Positions 1 through 64,000 of a DNA stretch of 64,000 bases are shown here, piece by piece (within the stretch, counting starts at the first letter, position 1; each line of letters opens with the position of its first letter). The notes below the pieces were generated by a model. The model saw only the letters and a program-made list of their open reading frames with translations. It ran no database searches and had not been told where the DNA came from. The translations under genes and the position numbers were made by a program. The DNA is from Leucoraja ocellata. Lineage: Eukaryota. The DNA lies in contig JAWMAR010000036.1 of assembly GCA_036785375.1 (NCBI GenBank), positions 620,001 to 684,000 on the forward strand, given 5' to 3'.

Positions 1-485
1 CTTATCCTCCTGCGCTCCATGGAATAGAGACCCAGCCTACTCAACCTCTGCCTATAGCTCACACCCTCTAGCCCTGGCAACATCCTCGTAAATATTTTCT
101 GACCCCTTTAAAGCTTGACAATATCTTTCCTATAACTTGGTGCCCAAAATTGAACACAAGATTCTAAATACGGTCTCACCAACGTCTTATACAACTGCAA
201 CATGACCTCCCAACTTCTATACTCAATACTCTGACATGATGAAGGCCAAAATGCCAAAATACTTTTTGACCACCTTATCTACCTGCGACTCGACCTTTAA
301 GGAACCATGCACCTGTACTCCTAGATCCCTCTGCTCTACAACACTACCCAGGGGCCTAACACTTACTGTGTAGGGCCTGCCCTTGTTCGATGTCCCAAAA
401 TGTAACACCTCACACTTCTCTGTCCATCAACCATTCCTCTACCTACCTGGCCAATCAATCCAGATTCTGCTGCAATCTTTCACAA
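1..485 (-). mobile_element. CR1-type LINE, decayed RT C-terminal fragment
   Basis: Minus-strand ORF 223-408 (LHFG..N...YTV...LGSVVEQRDLGVQVHGSLKVESQVDKVVKK..GILAFI) is typical CR1 ORF2 C-terminal sequence; interrupted by stops. Confidence 0.85.
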
Positions 486-523
486 CCTGCAAAGCCACTC
501 AGTTTTGTATTATTCTACTACAG

Positions 524-620
524 TTGTCCTGTGATGTAAAACTGGATCCACGACCTGAATATCACCGCTGTATTTTGACTTGGCACCACCAGGAACCATT
601 GCCCTGGGCACAGAGTACAG
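524..620 (+). CDS. GPHN: Gephyrin penultimate coding exon (E domain, MoeA-like)
   Basis: Acceptor tattctactacAG at 522-523 and donor GTGAGA at 621. The 97 bp encode [32 protein letters not shown]+G (phase 1), matching the vertebrate gephyrin C-terminal region. Confidence 0.97.
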
Positions 621-1668
621 GTGAGAATTTTGAAGCTATTACTGAATTGTAGCATATTCTAAAATAATAATATATCGTGAGATAAAGGTTTCATTAAAGA
701 ACTATAGCTGATGTTTGTGGTTATGAACTGCAACATATTGTATGATTATTTATCCATTTGGAACATACAGGTAATGGCTAATTTTGGCTGCCACTTTGGT
801 TTACTTGGAGACTGTTCTAATTAGCAAATGCAATGTCCCTTGGGTTCCTGTCCTTTTAGAACACAATCCATTTACCCAATGACAGGACGGCCAAAAAATG
901 GTCAGTCAAAGACTTCCACGGAGGCGTCCAGTTGCTGTTTATGGATATCGATTGATGTCGTTGTTGGAGATGAATGAAGAATTTTTCCAGTGACAATCTA
1001 CCAGTTTCACTACGGAACATAAATAGTGTCATGAATATTGATAACCTGCCTGGCTCATTTATTTGGTAAACAGATCTAGGGACTGAAGTTCTGATTTTCC
1101 AATGAATTTACATGTAGATTGCTGGTGCAATATGGCCAGTACTATACACTGCCTATTATATGAAGCAATAATATTCATTTCTATATATTGTAATTTCTAT
1201 TCCATTTCTTGGAGCCAAAGAAGGCACCACTTTTCTTCACCAGACCCCACCTTCATCAAATGATTACTGCTAATCATTGAAATAAAATTTAAAGATAAAT
1301 GTACAAGCATTTATCTTAATATGTTTATTTTATTTTATAAACAAATCAAAGCATTGACAGTATTTTACCTGGGTTAAAATCAACATCACTATACAACTGA
1401 AGTTAGCCTGAGAAACACTGAAGACAGCTACATATTGAGATAAAGTGAGCTTTCTTGATTTTGGCTATTGCATTGAAAACCTTATGAAAGAAAGTGCAGA
1501 GCAGGCCAGAAGTGCAATGTCTCCAGGGCATCAGGAGGCCTTGCAAACAAACATCCAGAAGGCAATGGAAATGAATAATCAGAAAGGTTATTACCAAGAG
1601 TCAAAGCTACCTTTGTCTACTTGCGTCACCACTTTTTGGAGAACTGTAGTTGTACCTCTATGTCTCTC

Positions 1669-2932
1669 AGCCATATCTGAGAAGAAGCTCTGATGGTCTC
1701 TGTGAGTGAGCTCGCGTGCATTTGGAAGACACCCCCTTCAACCATTCTCATCCAAATAGCGGCTAGGGTGCTAATTACCTGAAAGATTTGAAAATCTGCC
1801 GTTACAATGGAGGAATTACAAAAATAATGTTATCAAAACTTGTGGATTAAACTAAGTGGGCTCTATTCTACAGCATTCCCCGGGACCCTATATTTCACCG
1901 TGTATATTCTGCCCTGGTTTAACTTCCCAAAATACATTCCTTTATACGTGTCTGAGTTACATTCCATCTGCCATTTCTTTGTCCAGTTTACCAAGTTTTT
2001 TGGTGTGCACTTTCAAACTTCTGTGCATTCTGCCAGATGAGAACAGAGAGAAGAAGGAATGACTGGGGTGGGACAAGTCTTTGATTATGTTGTCTGCTAG
2101 TCCAAGATGTTAATGGTGGGAAATCTGATATATGTGAAGTACCAGGCTACATCTCCAACTTGAGGTCTTGGGCAGAGCTGTTCCCAAAATAGCAATGTGC
2201 TTTCCATGGTACATCTGTAGAAGTCTGCAAGAGACAATGGAACAATTTAATTTTTACTTGCAGCAGTTTAACAAGTCTGCAAATGCAATAATATACAGAT
2301 AATATATAATAATCAAAACTATAGTAAATTAATTCTGGAACGTTAATAGGACAAGAAAAACAAAAATTCATAGTGCAATTAAAGACAGAGTGGATAGAAG
2401 GTCAAAGTTGCTGAGGATAGTGTTGTTTAGTGTCCAGTAGCCTGATGGTTGCTGGAAAGAAGCTGTTCTTGAACCTGGTGGTCAGGGTTATCAGGCCTTC
2501 CCGATGGCAGGAAGGAAATGAGACCATGGGCTGGGTGGTATGGATCTTTGATGACATTGGCTGCGTTATTAAGTCAACGTCTCTTACAGATCCTTTTACT
2601 GGTGGGAAAGTCAGTATCTGTGATGGTCACTGAGGCAGTATATAGCAAAAGTAATGTTAAATGGTTGGTGAATTGGGAAACATGCCTGTGAATAATAGAG
2701 ATTGATAAGTGAGTGGAATTAAGGAAATAGCATGAGTTTGCCCACTTAGTTTAATCCACAAGTTTTGATAACATTATTTTTGTAATTCCTCCATTGTAAC
2801 GGCAGATTTTCAAATCTTTCAGGTAATTAGCACCCTAGCCGCTATTTGGATGAGCATGGTTGAAGGGGGTGTCTTCCAAATGCATGCGAGCTCACTCACA
2901 GAGACCATCAGAGCTTCTTCTCAGACATGGCT
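1669..2932. repeat. Long inverted repeat, arms 1669-1861 and 2740-2932 (193 bp each, 878-bp spacer)
   Basis: Arms are reverse complements with 3 mismatches found by manual comparison; lies within the last GPHN intron. Confidence 0.95.
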
Positions 2933-3434
2933 TCAAAACACAGTCTTTTGATGAATAAATGCTTTATTGTTGATAGAAAACAGTGAGATACATCCAAATT
3001 TCTTCCGACTCGTTACACCAATCTTCTTCAAACTCCAGCTTATTACTTTAGACATTAGAAAACTCCTTGTGTCTCTGTAACACTGGCAAGATCTGGCATG
3101 TGGCCTGCATGGCCCGCATGATCCCGCATGGTAGAAGGGTTAACCTTCCCCATCGGCTCTCCAAACAAATCTAAAAACCTAGACTTCTGAGCAAGCATCT
3201 AAGCTCCAAACACACCCAAAAGCACATCATAAATCCCACACAATATAACGGGCAGTCTAAAATTTGAAGGCACATGCCATCATCAATGGCATGCAAAACA
3301 GGCCAAATGGCCACTACATCCATCACTGCCAATGAAGATGAAAGGTCATTAACCTGAAATTACTTCAGATGCAGTCTGCTTGTACTGCATTTTCTGTTCT
3401 GGTTCCATCTGCAATGATTTTCTCCTAGATTTAA

Positions 3435-3593
<159 letters not shown>

Positions 3594-4545
3594 TGTCACC
3601 ACAAGAGGAGGGTTGGTGCATGTCTACATATCATTGACTCTATCCTGTAATGGAACGGCACCGTTAGTTTTAAATGACTTGGATAAAATTGACCAATGTT
3701 GTTGAGATCTTGAAGTAGTTTCAAAAAGAAATCAGATAAAGTAAATGAAACGGGAGAGAGAGAAAAGAAATCCATTGAATCCATTCTGTATCATATCCAG
3801 GGCAAAGTTTCTCTTTCATTACAGTTGCTTTGTGTGTTTAATGCCAGGTCTAATAGCAGTAGCTTTTGATAGACAGCAGTAGGTGCCTGCTAAACTTGTG
3901 TTTTCTCATCCTCAGATACAGATACTTATGCTACTAGCAAGGCTGTCTGCTTACTTTATACCAGCTTAGATAAACACAGCTATTATCCTTATTAGTACGC
4001 AACATAATTGCTTCACAAAGAGCTTTGCTTGTTCTTTATCTTGTATCTTGTGTTCATGTGCTCAGTGCCAAAAGCAGAGTGGCTGGACTGGACTGGATCG
4101 GTATATTACCCTTTCAGTGCCATCGTCTGGGACATTTCTCAGAAGCCACCTGTCTCAGCTGACCACCTAGTTGGACAGGAATTGGAAATCTTTCGTTTGA
4201 ACAAAGAAATTGCTTCCTTAAGTGCTGACAGCCTTTTTACCAATTTAAAAAAAAAGTGTACAGTAATACAAAGATTGATATTGTACAGATAATAGTGTAC
4301 CAGCAAATCATGTGGTAATTCCTAGCAATGAAAGACATTTAACAACACTGTACCATAACATTTTCTGTAATGATATTAAATATTAATAAAAATCTTTGAT
4401 CATTGTTAAAATTTATCTGAGAAGATATTCAATGTTTTTAAAAGAAACATTTCTCGCTGTGTTGTGCCGTAGTTACATTGTCACGGTGCAATTTGGAAAA
4501 TAGCTTTGAAATTTTACACTCAATAAATCTGTTCTTTTTTTATTG
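3594..4545 (+). other. GPHN: GPHN 3' UTR with polyadenylation signals
   Basis: Repeat-free sequence after the stop; AATAAA at 4385-4390 and 4522-4527, each followed by U/GU-rich sequence. Confidence 0.8.
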
Positions 4546-4984
4546 TGCATTGCTATTAAGGAACACCTTCTCCAATGCCAAGAGAGTTTAGATGCCTTAG
4601 GACTACTGATATGTCTACAGTTTTCATTATTATGCTCTTTCCAATTGTAATTTCACTAAGGTGAGCAGAACATGTACTAGAAAGAGAAAAGGATATTTTT
4701 TAACTTCACACTTTCCTCGATAGTTGCTTTTTGTCAGTAACAATCAACAAATTGATTCTCCCTCATTCTTGTCCAATATAAATTTAAAACGATTAATTTT
4801 GAATTTCAGTTTTACTTGTAGAATAAAAAGAACATTTAATATCAGTCTAAATATTGCAATTGGGAAAGTCTCATCACCAATGTATTGTATTCACAGGATG
4901 AGGATAAGGAGGTTAATTCCATCACATCTATCCATGGAGCATCATCACCATTATGCTGCCGACATTCATTCATAGTGAAGTACA

Positions 4985-5640
4985 TTAACAAAGAGAAGTG
5001 CAGAGTGATACATTTTGATCGACAGGAAGTGAGTAGGTTACCCTGAACTAAAGTTTAACAGCAGAAACCTAGCCATGTTTGGACAACATCTTTGACAGTA
5101 GCAGTACCTGTTAGGAAGGCCTCATTAGAAATGTATATGGGATAATTTGCTTTATCTATAGAGTACAAAAGCATGGAGCTCCATGACAAATTTAGATTAG
5201 TAATGTTGGATCCCAGCTGCAGTGATGTTCAATTTTCTGCAGCACCCTGAGGAAGGATGCCATGGCCATGATGTGAAAGAGACGGCGACGAAGGACTTTA
5301 GTCATGTGGAAACACTCAATGGTTCTCTTTCAAGATGAAAAGGTTAAGTACATTTTTGAGAGTGGTGTTCAAAATCCAGGTAATGTTTGACAGAATTAAT
5401 CAAAAGATTCCTTTTTCTTCTTTTAAACAAGGTCAGTAGATTGGTAAAAAGAACCCAAAGAACAATTTAAGAAATGTTCACATGGCAAATTGCTGCAACT
5501 TCCTGAAAAGACAGGGGAAGGAGATTCAATGGTAACATTCAAAACAGAATTATACAATTACTAGAAGAATAAAACAAAATACAAAAATGTGGGGAGAAAA
5601 GCAGTACCATCAGCAATAATTGGGTAGTTAGCACACTATG
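4985..5640 (+). mobile_element. Old degenerate CR1 LINE 3' fragment
   Basis: Remnants of CR1 C-terminal motifs (atagagtacaaaagca, aggaaggatg) at high divergence. Confidence 0.55.
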
Positions 5641-6249
5641 GGTCACATAACCTATTTTTTCCTCCTGTGATGTTCATTTACTTCTCACAGTGTGTAGATT
5701 TTTAGGTATTGTGAGGTTTACCCCTATATCTTGAAATGTTCCAATGTATTGTTATTCCTTTGTCAAGCACTTCCTGTAATCCGATATAGATTGCTTTCCA
5801 ATTACTATTTCTCTTTTCAGGTACCAAAGAATGACTATTGAAAGTAACAACTTCTGTTCTACAAAGCCATAAAATGGCATTTCATTGGCAGCTTCCCATT
5901 GTGCATCAGTGTCTTTGTGCGACGTTGAAGATAACACAAGGAAAGGAAAACATTTGGCAAATATTAGAATAAATTACTAAATAAATAGGAATTGGGGTCT
6001 AGGCCAAGTAAGGGGAAATAAGAACAACACAAAAAAAAGATGCAGAGTGTAGTAGGAAGGAACTGCAGATGCTGGTTTAAACTGAAGATAGACACAATAA
6101 GCTGGAGGTTGGGCACTTGACCCTATGCTCTGACTAATATTTCCTCATCACTATTTTTCTCCACTAACCCATAGCCTTTGGGTCTCTTTCATACAAAAAC
6201 ATGTTCCTCTGGGATGCATAGAGGTATTGGTCCTTGAGCTTACTTTGGG

Positions 6250-7075
6250 CCTCATTATAACAGTGTCGGAGGTTACAGGCAGAGAGGTGAGAGTGGGAGT
6301 GTCATGGTAAATTAAAATGGCAGGCAAAAGCATCTCAGATTCACTTCCGCAGATTGAGCGAAGGCTTTTTGTAAAACAATCGCCTAGTATTTGGTTTCTC
6401 CATTGTAGAGAAAGCCGCAATAGTAATCAACATCGAAAATAGTACACTAAATTGGAGGGAGTACAAATGACCTGTTGCTCCACCTGGTTTGAACAGGTGT
6501 TGCATCTCCTCCTGTTCCATGGTAACGTACAATGGGCCAGGAAGTGGCGTGATGGAAGAGTCAATTGGGGAATTGTGAAGTAATTCCCTGTGGAATTCAG
6601 AAAATGAAGAGAGGAGCAGATGTGACTGGTGGTAGGATCACGCTGGATCTGGCAGAAATTGTAAGGGATAAAACGTTGGATCTTTGAACTATTCCAGGAG
6701 ATGAGGGTGAAAGCGGACATACAGGAAATTGAAGAAATGCAGTTGAGTGCTCCATGTGCAATGCAGAAGGGAAACCACATTTCAGGAAAATGGAGGATAC
6801 TTTAGAAGCACCAGAACTGAAGGTGTCTTCATTGGAACAACTATGGCTGAGATGAAGAAACTGAGAAAAATAATTGACATTCGCACACAAGGGGGAGTGA
6901 AATGACATATACTCAAATAAAGCTGCAGGAGTCTGGGGAGCCTTGTGAAGGATGTTAGTAGTTAGCCTATCTCCTGAGATGGACACAGAGTGATCCAGAA
7001 ATGGAAGGATAATGTCAGAGATGAATTACATAAATGTGATAACAGGGTGGAAATTGGCAACACAAGTGATAAAGT
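6250..7075 (-). mobile_element. Degenerate Penelope-like element (RT C-terminus and GIY-YIG remnant)
   Basis: ORF 6597-6986 (LTTNILHK...SQFLHLSHSCSNEDTF...FLKCGFPS) and 6427-6780 (PWNRRRCNTC...FTCTPSNLVY-like) are homologous to the younger Penelope copy at 24391-25200. Confidence 0.8.
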
Positions 7076-7789
7076 AAATGCTCATCTACAGTTTAATTTT
7101 TTTTCTCTGTTATCCATGTCAGGCTAAGTGGTTTGCTGTGTTTTTCTTCCCTTTATCTCCTTTCTTAAACATGGGAATTATGGAAGATGCATCCACTATC
7201 TCCAGCACCATCTCTTTCAAAACATAGGATTGCAGGTTATCACATGGTGGTGATTTATCAGCCCTCTGCCACATTTATTCCTCCAATGTTTTGCTTAAGT
7301 AAAGCTATTTGTTTTTCATCCAGTCTAAACCTATTCTCCATGATATCTCGGAGGATTTTTGCCTTCACAGTAAATAGATATAACATGCTTGTTTAATTTC
7401 TTCTGTTTGCTAATAAACGCATCCTTTCCTTTCTATATTCATAGAGAGGCTTCAGCAGTTTATATGTTGCTTGTGATCCGCCTAACATTTTCAAATCAAT
7501 TTCTTGGTCCTTTGCTGTAATGTGAAATTTACCTAATTGCAAGGATTACTGCTCTTTTTGAAACAACTTTCCTTTCATCTGATACTTTCTTGGTATCCAT
7601 GGCTAGACCACTGCACCTGTTGGGATTCTGTTCATTTAAGGTTCTTATATTTACTGTAAATTATGTATTAATTCTTTAATGTTAGTCATTGAATGTTTAC
7701 CATATGCCTTATAATGTAGTTAACCAATCTATCATAACCAACTTTATTAAGATTCAAGATCCTGTAGGATTCTTTGTTGATTCCCCATG

Positions 7790-8885
7790 CCACTTCAGAC
7801 ATCCTGGTAAACTAAAAAGCATTTGAATAAAATGTGCGAAAATATCATCCATTTCACTGTCTATATTCCCATCAGTTTCGAATGAGACTGCATCAAGAAG
7901 TTGCTGGAGAGGATTCTGAGGAATTGGATATACATGCATTTGGATAGACCTGGGCTGATTAGAGATAGTCAGCATTGTTTTGGCCCTGGGAGAACTTGTT
8001 GAGTTTTTTTAAGTCAACAAAAAGGTTGATGAGGGTAAAGCCATGGACGTGGTCTATATGAACTTCAGCAAGTCATATGATAAGGTTCTGCATGGCAGGC
8101 TGTTCTGGAAATTTAGATCGCATGAGATCCTGGAGAGCTAGCCACTGGATAGAGAATTGGCTTCATGGAAGGAAGCCGAGGTTGACGTTGGAAGGTTTCT
8201 TTTCCAACTGGAGGACTCTGACTTTCAGTGTGTCTGAGGAATCAGTGCTGGGCCCATTGCTGTTTGTGGTTTATATGTATGACTTGGATGAGAATGAAGA
8301 AGGCGTGATTAGTAAGTTTGCAGATGACACTTACAGCAGGAATTTGATCAGCTGGATAAGTAGGCTGAGGAATAGTTAATGGAATTTGATGCAGATAAGT
8401 GTGAGGTGTTGCATTTTAGTGAAGTCAAAATAGGGAAGGACCTTCACATTGAATGGCGGGACCCTGGGGAAGGTGTGGAGCTGTAGGACCCAACAGTACA
8501 GGTACATAGTTCCGTGAAAGTGGCATCACAGGTAGCTAGGATGGTCAAAAAGGCTTTCAGTACATTGGCCTTCATCAGTCAGGGTATCGTATGGAAGTTG
8601 GTGAGGCCGCATTTGAAGTATCGTATTCACTTTTGGTCACCCTGCTGAGGAAAGATGTCATTAAGCTGGAAAGAATGCAGAGAAGATAAGACAAGGATGT
8701 TGCCAGGATTTGAGGGCCTGAACTATGGGGAAAGGTTGATAGGCTTGGACTTTATCCCGTTGAGCACAGAAGGCTGACGGGTGAGCATATAGAGATGTTT
8801 AAAATCATGAAGGAGGTAGATAGGGTGAAAACACAGTCTTTTACCCACGTATGGGAATCAAGAACTAGAGGACATAAGTTTAAGA
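7790..8885 (+). mobile_element. CR1 LINE RT region, 5'-truncated and decayed
   Basis: ORF 8077-8379 contains WIENWL...SVLGPLLFVVYMYDLD...ISKFADDT; upstream DVVY.NFSK motif. Confidence 0.9.
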
Positions 8886-9618
8886 AGGAACTGCAGATGC
8901 TGGAAAATCAAAGGTAGACAAAAATGCTGGATGGGCCATTTTTGTCAGCATGGTGTCTGAACACTGCAGGGAGGTTAGATATAAAGAGTTTTTTCTTCCA
9001 GTACCGATTTTTTTTTCCCCCAAGTTAGCTATTTTATTCTGCTTGTTATTTAGAGTAACTTTTAAATTACATTCCAGTTCCAAGTCACATTACAACCAAT
9101 TCTGCCCAAGTAATACAAATGGTGTTCCCTAATTCATCATTCATATTACATTTAATTTGTGTCATGGAAATAAGCATTGAAGCAAAACTATCTGAAGACA
9201 CTAAGGGGATTTCATAATGCAGAATTTTCAAAGGTGATTTCAGAATACAACGTTTCACAGATTTTGGGAACAATGCATCCAAAGTGTGCATTGATAATCC
9301 CAAGACAATCCTCTTTTCAGTTTAAAACTAGTTGATCACAGGAGTTGCTTCTAAACATTGCATACAGTGCATTCAGAAAATATTCAGACCCCTTTACTTT
9401 TTCCACATTTTGTTAACATTACAGCCTTATTCTAAAATGGATTAAATTCATTTTTTTGATCATCAATCTACACACAATACCCCATAATAAAAAAGCGAAA
9501 ACAGGTATTTAGAAATGTTTGCAAAGTAATTAAAAAGAAATAAATGAAATATCACATTTACGTAAGTAAGCAGACCCCTTACTCAGTACTCTGTTGAGGC
9601 ACCTTTGGCAGCGATTAC

Positions 9619-10936
9619 CAGGCACGTGCGGTGAGGTCAATGGCTGGGGAGGCACTGGCTAGTATCAGTGGCCCGGCCCTCCCTGTATTGATCACCGCAT
9701 CTCCCCGAGGAGAGAGAGAGGTGTGCAGCCGTGGCTGGGAGGAAAGGNNNNNNNNNNNNNNNNNNNNNNNNNNNNNNNNNNNNNNNNNNNNNNNNNNNNN
9801 NNNNNNNNNNNNNNNNNNNNNNNNNNNNNNNNNNNNNNNNNNNNNNNNNNNNNNNNNNNNNNNNNNNNNNNNNNNNNNNNNNNNNNNNNNNNNNNNNNGG
9901 GAGAGAGATGGAAGGGAGAGAAAGGAGAGAGAGAGAGAATGGGGAGAGAGAGAGAAGTGGTAGAGAGAGAGAAGGGAGAGAGGAACGATGGCACGTTATA
10001 ACCCGCAGTCGTCCCATTCTGACCGCCGCCGAACCCCCCCACCGCACCATTGCACCCTCTTCACTGCGGCTCAGTGATGTCTCGGCTGACAATTTGAGGG
10101 ATCTAACCGTTAACAACACGAAGAGCAGCCACGGGCCGCCGCGCTTCCCGACTCGAATCTGAGCTTGAAAAATCAAGTGGGCCTGATGTGTCCCGCGGGC
10201 CATATTTTGGAGACTCCTGCCTTGAACTAAACAAAAATGTATAGAAGTACAAAAATTGATGACTTTATTATTGTGATGTATAGATCTTTTTTTTTTTTAA
10301 TCGAATAACTTTCTAATGTACCGACAAAGTCTACCTTCCCAAGTGGCGTATCTTGTTCCGCTCCATGATCTTTGGTCTGCGCCGCCGCTGCTGAAGCTAG
10401 CTAACGTGACGTAACGCCAATTGACGCTCGCTCTTCCTCCACTGGGCTCAAGACATGCCCCCTTGTGAGGCAGACGTGATCGCTGCCTCCCCTGGAGCTT
10501 TTTCAATTAAGTTTTATGTGAGACCAGCGAGCACAAATTTAATATCTTTATATGTGAAATACGTTACCTGGACTATGGAAGGTAAGGACATGTAATGAAG
10601 GGGTTTACAAACATTACTTTGGTGACATACATAGAGATGGTAACAGGCACACGCTTATTGCCCGCGCTCCATGCAGTTTCTAAGGGGTTGCACAATCAAA
10701 GGGGAGGCTCAGCTCGTCGCTGCCTCACCTCTCATCTCTCCATGTATGTGCAAAATTTTGCGATTTTTACTATAAAAAATGATTAGATTCATATAGAAAT
10801 TACATTTATAACAGATCAGTGGAAAAATCTTAATATTTATTTTATTTTATTATTATTTTTCTTTACTTTTCTTGACAGCAATTTTCATTGGGAGTATGAC
10901 AGGTGAGGCTCTGCCTCCCCTGACCGCACGTCCCTG
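9619..10936. mobile_element. Non-autonomous hAT element inserted in the Tc1
   Basis: TIRs CAGGCACGTGCGGTGAGG and CAGGGACGTGCGGTCAGG (16/18); 8-bp TSD GCGATTAC (9611-9618) and GAGATTAC (10937-10944); Tc1 sequence resumes exactly after it. Confidence 0.85.
9748..9898. other. Assembly gap (N run) within a GA-rich microsatellite
   Basis: 151 Ns flanked by (GA)n-like sequence. Confidence 0.99.
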
Positions 10937-11183
10937 GAGATTACAGCCTCAAGTCTTCTTGGGTATGACGCTACAAGCTTGACACACCTGTATTGGGTAA
11001 TTTCTCCCATTCTTCTCTGCAGATCCTCTCAAGCTCTGTCAGGTTGGATGGGGAGCGTCGATGCACAGCTATTTTCAGGTTCCTCCAGCGATGTTCGATC
11101 GGGTTCAAGAACGGGCTCTTGCCGGGCCACTCAAGGACATTCACATACTTGTCACAAAGCCACTGCTGCGTTGTCTTGGCTGT

Positions 11184-12505
11184 ATAAAAGATGAAATAGC
11201 GGCACATTCGGACAGCAGTAACAGGATCGGTCCAAGTCAGCATGGATTTACGAAGGGGAAATCATGCTTGACTAATCTTCTGGAATTTTTTGAAGATGTA
11301 ACTAGGAAACTGGACAAGGGAGAGCCAGTGGACGTAGTGTACCTGGATCTCAGAAAACATTTGATAAGGTCCCACATAAGAGATTAGTGGGCAAAATTAG
11401 GGTACATGGTATTGGCGGTAGAGTGCTGACATGGATAGAGAAGTGGTTGGCAGACAAGAAACAAAGAGTGAGGATTAACGGGTCCCTTTCAGAATGGCAG
11501 GCAATGACTAGTGTAGTACCGCAAGGCTCGGTGCTGGGACTGCAGCTATTTACAATATATATCAATGATTTAGATGAAGGGATTCAAAGTAACATAAACA
11601 AATTTGCAGATGACACAAAGCTGGGTGGCAGTGTGAACTGTGAGGCGAATGCTATGAAAATGCAGGGTGACTTGGAAAGGCTGGGTGAGTGGCAGATGCA
11701 GTTTAATGTGGATAAATGTGAGGTTATCCACTGGTAGCAAAAACAGGAAGACAGATTATTAACTAAATGGTGTCAAATTGGGAAAAGGGGAAGTACAATG
11801 GGATCTGGAGGTCCTTGTTCATCAGTCAATTAAAGTAAGCATGCAGGTACAGCAGGCAATGAAGTAAGCGAATGGCATGTTGGCCTTCATAACAAGAGGA
11901 GTTGAGTATAGGAGCAAAAAGGTCCTTCTGCAGTTGTGTAGGAACCTAGTGAGACCACACCTGGAGTATTGTGTGCAATTTTGGTCCCCTAATTTGAGGA
12001 AGGACATTCTTGCTATTGAGGGAGTGCAGCGTAGGTTTACAAGCTTAATTTCCGGGGTGACGGGACTCATATGCTGAGAGAATGGAGCAGCTGGGCTTAT
12101 ATACTCTGGAGTTTAGAAGGATGAGAGGGGTTCATTGAAACATATAAGATTATTAAGGGTTTGGACACGCTAGCGGCAGGAAACAAGTTCCCGATGTTGG
12201 GGGAGTCCAGAACCAGGGGCCACAGTTTAAGAATAAGGAGTAAGCCATTTAGAATGGAGATGAGGAAACACATTTTCACACAGAGTTGTGAGTCTGTGGA
12301 ATTCTCTGCCTCAGAGGGCAGCGTTGGCCGGTTCTCTGGATACTTTCAAGAGCGAGCTAGATAGGGCTCTTAAAGATAGCGGAGTCAGGGGATATGGGAA
12401 GAAGGCAGGAATGGGGTACTGATTGGGGATGATCTGCCATGATCATATTGAATGGCGGTGCCGGCTCGAAGGGCTGAATGGCCTACTGCTGCACCTATTG
12501 TCTAT
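11184..12505 (+). mobile_element. Relatively young 5'-truncated CR1 LINE inserted in the Tc1 transposase
   Basis: SQHGFTKGKSCLTNLLEFFEDVT...VDVVYLD, VPQGSVLG...INDLD...KFADDTKLGG, VRPHLEYCVQFWSP, and a CR1 3' UTR ending ggcctactgctgcacctattgtctat. It splits the Tc1 FQQDNDPKH region. Confidence 0.95.
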
Positions 12506-13444
12506 TAGGGTCGTTGTGTTCTGTTGGAAGGTGAACCTCTGCCCCAGTCTGAGGTCCAGAACGCTCTGGAGCAGGTTTTCATCAAGGATATCACTGTACT
12601 TTACTCCGTTCATCTTTCCCTCGATCTCCCAGTTCCTGCCACTGATAAAACATCCCCGCAGCATGATGCTGCCACCACCATGCTTCACCGCGATGAGCGG
12701 TGCCTGGTTTCCTCCAGACATGACGCTTAGCATTCAGGCCAAAGAGTTCGAACTTGGTTTCATCAGACCAGAGAATCTTGTTTCTCATGGTCTGAGAGTA
12801 CTTTTGGTGCCTTTTGGAAAACTCCAAGTGGGCTGTCAAGTGCCTTTTACTGAGGAGTGACTTCCATCTGGCCACTCTACCATAAAGTGGAGTGGAGATA
12901 TAGTTGTCCTTCTGGAAGGTTTTCCCATCTCCACAGAGGAACTCTCGAGCTCTGTGAGTGACCATCGGGTTCTTGTTCATCTCCCTGACCAAGGCCCTTC
13001 TCCCACGATTGCTCAGTTCGGCCGGGCGGCCAGCTCTATGAAGAGTCCTGATGGTTCCAAAGTTCTTCTATTTAAGAATGACGGAGGCCACTGTGCTCTT
13101 CGGGTCCTGCAAAAATCGTTTTATACCCTTCCCCAGAACTGTGCCTCAACACAATCCTGTCTCGGAGTTCCACGGACAATTCCTTCATCCTCTTGGCTTG
13201 GTTTTTGCTCTGACATGCACTGTCAACTGTGGGACCTTATATAGACAGGTGTGTGCCTTTCCAAATCATGTCCAATCGATTTAATTTACCACTGGTAGAC
13301 TCCAATCAAGTTGTAGAAACATCTCAAGGATAATCAGTGGAATGAACCTACGCTCAAATTTGAATTTCATAGCAAAGGGTCTGGATACTTACGTAAATGT
13401 GATATTTCAGTTATTTATTTTTAATTACCTTGCAAAAATTTCAA

Positions 13445-14125
13445 AGTCCAGTCCCCATCCTCTTGTCCACCCATGGTCGGGCCTATTGAGGCCTCCACAG
13501 TCGCCGCTATGGAGGCCCGATGTTTCAGGCCCTCTCGCCAGGTGATGGTGCTCCAGCGTCGGGAGAACCCTCTCAGCGGCTTGGGATGCCTGGAACGGCC
13601 GCTTCCTTACCAGAGACTGCGGCTTCCAAGCCAACAGGCCGCGCTGGACGGAGCTCCACCACGGCGATCTCGGCGGGAGATCCCAGACTCCGGACGTAAA
13701 GTTAAGCGCTGCCACCCGCAGCTGGCCGCTCCACAGACCGCAGCTCCGCGATGTACAATCAGCTGTTCCCGGCATACCGGAGTAACAGCGCGGCGACCCA
13801 GGCAAGGCATCGCCTGCTCCACGATAGCGCTCCAGCGCTGCGCCGCTGCTGAAGCCGAGGTTCTGGCCAGGTCCCCTCAGGAAACTCCGCTCTAGGCCCC
13901 GCTGGTAGGCCGAGAGGGCGGGTCGAAGTTGCTGCTCGGAGGAAGGCAGCCTCTCTGACCAGGTAAGGACTCGAAAAAGCAGTTTCCCCCCCTCACCTCC
14001 CCACACACATATAAAAAGATTAGACCCCCAACTACACAATTTAACGTACTAAAAATAATAAAAAAGAAGTGAAAAAAACGGACAGCTGCGGGACTGGCAG
14101 CCGTACAGGACAGCACCCCCTCTCC
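13445..14125 (-). mobile_element. GC-rich non-autonomous retroposon, 5' part; related to 35365-36174 and 42511-43340
   Basis: Same 5' architecture (gcagc..cag.ctgtc.gttttt, T-rich stretch, G-run, GC-rich body); no coding potential. Confidence 0.55.
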
Positions 14126-14319
14126 TCCCTTCACAATAACTTCCAGGTTGATTCTTAAGAAAAGCGAATTATCTTTGCTGCATTTCACATTTAATCCCTT
14201 GTTTTTGTCCCATGAACAAGAGAAAAGCTTGTGTTTAAAAAGCCAGAACAGGAAAGTTTTAGTTATAGAGGGTCATACAGTGCTGAAATAAACCTATAGC
14301 CCACCGTGTCCCTTTTGAT

Positions 14320-14570
14320 CATCATGCACCCTTATGAACATCATATTTCCACACAGAGGGTGGTGGGTATATGGAACAAGCTGCCAGAAGAGGTTGAGAC
14401 AGGTACAGTAACAATATTTTAACATATTTGGACAGGTACGAGAATAGGAAGTGTTTAATGGGATTTGAGTCAAATGCAGGCAAATGTGGCCAGTCTAGAT
14501 GGGGCATCATTTTCAACATGGACGGATTGGGCTGAAGAGCCTGGTTCCGTGCAGATTTACTCTATGATCT
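14320..14570 (+). mobile_element. CR1 3' tail fragment
   Basis: cacacagagggtggtgggtatatggaacaagctgccag...gggctgaagagcctg is CR1 3'-end sequence. Confidence 0.75.
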
Positions 14571-15092
14571 ACAAGGGAATTCCTGACATTTGCATAATTA
14601 GATGGAAACTAGCTTAGATCTACTGCCAATGAATTTTCAAACACTCGAGTTCCAAATAAATGCCAAATGTATCCGTTTGCTCTATCGCTGGACTCAGTGG
14701 GGTTCAGCAGCAATGCTGGTGTTATCTCTGAGATTCTACTAGATCAGGCTTAGTGTAAGATCATGAACCCAGTGATTTCAATGGGTATTGCAGAGCTGCA
14801 ATTGTAAGTCAGAGGAATATAGATTCTTCGTATCTTATTCCTCTGCTTTAAATTATTTATATTTTGATATTTATAGGTTTATTTTTATCCTCTGAAAAAT
14901 CTTTCCAAGCAATTTGGGTGGGGCTTTCTCAGTGTGCCATCAAAGGTCCTGCCTACACTCGGGCTACAATGCTGGAATTTCAACCGGCAAGATTGATCCT
15001 TCATGAGTGCTAGTAAGTACAAGCTTTGGGAGACCTTGGGTGATAAATCTAGGCAATGAGAATGGCTCAGCAGATTACTGCATGACAACATA

Positions 15093-15402
15093 GGGGCAGC
15101 ACGGTGGCGCAGAGGTAGAATTACTGCCTTACAGCGCCAGGGACCTGGGTTCGATCCTGACTACGGGTGCTCTCTGAATGGTGTTTGTTCTCCCTGTGAC
15201 AATGTGTGTTTTCCCCAGGTGCTCTGGTTTCCTCCCAAATTCTGAAGACGTATAGGTTTGTAGATTAATTGGCTTCTGTAAAATTGTTAAATTCTCCTTA
15301 GTGTTTAGAATAGTGTTAGTGTACGGGGTGATTGCTAGTCAGCATGGGCTCAGTGAACCATAGAGTCTGTTTCTGCGCAGTATCTCTAAAGTACTAAACT
15401 AA
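15093..15402 (+). mobile_element. tRNA-derived V-SINE (HE1-like)
   Basis: A box (ggtggcgcagaggt), B box (gggttcgatcc), V-domain (ggtgctctggtttcctccca), and a CR1-like tail ending (ctaaa)n. Confidence 0.88.
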
Positions 15403-15849
15403 CCGTGGGCGAATATATAAAAGTATGGCTGCCACGGTTTACCACATCCCAAGAAAAACAACAGAAAAATTAACGATTGTAATGAGTTTGATGAATATAT
15501 TTGTGCTTCAAAACTAATTGGAAAAGCATTAGGGCACCTTTGGAGTGAGTAATGTTATTCTCTAATCTAGGACATGCATTGTCTTTGTACTTCTTTTACC
15601 TCTGTCACTAATTTGATTCATCATCGCTGGCTCTACTGATTGTGGACTTCAGGCATTGTCATCCCTGTTGTATCCACGATAACAGTCAGGCTCCAACAGG
15701 CTTTTTATCACAATAGATTGTCCTTTCTCAAACATTATTCAATTAGTTGGTTTCCTATCAATCATAGGTACATGCAGCACATTTTAAATAATACACATTT
15801 CTTACCAGTAATGTTGACTGCCATAGCCTTAAATGTGAGACTGAGTAGT

Positions 15850-16365
15850 CAAAGCATCATAAGGTCAATGGATAAGCTTGTAATCGCTTTGTCATTTTTT
15901 TCCTCACATAAATGTCACCAGTAATTTGTCCTGGACCAACCACATTAAAAGCTATGTCCAAGAAAGCACACTTCCTCAGAAGACTAAAGAAGTTTGGCCT
16001 GTCTTCAACGACACTGACCAACATCGTAGAATGTAACTTATGAGGATGCATCAAAACTTGATTTGGCAACAACCTTTCTCAAGACCTGGAGAAACTGCAG
16101 AGGGTTGTGGATGCAGCCCAGTGCGTCATACAGGCCATTCTCCCTCTGCATCCCCCTAACCCCCCTTCCCCCCCAACCCTTCCATCGACTCATTTACACC
16201 TCAAGCTGTCTTGGGAAAGCAGCTAGCATAAGCAAGGATCATTTACACCATGGTCATTCCCTCTTCTCCCCTCTCCTGTCTGTCAGAAGCTGCAGAAACA
16301 TGAAAGCACATATTACCAGTTTAAGGAACAACATTTCCCCCACTGTTAACAGATTACATCAAAGT
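15850..16365 (+). mobile_element. Degenerate Rex1/L2-group LINE C-terminal fragment
   Basis: HFLRRLKKFGLSSTTL...KAASISKD..H.GHSLFSPL.S.R motif, homologous to the Rex1 copy at 48811-50317. Confidence 0.7.
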
Positions 16366-16369
16366 TGAT

Positions 16370-17080
16370 GGAGTTTCAGATAGGGATGATGGCTGTTACA
16401 GATATGGGCTGAGAAATAGGTGGCATTTAATTCTAGCAAGTGTGGCAAGACCCTTAATAGCATTGAAGTACAGAGGGATCCAAGTCCTCAGTTCCCTGAA
16501 AGTGACAACACCAGTAGTTAGTGATAAAGAAGGTTATGATATGCTTGCCTTCGTCGGTCAGAGCATTGAGTATAAGACTCGGGAAGTCATGTTGCAGCTT
16601 AATTAAACACTGGTTAGGCCACTTTTCGAGTATTCTAGTCACTCTATTACAAGAAGCTTTGGAGAGAGTGCAGAAGACGATTTCCAAAATAGTGTCTGGA
16701 GAGAGGCTGTTAGCGATGAGAGGTTGGACAATCATGGATTGTTTTCTCTGGAGCATTGGAGATTGAGTGGGGACCTGATTTAAGTATATGAAATTATGGG
16801 AGGCAGAGATAGGCAGTCAGAACTTTTTTCTGAAGGTGAAAATGTCAAAGACGAGAGGGCTTTAAGGTCAGAAGAAGAAAGTTTAAACGAGATGCGCAGG
16901 GCAAGATTTCTTAGAGTAGTTTGTGCCTGAACATGCTGCCAAGGGTGGTGGTGGTGGAGGCAAATATAAATATAACGTTTCAGAGGCTTTTTGATAGGCA
17001 CACGGATATGCAGGGAATGGAGGGATATGGATCATGTGCAGGCATAGGAGATTAATTTCACATTATGTTCGGCACAGACA
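16370..17080 (+). mobile_element. Degenerate CR1 LINE 3' region
   Basis: MLAFVGQSIEYK...ALERVQK motifs followed by a CR1 3' UTR. Confidence 0.75.
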
Positions 17081-17291
17081 TTATGAATCTATATGCCTTC
17101 ATTTCGTGCATATCATGCGCCTATCCAATGTACAGATAATCATTCGCCATTGTGCCCTCTTGCCTGCAAGAGAAAAAGTCTATCACCATCACACGATGTG
17201 TTTGTGGTTTCCCCATCATGCTTGAAATCCTATGCAAGATTTAAGTCATTGTTCCAGGGTTTGCAGCAGTGCTTTGATTGGGATGCAATGA

Positions 17292-18606
17292 AATTATTAT
17301 TATTATTATTATTATTAAACTTTATTTCAGACTCAAGGTTCAGACAAGAGACGACATTACATAAAATACATTGCATATAAAAATGCCATAAAATACATAT
17401 AAAAACTTAGTAAATTACTTATAAAACCATCATAAATTATATACAAAAACACAATACAATACATGATTTAAAATCCAGAATAAAAAGAAAGATCAATGTC
17501 CTACAATGTGACAACTATACCAATGTCTCCACAACTGGGATTGGTAGCGTGTAGTGCTAAACCTTATGTTTGATAAGACCACGATAATTACATTTTCAGA
17601 GTCATTAATCCTGCAGATAAATTTATACATGTGATTTCTTAGGATAGCTTCTAAATTACTGACTCCTGCAGCCACAGACATTTCACTAGCACTACACAAT
17701 CTAGGTTCTCATGGCATCATTATAAGCCACCTTTAGTCTCTGTAAACTTGTCTTTCCGTAGTTTGACCACAGGGGTGCAGTATAGAGTGGTGTGCAATAT
17801 GCTCTAAACAGAGACATCTTCACCACATCTGTACACGCACCAAACTTACGTAAGATAATATTTGCCTGTACATTCAGCATACGTCGTTGCCTATAAATAT
17901 CCTCATCATCTGTCATTTGTTCTGTAATAAAATGTCCGATATTTTACCTTATTACTGACACTAAGATTATGGTCAGACAATTTAAAATCAGGACATTTTA
18001 AACATTTATCCTCTTTGGTTCTACAGATCATAACAACACTCTTACACAGAACATATAGTAAGGAGCTGCTGGAGGCCAGCACTAGATGGACTAAAGACCC
18101 AAGATCATCTGCATACATAATATGGTTCACTAAAGTATTACCTATCATGCACCCAGTATTACAGGCTTTCAATTACTTGGACAGATCATCAAAATAAAGA
18201 TTAAAAAGGACTTGGGACAAAATTCCCCCTTGTCTAACACCATTGCTAACCCCAAATGGGGCTGAGACCCTATTGCCCCATTTTACTTGCAGTCTGGTGG
18301 GCATACCAGTAAGCCACAATTCTCACATTGTATTTAGGCACCCCTCTTTGACTCAATTTATCAAACACTTTATATGATTAACACGATCAAAGGCTTTGGA
18401 AGTATCAATAAAGCACATAAGAATTGATGAGTTTTTACCTCTATATTTGTTTACAATCTCCTTTAGGGCATATATACACAAGTCAGTGCCATGTTTAGCA
18501 TTAAAACCAAACTGGTTATTTGTGGAGTTAACAAACTCATTTAATCAATCCAGCAGAATTCTTTCTAGGACTTTTGACAATATGCTGGCTAAAGCTATGG
18601 GCCTGT
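17292..18606 (-). mobile_element. 5'-truncated LINE, RTEX-like, frameshifted
   Basis: RT motifs NQFGFNAKHGTD, FIDTSKAFD, GVRQGGILS and HIMYADDL; C-terminal LFRAYCTPLYTAPLW; AATAAA plus (TAA)n tail at 17292-17326. Clade assignment is tentative. Confidence 0.8.
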
Positions 18607-19206
18607 ACACTACGGGATAGTACACTATGGAGTAGTACACAAGCACTATCCTTCACACTAGGAACAATTTATATGTCCATATAAAATATATGAACCTCAA
18701 TTCATAATGAGTTTTTTTCTTTGATTAGCCATAGTCTTAGGTTACTGATGGTGTTAGTGGAATGTAGTGTTTCAACAAGAAATCAGACTTTATTGCAATA
18801 TTGCATCCTAAGGAATAATTTCTGTTTTTGACAGCATTGGAAAAACATGCAACCTGTTCTCAGAATCCAATCTTAAAAATTGCCCCATTTTAATATATAC
18901 TCACTCACTTCAAATCTGTAATTAAGCTTCTCCACATGTTTTACTCATGAGTCAACAACCAAGTTGAAAGATGAGTTGTTTAACTGGTAGCTATTTCAAA
19001 TGAAAATGCATTAGATAATCACACTGTACAAACGACATTTGCAGAAAGCTACACAGAGTTCATCCAACTTACTTCAGTTTTAATATCAGATAATGCTTTG
19101 AACCTGTGATTGCTAAAATACAATAAAGCAGGATGTAGGCCCCATCTGTTTCTGCTTTTCACCAGCATCTCTTTTGATTCCATGGATCACCATAGTTCTA
19201 GCCATA

Positions 19207-19533
19207 GGGCAGCACACTGGCGCAGATGGTAAAGCCGCTGCCTCACAGTGCCAGAGACCCTGGTTTCGAACCTGACCTCGGATGCTGTCTGTGTGCAGTT
19301 TGCACATTCTCCCAGTTTCCCAGGTTTCCTCTAGGGCCTCTCGTTCCTCTCACATCCCAAAGATGTGCAGCTTTGTAGGTTAATTAACCTCCGTAAATTG
19401 CCCCTAATGTGTAGGAAATGGATGCAAAAGTAAGATAACATGGAACTATTGTGAATGAGCGATCGATGGCCATCATGGACTCAGTTGTCCAAAGGGCTTA
19501 TTTACATGCCGTATATCTAAACCAAACTAAACT
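19207..19533 (+). mobile_element. V-SINE (HE1-like)
   Basis: tRNA head, V-domain and (ctaaa)n tail as at 15093. Confidence 0.85.
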
Positions 19534-19970
19534 ATTTATCAGAATGACAGCTGTTTGTGATCTCACCTTACTAAAAGACCGTGGAACATTTTTCAGCATT
19601 TGTGATGGGTTATCACCATTTGTTCTCAGTAGAAAAATTCAACAACTTAATCTGATTAACTGGCAGCAGGATGGAATTTTAAATAGCTGAATTTGTTGAT
19701 TCAGATCATTTGGAGTTTCACAGTCTTGATAGTCTTAACAATAAATTAGAGTAGGAAATGTCATGTATCTTGATGTCAACACATTGTAGATAAGGTATGG
19801 CGGGTGATGTCATTGATCATGTGTCAAAAGGAAAGTTAAAAGGAACTATTGGACTGGTCATGTTGGAGCATTTTTTTATTAAGATCGCATGGAATGTGAG
19901 TTGTAACAGCTTCGCAGCAATGAATGCCTCTCCCCAAATGCTTTTGAGTAGGTGGAGCAGAATCACCTAC

Positions 19971-20266
19971 TTTAATTTAGTTTACGGATACAGCATGGAA
20001 ACAGGCCCTTCGGCCTACCAAATCTGCACCAACCAGCGATCCGGACTCTAGCAGTAACCATTTACAATTTACAATTTTTACTGATCAAATTAACCTACAA
20101 ACCTGTAGGTCTTTGGAGTATGGGAGGAAACTGTAGCACCCGGGGAAAAGCCACTCGATCACAGGAAGAAAATACAAACTCCGTCCAGATAGCTCCCGTA
20201 GTTAGGACCGAACCTGGGTCTCTGGCGCTGTAAGGCAGCAACTCTACCACTGCTCCACTGTGTCGC
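19971..20266 (-). mobile_element. V-SINE (HE1-like)
   Basis: Reverse complement of the same SINE family. Confidence 0.82.
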
Positions 20267-20343
20267 TCCTACATGTTACCGTGCCATCAAGCAACAATTG
20301 TAATGTTATAGTTCTTTTGAGGAAGATATTTCCACAGTATTGT

Positions 20344-20558
20344 GTAAGAAGGAACTGCAGATGCTGGTTTAAACCGAAGATGGACACAAATAGCTGGAGT
20401 AACTCAGCGGAACATGCAGCATCTCTGGAGACATTTAGGTGACATTTCAGGTCGAGACCCTTCTTCGGACTGCCCAGTCTTGACCCAAAACATCACCCAT
20501 TACTTCTCTCCAGAGATGCTGCCTATCCCGATGAGTTACTCCAGCTTTTTGTGTATAT
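20344..20558. mobile_element. Fold-back mini-element made of two inverted Penelope pLTR fragments
   Basis: Inverted copies of gacacaaa..gctggagtaactcagcgg..gcagcatctctggaga; 15-bp TSD tttccacagtattgt / tttccacaatactgt. Confidence 0.75.
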
Positions 20559-20599
20559 TTTCCACAATACTGTTACGTAGGGGATTCCAGGATCTTGAT

Positions 20600-21565
20600 A
20601 CAACAGCATTGAAGCAATGGTGATATACTTTGGGTTAAGTATAAAATAGGAATATACCTCTTTTTTCCCCGATGGCAGGCAATGATTAGTGAGATTCCAC
20701 AGGGATCTGTGCTTTGACCCAGGTATTCACAATATATACTGGTATGTAATTTGAATGAGGAAGTTAAATGTAACATTTCAAAGTTTGAGGTGACACAATG
20801 TTGAGGGAATACGAGCTTTGAGAAGAGTGCAAAGAACTCCAATGCGATTTGGATTAATTAAACATAAGGGCAGGTGCAGTATAACTTGGACAAATATGAG
20901 GTCTACCTTTTGTTTCTAAAAACAGAAAGATATGTTGTAATCTGCATGGTGATAAATTGGAGAACGAATAGGTGCAATGAGACCCAGTCCCTGAAATGCA
21001 AGTATTCAGGTGCAGAAAGCATAACAAATACAAATGGTACTTTGACGTTCATTGCAACTGAATTTGTGTGCAGGAGCAGGAATGCCGTGCTTCAACTCCA
21101 CATGGCCTTGAGACCACATCTGCTGTTGTATGTGCAGTTTTGGTCTCCTCATCTAAGAATGAATGTTCTTGTCATGGACGGTGGAAACAAAGGTGACAAG
21201 ACCAGATCCTGGGATGGCAGGATTGATATGTGAAGAGGGATTGGGTCGAAGAGGCCCATATTAATTGGAATGTAGTAAAATGAAAGGGAATTTTGTAGAA
21301 ACCTCTAAGATTATAGAGAATGTTCCCAGTGGCTAGAGAGTCCAGAACCAGATGTCACATCCTCACAATATGCCATTTAGAACAAGGATCAGGACAAATC
21401 TATTCTCCCATGGGGTGGTGAAGCTTTGGAAGGATCTTCCCCAGAAGGCAGCGGCGGATAACTCACTAAATATTTTCGAAATGGAGTAAATTTATTTCTT
21501 ATTGTTAAAGGATCAAGGGGAGGAGGCTGAACAGCCCACCCTTGCTCCTATTTTTTTATGTTTCC
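20600..21565 (+). mobile_element. Old CR1 LINE RT and 3' fragment
   Basis: IPQGSVL.P..F, RPHL..YVQFWSPHLR motifs and a degenerate CR1 tail. Confidence 0.75.
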
Positions 21566-23026
21566 ATGTTTATTTGAACTGTCGGTTAATTTGCAGTTTG
21601 TGACATTTTACCAGGGAAATCTTAAATAGTGAGTTTATCCGCATTTAATAAAACCAGAAGATTAGGTTTTCTAAAACGATAGTAGGTTCAGCGGATCTGC
21701 ATAAGAATCCAAACTCAGGCATGCATTCTGTTCCAGTTTAAGGCACAAGCAAATTGTTTCCCTTTGACCTAAAATAAAGACTTGAGTAAAAATTGCTGCA
21801 TTTCAATTGAGTGTAGATGAAGCAAGAGTGTTACCAGAAAGACAGACACAAAATGCTGTAGTAAGTCAGCGGGAGAGGCAGCATCTCTGGAGAGTAGGAA
21901 TGGGTGACATTTTGGGTCGGGACCCTTCTGCTGGATGTGCAATGTTAGTAATAGATTGTGTCCATTGAAAGTGAAATTATTTTGCATTGCCAAGGTAAAC
22001 ATTACAATTTTCTTGTGTATGTGGGTTTGTAAGCAGTGTTTGAATTTTGTTGTTAAATTGCTAAATCCAACACCTTTTCAGAAACCTTCCAGTTCTGTCT
22101 TTTATCATTGGGAGTAAAGTGATCCTAGAAATTCTGTGCTGACAGAAATGTTCCCGTTAATTGACATTGTGGTCAAGACTGAGAGTCGATTTTAAACCAC
22201 AAGCACATAGCACAAATGCATGGAATAATAAAGATAAGATAAGGACTATGGATTTCCAGTGAACCACATTGCTATGTGGGATTACTTAACTTACTGGTTC
22301 CCACCCACCCTGCCGTGTATGATCTCCTTGGTGAGGAGGTTGGGAGTGGGGGAGAGGAGGAATGTCAGGATTATGGAAAGGTCAGTGGGACTTTGATAAT
22401 GCTGATGTAATTTAATTGGGATGTTCAGTGAAGAATTAAAGACAAATAAGACCACATTTGACACCAGAGGCCCCAGCTGCTGAAAGTCCCTGGGAATCCC
22501 TAGTTCAGTCTCACTCCCTTAAATTGAGCTACTGGTGACATCGTCAGGCCATATAAGAGGGTGGCACATATATTGCCAAGCGTGAATGTAGAGCTTTCAT
22601 TCACCAAGGATGGGAACCAATGCCCTCAGCTTTGCATCATTCCAATATAACAGTCTAATAATCACGTGAAAAAGGCATTTTGAATCCTTCATCCATCTGT
22701 GCTATTTAAATCAATCAGACGTTGAACAACCAAGCCTCCCTTTCACAGCCTCCTCATGTTCAGTGTCAATTCATGTCCCATCTGTCGTCATACAACTGAA
22801 ACAGGCATCTACCAGTCAGTCACGAAAAGTTGATAAAACATGAAAGCGATGCCACAATTATATTTTTATATCCCAAAACAGAGAAACTCAACAAAGTAAT
22901 GTAAGTGCCCATTGGCATGCCGTTATATTTCTTCACTCTATTTTTACCTTCCACTTATGGCCACTTATAAACAGGTTGTTTACAGACCTGGTCTCCAGGA
23001 TTTGATAATACAAGGATCTCAACAAA

Positions 23027-23255
23027 ATAGTTGTGCAGTTGATTGAGCTGCACCAGAGACATGGGTTCGATTCTGACCTCGGATGCTGTCTGTGAGGAAT
23101 TTGTACTTGCTCCACAAACACCATGTGGGTTTCCTCCGGGTGCTCCGGTCTCCTTCCACATGCCAAAGATGTGTAGGTTTGTAGCTTAATTGGCTTCTGT
23201 ACATCACTCTAAGTGTGTAGGGAATGGATGAGAAAATGGGAACACATAGTACCAG
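23027..23255 (+). mobile_element. V-SINE (HE1-like), truncated
   Basis: gggttcgattctgacctcggatgctgtctgtg...gggttttctccgggtgctccgg-type V-domain. Confidence 0.8.
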
Positions 23256-23479
23256 TGGAGCCTTTGATCTTCTTAACTATATTATTCTAATGTTCTTTGC
23301 CCTCCATGATGACAACCCAAAGCAAGCAACTCAAGGCAGTTTTCCCCCCAAAAAAGACAAAGTGATAGGGCCAGGCAGCTTCCCTGGAGGACATCATTAG
23401 ATGGCATTTTGGGCTGGAATTGTTCTTCAGGCATTGTCCATACTGGTTTGTGCATTCTGAACTGGCCAATTAGGCCAGT

Positions 23480-23900
23480 GTGACCTCTTTCCCAGGTGGG
23501 CTAGATTGTGTGCAAGAAAGTGGGCAGGTGGGTAGTTTGTGAGCTGTCATGTTCCTACTGCTTGCATGAGGCTTTGGGGTGCTCTTGATGCATCAATCCA
23601 AGGTCCTCGGGTATTACTGCGAATACTCCTCCACTATAGGTGGCCATGGGCCAGAGATTCTCAGAGTGAGTAGGGATGTTGCTTTTCTTCAACGAGGCTT
23701 TGAAGCTTTCCTTTAATCTAGTGTCGGACAAGCAAGCAACATGGCCTGCTGGATGTGACAACTGAGTATAACTTGGATCTCAGGGCTGGGAAGATAATCC
23801 AGAAGAGGATGCATTGGTTCACTTACCCTCACAGTGGATTTGAAGGATGTTGCAGAAACAGTGTTGGTAGTTTCTTTCTTTCCTATGCCATGATTTCAGA
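23480..23900 (-). mobile_element. Degenerate RTE LINE 3' fragment
   Basis: AGHVACLSDTRL...LKASLKKSNIP motif similar to the RTE at 59905-61872. Confidence 0.6.
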
Positions 23901-23984
23901 TTTCAGGCTGTGAAAAATGTCGAGAGAAAATCTATTTGATCTTTCATACCTTTTTAAAAAAAAATACGGCACTTTTAAGAATTT

Positions 23985-25403
23985 TTAAGAAAGAACTGCA
24001 GATGCTGGAAAAATCGAAGGTAGACAAAAATGCTGGAGGAACTCAGCGGGTGAGGCGAGAATAGGTGACGTTTCGGGTCGAGACCCCTCTTCAGACTAAT
24101 GTCGGGGGGGGGGGGGGGGGGCGGGAAAAAGAAAGGAAGAGGCAGAGACAGTAGGCTAGTGGGAGAGCCGGGAAGGGGAAGGAGGGAGAAAGCAAGACTG
24201 AAATTAGAGAAGTCAATGTTCATACTGCTGGGGTGTAAACTACCTAAGAGAAATATGAGGTGCTCTTCCTCCAATTTGCGCTGAGACTCACTCTGGCAAT
24301 GGAGGAGGCCCAGGACAGAAAGGTCAGATTCAGAATGGGAGGGGGAGTTGAAGTGCTGAGCCACCGGGAGATCAGGTTGGTTAGTGCAAAGTGTAAGGAC
24401 TCTATCCCCTACTCCCAATTCCTCCGTCTACGCCGCATCTGCACGCAGGATGAGGTGTTCCAGACCAGGGCATCGGAGATGTCCTCATTCTTCAGGGAAT
24501 GTGGATTCCCCTCTTCTATTATAGATGAGACTCTCACCAGGGTCTCCTCTATATCCTGCAGCTCCACTCTTACTCCCCATTCCCCTACTCGTAACAAGGA
24601 CAGAGTCCCTCTTGTCTTCACTTTCCACCCCATCAGCCGTCGCATACAACATATAATCCTCCAACATTTTCGCCACCTTCAACGGGATCCACCACTGGCC
24701 ACATCTTTCCATCTCCTCCCCTTTCTGCTTTCCGCAAAGACCGTTCCTCCCATAACTCCCTGATCAATGTGTCCCTTCCCACTCAAACCACCCCCTCCCT
24801 GGGTACTTTCCCTTGCAACCGCAGGAAATGCTACACTTGTCGCTTTACCTCCCCCCTCGACTCCATCCAAGGACACAAGCAGTCTTTCCAGGTGAGGCAG
24901 AGGTTCGCCAGCACCTCCTCCAACCTCATCTACTGCATCCGCTGTTCCAGTTGTCAACTTCTCTACATCAGCGAGATCAAGCGCAGGCTCGGTGGTCGCT
25001 TTGCCCAACGCCTCCACTCAGTTCGCACTAACCAGCCTGATCTCCCGGTGGCTCAGCACTTCAACTCCCCCTCCCATTCCCAATCTGACCAGAGTGACCA
25101 GAATCTGACCGAATCTTGCCAGAGTGAGGCCCAGCGCAAATTGGAGTAACAGCACCTCATATTTTGCTTAGGTAATTTACACACCAAATGTATGAGCATT
25201 GACATCTCTAATTTCAGAGCATCCTTGCTTTCCCCCTCCTTCCCCTTCCCAGCTCTCCCACTAGCCTATGTCTCTGCCTCTTCCTTTCTCCCCCATCCCC
25301 CCGACATCAGTCTGAAGAAGGGTCTCGACCCGAAACGTCGCCTATTACTTCTCTCCATAGATGCTGCCTCACCCGCTGAGTTCCTCCAGCATTCTTGTCT
25401 ACC
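23985..25403 (+). mobile_element. Penelope-like element: RT C-terminus, GIY-YIG endonuclease, inverted terminal pLTR
   Basis: KDSIPYSQFLRLRRICTQ...RVPLVFTFHP, then PCNRRKCYTC...NLIYCIRCSSCQLLYISE.KRRL..RF.....VAQHFN. Positions 23985-24390 are an inverted copy of the 3' end (junction ~24390). Confidence 0.92.
25309..25340 (+). ncRNA. Minimal type-I hammerhead ribozyme motif in Penelope pLTR (representative copy)
   Basis: CTGAAGA-A-GGGTC TC GACCC-GAAAC-GTC gives the CUGANGA core, stem II, GAAA, palindromic stem III and GUC triplet; stem I is weak. Confidence 0.6.
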
Positions 25404-27853
25404 TGCACTTGTAAGAATGATCTGAAGCCCTTGAATTTTCCTGTTTTCTTCATGACCTGAAATAAATAATTCTTCTTGATGGACCAAGTGTATTGGGCCA
25501 ACAAAGGCTGAATGTCTGGGAGAGAGCAGGGAATGGTAATTTGTCCTTCCATTCTTAAAGGTTTTCCCATGCAAATAAAAGCTGCGAATTTTAGAAATTT
25601 GACACTAGGTTCAAAGTATTTATTCTGCCTCTCAAATTATGCGGTTTGATCATAATGTCTGTGGCGTTTTTCGGTAAAATGTTATGAGCAACTTCAAATT
25701 AAATGTTAACATTACAGAGATTTCAGATGCTCTGGTTTAAATCCTAGTTCCCATTAATCTAGATTATACCTAAAGATAATATAAGGAGCAGATTCCTTTT
25801 ACTTCTGGAAACTTAACTGCAACATTCCCTTGCATCGTCAGCTCTTAAAGGTTGGCTGTGTCAGTCATTATTTTCTTTAGTAGTACTACTAATGAACAGA
25901 GTAGTACTGCTACTTATGCATAACCACACAATACTCTGCCAGGCATGGTTATGCATCTCAGTTTCTTGCTCTGGAGTGCAGAATCCTTCTATACATACAC
26001 CAATGCAGACCTGGTCAGCATCAGGTGTCAGCTTAGCTTTCAAGTCATTGTAAACACAAACTAACTGCAATTTGGCTTGAACCTGATTTATTGAAATTCT
26101 GCTGGATCGGGAGAGAGAAAAATGTAAATGTTGGGGTATTTGCATCTGCTTTTCATTTTCATAATTTCCTGAGTTTTATTTGTGCACTCGGTTAAGATAT
26201 TTGGTTCAGCGAAAATTTTCAGTTGAGGCTGGATTTTCAAAGTGAACGCCAACCCAGAAAACAAATGGCTTAAAATTCTTCTTAAGTTTTATTTTCTGAA
26301 CTAGTCTGGTGAAAGATACTTTGTTTGGCAGAACAATTAATCTGGAAAACCCTTGTTAACTTTTAATGTCAGCTGTTAACTGAATTCCTGCTTTTGTTTC
26401 AAATATTAAGGAAACTTGACGTCTGTATTTTAATTAATATTTTTTTAATCTTCTCCACTTCCATTACTGCATTCTTTCTCCATCCTACCCCTCCACCATG
26501 CCCAAATTTTTAATTCGACCAAAATTTAACTTCCAATCTGAAGAAGGGTCTTGATCCGAAACATCACCTATTCCTTCTCTCCAGAGATGCTGCCTGTCCA
26601 GCTTTTTGTGTCTATCTTTGGTTTAAACCAGCATCTGCAGTTCATTCCTGCACTATTTGTAAGCTGCCCTTCAGTGCTACGGAACATACGGTGTTCTTCA
26701 GTCTTCAGTTCCACTTTCCTGTAATAATTCACCTTCTTCCAAAGACTTTATCAGAATCCTTTCTTTAAACGTCCCACTTCTCTTTTAAGAGATCACAAAA
26801 GGTCTTATGGTAATTTATTTGAATAAGAACAGGGCATTCTCTTTGAATAATCAATTGGATAGTTGTGAACAATTAATTGTTCTATACAATATACAGAAAT
26901 TCTGCAAGATTGTTAGGAATGTTTGAAATTACTTTTTGTTTGCACTGGCAGGAAGTTCCTGCCACTGCTATTCAGTTGCTGCAGCCTGGGTGGAACAACT
27001 TAGTCTTTTATCAATCACATGACATGAGACCAATGACATGAGAAGGAATTTTTCTCACCCAGGGTGCCGTGAATCTTTGGAATTCTCTGCACTAGATAAT
27101 GTGGGGCTTTATTCACTGAGTATATTTAAGATTAATTATTTAAATTAAATGAATCAAGAGATTAGTGCTGGAAAGAGTACTTGGGTATAAGATTGGCAGA
27201 ATTTTTATTTAATGGCGGGGCATGGTCAATGGCCGAATGTCCTGTTTTTATGTGGAGAATGAAGAATGAGCGGAAACATTGTATGTCCAATTCACTCTGA
27301 AGAAGAGTCTCGACCCGAAACGTCACCCAATCCTTATCTCCAGAGATGCTGCCTGTCCCGCTGAGACACTCCAGCATTTTGTGTATCCCTCCACAGATGC
27401 TGCCTGGCCTGCTGGGGTCCTCCAGTAGTTTGTTCTTTGCGTAAGTGGACATAAAATAGAATGGCTGGATGGAATCAACAATTTAACATGGCACTGCATC
27501 AAATTTCTTCTTCAGTTTACAGTTGGACGTTTGTAGAATAACGTAAAAATAGCCCCAAGACAATTTGGTTGGAGAAAATACAAGTAATTCACGTGCAAAC
27601 GAGTTCTGAAATCTGGAGATGGGTATAAAGGGAAAGGAGACATCCCTAAGTAAGAACACGGGCTTTAAACACAATTGCGAATCGGTTATTTTTTAAATTC
27701 TGAAGCACTGAGAAAACTATACGAAGTAAAGATTTCAAAGATGATTAGTGAAAGGCAACATATGCCAATTAGTCAAAGGTTCAATCATCATTTAGTTTTG
27801 CGGTATCTCAAGGATTATTTGTATTTTGAAATCAATGGGGAGGTACATGATAA

Positions 27854-27941
27854 GAGTAATGCGTTTGCTCGCTGAATGTCATCAAAAGTAAGTCAATAAT
27901 GCCTTACTTTTGATGAAATTCAGCGAGCAAACGCATTACTC
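27854..27941. repeat. 88-nt near-perfect hairpin
   Basis: Arms 27854-27892 and 27903-27941 (39 bp, 1 mismatch) around a 10-nt loop. Confidence 0.9.
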
Positions 27942-29759
27942 CCGATATTTTGGACCTTTAAATCTCCACGGCAAATGTCCGCTGTTCACTTCCGCTGTTC
28001 ACTTCCGCTGGATTGGCACCTTCAGCTCCCTCTTTAATTTACCTTAGTTTCTATCTTTTTTTTTTAACTGTAAATCTAGGTAGCTGTGCCTCACGGTCAC
28101 CCCGACTGGCACAATAAATTGCAGATCAAAACCTGGCCGTTTTCTATGTTTTTAATGGGTGGGAAAGTGCGTGTTTTCCCATCCACTAACATGTACCGGA
28201 TGTCTAGCATGTCCTCCACTTGAGATTTTCGGTCACGTGGGTGCGGATCTACGCTCCAGTGACCTTTCATGAAATCGCCCTATATTCATATGACATAATG
28301 TCAAATGCATATTTTAAATGTTTGGACTATTAAAATGTAAAATTAGTGAAATTAATTAGTGAAATTCAATGATACAGTCTTCAGTTTATTATGTCCAAAT
28401 TATCTGACTTTCTAATCATCTAACTTAAAAAAAAAATCCTCCTTCTTACAAGAACTACTCAGTCCTCCTGGAGGCACTCTTCGACAATCCAGATGAAATC
28501 TGGGGTGATCTTTTGAAACAGGCATTCCACACAAGAGTGTGAATTACGGGAGAAATAACATATTTCATTTAGAAAAGGTCCACACGGATCCTAGTGAGTT
28601 TCAAAACTATTGATGGTATTAGTTCTGGTTATCACAGTAAGGTGTTCTGTCCATCACGTTTGAGCTTCTGAAGAAATGTCTTCGCTCCTCATCCGCTACA
28701 CAACGCATTAAGTCGGCGATAACAAAGACAACGAGACGAGGACAATAAGGCGAGTAACTCTCATTGTACAATGGAATTTCGTGTTCCGTTGTGTTATTTT
28801 CTCTTGGAATGTCAACATTCAGCCAAGCGCTATCGGTCTTGCACGTGACCAGTGGTAAATATTTATAATTACAGCTTTAAAAAAAAGATCGACATATGGG
28901 CATGGAATTGACAATCGTTTATTCTTATTTATTAAATTACGCGTAGAAGCATCGGTTGTCAATTTAGTTTTCAAAAACCTGCGCCGTCTAATAAACCAAT
29001 TAAGAAACTGCATTCAGGGGAACAAAACATAACAAAAACAGGGAAATCACTCATCAATAACGGTGTTTGTGTCATACTACCAATTTCCGATTATTGGAAA
29101 TTGCACCCAGAAACCAGAATGGGTAGAGGGAACCGTGGTGTAAAAAATGGAAACTAATCCTAATGAAAGAAGGAAGAGTTTCAAAACATCGCACAGACTA
29201 ATGGAAAATATATGTATTTACTAGCAAAAGATAGATAGAAAATAATGCTGGAGTAACTCAGCGCGACAGTCTATCTTCGGTGTCAACCAGCTTTTACTCG
29301 CAATAGTCTATTCAGCTTCTCCATGAAAATCCAAATTCCGAATAGGTGAAAAGGTTTTAGTGAAACCTGCTCTTTTTTGTTTGATCACAGTACAGTTTTC
29401 TTTGCACTTGAGCAAATTATTTTCCCATGTAGTCTTCAACCATCAGTGTCTTAAATATTTGCTGATTTTTCGCCTTTTTAACAACAACAGCAACCACGTC
29501 GCTTGTACATTCATTTGAACGAACTGTATGAACAGAGGGGAAGCAGAAATTGTGCGATAATCTTTTGGTTCAGATCTTTGGTTCAAAATTGTCAACGTAA
29601 TTTAGGTGATGCAGATTACTGCAGAAGTGAAACACACTCTCAATGTACATGTCTAGGTTTTTCAAAGTCACACGGAGCAGTTCAAAACGGGAGGAGTGGA
29701 ATCAAAAAGTTCGCCTTGTCGTTCTGCCAGATCTGCTTTCACTGCTTGAGCAGTGAAGC

Positions 29760-30540
29760 GCTGTGATTCCCACGTTCCTGCTGTCTCTCGTCACCTCCTC
29801 TGCTTCCATCGCGTTGCAAAACACAAGGTATTCCTGGCATGGCTCAGCTTCACCTTTGCCCCCGCGAGCCCGAGCCCGAGCCCGGGGTGGGCGTTGGCCT
29901 GACGACGGTCGCTCGCTGCTCCAATGGACGTTGACAGAAGGCCGGGCGGTTGGGCGCGCGCGCACGGGAGCGCGGGAGCGAGCTGGCGGGTGGACGGGGC
30001 GCACGCGTCCACGAGCGAGTAGCCAGTCGGTTCCTTGCAGGCGGCCGCCGTCCTTGGAGGCTCCGGGACTCCGCGGGGTGGCAGCGACCCACCGGCTGCC
30101 CAGGTCAGTTCGCCAACCAACCAACCAGCCAGCCAGCCCGGGCAGGGCTCAGGTGCTCGGTGGTTCGAGCCTGAAGCCCGCAAGACGTCCGTCCTCCATC
30201 AACAGGTTGGCGAGGCTCCGTAGTTGAGATCCGTGGTTCGGCGGCGGCTTAGTTTGCCAGTTTGTGCCGGCGCTCGGGCCTAGTCCGTGAGTGCGAGCGG
30301 CCGGAGTGGGGAGGGAGTGTTGTACAAAGCCGGGTGTAAAGCGCCGGACACATCGTTTCCGGCACCTTATTCTGAAAAATACCAGGAAACGATTTGGAAA
30401 GAGGCGGCGTCCTCCTTGTGCTAATCCCGGGAAAAGGTGTCGGGCGCTGGAACTTTGGGCGTGTTGTGTTTCTATCTCTTTATCATCGACGAGTCATGTT
30501 TATTACTTTCCTGCGCTTTCCTCCTGATAAGGACGGATAG
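29760..30540 (+). promoter_or_regulatory. CpG island / promoter and probable non-coding first exon (likely PALS1/MPP5 by synteny with GPHN)
   Basis: Unique, very CpG-rich sequence with GC-box-like motifs and a candidate donor TCC|GTGAGT at 30287. Gene identity rests only on the known GPHN-PALS1 linkage in vertebrates. Confidence 0.7.
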
Positions 30541-32369
30541 ATCTATCTACCCACTTGCGCTCTGTGCAAATTAGTTGCGGGGGTTTGTTGAGTTCATCCA
30601 ACTTTTAAGAAACTTGCCAGAGGTTGAATTGGGGGCATTTTGGGGGCGAGGAAAGCACACATTTATTTCAAAAGACCAGCTCGATCTTCAGCCCTATTGT
30701 TGCTTTGTGTGTCGACGCACAATCAGATGTCTGAATACACTGGATCATTGAGCGGAGATTCTGCCGTTTTGTCTTTGGTAGTCACAATGTGGTTGAAATT
30801 TTGCTTCTGAATATTGTGATGATTAGGGCTCGCATTATAATCAGCAATAAAATTATAATTCTGACGATGAATGGAAAATAAAAACTCCCCGAATTCTGTC
30901 AATGTGCTCTGATTTTAGAAAAATGTATATAAAGGACGAGGATGGGTGGTGGGGGGAGGAGGAAGAATTCAAAGATGAAACGTTTTGTCTCTGGAGTGCC
31001 TGTGGTATGGTAGGGAAAGGGTTAAGACTACAGCCAAGCAGCCTGGACTAAAGTTGTGGTTTAAGATGTAGAGATTAAAATGAGACGCGTGAAAATAAAG
31101 CCTGTGACAGTTGTACGGTTTGAAACATCGCAAAGGATAAAATTGGCCACAGAAATTGCAGAGGATATTTGGAAGAAGAAAATCGAGGCAGAGTAAATTT
31201 AACAACGGGGCAGCAACTATTGAGTCGTTGTTTATATATGCAGAAATGGTGGATGGTGATTTTCAAATAAGGGGAAAAATCATCTTGAGAATGCAACTGG
31301 CATGACTGAAGTGCTAATTGCACGTGGCTTCAGAGGAGAAGGGAGTTATGCCAGTAATATAGGACGTAGTGGGTATATTGGAAAGGATAAAATAAAGGAG
31401 AATTTGCTGGAAAAGCTGGCAACCCTCTAATTGGGGAAAGTCATCTGGCTCAGGATATAAATGAACAAAATGAGAATGGCAGATGCAGAGATTATGGCAC
31501 ATTCATCCAATCCTTCTTGGAAATGGAGGAGTGGTAGGCTTCATATTGATATAAAAGTGGAGGGGAATAAATGGGGCAAACTACAGGACAACAATGGGTT
31601 GATATGCTGAACTGTTCCATAGCTTGGCTTTGCCCATACTCTTTACAAGCAGATCAGCTTTCCTCTTCCATTTTTAAGTGTTGCGAAGCACTGTCATATT
31701 CCCCAGAAGTCTCCATTATGACCATTTTTGTTGCACTCAAGCCCAAGTCTTCAGAGTATACATCATGTGAGTGGAAAGATTGTAAATGGCACACAACTTT
31801 AAAAAAAACAATGAAACATATTAAATAGGTGCAGGAGTGGAAGCCAGCACCACCATTAAATATGATCATGGCTGATTATCAAAAATCAGTACCCTGTTCT
31901 TGCTTTCTCCCCATATCCCTTGATTCCATTAGCCCTAACAGCTATATCTAACTCTCAATGAGATGAGTACATCATGCTTAAGCCTCCTGACTGATAAAAA
32001 CGGACAAATGATAGCAGGTGGACATTAATGTACAGAAATGTAAATTAACACATTTTGTGGGGTGTTTTAGGGGAGTGGAAGGCACCAATATATATACTAA
32101 TCTGTACAAATTTAAGGTGGTGCGGAACAGTTGTCCCTTCACAAATAATTGAAAGTGATGACTATTGAAAAGGGTTTTTAGAAATAGGATATGGGATCAT
32201 TAACTTTCTTAAAGGAGAGAGAATTAAGGTGTGAAAAAGGACATTTTGTGAAATGTTTCTAAAGTACACTTTGGGTTGAAGGAGAAACATTGCGTTCAAT
32301 TCTTGATGGGTGCTGTCTGTGCAGAGTTTTCACATTTTCTTCATGACCGCATGTACTCGGAAATGTACC

Positions 32370-33865
32370 TGCGTTTAGCCCATATCCCTCTAAACCTTTT
32401 TTATCCATGTACCTGTCCAGATGTTTTTTTTAAATGTTGTTATTATACCTGCCTCAACTACCACCTCTGGCAGGTAATTACAAATACACATCACCCCCTG
32501 TGTGGAAAATATTGCTCCTCGGGTTCTTGTTAAATCTTTCCCCTCTTGTCCTAAACCTGTCCTGCATTTCCTGAATCATCTATCTTGGGAAGGAGACAAT
32601 TTCAATCATAATTTTACACCTCTACAAGATCATCTCAACCTTCTGCGCTCAAAGGAACAACATTCTAGTCTGTTCAACCTCTCCCTATAGCTCAGGCCTT
32701 CAAGTTGTGGTGACATTCTTGGAAACCTTCTATGCACTCTTTCCAAACTTAATGGGATCTATCCCGTAAAATGGTGACCAAAACTAAACACACTTTGAAT
32801 GTAAGGGTAAAGTATATAATCAACAGCAAGATGTTTAACAGCATAGATGTACAAAGATACCTTGGGGTCCAAGTTCATAGCTCCCTGAAGTAGATAGAGT
32901 GGTAAAGGACACGTGTAGTTCTGGTTGCCCCATTACAGGAAGGATGTGGAATTTTGGAGAGGTTGAAGAAGTTTGCCAGAGTGATGCTTGGATTGGAGGG
33001 TGACAGCTACAGAGAGAGGTTGTCAGACTTGGATTGTTTTCACCAGTGTCAGAGGCTGAGGGAAGACCAGATAGAAGTGTATGAAATTACAAGAGGTATT
33101 GATAGCATAAACAGTCAGAAGCTTTTTTCCCCAGGGTGAAAATATCAGAGACTAGAGAGCACAGCTCTAAGGTGAGATCGGCAAAATTTAAATATGTGTG
33201 GGGCATGACTTGTACACATATGGTAGGTGACTGAAATGCGCTGCCAAGGAGGTGGTGCAAGCAGAAACAATAATGGCATTTAAGAGGCTTCTAGTTAGGC
33301 CTTGGATATCCAGGGAATGGAGGGAATGTATGAATCACGAGCAGGCAGAGGAGATTAGGTTACCTTGGCATTATGTTCGGTGCGGACATTGTGAGTCGAA
33401 GGGCATGTTCTTGTCCTGTACTGTTCTATGTTCTAATACTTCTAACGGCTTCACCAGCATCTTGTTTCACTGTAACATGGTGTCTTGACTTCTGTACTCA
33501 ATTCCTTGATTAATGAAGTCCAATGTGCTAAATGCCTTCTTCGTCATCCTATCTTTAGTGACACTATTTTCAGGGAATGATGTTCTTGTACTCCTAGACC
33601 TCTTTGCTTGACAATACCTCCCATGACTCTACCATACAACGTTTGGTTTGACTTTCCAAAATGCAATACCTCACACTTAACTGATTTAAACTATTAGCCA
33701 TTCCGCGATCCACTCGCCTAGCTGATCATGATCAAACTGTACTAGTTGATAAGCATCTTCACTGTCTGATACCACATACTTTGAAAAATTATTAATTAGG
33801 CCATACATTATCATCCAAAATGTTAATATAGATGTCAGATATGGGCCCAGCACTGATCCCTGATC
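32370..33865. mobile_element. Cluster of CR1 3' fragments in alternating orientation
   Basis: Minus-strand CR1 at 32370-32790 and 33440-33865 flank a plus-strand CR1 3' end at 32800-33435 (LERL...MLGLEG.SYRERL). Confidence 0.75.
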
Positions 33866-34113
33866 TATTGAGGTTTATTCTTCTGAGAAATAAAATGACA
33901 TGATATTATTCACTGGCTGAGAACTGTTGAAAGAAATTTACCATCATAGTGTTGTCAAATACCTATGTGCTTGAGTTCACAAGAATTAACGAGGATGACA
34001 TCAGAAGATACTCCTATAGCATAGACACAGAATGTTAGCGTAAAGTGAATTTTCCTTGATACATTTGTAATGCTGGTGATGTGAAAGCCTGAAACTAATT
34101 GACTCATTTGGTG

Positions 34114-34309
34114 TAAGAAGGAACTGCAGATGCTGGTTTAAACCGAAGATAGACACAAAAAGCTGGAGTAGCTCACAGGCAGCATCTCTGGAGAGAAGGA
34201 ATGGGTGATGTTTCGGGTCGAGACCCTTCTTCAGTCTGAACGCCACCCATTCCTTCTCTCCAGAGATGCTGCCTATCCTGCTGAGTTACTCCAGCGTTTT
34301 GTGTCTATC
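34114..34309. mobile_element. Fold-back Penelope-derived mini-element with hammerhead motif
   Basis: Inverted pLTR halves; perfect 14-bp TSD TGACTCATTTGGTG (34100-34113, 34310-34323); minus-strand hammerhead core at ~34207-34235. Confidence 0.85.
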
Positions 34310-34700
34310 TGACTCATTTGGTGCCTGGATGTGTCTGGATGACAAGTAGCTTTTGTAATGGAGGAATTTAAATCTGAATATCACTGGGGGCATTACAGAG
34401 TAAATTTAATCTCTTGAGGTAATACTGTTTACAAATTGGAAGGAATTTCACTAAACTTCGGTTTTGCTCTAATGTCCAAGTTTCATAACCTTGTTCTTTC
34501 GTTAAACTGAACAGGACTGTTTGGATTTATAATGTATCTTTCACAGTCTAAAGACACCCCAAGTACCATGTAATGAGTAAAATTGTTTTTCCATTAGTTA
34601 TTGTTCCAATGCCAGAGCCTTGGTTTATTAACAAAGCATGCAAAATATAGAATTTTAGTGTGTGACACACACACACTCATGTACTGAAGTATCACCTTTA

Positions 34701-35255
34701 AGGGCCTGTCCCACTTAGGCTACTTTTTAGGCGAGTGCAGGAGACTCTATACCTTCGTTATAGGTAGTCGAGGTAGCCGTAGGTAGTTTTAGTTAACCTC
34801 CTTTGCTGACTGGGCGTTTTCATTGGCTCATTGGGGGGGGGGGGGGAAGTAAGCACGAGTTTTCAGAACCAAGGAAAACCGACCGGTAATGTTAAATTCC
34901 CGCTAAACTTCACGGCTGTGTATCTCTGGCTTATTAAAAGTTGTCCGGCTTCTTAAAAGTGTCTGCCCCCCCCCCCCCCCCCGCTCTCTTTTAAAGGACT
35001 TACCGTACACTGTGCTATCTTTAACCTTCCTGTTCATTACGGCGTGTGTCTGTATCACATTGGCTTTGCACCATGTGAATTTCAGACAGCGCTTCCCCGC
35101 TTTCCTTGGCCCCCGCCTTTGTGATGTGTGTGTGTGTGTGTGTGTGTGTTGCGCTCTGATGGTCGCCGTTCCAGTTCGCGGTTTTCCAGGCGAGTGCCGC
35201 GAGCTTGAAGGTCGCTGGCAGTCCGCTGAAAAGTCGCCTAAGTGGGACAGACCCT
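34701..35255. mobile_element. PIF/Harbinger-type MITE
   Basis: TIRs AGGGCCTGTCCCACTTAGGC and GCCTAAGTGGGACAGACCCT; TTA TSD on both sides (34698-34700, 35256-35258). Confidence 0.88.
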
Positions 35256-35364
35256 TTAGTTACCTACTGAAGTCTCTGGGGTAATGGTTGAGTCCACTAA
35301 TCTTGAACTTGTTCGAAAGTGCTATTGAGACTGTCGATCTCAAGTTTGACTGTCGATTCGCCAC

Positions 35365-36174
35365 AAGGTGCGCCGCATTGAAGGCAGCCTCTGCCTACAG
35401 CCTGTTTGTTTTTCAATCTTTTTAAAAAATTTTAGTCAGTTTTAAAGTTTGTTTTGGGGATTCTTTAGCTTTTTTATGTGGGGGAGGGGGTCATGGTAAG
35501 GGGGGGAATCTGTTTCCCAGTCACTTCCTGGCGAGGACCCGTCCTCTTCCCCCTCTTCGCGGCCTACCAACTGGATTGGAGCGGCCTTTCCTGCCGGGGA
35601 CCCGGACCAGAGCTCCAGCAGCCACGGTGCAGCACTGGATTCACCGCGGAGCAGGCGGATGCCTACCTGGGATCGCCGTTGAAGCTCTGTACTGGTGGGC
35701 CACTGCTCCAACATCACAGAGCTGTGTTTGAAGAGCTTCCAAAGCGGCCGGTGCTGAACAACATCGCGGAGTCCTGGGGCCCTTTGCCGAGGGCCGCCAG
35801 CGTTGAATCTCCGCCCAGCGGCCTGTGGTCTTCGGGAGCCGCGGACTCCGGTAGGAGGTGCCCGACCCGGATGTCCAAGCCGCTGAGGATGTCCTCCAGT
35901 CCCGACGTCGGACTTCCATCACCCCGGCGAGCGGGCCTGAAGATCATGCCGCCTGTAGCGGCGACAGCGGGAGGTTCGGGAGCCCCCCGGCCACGTGAGG
36001 ATGGATGAACTTTGGAGCCTTCCCTCACAGTGGGAAACTTTGATCCCGCTGTGTGGGGATGTTTGTGTTAAGACTCTTTATTGTCTCTTCATTACTTGTA
36101 TGGCTGTATGGTGACCACACATTTCACTGTACCAATTGGTACATGTGACAAATAAATTTATCTTGTATCTTGTA
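35365..36174 (+). mobile_element. GC-rich non-autonomous retroposon with Rex1/Babar-like 3' tail
   Basis: Ends in atttcac-TGTACCAATTGGTACA-tgtgacaaataaa-(tatcttg)n; non-coding GC-rich body. Confidence 0.65.
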
Positions 36175-37239
36175 CATTTAAATGAAACTTCTAGCTTCAG
36201 AACGTGTGGATCTGGAGCTTTGGCAGAGAATGGTAATTTAATTGATTGACATGCTAAATTTTAAATGGGCTTGGGGTGTATCACTTTTGAGTGAACTATT
36301 GAATTTACTTCATTACCTTGCAGTGAAATACATACAGCTGTTTGTTATATTGTGGAATTGGTATCCTACTCACTGATGTTATGGGTTGATATTGAGGTAA
36401 TCAATTTGTTTGATTCATTGTTGCTGATTTGGTTTTAAATTGTATTGTTTGCTGTAAGATTAATTTGCAACATTTTGTAGATATATAGAATTTTTTTAAC
36501 TTTCCCCATTTAATAAAAAGTAATTAGCTAATTGCCATAAGTGTGCAGATTTGTTGCGTGCTGCATAGATTTTTGCTGCATTCATTCATTTTAGATTTTC
36601 TATAGTACAACATACATTCATTATTTTGGAGAAATTCTGTTGATGTATATTAGCATAACAGTTTAAGTGCATTTGTGGTATTTGATTTGCCTTTAAACAA
36701 AATCAAATAGTTATTATTTGCTATTACAGTTGTTTGTACCATTGACTGATAAATGTTGACTTAAAATTGCAGTTATATATAGCTTAATTATAGCAAAATA
36801 AACCAATATTGGTTCAAATAATGCTTTGTGCACTATAGTTGCTCTTTGCAATTAAAATGTCTTGGTAGGGAAGGAGGTTTCCATAGTTTACATTCCATAA
36901 TGACAGCATTTCTATTACAGAAACTCCTTTTCTTTGTTGGCATTCCGATGTCAGGTTTGGTTAACGTGAATGTGGTCTTTCCAAGTTTACAAACATTCAG
37001 CCAAAAACATTTTCTCGTTTTAAACTGTTGTCTGTCTTTCAGCTCTGTTTATCTGGCCAATTTTCGGTGCATTGCTTATTCATTGTTGCTCACTGTAGTA
37101 CCATGTTGAAAGAAAATAATTGGCACAAAGTGAGAAATAAGTTTGTTTTTTGTTCCATTGTTTAAGATGAATTATTTGCCCCTTCTTTAAACTTAACCAC
37201 ACATAGCGCTTTAACATTCAGTGTATTAAATCAAAATTA

Positions 37240-37935
37240 AAAGACACAGAGTGCTGTAGCAACTCAGCGGGTTACATAGCAACTCTGGAGAACATGGATC
37301 ATTGAAATTTTGGGTCGGGACCCTTCATCAGACTGATTTGGGGAGCAGGGAAGAAAGAAAGCTGGAAGAGAGGAGAGGCAAGGTAAAGCGTGGCAGGTAA
37401 TATGTGGACACAGGTGAGATTGATAGGTAGATTATGGGAATAAAGGCAGAAGATTAGAACAGATTGAAGAGTTATAAATTATGATGCCAGAGGAAGGAAT
37501 GTAGGAGGAGGGGGAGTTTGCATGTGGCCTCACTCTGCAATGGACAGAGGGGTTAGTATGGGAGCAGGAAGGGGAGTTAAAATAGTTAGCAGCTGGGGAA
37601 ACCCAGTGTACCTTTATGGAGCGAGTGCAAATGTTCTGCGAAAAGGTTGCCAAGCTTACGCGTGGTCTCATTGATGTTCAAGAGACCACATTGAGAACAC
37701 CGGATGCGGTAGAGGAGGTTGGAGGAGGTGCATGTGTACCCCTGTCTTACCTGGAAGGATTGCTGGGGTCCCTGGGAGGAGGGAAGGGTTTTTCTTGAAA
37801 TTGGCTTTCTCAGCTGTATTTATTGCTGCAACTGTTCTGCGTCTGAAGAAGGGTCTCAACCCGAAACGTCGACAATTTATTTACTCCAGAAATGCTGCCT
37901 GACCCACTAAGTTATTCCATCATTTTGTGTCAATC
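37240..37935 (-). mobile_element. Degenerate Penelope 3' end with inverted pLTR
   Basis: pLTR motifs at both ends in inverted orientation, with a GIY-YIG remnant between (ANYFNSPSCSH). Confidence 0.75.
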
Positions 37936-39263
37936 TCCAGCATACGGCATACAGCTAGATTTGTCCTTGCCTCTACCATTGAACCTACAACGGAGTATAG
38001 ATAAAAAATAGAAAATACACAAGTTATTAGTACATGATGGTTTTACTGGTCCACTTTACGTAACTTGTCAGAGCTGCTATTCAATTAAAACCATCTCCAT
38101 TTATATTGTGAGTTGCGGCACAAAAATACTTGTGCTTGCGCAATCTCCACATGTTTATTGCTTGAGTTTTACTTTCATGTTCCAAGAGAGCAGAACCAAC
38201 TTTTTTGGGCAGCTCTGGCAAAAATAACACTTGCATTATATGAATGGCTGCCAGTGACAATATTGTAAAGGAATGGAGTGCACTATAATGTTAATACAGC
38301 CAATGTTCATGCAGAATATTCTGCTGATTTTATGTGAACTGTTTTGGGAATGTTCAGGGCAAAATTGCATTATTAAAACTCTGGTGATGCAAATTTGTAT
38401 TGACACTTCTGTAAAGGACTTGAAATTTGAGGGGAAAGAACACAAATGTCCTCTGCAGTACTTTTATTGACAGCCTTTATGGTTGGCTTGAATTTGGCCC
38501 TGTAACTGTTATGGCACTGAATCACAAACCGAAATTCCATTATAATACATTGTGAACATTATTTGTAGAAAGCAGAAGGAAAATAAGGTTTATCCTCTTG
38601 TAAATTATCATATCATGGTTCATATTCTCCAGTGAAAAGGATTTATTCTCATTTCATTCTGATACAGTCCACGTGCAACTCTAATCTGAAAGTACTGGAT
38701 TCTTGAAGCCTCTCAAGTCGTCTTTCAAGCAGACATACCACTTTCTTCTCAATATTTTCCGGTTTAAGCAGTGCACTTGACAGTGCCTACATAACCCTTA
38801 GCCCAATATACAAAAATATATTTAAAAATAAGTTGTCCAATCGCTTTTCATATGAGAAACTCAGACCCGATCTGCTGCCTCTGGTACAAATTAATGTTTA
38901 TGCATTATACTCGTTCTGAACCTTTTTATACCACTAGTTTACCCCCCACCCCCCTTGACTCTCAGTCTGAAGAAAGGTCTTGAATGGAAATGGCATTTAT
39001 GTATGTTCTCCGGAGATGCTGCCTGACCCTGCTAGGTTACAACAGCAATTTGTGTCCTTTTGTGAAATGTATTGTTACTTAAATGGAAACTGCAAGTAAT
39101 ATCTCAAGGTTACTCCTGAGGGGTAATCATGTGCTCACTTATGACCTTAAATGCTCCTTGATCAGGAATGGGGAGAAAAACAAGTTCATGTTTCAAGTCA
39201 ATAACCTATACCATAAGTTGTCTTGAGTGTTGAGCACTGCTGAGTATTTCCAGTGTACTCCAA

Positions 39264-39558
39264 GGCGGCACGATGATGCAGCGGTAGAGTTGCTGCCTTA
39301 CAGCGCTAGAGACCCGGGTTCGATCCTGACTATGGTTGCTGTCTGTACGGAGTTTATACGTTCTGCCCAACCCCTGTGTGGGTTTTCTCCTGGATTTCCG
39401 GTTTCCTCACACACTCCAAAGACGTGCAGGTTTGTAGATCTTAATTTGATCTGCTTGGTATAATTGTAAATTGTCCCTAGTGTGCGGGAAACGTTGGTCG
39501 ACGCGGGCTCGGTGAGCCGGAGGGCCTTTTTCTGTGCTTTATCTCTAAACTAAACAAA
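39264..39558 (+). mobile_element. V-SINE (HE1-like)
   Basis: A and B boxes (gcagcggtagag, gggttcgatcc), V-domain and (ctaaa)n tail. Confidence 0.88.
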
Positions 39559-40247
39559 ATTACTTTCTCTTTTATCTTTGTTTCAGACCGAGCACCCTGT
39601 GGTATTTTGGTTTATTATACACAGCACTCAGAATTCCCCTATATAATCCATGAAAACCTGGATTGGTAAAAGAACTGAGATAGTAGCTAATCATTTGTGT
39701 TAATTATTTAACTTTTCACTTATTTTTATATTTGATGCATTGCTATTCCTAACACTCATTCTGTTTATGCCAGAAATTCATAATTAAGTTGATAATAAAA
39801 TAGCAGCCTGTTGAATACCACAATATTGTGTAATTGTTGTGATATTTGTGTTGGAAACAAAGGGCAAATTGCAATTTCCCAAGAATCTATGGTACTGCTT
39901 TTATAATATTCGAGGTTTATCTGAAAATTTCCTGATGAAACTTGAGAGTCAAGTGTTTATTTGTCTTAGAACATAGAACGTTTGACACAAGAACAGGCCC
40001 TTTGGCCCACAATGTCTGTGCTAAGCATAATGCCAAGACCATTTTTTGCCTACCTCTGCATGATCCATAGCCTCCATTACCTGCGTATTCATTTATGTAA
40101 CCAAAGGCCTCTTAAATGCCTTGGCAGCGTGTTCCAGGCTCTCACCTCCCTCTGCTTAAAACTTGCCTCACACATATCCTTTAATCTTTTCCCCTCTCAC
40201 CTTAAAGTTATGGCCTCTAGTATTCGATATTCCCCACTCTGGGAAAA

Positions 40248-41326
40248 AGTCATCAAGTCACATTTATTTATATAGCACATTTAAAAAACAACTCTCGTTG
40301 GCCAAAGTGCTTTACATATGTATAAGAATACTATAACAAACAAACTACATACATATAGCCCTTGCTCAGAAGACGTCGAGAAAGGCTTGGGAGTACAGAT
40401 GGGTTTTTAGTCTCGATGGAGTCGATGGAGGGGGCAGTTCTGATGGGAAGAGGGTTGCTGTTCCACAGTCTAGGAGCTGCAACCGCAAAGTCGCAGTCGC
40501 CCCTGGGCTTATGCCTAGACCGCGTGATATTCAGTAACCCCAAGTCGGCCGATCTGAGGGACCTGGTGGCGGTGGTGTGGTGGGTGAGCAGACTTTTAAT
40601 GTAGGTTGGGGCAAGCCCATTGAGGGCTTTGTAGACATGAAGGATGATCTTGAAATTTATTCGGAACCGCACAGGGAGCTAGTGGAGAGAGGCCAGGATC
40701 GGGGTGATGTGGTCCCTTTTTCGGGAGTCTTGCTGCGGCGTTTTGGACCAGTTGCAGGCGGGACAGGGAAGATTGGCTGATGCCAGTGTAAAGGGAGTTG
40801 CAGTAATCTAGGCGGGAGGGGATAAATGTGTGGATGATCTTTTCGAGGTCATCAAATTGGAGGAATAGTTTTATTTTAGCTATCGTCCGAAGCTGAAAGA
40901 AGCTAGCTTTGACCACGGCATTGACTTGTTTGTCAAATTTCAGTGCTGACTCAAATATCACGCCAAGGTTTTTGACGCGAGGTTTGAGTAGTGGGGTAAG
41001 GCTTCCAAGGTTGCCTGCTATCATTTTGAAGGATGACCTCAGACTTACTCTCATTTAGTTGGAGGAAGTTCTGGGCCATCCAACACTTTATATCCTCGGG
41101 GCAGCAGGTAAGGTTAGGCAGATTTGATTGGTTTTTGGGCTTCAGGGGGAGATAGAGTTGTGTATCGTTTGCGTAGCAATGGAAGGAAACGCCGTGCCTT
41201 TCAATGACTTGGCCTAAGGGGAGCATGTACAGGGAGAAGAGAATGGGGCCAAGGATAAAACCTTGTGGTACCCCACAGCAGAGACTAGCTGGGGAGGAGA
41301 AAGAATTGCCTATGTTAGTAGAGAAA
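40248..41326 (-). mobile_element. L2-clade LINE, 5'-truncated, nested in a minus-strand CR1 tail (39968-41445)
   Basis: GVPQGFILGPILFSLYMLPLG, FHCYANDTQLY, VKNLGVIF, SRLDYCNSL, LQLVQNAAAR and FAVAAPRLWN; L2-type tail gtaaagcactttgg...gtgctatataaataaa. Confidence 0.92.
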
Positions 41327-41449
41327 AGGTTCTGACTGTCTACCCTATCTATGTCTCTTAATTTTACATACCACTATCCAACCTCCTTGCAACCACTGGC
41401 TTTCCAGAAAAAACAATCCAAGTCTGTCCAACCTGTCCTTGTAGAAGAA

Positions 41450-42110
41450 TAACAAGCTACCGACGAAGACTGGTGCTTATTGATCTTGCTAATGTGTAAG
41501 ATTGTTGTTCAGGCATCACTCCCACATAATCCCTCTTGTAGTCTGACTCACTGTTGTCTGTAATTTGTCCAATGAAGGTGATAAATTTAAAATTGAGTTG
41601 AAGCTATGTCTGGCTACACATTTGTGGGTATGTAGAAAGAGTAGAACAGGGGACTGAGGACTCTGTGCTGAGGAGGATGAGGTTTTGTTGCTAATGAGGT
41701 CTGCTGATGAGGAAGTTCAGGAAACACATGAAACTGAGAGGCAGGAATTTTGTGCAAAGTGCTGATATTGTCTCAAAAAAAAATGCAGTCTGACCTGCTG
41801 AGCTCCTCCAGAATTTTATATTATTGTGAGGAATTTGTGGATCCAGTTGCATGAGGAGGAGCAGAGGCTCAGTTCCCTGAGTTTGACGATGAGATTGGCA
41901 GGAAAAATGTTGGCTATTGAACTGTGGTCAATGAACAACATGGCGTTTGTGTTCCTGCTGTCCAAGTAGTTCAGCACAGTGGAGAGCCAGCAAAAACTCA
42001 TCTGCTATCTAGTTGTTGTGGTGGGAGGTGAATTGAAGTGGGCTGAGGTCAATGCAGAAGCAGGAGTTGATTGCGTCATAACCAATCTCTCGAAGCGCTT
42101 CATCACAATA
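41450..42110 (-). mobile_element. Degenerate Rex1-group LINE fragment
   Basis: LNYLDSRNT..MLFIDHSS...P..LIVKLRELSL.SS.CNWI..FLT motif (ORF 41816-42001). Confidence 0.7.
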
Positions 42111-42510
42111 GACCTGTGCCATCAATCAGCAGTCGATAGAGCCGGGATTTTTCCATGTATAAATGTTTTTACAATTCTTTACACTCTTGAAGGAATTAAA
42201 TTTACAAAAGTAAAGCATGATATATTGACTGGTTTGCTGTATGTAATGCCATCTGGTGCTGTATCCATACTGCAGCTAAGGTAACTATAATCCAGGTTTT
42301 TCTTGTTTTCTCATGGAATACAGTAAATCAAACTCGTATCCACCTAAGTGTTGAAGTGACAAGATGATCACTATTCTATGGCTGGGAGGAGATCTAATGA
42401 ATTAAAACTTAATGCTTTTAAATGTAGTTTAAAAGCTGTGGTTCTTTTTTGAGTTTAACAATTTCAGTCAATTTAATCGCTATAAAAATGTTCTGTGCAT
42501 TTGAAGCCTT

Positions 42511-43340
42511 CAATACAATACAATACTATTTATTTGTCATTTGAACCTCACATGAGGTTCAAACAAAATTTGGTTTCTGCAGTCATACAAGAAAAGAACC
42601 AAGACACACACCAACATAATTTACACAAAAACATCCATCACAGTGAATCTCCTCCTCACTGTGATGGAAGGCAAAGTCTTGTCTCTCCCCTGCTCTCCAT
42701 TCTTCTCCCGATGTCAAAGTCAAAGCCCCCAGCGGGCGCTAGCAAGTCCGCGGCCATTTAAAGCCGCGCCGGGCGATGTAAGGCCCTGCTCCGGGTCTTG
42801 ATGTTGGAGCCCCCAGCAGGCGCTAGCAAGTCCCGCGGCTGTTTAAGCCGCGCCGGGCGATGTAAGGCCCTGCTCCAGGCCACTTTCAACCCTGCAATTC
42901 GGGCGGGAGAAGTCGCCGTTGCCGGTGCCCCGCAAAACAGTCTCCCACCGGGGACCCGCGAGCTTCCGGTGTCACCATCCACCGGAGTCGGGTCGCAGCC
43001 GCGCGCCACCGCAGCTCTCCACACTCTGAACTCTCCACGCTCCGAAGCTGGCCAACTCCACGATGGTAGGTCCGCAGCTCCACAGGCTCCGCAACTGGAG
43101 CCCCCAGGTCGTTCCGGTTGGAGGCCGCTCCACGGTGCTAGGCCCCAACGACAACGGAGACCCGACGGGGAAAAGGTCGGGTCCCCGTGCAGGGAAGAGA
43201 TTTAAAAGTCCCCCCCCCCCCCCCCGCCCCCCACACATACACATTTAAAAGCCCACTACAAACAAAACCCTCAACGGGACAAAAAAAAAAGACAGACAGA
43301 CTGCAGAGGCCGCTGCGACGTCGGTCGCGCCGCCCACCCT
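42511..43340 (-). mobile_element. GC-rich non-autonomous retroposon with Rex1/Babar-like tail and an internal ~70-bp duplication
   Basis: Minus-strand tail TTTGAACCTCA-tg-TGAGGTTCAAA-tgacaaataaa-(gtatt)n; internal direct repeat at ~42725-42793 and ~42808-42877. Confidence 0.65.
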
Positions 43341-44098
43341 TATTCCATTATTACATTGTAATTTGCTAAAACACCAATAAAATAATTTGACAAGTTTATG
43401 GATTGTGGTGGCAATTACTGCTTTGGGAATGGGGTTCTAAATGTCTTTTTACAAGAAAACTTATTTCCTAAGATGCTGCCTCACCCGTTGAGTTTCTCCA
43501 GCATTTTTTGTCTACCTTTTTATGGCATGTCAGCTGTGGCTTAAAATCACTTTTTCTAAAACCATGGATGGTCAAAATGTCTGCTCAGAAATATTTCTTC
43601 ATTTAATTTTTCTTTTAAATTTTGACTGCAAGTTAAGAGTGATGCTGACAGATACATGTTACCCATCTCTAATGGGACCCGTATTTTGACAATTGAATGG
43701 CTTCTTGGATCATTTGGAGTGATCGAGTTTCATCTGCAATTATGTATGGGTTAGGAGTATACAAATGATATAAGACTTTTAATTATGCTTATGATGTTTT
43801 TATACATTATTCTGGTGCCATCTCAAATGTATCAGATTCATTGAATTGTACAACTAAACAACGATTTGTTGTAAAAGAGAATGTAAGCTCTGTACCTTTA
43901 ACTAGTTTTTGGGTATCAGGGAACAATTAAGCATCCAATTTATCCACTGTATTTTAAATTACTTCTAAAATGAATTATGAATGATTCATGCTGAATGTAA
44001 AGAGTTGATACACAACATGAGTAATGTAGCCATTGACAAAATTGTTAACTCCCAAATAACCTTGTACCATCAGGAATTCCAAACATTCCAATCATTTA

Positions 44099-44254
44099 AT
44101 TCATTGTTCTTTATTTCTCCACATCACCGTTGATAACTCTTGTTTCCCTTATCACTAACCAGTCCAAAGAAGGGTCTCGACCCGAAATATCACCCATTCC
44201 TTCTTTCCAGAGATGCTGTTGTCCCGCTGAGTTACTCCAGCTTTTTGTGTCTAT
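44099..44254 (+). mobile_element. Short Penelope pLTR insertion
   Basis: Perfect 15-bp TSD CATTCCAATCATTTA (44084-44098, 44255-44269); degenerate hammerhead core at ~44162-44192. Confidence 0.8.
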
Positions 44255-45604
44255 CATTCCAATCATTTACTTTGTTTAAACAAAACCATGCAGTGACTGG
44301 AGGAGTGAAAGTAAGCTTCACATAGTTAACTTATCTGTAAAGTACACAGATGCATTATGAAATGTAACTTTGGGTTCCAAAGTATCCATGCCAATAAAGC
44401 AGTGCATCAGAAATTCACGTCAACTGGGGAAGAATTTATGCACATGATCTTAATAATCGTGGTGAACAAATTTTCATGCTCAGCATTACTTTAATTGAAT
44501 TTTAAATTCCTAGTGAGTTTTGAGTCTGACCTGGCAGGCTGTCACAATTGGGTTTTGTTTGAATACCACTTTCTAGTGAAAATTTGCAGTCTTAACTGTA
44601 GTGAAGGTTGGATTGCCAGAGGATCACACAGCGACATCAAAAGAAGGCTGCAATAAGGAAGAAGTATATAAAGGGAGCTGTTGAAGAAAGTGAAGTGTGG
44701 CAATCAGAGACAGTGGACATTGATGTCTCATTGGGGCCATAGTACAGGCACTATTACACTTGCCTTCAGTGGCTTTGTCAATCCGATTTAGTTGCTTAAA
44801 AGATAGTACAAAATTCCATTGGTGTACTTCTATCATTGTGCACTGATTTATATTTACACATACATTTCCCTTTGGAGTCCAATGAAAATGTCATCCATAG
44901 GTATTAAACTAGAAGTTAGACAGGAGATTTATGGGAAATAACCACTTTATTTATAAGTAGTTTTCAGCTCCATTAATATGGAGAGCAGCTTGATAGATGG
45001 TGTCGAACAACGTAAGTGTTGTTGAAGTTGTACTGGAAGAAGCATATTGATAACCAACTGTTCTGACTTGTGCTGTGGAAATGTTGGAAAGACTTTGGGG
45101 ATGTCATTGCTGCAGAATTACCAACCTCTGACCTGTTCTTCTTGTTACTGTACTTCTGTGCTTGGTCCAGTTGAGTTTGTGATCAGTGATAATTTTCCCA
45201 CCCAAGAATATTAATAGCGGTGCAGGAATTATCACTGGTCATTTTCATTGAATGTTAGACATTCTTTCTTGTTAAAAACATTCATTACCTTACCACTACA
45301 GTTGTGTGGCAGGAATACATTTCCCAGTAATTGAATGTTGCCTGGATCTTGCTTCCAGCATTTTTGGGTGGTTACATTTGTTGAGAAGTTAAGAATAGAA
45401 TTTGGCATTTTATAATCAACAAGCGTCCTCGCTTTTGACCTTTTTATAATACAGAAAAAGTAACTGATGTCATAATTGAAGCTGGTTTACCCAAGGACAC
45501 TGCATTGAGGAACTCCAGCAGTAACGTCCTCCGCCTGGAACCAGGCACATTTTCTGGGCACATGTCTGTTTTAACTGTGTTGGAACAACTTGATTTGAGT
45601 GAAC

Positions 45605-45833
45605 TTGAGTGGTGAATCTCTGGAACTCTCTGCCACAGAGGGTAGTTGAGGCCAGTTCATTGGCTATATTTAAGAGGGAGTTAGATGTGGCCCTTGTGGC
45701 TAAGGGGATCAGGGGGTATGGAGAGAAGGCAGGTACGGGATACTGAGTTGGATGATCAGCCATGATCATATTGAATGGCGGTGCAGGCTCGAAGGGCCGA
45801 ATGGCCTACTCCTGCACCTAATTTCTATGTTTC
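45605..45833 (+). mobile_element. CR1 3' tail
   Basis: gtggtgaatctctggaactctctgccacagag...gaatggcctactcctgcacct, same family as the 12300-12505 tail. Confidence 0.85.
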
Positions 45834-46485
45834 TGAAATGTTTTGATCTGGAGCACGTCAACTTTACTTTAGCCAGAATGTTCTCTAGCCCCACACCATT
45901 AGTGCATCGTATGGTCTCAGCTACTAGATTTTTATGTGGAGTGATTGAAATGATCGGCAATGATTGAACCCTGGAAGAAGTTGAGATGAATTTGGCACTT
46001 TTGCCTGCACGTGAGTGTGAATGCTTTAGCCTGGAATTCAGTATTCAGGTACTGGTCCAATTGTTGCTAAGGATACAATGTTCCAATTTCTATCTGATGT
46101 TTAATTGTCTACCACCACTCATGATTCAATATGACAGGACTGCAGAGCTTTGGTGTAATCTGTTCGCATATGTGGCAAACATCTCAAAGCACCTGAAAGA
46201 AACCAAAAAAAGCCGTTTCCACAAATTTCTCCAAATTCACTGAAAAAAAATATTTAAGTGTCCTCCCAGGCCACCCATTCCCAGTATTAAGGCACTAGTT
46301 ACATTTGGTCAGCTGCATTGATACGTTGCATTGTTTCTGTGTCTGATACCAGTTGTTTGAAACAAATACACTGCTCTGAGTTTTGTTTTGGGAAGAGATT
46401 TATCAGGAACAAAGGAAAATATTCAGGATGTCCTTAACACCTCATTGGGAATGTCATGCCTGACTGACTAAGGAATCTCTTAACC

Positions 46486-46948
46486 CAGCTGTCGGCGACC
46501 TTCTTCTGCATAGGGGCTGGGACGCATATCTGTGAGCGGATGGTGGGCCACATCTAATGGATCCTGCCCCCATCCTACCCCGGATGGCAGGCATCAAATC
46601 ATGTGTTCACGGAAGGTAGACAAAAATGCTGGAGAAACTCAGCGGGTGAGGCAGCCTCATGCATTCCTTGCCTGTCTCACTCGCTGAGTTTCTCCAGCAT
46701 TTTTGTCTACCTTCGATTTTTCCAGCATCTGCAGTTCTTTCTTGAACGTGTTCACAGAAGGTGCACGGCCGTGCCGGCGGCTTTGCGCAGGATTCGGTAC
46801 AGCTAGAGCTCGGGGCGGGTGCTCGGCCGTGCACGGGGTGGGCGCTCTGCGGGCCGGATGATTACGGGGAAAAAAATCCTCCCACTGGTCGGATGATTAT
46901 GGGTTACGGGCCGCATTCAGCCTGGGGGCCGTAGGTTGCCGACCCCTG
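46486..46948. mobile_element. hAT (Charlie-like) MITE containing a nested Penelope fold-back (~46612-46747)
   Basis: TIRs CAGCTGTCGGCGACCT and CAGGGGTCGGCAACCT; perfect 8-bp TSD TCTTAACC (46478-46485, 46949-46956). Confidence 0.85.
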
Positions 46949-47029
46949 TCTTAACCCATGAAAAAGAGAACTAGTTTAGTTTCAAACCTTTGATCCAGGA
47001 ATTGACCTGGTGAATCATGTTTTAAGTGC

Positions 47030-48010
47030 CTATAATGCCAGTATATGATTCCTTAGATTAGATGTGCAATCCTCCAGTTATGACATTGTTAGTACCCTGT
47101 AAGATTGTATCACCACTCTCCCATTTCTGAAGTCCAACCCACTGCCAATAAAGGCCAACATGCTGCTTGCATTTTTGACCTGCACCTGCTTGCTGACTTT
47201 TTGTAAATCATGCACAAGAATACTCTGCTCATCTGCTAATTTTATCCATTTAGATAAGTCTGTCCTTAATTTCCTTTCAGAAGTACGTGACCTTACATTT
47301 CCACCCATATTGCTCCATTTGTCAATTTTTATTCTATTCGCTCAATCTATTTATACTGTTGCAACAAACTTGGGTACTTTACAAACATAAGAAACTACAG
47401 ATGCTGATTCAGAAAAAAAATATACAAAATGCTGAAGTAATTCAGTGGGTCAGGCAGCATCTCTGGAGAACATGAATCATTGATATTTTGGTTACAGCCC
47501 CCTGCGATTCTGTTGCTCCAGCTTATTGACCATTTTCTGACATGGACTACCCACCTATCACTTACTAAGCTTTGTACCACCCCCACCTCTCTTCAAACTT
47601 GTTACCTGACTTATTGAGTTACTTCAAAACATTTTTTGGCTACTTTACACACTGTCACCCCCCCCCCCCCCCCCCCCCAAGGCTTCTGATCACTAATATG
47701 AAGAATAACTAGTTGAGGGCCAAGGACCGATCCATGGAGCACCTTACTAATTACACCCAACGTGCAAAAGATTGATAATTCTGATACTCCGCCTTTCGTG
47801 TGATAACCAATCTTAAATGCATGCCAACACCTTTCCCCAATCCCATGAGCTTGACTTTTTGCACCAGCCTTTCGTGTGGTCAAATCCATATACTGTATTT
47901 TCATGTTCCTCTTGTTACATCCTTGCGAACTTGCTCATCCTTGAACAAATTCTATCATACATTATCCATCTTTCGTGAAACCACATTCGACTTAGTTTGA
48001 TTACATTAAG
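47030..48010 (-). mobile_element. Degenerate CR1 LINE with nested pLTR fragment
   Basis: VLHGSVLGPQL and ASSMLAFIGSGLDFRN motifs in ORFs 47611-47904 and 47078-47308. Confidence 0.7.
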
Positions 48011-48810
48011 CTTAACTAAACAACGTTATTACTGGAACAGATTTACAGCTACTTCCAAGATGAATGAGTTCGGAGTTAAAATTACAATTGATCTTTTTAT
48101 ATTCAAGCCTAATCCAAAGCTCACATTTCAAAAAAAAAGATAATTCTATTTTTAAACAGGCAAATTAGCTTCTCAGTTGAAAATAAAGGTGCTTGCTGCC
48201 ACATAGTTTAATTTAACTTGGATTTCTTGTTGTGGGCCTGGAGTCTGACCCAGAAATCATAATTTGATATAAATTAGTGCAGTTTAAAGCAAGGACAGCT
48301 TATTTTGCTTATTGTGTTGCCACTAACATTGGAGATTTTCAGAAAGATACCTGTAACTGGAAAGGTGCTAATATTTATTGTGGCTGTTGAAGTTATTATA
48401 ATGATGTTGAAACTCCTAAGATTTATTTGATAGTAATATAATTAAAGGCCCAGAGATGGTTCTAATGCGCATCTTGATATTGTTGTTCTCCATTATTTAC
48501 TTCTGTAGATTTTGTTTTACAGGTGAGCATTATGAAATAGAACATTTTAGGAAAATGTACAATGGCTGTTTTTCAAGATTCCTAACTGAATTTAAATCTT
48601 CATAAATCATAACTAAATCCTTACCTGGTATTTATTTTACCCGGCATTTGCCTCTCAGCTCTAGTATTAATGATATTCAGGGCCAATGTTAATATTTATG
48701 CTATTTATATTTACTTTTGGATCACCTTGATTGTCATCAATGTGAGCAGATATGATGCTGTGGGGTGGAATTTTTTTTAAATCCTGGACTATCAAGATTA
48801 ATAAGGTATT

Positions 48811-50317
48811 AATCAGATTCAGATTCAATTTTAATTGTCATTGTCAGTGTACAGTACAGAGACAACGAAATGCATTTAGCATCTCCCTTGAAGAGCGACA
48901 TAGCAAACGATTTGAATAAAAAAATAATAAGTGTCCGGGGGGGGGGGGGGGGGGGGGGGGGGGGTGGTTGGCAGTCACTGAGGTACGTTGTTGAGTAGAG
49001 TGACAGCCGCCGGAAAGAAGCTGTTCCTCGACCTGCTGGTTCGGCAACGGAGAGACCTGTAGCGCCTCCCGGATGGTAGGAGGGTAAACAGTCCATGGTT
49101 GGGGTGAGTGCAGTCCTTGGCGATGCTGAGCGCCCTCCGCAGACAGCGCTTGCTTTGGACAGACTCAATGGAGGAGAGCGTGGAACCGGTGATGCGTTGG
49201 GCAATTTTCACCACCCTCTGCAATGCCTTCCGGTCGGAGACAGAGCAGTTGCCATACCATACTGTGATGCAGTTAGTAAGGATGCTCTCGATGGTGCAGC
49301 GGTAGAAGTTCACCAGGATCTGAGGAGACAGATGGACCTTCTTCAGTCTCCTCAGGAAGAAGAGACACTGATGAGCCTTCTTGATCAGAGTAGAGGTATT
49401 GTGGGTCCAAGAGAGGTCATCGGAGATGTTGACTCCCAGGAACCTGAAGCTAGAAACACGTTCCACCTCCGTCCCGTTAATGTGGATGGGGGTGTGCGTG
49501 CCGCCTCTGGACTTCCTGAAGTCTACAATGAGCTCCTTGGTCTTCTTGGAGTTAAGGGCCAGGTTGTTGTCAGCGCACCATGCTGCTAAGTGCTGGACCT
49601 CCTCCCTGTAGGCCAGCTCATCGTTGTTGCTGATGAGGCCAATCACCGTTGTATCATCTGCATACTTGATGATGGTGTTAGTACCATGTACAGGTGTGCA
49701 GTCATAGGTGAAGAGGGGAGTAGAGGAGGGGGCTCAGCACACAGCCCTGAGGAACGCCAGTGTTCAGGGTGAGGGTTGAAGAGGTGTGCTTGTCTAACCT
49801 CACAGACTGGGGTCTGTTGGTTAGAAAGTCCAGTATCCAGTTGCAGAGGGAGGGGTCGATGCCCAGGTTACCGAGTTTGGTGATCAGTTTTGATGGAATA
49901 ATGGTGTTGAATGCTGAGCTGTAATCGATGAACAGCATTCTTACATAAGTGTCTCTGTTGTCAAGGTGGGAGAGGGCGGAGTGAAGTGCCGTTGAGATGG
50001 CATCCTCCGTACTCCTGTTCTTGCGGTAGGCAAACTGATAGGGATCCAGTGTGGGGGGTGGGCAGCTTTTGAGGTGTGCCAGGACCAGCCTCTCGAAGCA
50101 CTTAGTGATGATGGGGGTAAGTGCAACTGGGCGGAAGTCGTTGAGGCTTGCCGCAGTGGAGTGTTTTGGCACTGGCACGATGGAGGTGGCTTTAAGGCAA
50201 GTGGGGACAACTGCTTGGGCAAGTGACAGGTTGAAGATGTCAGTCCAGACGTCTGTCAGCGGCGCAGCACAGGCTCTGAGCACGCGCCCGGGGATGCCGT
50301 CAGGGCCAGCAGCCTTA
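48811..50317 (-). mobile_element. Young 5'-truncated Rex1/Babar LINE (RT domain nearly intact, one frameshift)
   Basis: ORFs 49702-50283 ([61 protein letters not shown]) and 48975-49646 (after KYADDT; KTKELIVDFR, TIESILT.CITVWYG); (GAATCT)n tail. Confidence 0.95.
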
Positions 50318-52349
50318 CTTGACTAATATTTTATCAGTTAACTCCTACATCAGTTCAAATGGCCAAAATAAAATCATGGGAAAGAAAGATGTAATTGAGA
50401 GTTATGGTGGAAGTAAAGGTTAACAAAAATTCTGTTTTTATTATCAGTGGTGTTAGTTTTATACTTATTTCTTCTGCAAGATCCGCTTAATTTTATTTTT
50501 CAGTGCAGAAATAGTTATAACAATTACAAAAATGGACTTGTAAATTACATTTGCATTTTACATATTTATTCGTCGACCAGATTAAGAATCACCTTTCTAA
50601 AGTAAAATCTATGAATTATTAAATTAAATATGAAGTTTTATTACCTTGTCTTCATTCCTTTATTATTTTGCCTTGTCGAAGTGTGAAGAAACAGGAGAAG
50701 CTTAATCAAATGATTTGTGGACTCCTCAAATTCAAATATTACGTCAGTCACCTCTACGATGGGTATTGCAAGATAAATTTAAAAAAATGAACAACCTATT
50801 CAGATGTTGGAATATGGTTTCAAGTCTCTTGTTCTCCCTGAGAGGCTTTTTGCCAAATGCTCGTATGTGGTTCCTCTCAATCAGTAGCTTTTCAAAATAC
50901 TCTGTATTGCTTTTCTTCACGAACAACTTCCTATCTAGGTCCTGTGGTTGATCTAATCAACTGTTTCTCAGCTGAGCACATACTTGATGCGTATTATTTG
51001 TATTTTAGTTCCCCTTTTCCCAGATAAATTCTCTTGACTCTTTTATTCCCCCACTTCCTTTCCTTTTCAATGTTGATAGATTTGGGTATTCATTTACAAA
51101 AATTACAAGACTGGAGCCCATTATTATCTGTGACCAATTATATATTTCTTTAAACTAAATGGCAGCCTTGTGCGAAGGTGTATAAAGAAAAGCTCCATGT
51201 TAGTATTTGTGGCTGCAAATTGAGGGAGAAGAAAATGCAAATATGCTTTTGGCTTTGTTAATAAATTTGACTCCTTTTGATAACCATCACTAAAGTCTTT
51301 TAACGCTTGTCTGAAATTTGAATAGTGCTGATGTTCCAAGAGTTTTTATTTTCACACATGACGTCAACTTGAACTTGAACTTGCAAAGGTTCATCTATGT
51401 ACTTCATGGCAGTGCGTATGCTATAGTTCTAGATGTGCCTGACCTGATTCTAGAGAGAAGCAATTTGAGATTCCATTGAGTCGGCATTTTATGGTACTTG
51501 AATGTCATGTTGCTTGCAGTATATGCATCAATCTGTACATTTAGAATTTGAACACATTTATCTACAGTAGGAATACTGGTGACCAGAAATGTTCAAAGCA
51601 TGACTCCAGGAAGGAAGATTTGAGTATGTGTGTGTAAATGTATTTGAATTTATTTCCTACGCAGATATATCTGATGACAGAAACTGATATAGGATTTGCT
51701 ATTTTGAACCAGTAGCTGTTTGCAGATCAGCAAATTAGCAACATTGTTCCCTGTCTTACTGCTTTCACTTTTCATAACTAATTAATAACTCTTTTCCAAA
51801 TTTAAAAGATGTAAAATATAGCAGGAGCGGCTGAACAAAACGGCTTAATTCAAGGAATATTTCCATATTTTCTTGCAACATAGCAGGCGGCTATTTTGGC
51901 CGTGGAGTTTATACATGCTCACAAAACAATTTTCCCTGTGACATTTAATTTTCCCTGTGACATTCTTCCACACAATCCCATCAATTTGCATGGCAAAATG
52001 TGTAGTAGTCAATTTCCAATCTATACCCCTTTTGAGATGTGGAAAGAAAATTTGTAGCACATAAAATAAACCTATGTGAATGTATGTGCATATTCAATAC
52101 AGGCAGCGCCAGATATCAGGATATAACCTATTGCATTGGTACTGTGAGGGAGCAACTCAACTTGCTACAATACTGTGCCTAAGCTGATAGTGTCCAGTCT
52201 TTCAGTTCTGTACAGATCGTATTTTGGCATGGATGCCCAATTTAAGAGTACAGGTGCACAACCTTTTATCCGACAGCCTTGGGACCAGACACTTTTCGTA
52301 ATTTGGAATTTGTCGGTCTTCGGAATGGAAATTTTTTAGCGTAGATTTT

Positions 52350-52420
52350 AATGGCTGGCTCAGTGGTAGAGTGCCTGGCTCATATCCGCAAGGTCGCGAG
52401 TTTGCGCCTTGATCCCGGCA
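52350..52420 (+). pseudogene. tRNA-like sequence (CAT in the anticodon-loop position) inside the DNA transposon
   Basis: TGGCTCAGTGGTAGAG (A box / D arm), cctgg-CTCATAT-ccgca, AGGTC-GCGAG-TTTGCGC-CTTG (degenerate T arm / B box); acceptor stem not intact. Confidence 0.55.
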
Positions 52421-52707
52421 GTTCCTCGGTCGCGAGTTTGAGTCTTCAGTGTAGTTTTTTTCTTGCAGAATAAATGTCTGTATGAAATGCAGTGTGTTGA
52501 ATGAATTCCTGAATTTGTAAATGTGACCGCAGCATTGAATCACCTCCCGCACTCATGTCACCCTAGCGGGGCTACATGCCCTAAGGCGGCCTAAGGCGAC
52601 ATTTTCACACTCTTATATCCGTGTGCAGCAGAGACGCCAAACGTGAGCTTTGGTGTGCAGACGACATCCTGGAAAAAAATGTCTGGTTTCTTCCAGGTAG
52701 TCGATAT

Positions 52708-54838
52708 ACCCTCCCGCGCAATATACCCTCCACTTCTCTTTTTAGTTCCCCTTTCTTCCAGGACCGATCCGAGGTTCCGCTGTCACCTCTGCGGGCCACC
52801 CTCGGTGAACGCTCACTCAACTTTGTCTTGGGATTCCTACTCTCCCGGTCAATGTACCCTCACCTTCTCTTTTATGAATGGGGATTTAGTTCCCCTTTCG
52901 TCGAGGACCGACCGGAGGTTCCGCTGTCACCTCCTGCGGGCCGCCCTCGGTGAACGTCCTGTCTCCCTGTCCCTGGGATAGCAGGGGGCGATCAAACAGC
53001 ACTATACCCCCCTCCCCCTCCCCCAACTCCAGAGGAATCCGCTCCCCGAGGGGCCGCTACGGCGACAAGTGGCAGTTCGCCCACAGCCCGAGAACAAGAC
53101 GCACCTTGCGCACCAGCAGCAGCTGCCCCTCTGGAGTTGGAGCGGGCTGGACTGGAGTTGCTGATCTGGGATCTCCGTGCTTGCAGTGGGGCCTGGGGGT
53201 CGATGTCCCGATGAGGGGGCACAGCTTGGGCTGTGGGCGAACTGCCACTTGTCACCGTAGCGGCCCATCGGGGAACGGCTTCTGGTGGTCCCGATGTCTC
53301 CTGCTAGTTTGCAGTTTGCCTCTGGAGTTGGAACGGGGCTGGGCTGCTGCTGGCTGTGGGGTCTCTGGGATCTCCGTGCTTGCAGTGGGCCTGGGGGCCG
53401 GTGTCCCGTTGGTCTTGACGTCTCCGGTGACTGGCATTGCCGACGTGAAGACAGTGCAAAGCCCCCACGCCGGTGCAATGGGCGGGGAGCTGGAGAGGGG
53501 AGGGAAGGGTCACACACATGGCCGGGAAGCAGAGGTGTAGGTGGGGTGAAACTGAAGGGAGCGACAATCTGCAGCTCCCTGCCTGCTGAGATAAAAAAGT
53601 TCCCACGCAAGACTCACGATACACTGTGTATCGTGAGTCTACCGTGGGAATTTTTTAAACTCAGCGGGCAGACAGCAGCATATTGTCAATTATTAACCCT
53701 CCTGCGCAATATACCCTCACCTTCTCTTTTATGGATGGGGATTTAGTTCCCCTTTCTTCCAGGACCGACCTGAGGTTCCGCTGTCACCTCTGCGGGCCAC
53801 CCTCGGTGAACGCTCACTCAACTTTGTCTTGGGATTCGTACTCTCCCGGTCAATGTACCCTCACCTTCTCTTTTATGAATGGGGATTTAGTTCCCCTTTC
53901 GTCGAGGACCGACCGGAGGTTCCGCTGTCACCTCTGCGGGCCGCCCTCGGTGAACGTCCTGTTTCCCTGTCCCTGGGATAGCAGGGGGCGATCAAACAGC
54001 ACAATACCCCCCTCCCCCTCCCCCCCACCCCCAACTCCAGAGGAATCCGCTCCCCGATGGGCCGCTACGGCGACAAGTGGCAGTTCGCCCACAGCCCGAG
54101 CTGGGCGACCTCAAGAACAAGATGCACCTTGCGCACCATCAGTTTCTGCCCCTCTGGAGTTGGAGCGGGGCTGGGCTGGAGTTGCTGATCTGGGATCTCC
54201 GTGCTTGCAGTGGGCCTGGGGGTCGGTGTCCCGATGAGGGGGCACAGCTCGGGCTGTGGGCGAACTGCCACTTGTCGCCATAGTGGCCCATCGGGGAGCG
54301 GCTCCTGGTGGTCTCGATGTCTCCCGCTAGTTCGCAGTTTTCCTCTGGAGTTGGAACGGGGCTGGGCTGCTGCTGGCTGTGGGTCTCTGGGATCTCCGTG
54401 CTTGCAGTGGGCCTGGGGGTCGGTGTCCCGTTGGTCCTGACGTCTCCGGTGACTGGCATTGCCGACGTGAAGACAGTGCAAAGCCCCCACGCCGGTGCAA
54501 TGGGCGGGGAGCTGGAGAGGGGAGGGAAGGGGTCACACACATGGCCGGGAAGCAGAGGTGTAGGTGGGGTGAAACTGAAGGGAGCGACAATCTGCAGCTC
54601 CCTGCCCGCTGAGTTAAAAAAGTTCCCACGCAAGACTCACGATACACTGTGTATCGTGAGTCTACCGTGGGAACTTTTTTAACTCAGCGGGCAGACAGCA
54701 GCAGATTGTCAATTATTAACCCTCCCGCGCAATATACCCTCACCTTCTCTTTTATGGATGGGGATTTAGTTCCCCTTTCTTCGAGGACCGACCGGAGGTT
54801 CCTCTGTCACCTCTGCGGGCCGCCCTCCATGAACGTTT
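52708..54838. repeat. Tandem array of ~1-kb GC-rich units (52708-53695, 53696-54718, partial from 54719)
   Basis: Unit start accctc(c/t)gcgcaatataccctc recurs at 52708, 53696 and 54719; units contain shorter sub-repeats and a 125-nt palindrome. Confidence 0.92.
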
Positions 54839-55149
54839 TCAAGGACCTTTTTTCAAGGACTGAAAAAATGTCGCTATTCGGAGGTTTTCGTTATTTGGAT
54901 CTTCGGATAAAAGGTTGTGCACCTGTATTAGAAATAGAGACAGGAATAAGCCCTTTAGCTTGTGATGCCTGTCCATTATTCATCAAATTATTTTACCTCT
55001 ACCACTCCCTTGTACTAAACCCATATTCCTTGATACCTTTTTGGTCTCTGTGTGGGTGTGACCTCCCGCTGTAGAAATTTCTACTTGCCTATGCCATGGA
55101 ATAGACAATGTGGGAAAGGTGAGTCAGAGTGGAAAAACAGTTTTTTTAA

Positions 55150-56504
55150 ACTGTGCCCAAAAGCCAGTATTAGCCCAGTGCTGATGTGGATCTTGGACAA
55201 GGAGCAATCAAAGCAAAGCAGCGAGAAGAGCTTATTGGCTGAAACCCATGGGAAAGGTGAGTAACGCACAGAGGAAAAACAGTTTAAAACTGAGGAATTT
55301 GTAAATGAGGCAATTTCTCAGTCAATATAAGTAAGGCTGCTCCAAGGGAGCGGCAGTGAGGGAGGTGCCTTGTGAGTTAAGTGTGAGTCTTCGGCGAGGA
55401 GGCTGTGGAGAGGAGGCTACGCAAAAGCTCGCGAGGACGGGACGTGGTGAACACATGACAGGACAGATGAGACAGTGATGCTTGCAGAATGTGGGAGCCC
55501 AGGGACACAGATGGAGTCTCTGGCTGCTACAACTATGGCAAGTGTGTCCAGCTTCAACTCATAAAGGACCGTGTTCGGGCACTGGAGAAGTAGCTGGTGA
55601 CCTCGGGGACATCCGGGAAAACAAGAGTTTCCTGGACAGGACCTTCAGTGAGGTTGGCACGCTGAGGATACGGGAAGAACGAAGGTGTGTGACTGAGAGA
55701 AAGGGTGGTAACCGTGGAGTACAGGAGACCCAGGTGGCTGCGCCTAATGAAAACAGGTACGCCCTCTTGAGAACTGTCGGGGAAAACGTTGTTTCCAGTC
55801 CGAGTGGTAGACACATTGGTGGCTCCAATCCTAGAGATGGGACTCGACCGGCGAGACCAGCGTCAGGCTGAGCCATAGTGGTGGGTGACTCCATTGTCCT
55901 AGGAGCAGACAGGAGATTCTGTGGTGGCAGACGAGACGCGAGGATGATCTGTTGCCTCCCTGGTGCCAGGGTTCAGGATGTCATGAGCCGAATTCAGAAC
56001 ATTCGAGAGAGAAAGAGAGAAGGTGAACATCCAGCAGTAGGCACAAATGACATCAGGATGAAGAGGAAGGAGGTTCTCCAACATGAGTTCAGAGAGTTGG
56101 GAAGAAGACTGAAAGGCAAGACTTCAAGCGTGGTTATCTCTGGATTGCTTCCAGTACCTCGTGCTAGTGAGGACAGGAACAGGGAGATAGGGAATCTGAA
56201 TGTGTGGCTAAGGGGTAGTGCAGGGAGCAAGGATTTAGATTTATAGCCCACTGGGATCTCTTCTGGGATAGAGGATGACCTGTACAAAAGGGACGGGTTA
56301 CACCTTAACTGGAGGGGGACAGACATTCTGGCAGGCAGGTTTGCTAGGGCTACACGTGTGGGTTTAAACTAAATAGTGGGGGGGGAGGGATTGACAAATT
56401 GGGAGTATAAAGATGGAGTTGAAGGGGAAGTGAGTACAGGAAAAATTGCAACAGATTCTCGAATTAATGGGAAAAAAAGTTTGAGAAGGGATAAAAGAGT
56501 AAGG
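55150..56504 (+). mobile_element. CR1 LINE 5' end: 5' UTR and decayed ORF1 (Zn-finger/coiled coil plus SGNH esterase)
   Basis: C..CRMWE....YGKCVQLQLIKDRVRALEK, then VVGDSIV...CCLPGARVQDV...VGTNDI...VVISGLLPVP...DGLHLN, the esterase-type ORF1 of CR1/L2 elements; ORF2 absent. Confidence 0.9.
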
Positions 56505-56654
56505 TTCCAAAGGCATCTGGGCCATTGCATTGTACCACATCTCCTTTGCAGAGGTGAAAGACTGCTTGGTTGCCCCGGGACACCGTCACATTTTTCTTTC
56601 ATTTCCCTCCTTCTACAGTAGCATCAGGATGCATAGCAGGATGAATCGCCTCAT
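56505..56654 (-). pseudogene. ERV env N-terminus (signal peptide and start of SU)
   Basis: ATG at 56654: MRRFILLCILMLL*KEGNEKKNVTVSRGNQAVFHLCKGDVVQCNGPDA, with a hydrophobic leader, NVT sequon and Cys pair, directly downstream of integrase. Confidence 0.55.
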
Positions 56655-56919
56655 TTTAATTTATCTGGAATATGCAAAGGCTCACAAAAAGCTAATTTCT
56701 TACTTAATTGACGATCAACTATTCACTCAAGTTAACCGTCCTTCCATCAGTAAGTCCAGTAATCAGTCGCATATTCTTAACCAAATAAGGATTTAAAACT
56801 AAACTTATAAGGATACAACTGCCAAGCAAAGCAGAAATGTAAAAACTAAAAAAACTCTAAAAACTCTTGTTGAAAATAAAATTACTCTTCTCCCTCCCCC
56901 CTTCCCCCCCCACCCCCCT

Positions 56920-58654
56920 TTTTGATTGGGCTCCCCAATCCATTTGCAGTGGTGCAGATGAACCCATGGAGCACGACCCTTGACCTTGGCAGCAGTCAGT
57001 GGCGAGGAGGACCTGGAAGGGACCATCCCAAAGTGGGGAGAGGTGCTTACGCGTCCAGTTACTGACCAGCACATAGCAACCTGGCTCAATATTAGATGGA
57101 ACTTTGAGTGCTGGCGCCTCGCCATATGCAGCCCTGACCTGTGAATGAGAAGTTCGCAAAGCACGAGCTAAAATTAATACATAGGATGTCATTTCTTCAG
57201 TCATCTGGAGTAAATGGACTGCTGCGGGGGCATGGTCATTCCATGGCGTACATAAAGGTCGACCATAAAATTGTCGTCCCCCGTCCCCTCCATGTTTTGA
57301 TAGTGAGTTCCGTTCTTGGTCGTGCCGTACCAGAAGGAGTGGTCCATATCTGAAAAAGAGCTGCAGGAAGCAGTTTTAACCATGTTAAGCCAGTCTGTGC
57401 CACTAATTTTGCTAATTTGGTTTTCAAGGCTGATTTGCCCGTTCCACCAATCCGGCGGCCTGAGGTCGATACGCACAATGGAGCTGTTGATGTATCTGTA
57501 ATTGTTGGCACATTTCTTTGTTTACAGCAGCAATAAAATGAGGACAATTATCTGAATTTAAACGTGCAGGAACACCGAATCGCGGTATGATTTTGCGTAA
57601 CAATATTTTTACAACGGTAGAGGCCTTATTGTCAGTGGTCGGGTATGCTTCAGTCCATTTACTGAAAACATCGACAATTACAAGAACATACTTATAACAC
57701 TGGCATCTTTCCAACTCAATGTAGTCCATTTGCAAGGTCTCAAAGGGACCTGCTGGTAAAGCGATCTTACCTGGTTCACAGGGCAAGCCTTTACCTGGAT
57801 TATGCTGCTGGCAAATCAGACATCGCTGGCTGATACGCTGGGACAAGTCCAGAAGTTTCGGATGTCACCAGGTCTCTAAAAGCATATCATTTACGCCCTT
57901 GGCACCACAATGAGTTGCAAAGTGTACACATTCAATAACCCACAGCGCAAGCTCATCAGACGTGCAAGTCTGGGTGGCAGGCGTAACCCATAAGTTAGTG
58001 ACAGGATCGTACACACAACCTTGGTCCTGCCACAGCTGTTTTACCTGTGCAGGAGCGTCCTGCATTTGAAGTACTTCCTGGATGGTTGGCATTCCTTTTT
58101 CCAGAGGAGACTGATTCTTACTAGAATTTTTAGTGTGCCTCATCATTCGGGGCATAACAACCTGGTTGGTCTTAGAAGCTTTTTTAGCGGCCTCATCGGC
58201 AAGGCGATTGCCGATATCTATAGGGCTCTATAGGGCAGCTGATTGGAGGCTGTTGTAGATTGCCGATAGAATCTGAGTGCAGTAAGGGTAGCCCAATGCT
58301 ACAGGATCCAACTTGGATGAATAATATGCCACAGGGCGGTGCTTGTTGCCAAGTTTCTGAGTCAAGACAGCTGTTGAGCAGCCATCCATTACCGTGCGAT
58401 AAAGCAGGAAAGGTCGGTCATATAGTGGTTGGCCAAGGGCCGGAGCACTGGCTAAGTCAGTCTTTAATTGTAGAAAGGCCTTTTCTGCCATGTCGTCAAG
58501 CTGAAAGGTGCCATTCATAGAGGTGTACGGAGTCAGATGTTTGGTCATCGTGGTGATGTTAGGGATCCACTGTCTGCAGTAATTGATCATTCCCAGCCAT
58601 TTTTGGACTTGTTTGGCGGTTGTTGGTAGGGACGTATGGCAAATGGGCTGAATC
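56920..58654 (-). pseudogene. ERV pol remnant: RT thumb/connection, RNase H C-terminal helix, integrase
   Basis: PTTAKQVQKWLGMINYCRQWIP, LASAPALG.P.Y..PF.L, RPVAYYSSKLDPVA; GNRLADEAAK; H..THCG, CLICQQHN, LQMDYIEL, VDVFSKWTEAYP, LNSDN, YRPQAAGLVERAN; WDGPFQVLLAT...WVHLHHCK. Confidence 0.95.
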
Positions 58655-59285
58655 AGGCTCCCAATGTTAAATTCCTGGGATATGTGGGCAGCCATGTTAG
58701 TAATGCTAGAGGATTCATCAGGGACATAGTTGCAGCATTCCTGCCCTATAAAAGCACAAGTCCCTCCTTTTATTCTACAGGGCTATGGTGCGAAGTGCAA
58801 CCAATTCAGCTGTTTTGGATGAGAGGGCCTTTTGCGTGTAGGTAAAGGCATCCGCAGTTTCATTAACCAATTTCTCCAATGCAGAGGCCATATTAATCAA
58901 TTCCCATGATAGGTGGGCTGTCCCGTAATGTGGGAAGGCAATCATCCAGAATCGCTTTGACTTCGCTTAGCCCTCATGGGGATATACAATTCCATTAGAT
59001 GTTACACAGCTCACATGTGAGGGACAGCGAAGGCCAATCCCTTCAGTTGTAGGTTGGCCTGATCAACCTTTCCCAGTTCTTCTCATCCTCGGGTGGCATA
59101 CCAGGTAACCATGGATATGCCCAGAATCCGCACACAAAATACGTCCCATTTATTAGACGCGGCGGGCCACTAGCACTAACCTTGGTGCAGGTGCTGTTCC
59201 CTAAGTATACCCCCTTGCCTCCTTGGTTACAATAACGACTGGGCTGTGGGAGCAATCCACTAATTTGAGCCGTGGTATATCCCAA
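58655..59285 (-). pseudogene. ERV env SU C-terminus and TM ectodomain (gamma-type)
   Basis: NGTYFVCGFWAYPWLP; furin site RAKR (58974-58963); heptad repeat ELINMASALEKLVNETADAF...ELVALRTIAL*N; CX6CC motif CAFIGQECC (58758-58732). Confidence 0.88.
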
Positions 59286-59904
59286 ACCCTGATCTCATTT
59301 ACTTTCTATCCCGACTTAAAAGGGGCCACACATTTACTTGCCTGGGGACAGGAAACCTGGTTGCTCATTTGCATTCCAAAAGACAAACACCGTGATCACA
59401 TCAAAACAAGCTTTCCCAAAAGAACTCAAACTCACTCAGTAATCCATAACTATTTGCCAATATCCTTAAACCATTTTAAAAATAGATCATTATTAAGAAA
59501 AAACAATTAAAAAAATAATTCCCAATTGTTCCAATCTATCTCCCCAAATTCACAATTTCTAATTCCTAGTATAAATGTATATTAATCACAATTTTCCCAA
59601 ATTAACATTTTTTCTGCGATATTGGCATCTTAATCTCATCTAACACTTTAACCAGGATGCCAAAAGCATCCGGGTCTCTTTTTGAACTCAATTAAAAAGA
59701 TAAGAAATAGAACGAAAACAAACTTAAAACATGGATAAGACTAAACAAACTGCATATTTGCATCTCTCCTCTGTTTAAAAGTTAAGAGAAAACAAAGAAT
59801 AACCCGTTAATTTCCACACAAATAGATAAGCATATCCAAAGAACAAGGGAAAATAAAATAATTGTGTGTGGCTCCACCCGCACACAACTGCAACTTCTTA
59901 AAAA

Positions 59905-61872
59905 CTTCATAATTGGCGGTCACTCAAAACGACTATGACTGTCCTCTCCATAGGGTCATCTACTTGTGGGTCTGCAGATGTCTAGAGGCCGATCCACGAT
60001 CCACACGCCTTCATGCAACGTGGGCAGTGGAGATTGGTGGTGGTTGGTAGTCGTCGAGCCCCCTTCTCTCTCTCCTTACGGTGCTGTCGCTTTGTCTCTG
60101 CGATACAAATCGTGACGTGCAGCTCCTTCCTGCATGGATTTCCTCCAGGAGTGCCTGTCCAGTGCAATGTGTTCCCAGTTGCTCGATGTGATATGGAAAT
60201 TCTTCAGACTGTTCTTGATGTTGTCCTTGAAGTGTTTCTTTGGCCTGCCGGGGGCTCGCCGGCCTTCCTTCAATTGAGAATACAGGATTTGTTCAGTGAG
60301 ACGTGTGTTGGACATGCGGATGACATGGCCAGTCCATCGAAGTTGCTGCTGCATTATTGTGGTGGTGATGCTGGTCATGTTGGCTTCCTCCAAAACGCTG
60401 ATGTTGGTGCGTTTCTCCTCCTAGCTGATCCTCAGAATCCTTCGTAAGGATCTTTGATGGTATTGTTCCAGGGCTCTCAGATACCTGCTGTAGGTGGTCC
60501 ATAAAATGGCTCCATACAACAGGGTGGAGAGGACAACGGCTCTGTAGACCAGCAGTTTTGTTTGAGCCTTTAGGTCTCGGTCTTCAAAGACTCTTTTCCT
60601 GAGTCGGGCGTAGGCTCCACTGCCACAACTCAGGCGATGGTTGACTTCAGAGTCGATGTCAGCTTTTGAGGAAAGAATGCTGCCAAGGTAGGGGAAGTGG
60701 TCAACGTTTTCAAGAGTGGTGTCGTCCACTTTTATGATGAGCTTGGTAGACGGCTGGTTAGGTGTAGGTTGATGTAGGACCTGGGTATCCTTGATATTTA
60801 AGGTTAGGCCCATGGCTCTGTATGCCTTGGCAAAGGCATTCAGGATGCCCCAGAGGCCTTCTGCAGCGTGTTCTGCAATGGCGTACATGAGCTTGAAGTA
60901 TGGCAGCAATGAAGACGACAAACAGGGTGGATGCGATGATGCATCCCTGTTTGACCCCTGTTCCCACAGTGAAGGGCACGGGCTCAGAGCCACAGTTGCT
61001 GAGCACTGACCGACATGCCATCATGTAGAAGCCTCAAAATTCTGATATACTTATCGTGATAACCGTGCCTTTATAGTATGCTCCAAAGAGCCTACTGAGT
61101 CAAAAGCCTTTGTCAGGTCTATGAAGGCAGGGCTCTCACTTAACTTTTTTTCACTGTTGCCAGTCGGGCAACCTCAACAGCTTTTTAGGCAGCCGAATGA
61201 CAGTTTAGATGGTCATTTAAGACGGTTTGCATGACGCATGCGATAACGTGCTCGGACGAAGTGCGTAGTTACCAGTCGGAAACGTTGCCTATTTCCTTCG
61301 CTCCATAGATGCTGCCGCATCCGCTGAGTTTCTCCAGCACTTTTGTCTACACTCACATGTTATTTCTGCTTCAAATAAAGTCACAAACTAAACATATTCA
61401 CAAATCAAGGCATGATGTATACCACAATGACATGCAGCAAAATTAGAATACAGTACCTGGCTCGTACCATGACATAGTCAATGAGATGCCACTGTTTGGA
61501 GAGTGGGTGTCTCCAAGATACCGTAAGTTTATTTTTCTGGCGAAAGAGGGTGTTCGAGATGCTGAGCAAATTTACTTTGAAGCAGAGCTCCATTGGAGTT
61601 GATATTCCCGATGCCTTTATTTCCTATGGTACCCTGCCAGAGGTAATTGTCCCGGCCGACCCTGGTGTTGAAGTCTCCTAGGAGAATAATCTTATCCTCC
61701 CTGGGGATTTTAGACAGTCTCATTCAAGCAGGCATGGAAGGTCTCTTTTGCTTCCTCTTCCAAGTCTGAAGTAGGGGCATAGGCACTCACAACTGTTGCC
61801 ATCTGGTTGTTGGCAAGCACCAGACGGATGGTCATGAGACGCTCACTGATTCCCACAGGAAGTTCAGACACT
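59905..61872 (-). mobile_element. RTE-clade LINE, internally deleted, inserted in the ERV leader
   Basis: Endonuclease VSAYAPT, ILLGDFNTRVG, SWRHPLSKQWHLIDYVMVR; RT FIDLTKAFDS, GVKQGCIIASTLF, VDHFPYLGS, LRWTGHVIRM; C-terminal CPRC..ACGS.IGL..H zinc finger. Confidence 0.92.
61128..61450. mobile_element. One-ended hAT-like fragment with nested Penelope pLTR piece, at the RTE deletion junction
   Basis: Begins CAGGGCTCTCACTTAAC; contains gaaacgttgcc...gctgagtttctccagcacttttgtctac; second TIR not found. Confidence 0.45.
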
Positions 61873-63055
61873 ACCTCGTAAAACACATGAGACTCTACAA
61901 TTATTTATTACGTAGAAGGGCAAAATCATTCAATGATATTCTTTTTTTTATCTGAATTAAAGGATTAATTCAACATTCACCCAAAAGCAGTTCCACCAAC
62001 ATATAACAATCTTTAAACTCTCTTACTTTATACATTTTTTTCTGTGACATTTACTCACAAGTAGCCACACCTCATGCAATATGCTAAATATCACAGATAT
62101 TCACAATGAAATTCTCACTCAAAAGTAAAACACAATTATACACACCTCAAGGAAATTATTCAAACTCTTAAACTTGGATACACCCAAATACGCTCATAAG
62201 CTTGCCCACTATTCCACACATTTACTGAATTAACATGGAATTTTCACAAAGAAAATGGGCATTACAATTAGGTTTTTAAATTGTAAGGTGTATCTCCATT
62301 GTTTTCCCTCCTTACCAGCATGGGTAAGGAAGTGTATATAATATAAAAGAACAGGCAGAAAAACATCAGGTGCAAACTTGTCCGAGAGGGGTGAGCCAGA
62401 GGCAAGCAAAAGAGTCAATGGCACAGCCCTCTCGTTTCCAAAAACTGCGTTGTGCGGCAGAGGAGTCACTCTGTATCAACTTTACATCGCCCATGTCTTG
62501 GCAAGGCCATTCTGTCTACTAGAAACTTTGGTTCTGTGGGGACCAATGTGCAGAATTCGGTGCCTTGGCAGAGGCAAGGGGGCGACAGTAGCATCCTGTT
62601 TCAATAATGCTCTGCGTTGTTTAACTATCTCACTGATAGCCTCAATTACTGCTCCTCCTTCCCCTTTTCTACAAACAGGGTTGCCATGCCAGACAAGGGG
62701 TCCCTGGAGTTATTTTGTTTTGGCACCTATTTTTCCTCTTTTTATTTTACCAATTGTCGCTTAATTTGCGACTCAATCATGCCTTTTCTTTTTTGGCCTT
62801 TTCCTCTTGTTACCAATTACATTCTGCTTGTTACACATCCCAATTCTTAGGTATACCATCCTCTATCTCTTTTCTGCCTTTTTAACAGTTTCTACATTCC
62901 ATGTTCCTCCGACTGGCTATAATTCATGGCATCCACCATGTCATTCTTATAGATCAATCACGTTTGCTGATCTGATCGTGTCTGTGTTTAGTGATGTGCA
63001 CCCGGTCCATAATCCAGTTCAGGTTTTTTTAATATATCATTCGGCAGGCATATAG

Positions 63056-63197
63056 TGACAGTATAGCCATAAGTTAGTTAGTTAGTTAGTCCTGAAGTCT
63101 GGAGAAGATAGTACTACTATGTGTTTTCTCTACATATTCACTCAATAAAGAACTTGTATTTGAAGTTAATCGACTCAATGTTATTACAGCTTCAACA
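63056..63197 (+). mobile_element. 5' LTR of a Ty3/Gypsy retrotransposon (142 bp)
   Basis: TG...CA termini, AATAAA at 63144-63149, immediately followed by a PBS. Confidence 0.8.
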
Positions 63198-63211
63198 TGG
63201 TGTCAGAAGTG
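63198..63211 (+). promoter_or_regulatory. Primer-binding site complementary to the tRNA-Leu 3' end
   Basis: TGGTGTCAGAAGTG directly after the LTR CA. Confidence 0.8.
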
Positions 63212-63266
63212 AAGAACTGACTCCTCCATTGATTTTACTGTTTTTATTTTGTAAATCGTTTTTACC

Positions 63267-64000
63267 ATGGCTGACCCTACATAAGCCTGACCCGTTAGTA
63301 TTTGATGCTGACATCAGATTACGATGGCGTGTTTTCGAAGAAGATTACGATGTCTACATGGATGCTGCTCATCATGACAAGCCCCCACGAGTCCAAGCAT
63401 CTATTCTTAACTCGGCTGGTCTGGAGGCAATTCGACGAGCAAAGCTGTTTGTCTATGCAACGGCTGTGCATGATGCAGCTGGTGCAATCGTTACACCAAC
63501 GGAATCGATCCACGATCTGATATTCTTGAAGAACAAGTTTAGATGGCTTTGTGACCCGCGGACCAATCTTATCATAAAACGCCAAAAGTTTTTTGTGTGC
63601 CAGAAGCCAGGTGAGCCTGTTGAAGCTTATATCAACTCGCTGAAACACATTGCCAGCAGTTGCAGATTTGGTGATCTTTGTGAAGAGCTCATCAGAGACA
63701 GGCTCGCGTGTGGTGTCCTTAATGACAAATTGAGAAGGGATCTGCAACGTGCCTCAGATCTCACCATAAACAAGGCTGAACAGACTTGTCGAATCCACGA
63801 GGTAACAAATGCTCACTCTTTGAGCTCCACACCGCAGTCTGCCTTGAGCATAGAATGTATTTCAGAATGCAACGCTGACCAAAGGACATGCCTGGCAGGC
63901 CTGGAGCACAATCTATCAGTGAATGTACCAACTGTGGTGGCTCTCACAGCCAAACGGGAAAAATGCCCAGCTTTTGGGAAAATTTGTCATGGTTGCAATC
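63267..64000 (+). pseudogene. Gypsy gag (frameshifted), running off the window end
   Basis: WRVFEEDYDVY...QKPGEPVEAYINSLKHIASSCRFGDLCEELIRDRLACGV...LTINKAEQTCR, then Zn knuckle CTNCGGSH...CPAFGKICHGC. Confidence 0.88.

Follow-up and report, generated by a model that had tools for sequence, protein, structure and literature searches.

Structure of the locus

The window analyzed here is a 64,000-nucleotide stretch of the Leucoraja ocellata assembly, and the locus of interest, described below in the 5' to 3' direction of the minus strand, runs from 62927 to 56502 in window coordinates. Five joints mark it: two outer joints to CR1 pieces, one joint between two families of endogenous retroviruses (ERVs) that we call A and B, and two internal deletions. 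The 5' edge is formed by the end of a CR1-type LINE ORF2 fragment (62928..62947, minus strand), which is cut on its 3' side and directly abuts the interior of family A; relatives of family A diverge from the window upstream of 62927. Into this CR1 fragment a gypsy-like LTR element has been inserted that is unrelated to A and B (62948..64000, plus strand), and beyond the insertion a CR1-like reading resumes, extending down to 62928. The inserted element has a 5' LTR at 62948-63197, a primer site from 63198 followed by a gag-like frame, and a 3' LTR that lies outside the window at C36:685467; it is about 2.5 kb long and internally deleted, its two LTRs are 86% identical, and its 5-bp target duplication can be read at both ends. 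We take it to be Ty3/gypsy-like from its gag motifs (Pfam gave no match on the gag-like frame), just as we assume from their motifs that the LINE pieces at both edges of the locus are CR1. The start of its primer site is like that of family B.

Family A occupies the first part of the locus. The 5' part of its interior (61865..62927, minus strand) is 78-88% identical to many family-A copies and contains a decayed pol relic at about 62515-62366, corresponding to the RNase H end/integrase N-terminus (pol profile positions 887-935, E 5e-4). The 5' LTR, primer site and leader of the family are absent. A LINE of 1.96 kb, recognized by translation, with a short repeat at 61279-61350 and presumably RTE-like to judge from its motifs, is inserted next (59903..61864, minus strand); the site is empty in two family-A relatives (L037 and L047). 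Behind it the interior continues as an AT-rich non-coding stretch (59326..59902, minus strand), with 78-90% identity to family-A copies in a genome search in which the best 40 of 1348 first-look candidates were scored. The original prediction read the sequence upstream of the env piece as a retroviral leader, and we considered 59326-59902 as an LTR or a leader; both assignments had to be dropped, as this is family-A AT-rich interior, split by the LINE and without LTR or primer site. An internal deletion at 59325..59326 (minus strand) has removed about 1.5 kb relative to C47, comprising an integrase relic and the 5' part of env. What follows is the middle of the family-A env (58652..59325, minus strand), with the end of SU, the RAKR site at 58974-58963, a heptad-like stretch at 58966-58778 and the CX6CC motif at 58758-58732. 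All of these motifs had been called beforehand, and all are present on the minus strand. The env middle is 83-85% identical to C218, C1 and C362, which run on into the TM anchor; at the locus, the membrane anchor and the 3' LTR are gone.

At the A/B junction (58652..58654, minus strand) the env middle meets the reverse transcriptase (RT) of family B, in frame and at a 3-bp microhomology (GAT). The RT thumb and connection (58234..58654, minus strand; pol profile 482-622) are identical to the family-B copy C1489 at 395/421 positions, gap-free. Most of RNase H is absent (pol profile positions 623-845), about 670 bp having been lost at a deletion joint (58224..58243, minus strand) that carries a 10-bp tandem duplication, which fits end joining. 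The remaining RNase H end and the integrase (56990..58229, minus strand) contain a stop codon and frameshifts; the integrase matches rve with an E-value of 8e-20, and MLVIN_C below the cut-off. They are followed by the family-B pre-env spacer and env start (56502..56989, minus strand), where the ATG at 56654 is followed by a stop after 13 codons. An env start after the integrase was part of the original prediction, and it is borne out: MRRFILLCILMLL at 56654 matches the env start of the canonical copy C1489. After 56502, the remainder of the family-B env and the 3' LTR are missing; relatives go on into env, and in a search over this region, with 1296 first-look candidates, the scored matches end at 56502. 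The 3' edge of the locus is the adjoining end of a CR1-type LINE ORF1 with its spacer (55860..56501, plus strand; weak GDSL-like match, E 0.01), which is cut before ORF2 in the window, whereas five out of five relatives examined run into an endonuclease-like frame.

Across the A/B joint runs a stop-free frame of 184 codons (58782-58231), beginning just before CX6CC and ending in the RT thumb/connection. Its residues 5-32 resemble the TM of Syncytin-1 (E 0.005), residues 51-176 resemble MLV/XMRV-type RT (E 2e-25), and residues 96-181 match Pfam RT_RNaseH_2 (E 1e-14); on the short env pieces of the window, Pfam gave no match. The proposed fusion of TM and RT without a stop thus holds from CX6CC onward, but it does not extend to the rest of the env middle: just 43 env codons, beginning shortly before CX6CC, are in frame with RT, and the env middle is spread over three frames with stops, with RAKR and CX6CC in one, the heptad stretch in a second and the SU end in a third. 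Since it lacks an LTR and a primer site, and no start lies in that frame ahead of the TM loop, we predict that no protein is made from the locus, and it cannot move.

Elsewhere in the window, at 52700-54840, there are about two tandem units of around 1 kb that share 94-99% identity; a 125-bp palindrome (arms of 62 nt) and inverted GC-rich sub-repeats occur in each. A similar unit is found in L061 near 6900-7800.

The two parent families

Complete copies of family A (e.g., L052, L057, L058 and L036/L037, on C84, C208, C21 and C47) measure about 4.3-6.3 kb and consist of an LTR of about 580 bp, a primer site, a leader, decayed pol relics, an AT-rich interior, env and the second LTR; the share of this family in the window is 58652-62927. 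It includes at least 2 env types, and most copies are without RT. Among 40 places scanned, a match to the RT core inside family A was found at a single one (L153), in a set where some stretches omit the 5' part; a possible out-of-order RT relic (E 0.01) was seen in 1 of 11 sequences and was not recovered by the profile. Given its RT-less copies, family A needs a helper. An apparent integrase after env in L148 and L152 was discarded, as these were false matches to a Penelope-like frame. The primer site corresponds to the 3' end of tRNA-Ser(AGA) genes in the same genome. With a furin site (RAKR) and CX6CC in the window, and a membrane anchor in the three closest relatives, the family-A env appears to be gamma-type.

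Family B is represented by C1489, an ordinary gag-pro-pol-env provirus with its 5' end cut by a LINE and the domain order zf-CCHC, RVP (below the cut-off), RVT_1, RNase_H, rve and TLV_coat. The best solved-structure relatives of the family are of the MLV/XMRV RT type (E 2e-95), its env gives TLV_coat and HR1-HR2 matches, and we regard it as a class I (gamma/epsilon-like) ERV. In a 33-row tree, its RT falls into a chondrichthyan clade (100/100), apart from the gag-p30 gamma-like proteins, and is sister to WEHV1 with a support of 90/88, which is under the starred threshold, in a tree where WEHV1 is the sole named exogenous virus. A related pol family of the same genome is 99-100% identical to annotated proteins of Leucoraja erinacea and 96% identical to those of Amblyraja radiata. 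Young family-B copies have LTRs of 1.45 kb, and their primer site matches tRNA-Leu(CAG) genes in 9/11 LTR pairs; ARAGORN gave tRNA calls at 3 places, in 1 of the 5 stretches tested. The B parent of the window itself no longer has a primer site, and Leu is assigned to it from these younger relatives. Genome-wide, the 3' end of tRNA-Leu is matched exactly at 349 places; in the stretches tested most of them drew no tRNA call, and they suggest an abundant tRNA-Leu-derived repeat.

One young subfamily of B (L141, L143, L144; C629, C72, C242) is RT-less: a gag piece is joined to RNase H, the integrase is split by a 620-bp AT-rich insert, and env has an internal deletion. Its LTRs are 99.9-100% identical in 9/11 pairs (LTR pairs L112-L139), and this near-identity points to recent amplification. 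At C5156 (L023-L025) and at C332:668286-675782, a 6314-bp unit that includes part of a B integrase along with CR1 DNA occurs in tandem, with 99.9% identity. We considered the tandem B copies at C5156 as a model for the locus and rejected them, because LINE DNA is included and they look like segmental repeats.

The original prediction took the 2 env pieces of the window to be parts of one split, permuted env. The TM loop of the window, however, is identical to the family-B env at just 12 of 31 positions, and at the nucleotide level nothing in the canonical B copy C1489 matches the env middle. Between the LTRs of A and B nothing was found beyond chance, the best match being 26 bp (E 0.007). By these comparisons, the env middle and the env start stem from different env genes, those of unrelated ERV families. 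The loads of rare changes are 97/1860 in the family-A part and 70/1496 in the family-B part. A younger age of the B integrase was considered, as a first estimate of its terminal branch was 0.030 versus 0.058-0.076, and was given up when more relatives placed B at 0.035-0.069 and the loads proved alike. The nearest relatives of the A part differ from it by 8-10% and change by segment, and no close donor copy was found among the best 40 of 589-1348 first-look candidates scored (candidate numbers that are not copy numbers).

Window 59606-59518, in the A interior, matches a module in RT-less B elements at 80% identity and 73 bits, where the best of 500 random controls reached 31. This 92-nt piece sits, in the same direction, in an 855-bp non-coding insert within the RT-less B integrase. 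Of 15 loci fetched, 4 are B elements with the piece, and the majority of the rest fall into another group that lacks B pol. We see in the shared module a hint that the A and B lineages swapped sequence while they were mobile.

The junction in the assembly and in sequencing runs

We searched the assembly for further occurrences of the junction. A 26-letter pattern over the joint, with up to 3 mismatches allowed, had a single match in 3.44 Gb (a control pattern had 0), and in a 91-base junction search, in which 3 of 3 candidates were scored, the joint was spanned by the window alone. With the junction query, the env side was matched at many places up to query base 302, and the pol side at C1489 from base 297, with the window alone spanning both sides (41 matches; best 40 of 91 candidates scored). 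None of 21 family-A env places runs into family B, and 10 of them lead to a 3' end or LTR of the A type (some of the places are duplicate pairs). The B RT thumb was found at more than 90% identity over its length in the window and in C1489 alone, among the best 40 of 44 candidates.

Assembled contigs of sequencing runs bridge the joint in 4/4 runs, namely X1, X2 and X3 from organism A and X5 from organism B; the former are 3 samples from one study, possibly the source of the assembly, while X5 comes from another study. The bridging contigs reach at least 31 letters to each side, with 1-4 differences and a depth of 4.8-33, against a depth of hundreds to thousands for the repeated flanks of the joint. 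No bridging piece was among those listed for X8 (organism B, the sample of X5, 86% of the run covered), nor among those listed for organisms C, D and E; pieces from other species end at 58654 or 58652. The joint is single-copy in the assembly, real, and common to organisms A and B, and from its presence in both it probably predates their split. The check for misassembly that the original prediction called for is thereby passed. Of the internal deletions, the one in family A (59326/59325) is spanned by contigs of X1, X2 and X8, and the RNase H deletion joint by an X2 contig. At window position 58653, inside the microhomology, the three organism-A runs differ from the assembly, with which organism B agrees; this is either a polymorphism or an assembly error. 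Among the datasets listed as containing the sequence, none is RNA.

Origin of the fused locus

The ends of the locus bear on how it arose. No A or B LTR was found in the window or in the 40 kb upstream (C36:684001-724000), and the 5' half of family B is absent from the same two stretches. Around the fused structure neither a target duplication nor an LTR pair survives, both edges being joined to CR1 pieces. As both outer edges are joints to 3'-cut CR1 LINEs, deletions at this locus have fused unrelated neighbors, and the two outer joints are best explained as chromosomal deletions. The RNase H deletion is not present in C1489, apart from the window the sole place with a close match to the B RT thumb, and in an informal look the A deletion at 59326/59325 was seen in no other A copy. 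A background count of deletions in A copies was abandoned, since it was confounded by insertions in two reference copies.

We favor, with a probability of roughly 0.55, the reading that parts of two ERVs form a chimera here, present in a single copy and fused by a deletion within nested or neighboring proviruses. The two parents, the breakpoints, the uniqueness of the joint, the missing ends and the occurrence in a second species are observed, while the sequence of events and the mode of repair are what we infer: an RT-less, env-bearing family-A element and a family-B provirus would have been nested or adjacent, both pointing the same way. Repair of a break at the 3-bp microhomology would then have removed the A env anchor together with the 3' LTR of A, and perhaps also the 5' half of B, leaving the A TM loop against the B RT thumb. 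Similar deletions would account for the truncation at both outer ends and for the gaps in the middle of A and in the RNase H of B, and the match of frames across the joint would be due to chance (one in three). Our preference is based on the demonstrable loss of DNA at the locus, the differing primers and LTRs, the unspread joint, and a precedent in the same genome. At C1032 (L065/L056; C1032:352000-360200), a B-like pol is followed, about 110 bp further on, by an A element of the same orientation; the A element is broken off in env and lacks its 3' end, and the remainder of the B-like pol is missing as well, making this place a mirror image of the window. Because the LTRs of A and B are dissimilar and their primers are Ser and Leu, respectively, a recombinant made by one crossover would have mismatched ends. 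There are also points against the deletion reading. With the B 5' half absent from the window and the 40 kb upstream, it must assume that at least 6 kb was lost; the similar rare-change loads are what would be expected if A and B had been inserted together; the 92-nt module shared by A and the amplified RT-less B elements hints at contact between the two lineages; and microhomology, and deletion with duplication, are described as arising in reverse transcription too (PMC3187697, PMC6112702).

Of these points, the similar loads and the shared module speak for the other leading reading, a recombinant like the koala recKoRV, which we consider a serious contender at somewhat less than even odds. 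A and B RNAs would have been co-packaged, RT would have jumped at the 3-bp match (probably in two jumps, keeping the B ends), and the product would have integrated once and later lost both LTRs by deletion. Template switching and the collapse of two proviruses were also the mechanisms named in the original prediction, which in this respect anticipated both of our leading readings. The shared orientation of the A and B parts, their similar age, the non-coding module common to A and RT-less B elements, and the need of the mostly RT-less family A for a helper are all in keeping with recombination, for which the koala provides an analogue, KoRV combined with the dissimilar, defective PhER (as outlined in PMC6112702). 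On the other hand, no LTR pair or target duplication, the features by which the two readings are told apart in koala, survives, A and B differ in primers and LTRs, and there is no spread, the same breakpoint occurring at no further site in 3.44 Gb. Non-homologous jumps are given in PMC3187697 as at least 1000-fold rarer than homologous ones, a donor A locus was not found among the best 40 candidates scored, and the two outer joints require chromosomal deletions anyway. Much less probable is an artificial joining of two repeat copies during assembly: both halves are indeed repeats, the support for the joint consists of short contigs and not of long reads, and X8, from the same sample as X5, yielded no bridging piece among those listed, but the contigs of X1, X2, X3 and X5 do bridge it, the last from another organism and another study, and we give this explanation next to no weight. 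The original prediction went further and envisaged a non-autonomous ERV family, amplified in the genome, whose env would be split and permuted and whose TM would be fused to RT. The gene order and the joint in frame do exist, and a second species carries the joint as well; yet the junction is unique to this locus, relatives of both parents keep the ordinary order (an outcome that the prediction itself had named as speaking against it), no family-A env place leads into B, the two env pieces come from different genes, and there are no LTRs. We consider such a family highly improbable, and for this assembly the permuted, amplified architecture is refuted.

Comparison with known systems gives parallels for both leading readings. 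In the koala, 5/17 KoRV-PhER breakpoints lie at microhomologies (PMC6112702), and recKoRV likewise combines a full retrovirus with a dissimilar element that is degraded, present in many copies and has retained mainly env; recKoRV is joined at a microhomology and encodes no intact virus (PMC6112702 and PMC10536682). The skate locus correspondingly has two dissimilar ERV parents, one of them defective, and a breakpoint at a 3-bp microhomology. It differs in that recKoRV1 has kept both KoRV LTRs and its target duplications and occurs at many loci, whereas the skate locus is devoid of LTRs, is present once, has decayed by about 5% and is found in two species. Chimeras of nested LTR elements made at microhomologies are known from maize, where nested or neighboring centromeric CR elements are joined at a few identical bases and show internal deletions and lost ends (PMC4806543); the skate locus similarly combines locus-specific breakpoints with other deletion joints. 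The maize partners are close subtypes of one plant family, whereas the skate partners belong to two vertebrate ERV families that are unrelated and differ in env, LTR and primer. For six cartilaginous fish, gamma-type env ERVs and frequent recombination between pol and env are reported in a preprint (bioRxiv 10.1101/2021.11.23.469661), and the families described here are like these class I, epsilon-related ERVs in the position of the B RT within a chondrichthyan clade, the TLV_coat match of the B env, and the furin site and CX6CC of the A env. The exchange of env that we found described there takes place at its normal position and not as an env piece upstream of pol, and families A or B may be among the lineages named in that work. 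A literature search, with most subscription papers outside its reach, retrieved no ERV with env before pol and no account of these skate families.

By itself, the locus is a decayed one-off and carries little weight, beyond illustrating that an env upstream of pol can stem from two viruses; its presence in two species makes it usable as a dated marker. If the template-switch reading were true, recombination of the recKoRV type with an unrelated defective element would reach cartilaginous fish, and a possible helper would be named for the abundant RT-less family A. A broader version, in which the locus is a fossil of recKoRV-like co-packaging between an env-bearing, RT-less skate ERV and an unrelated helper with another tRNA primer, and an instance of a more general exchange among non-autonomous ERVs of skates, one that also moved the AT-rich module, is speculative, and we think it rather unlikely.

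More useful than the locus are the two amplified, RT-less, env-retaining ERV groups and the non-coding module that they share. An AT-rich non-coding module of about 750 bp (L203:5670-6530; C41:5113670-5114530) is common to the RT-less B elements and a third repeat group. In the module loci, which include L205-L219, the 92 nt match the A interior at 72-83% and stand right after a pyrimidine tract and AG; our guess is that the module could be a captured cis-element or splice acceptor.
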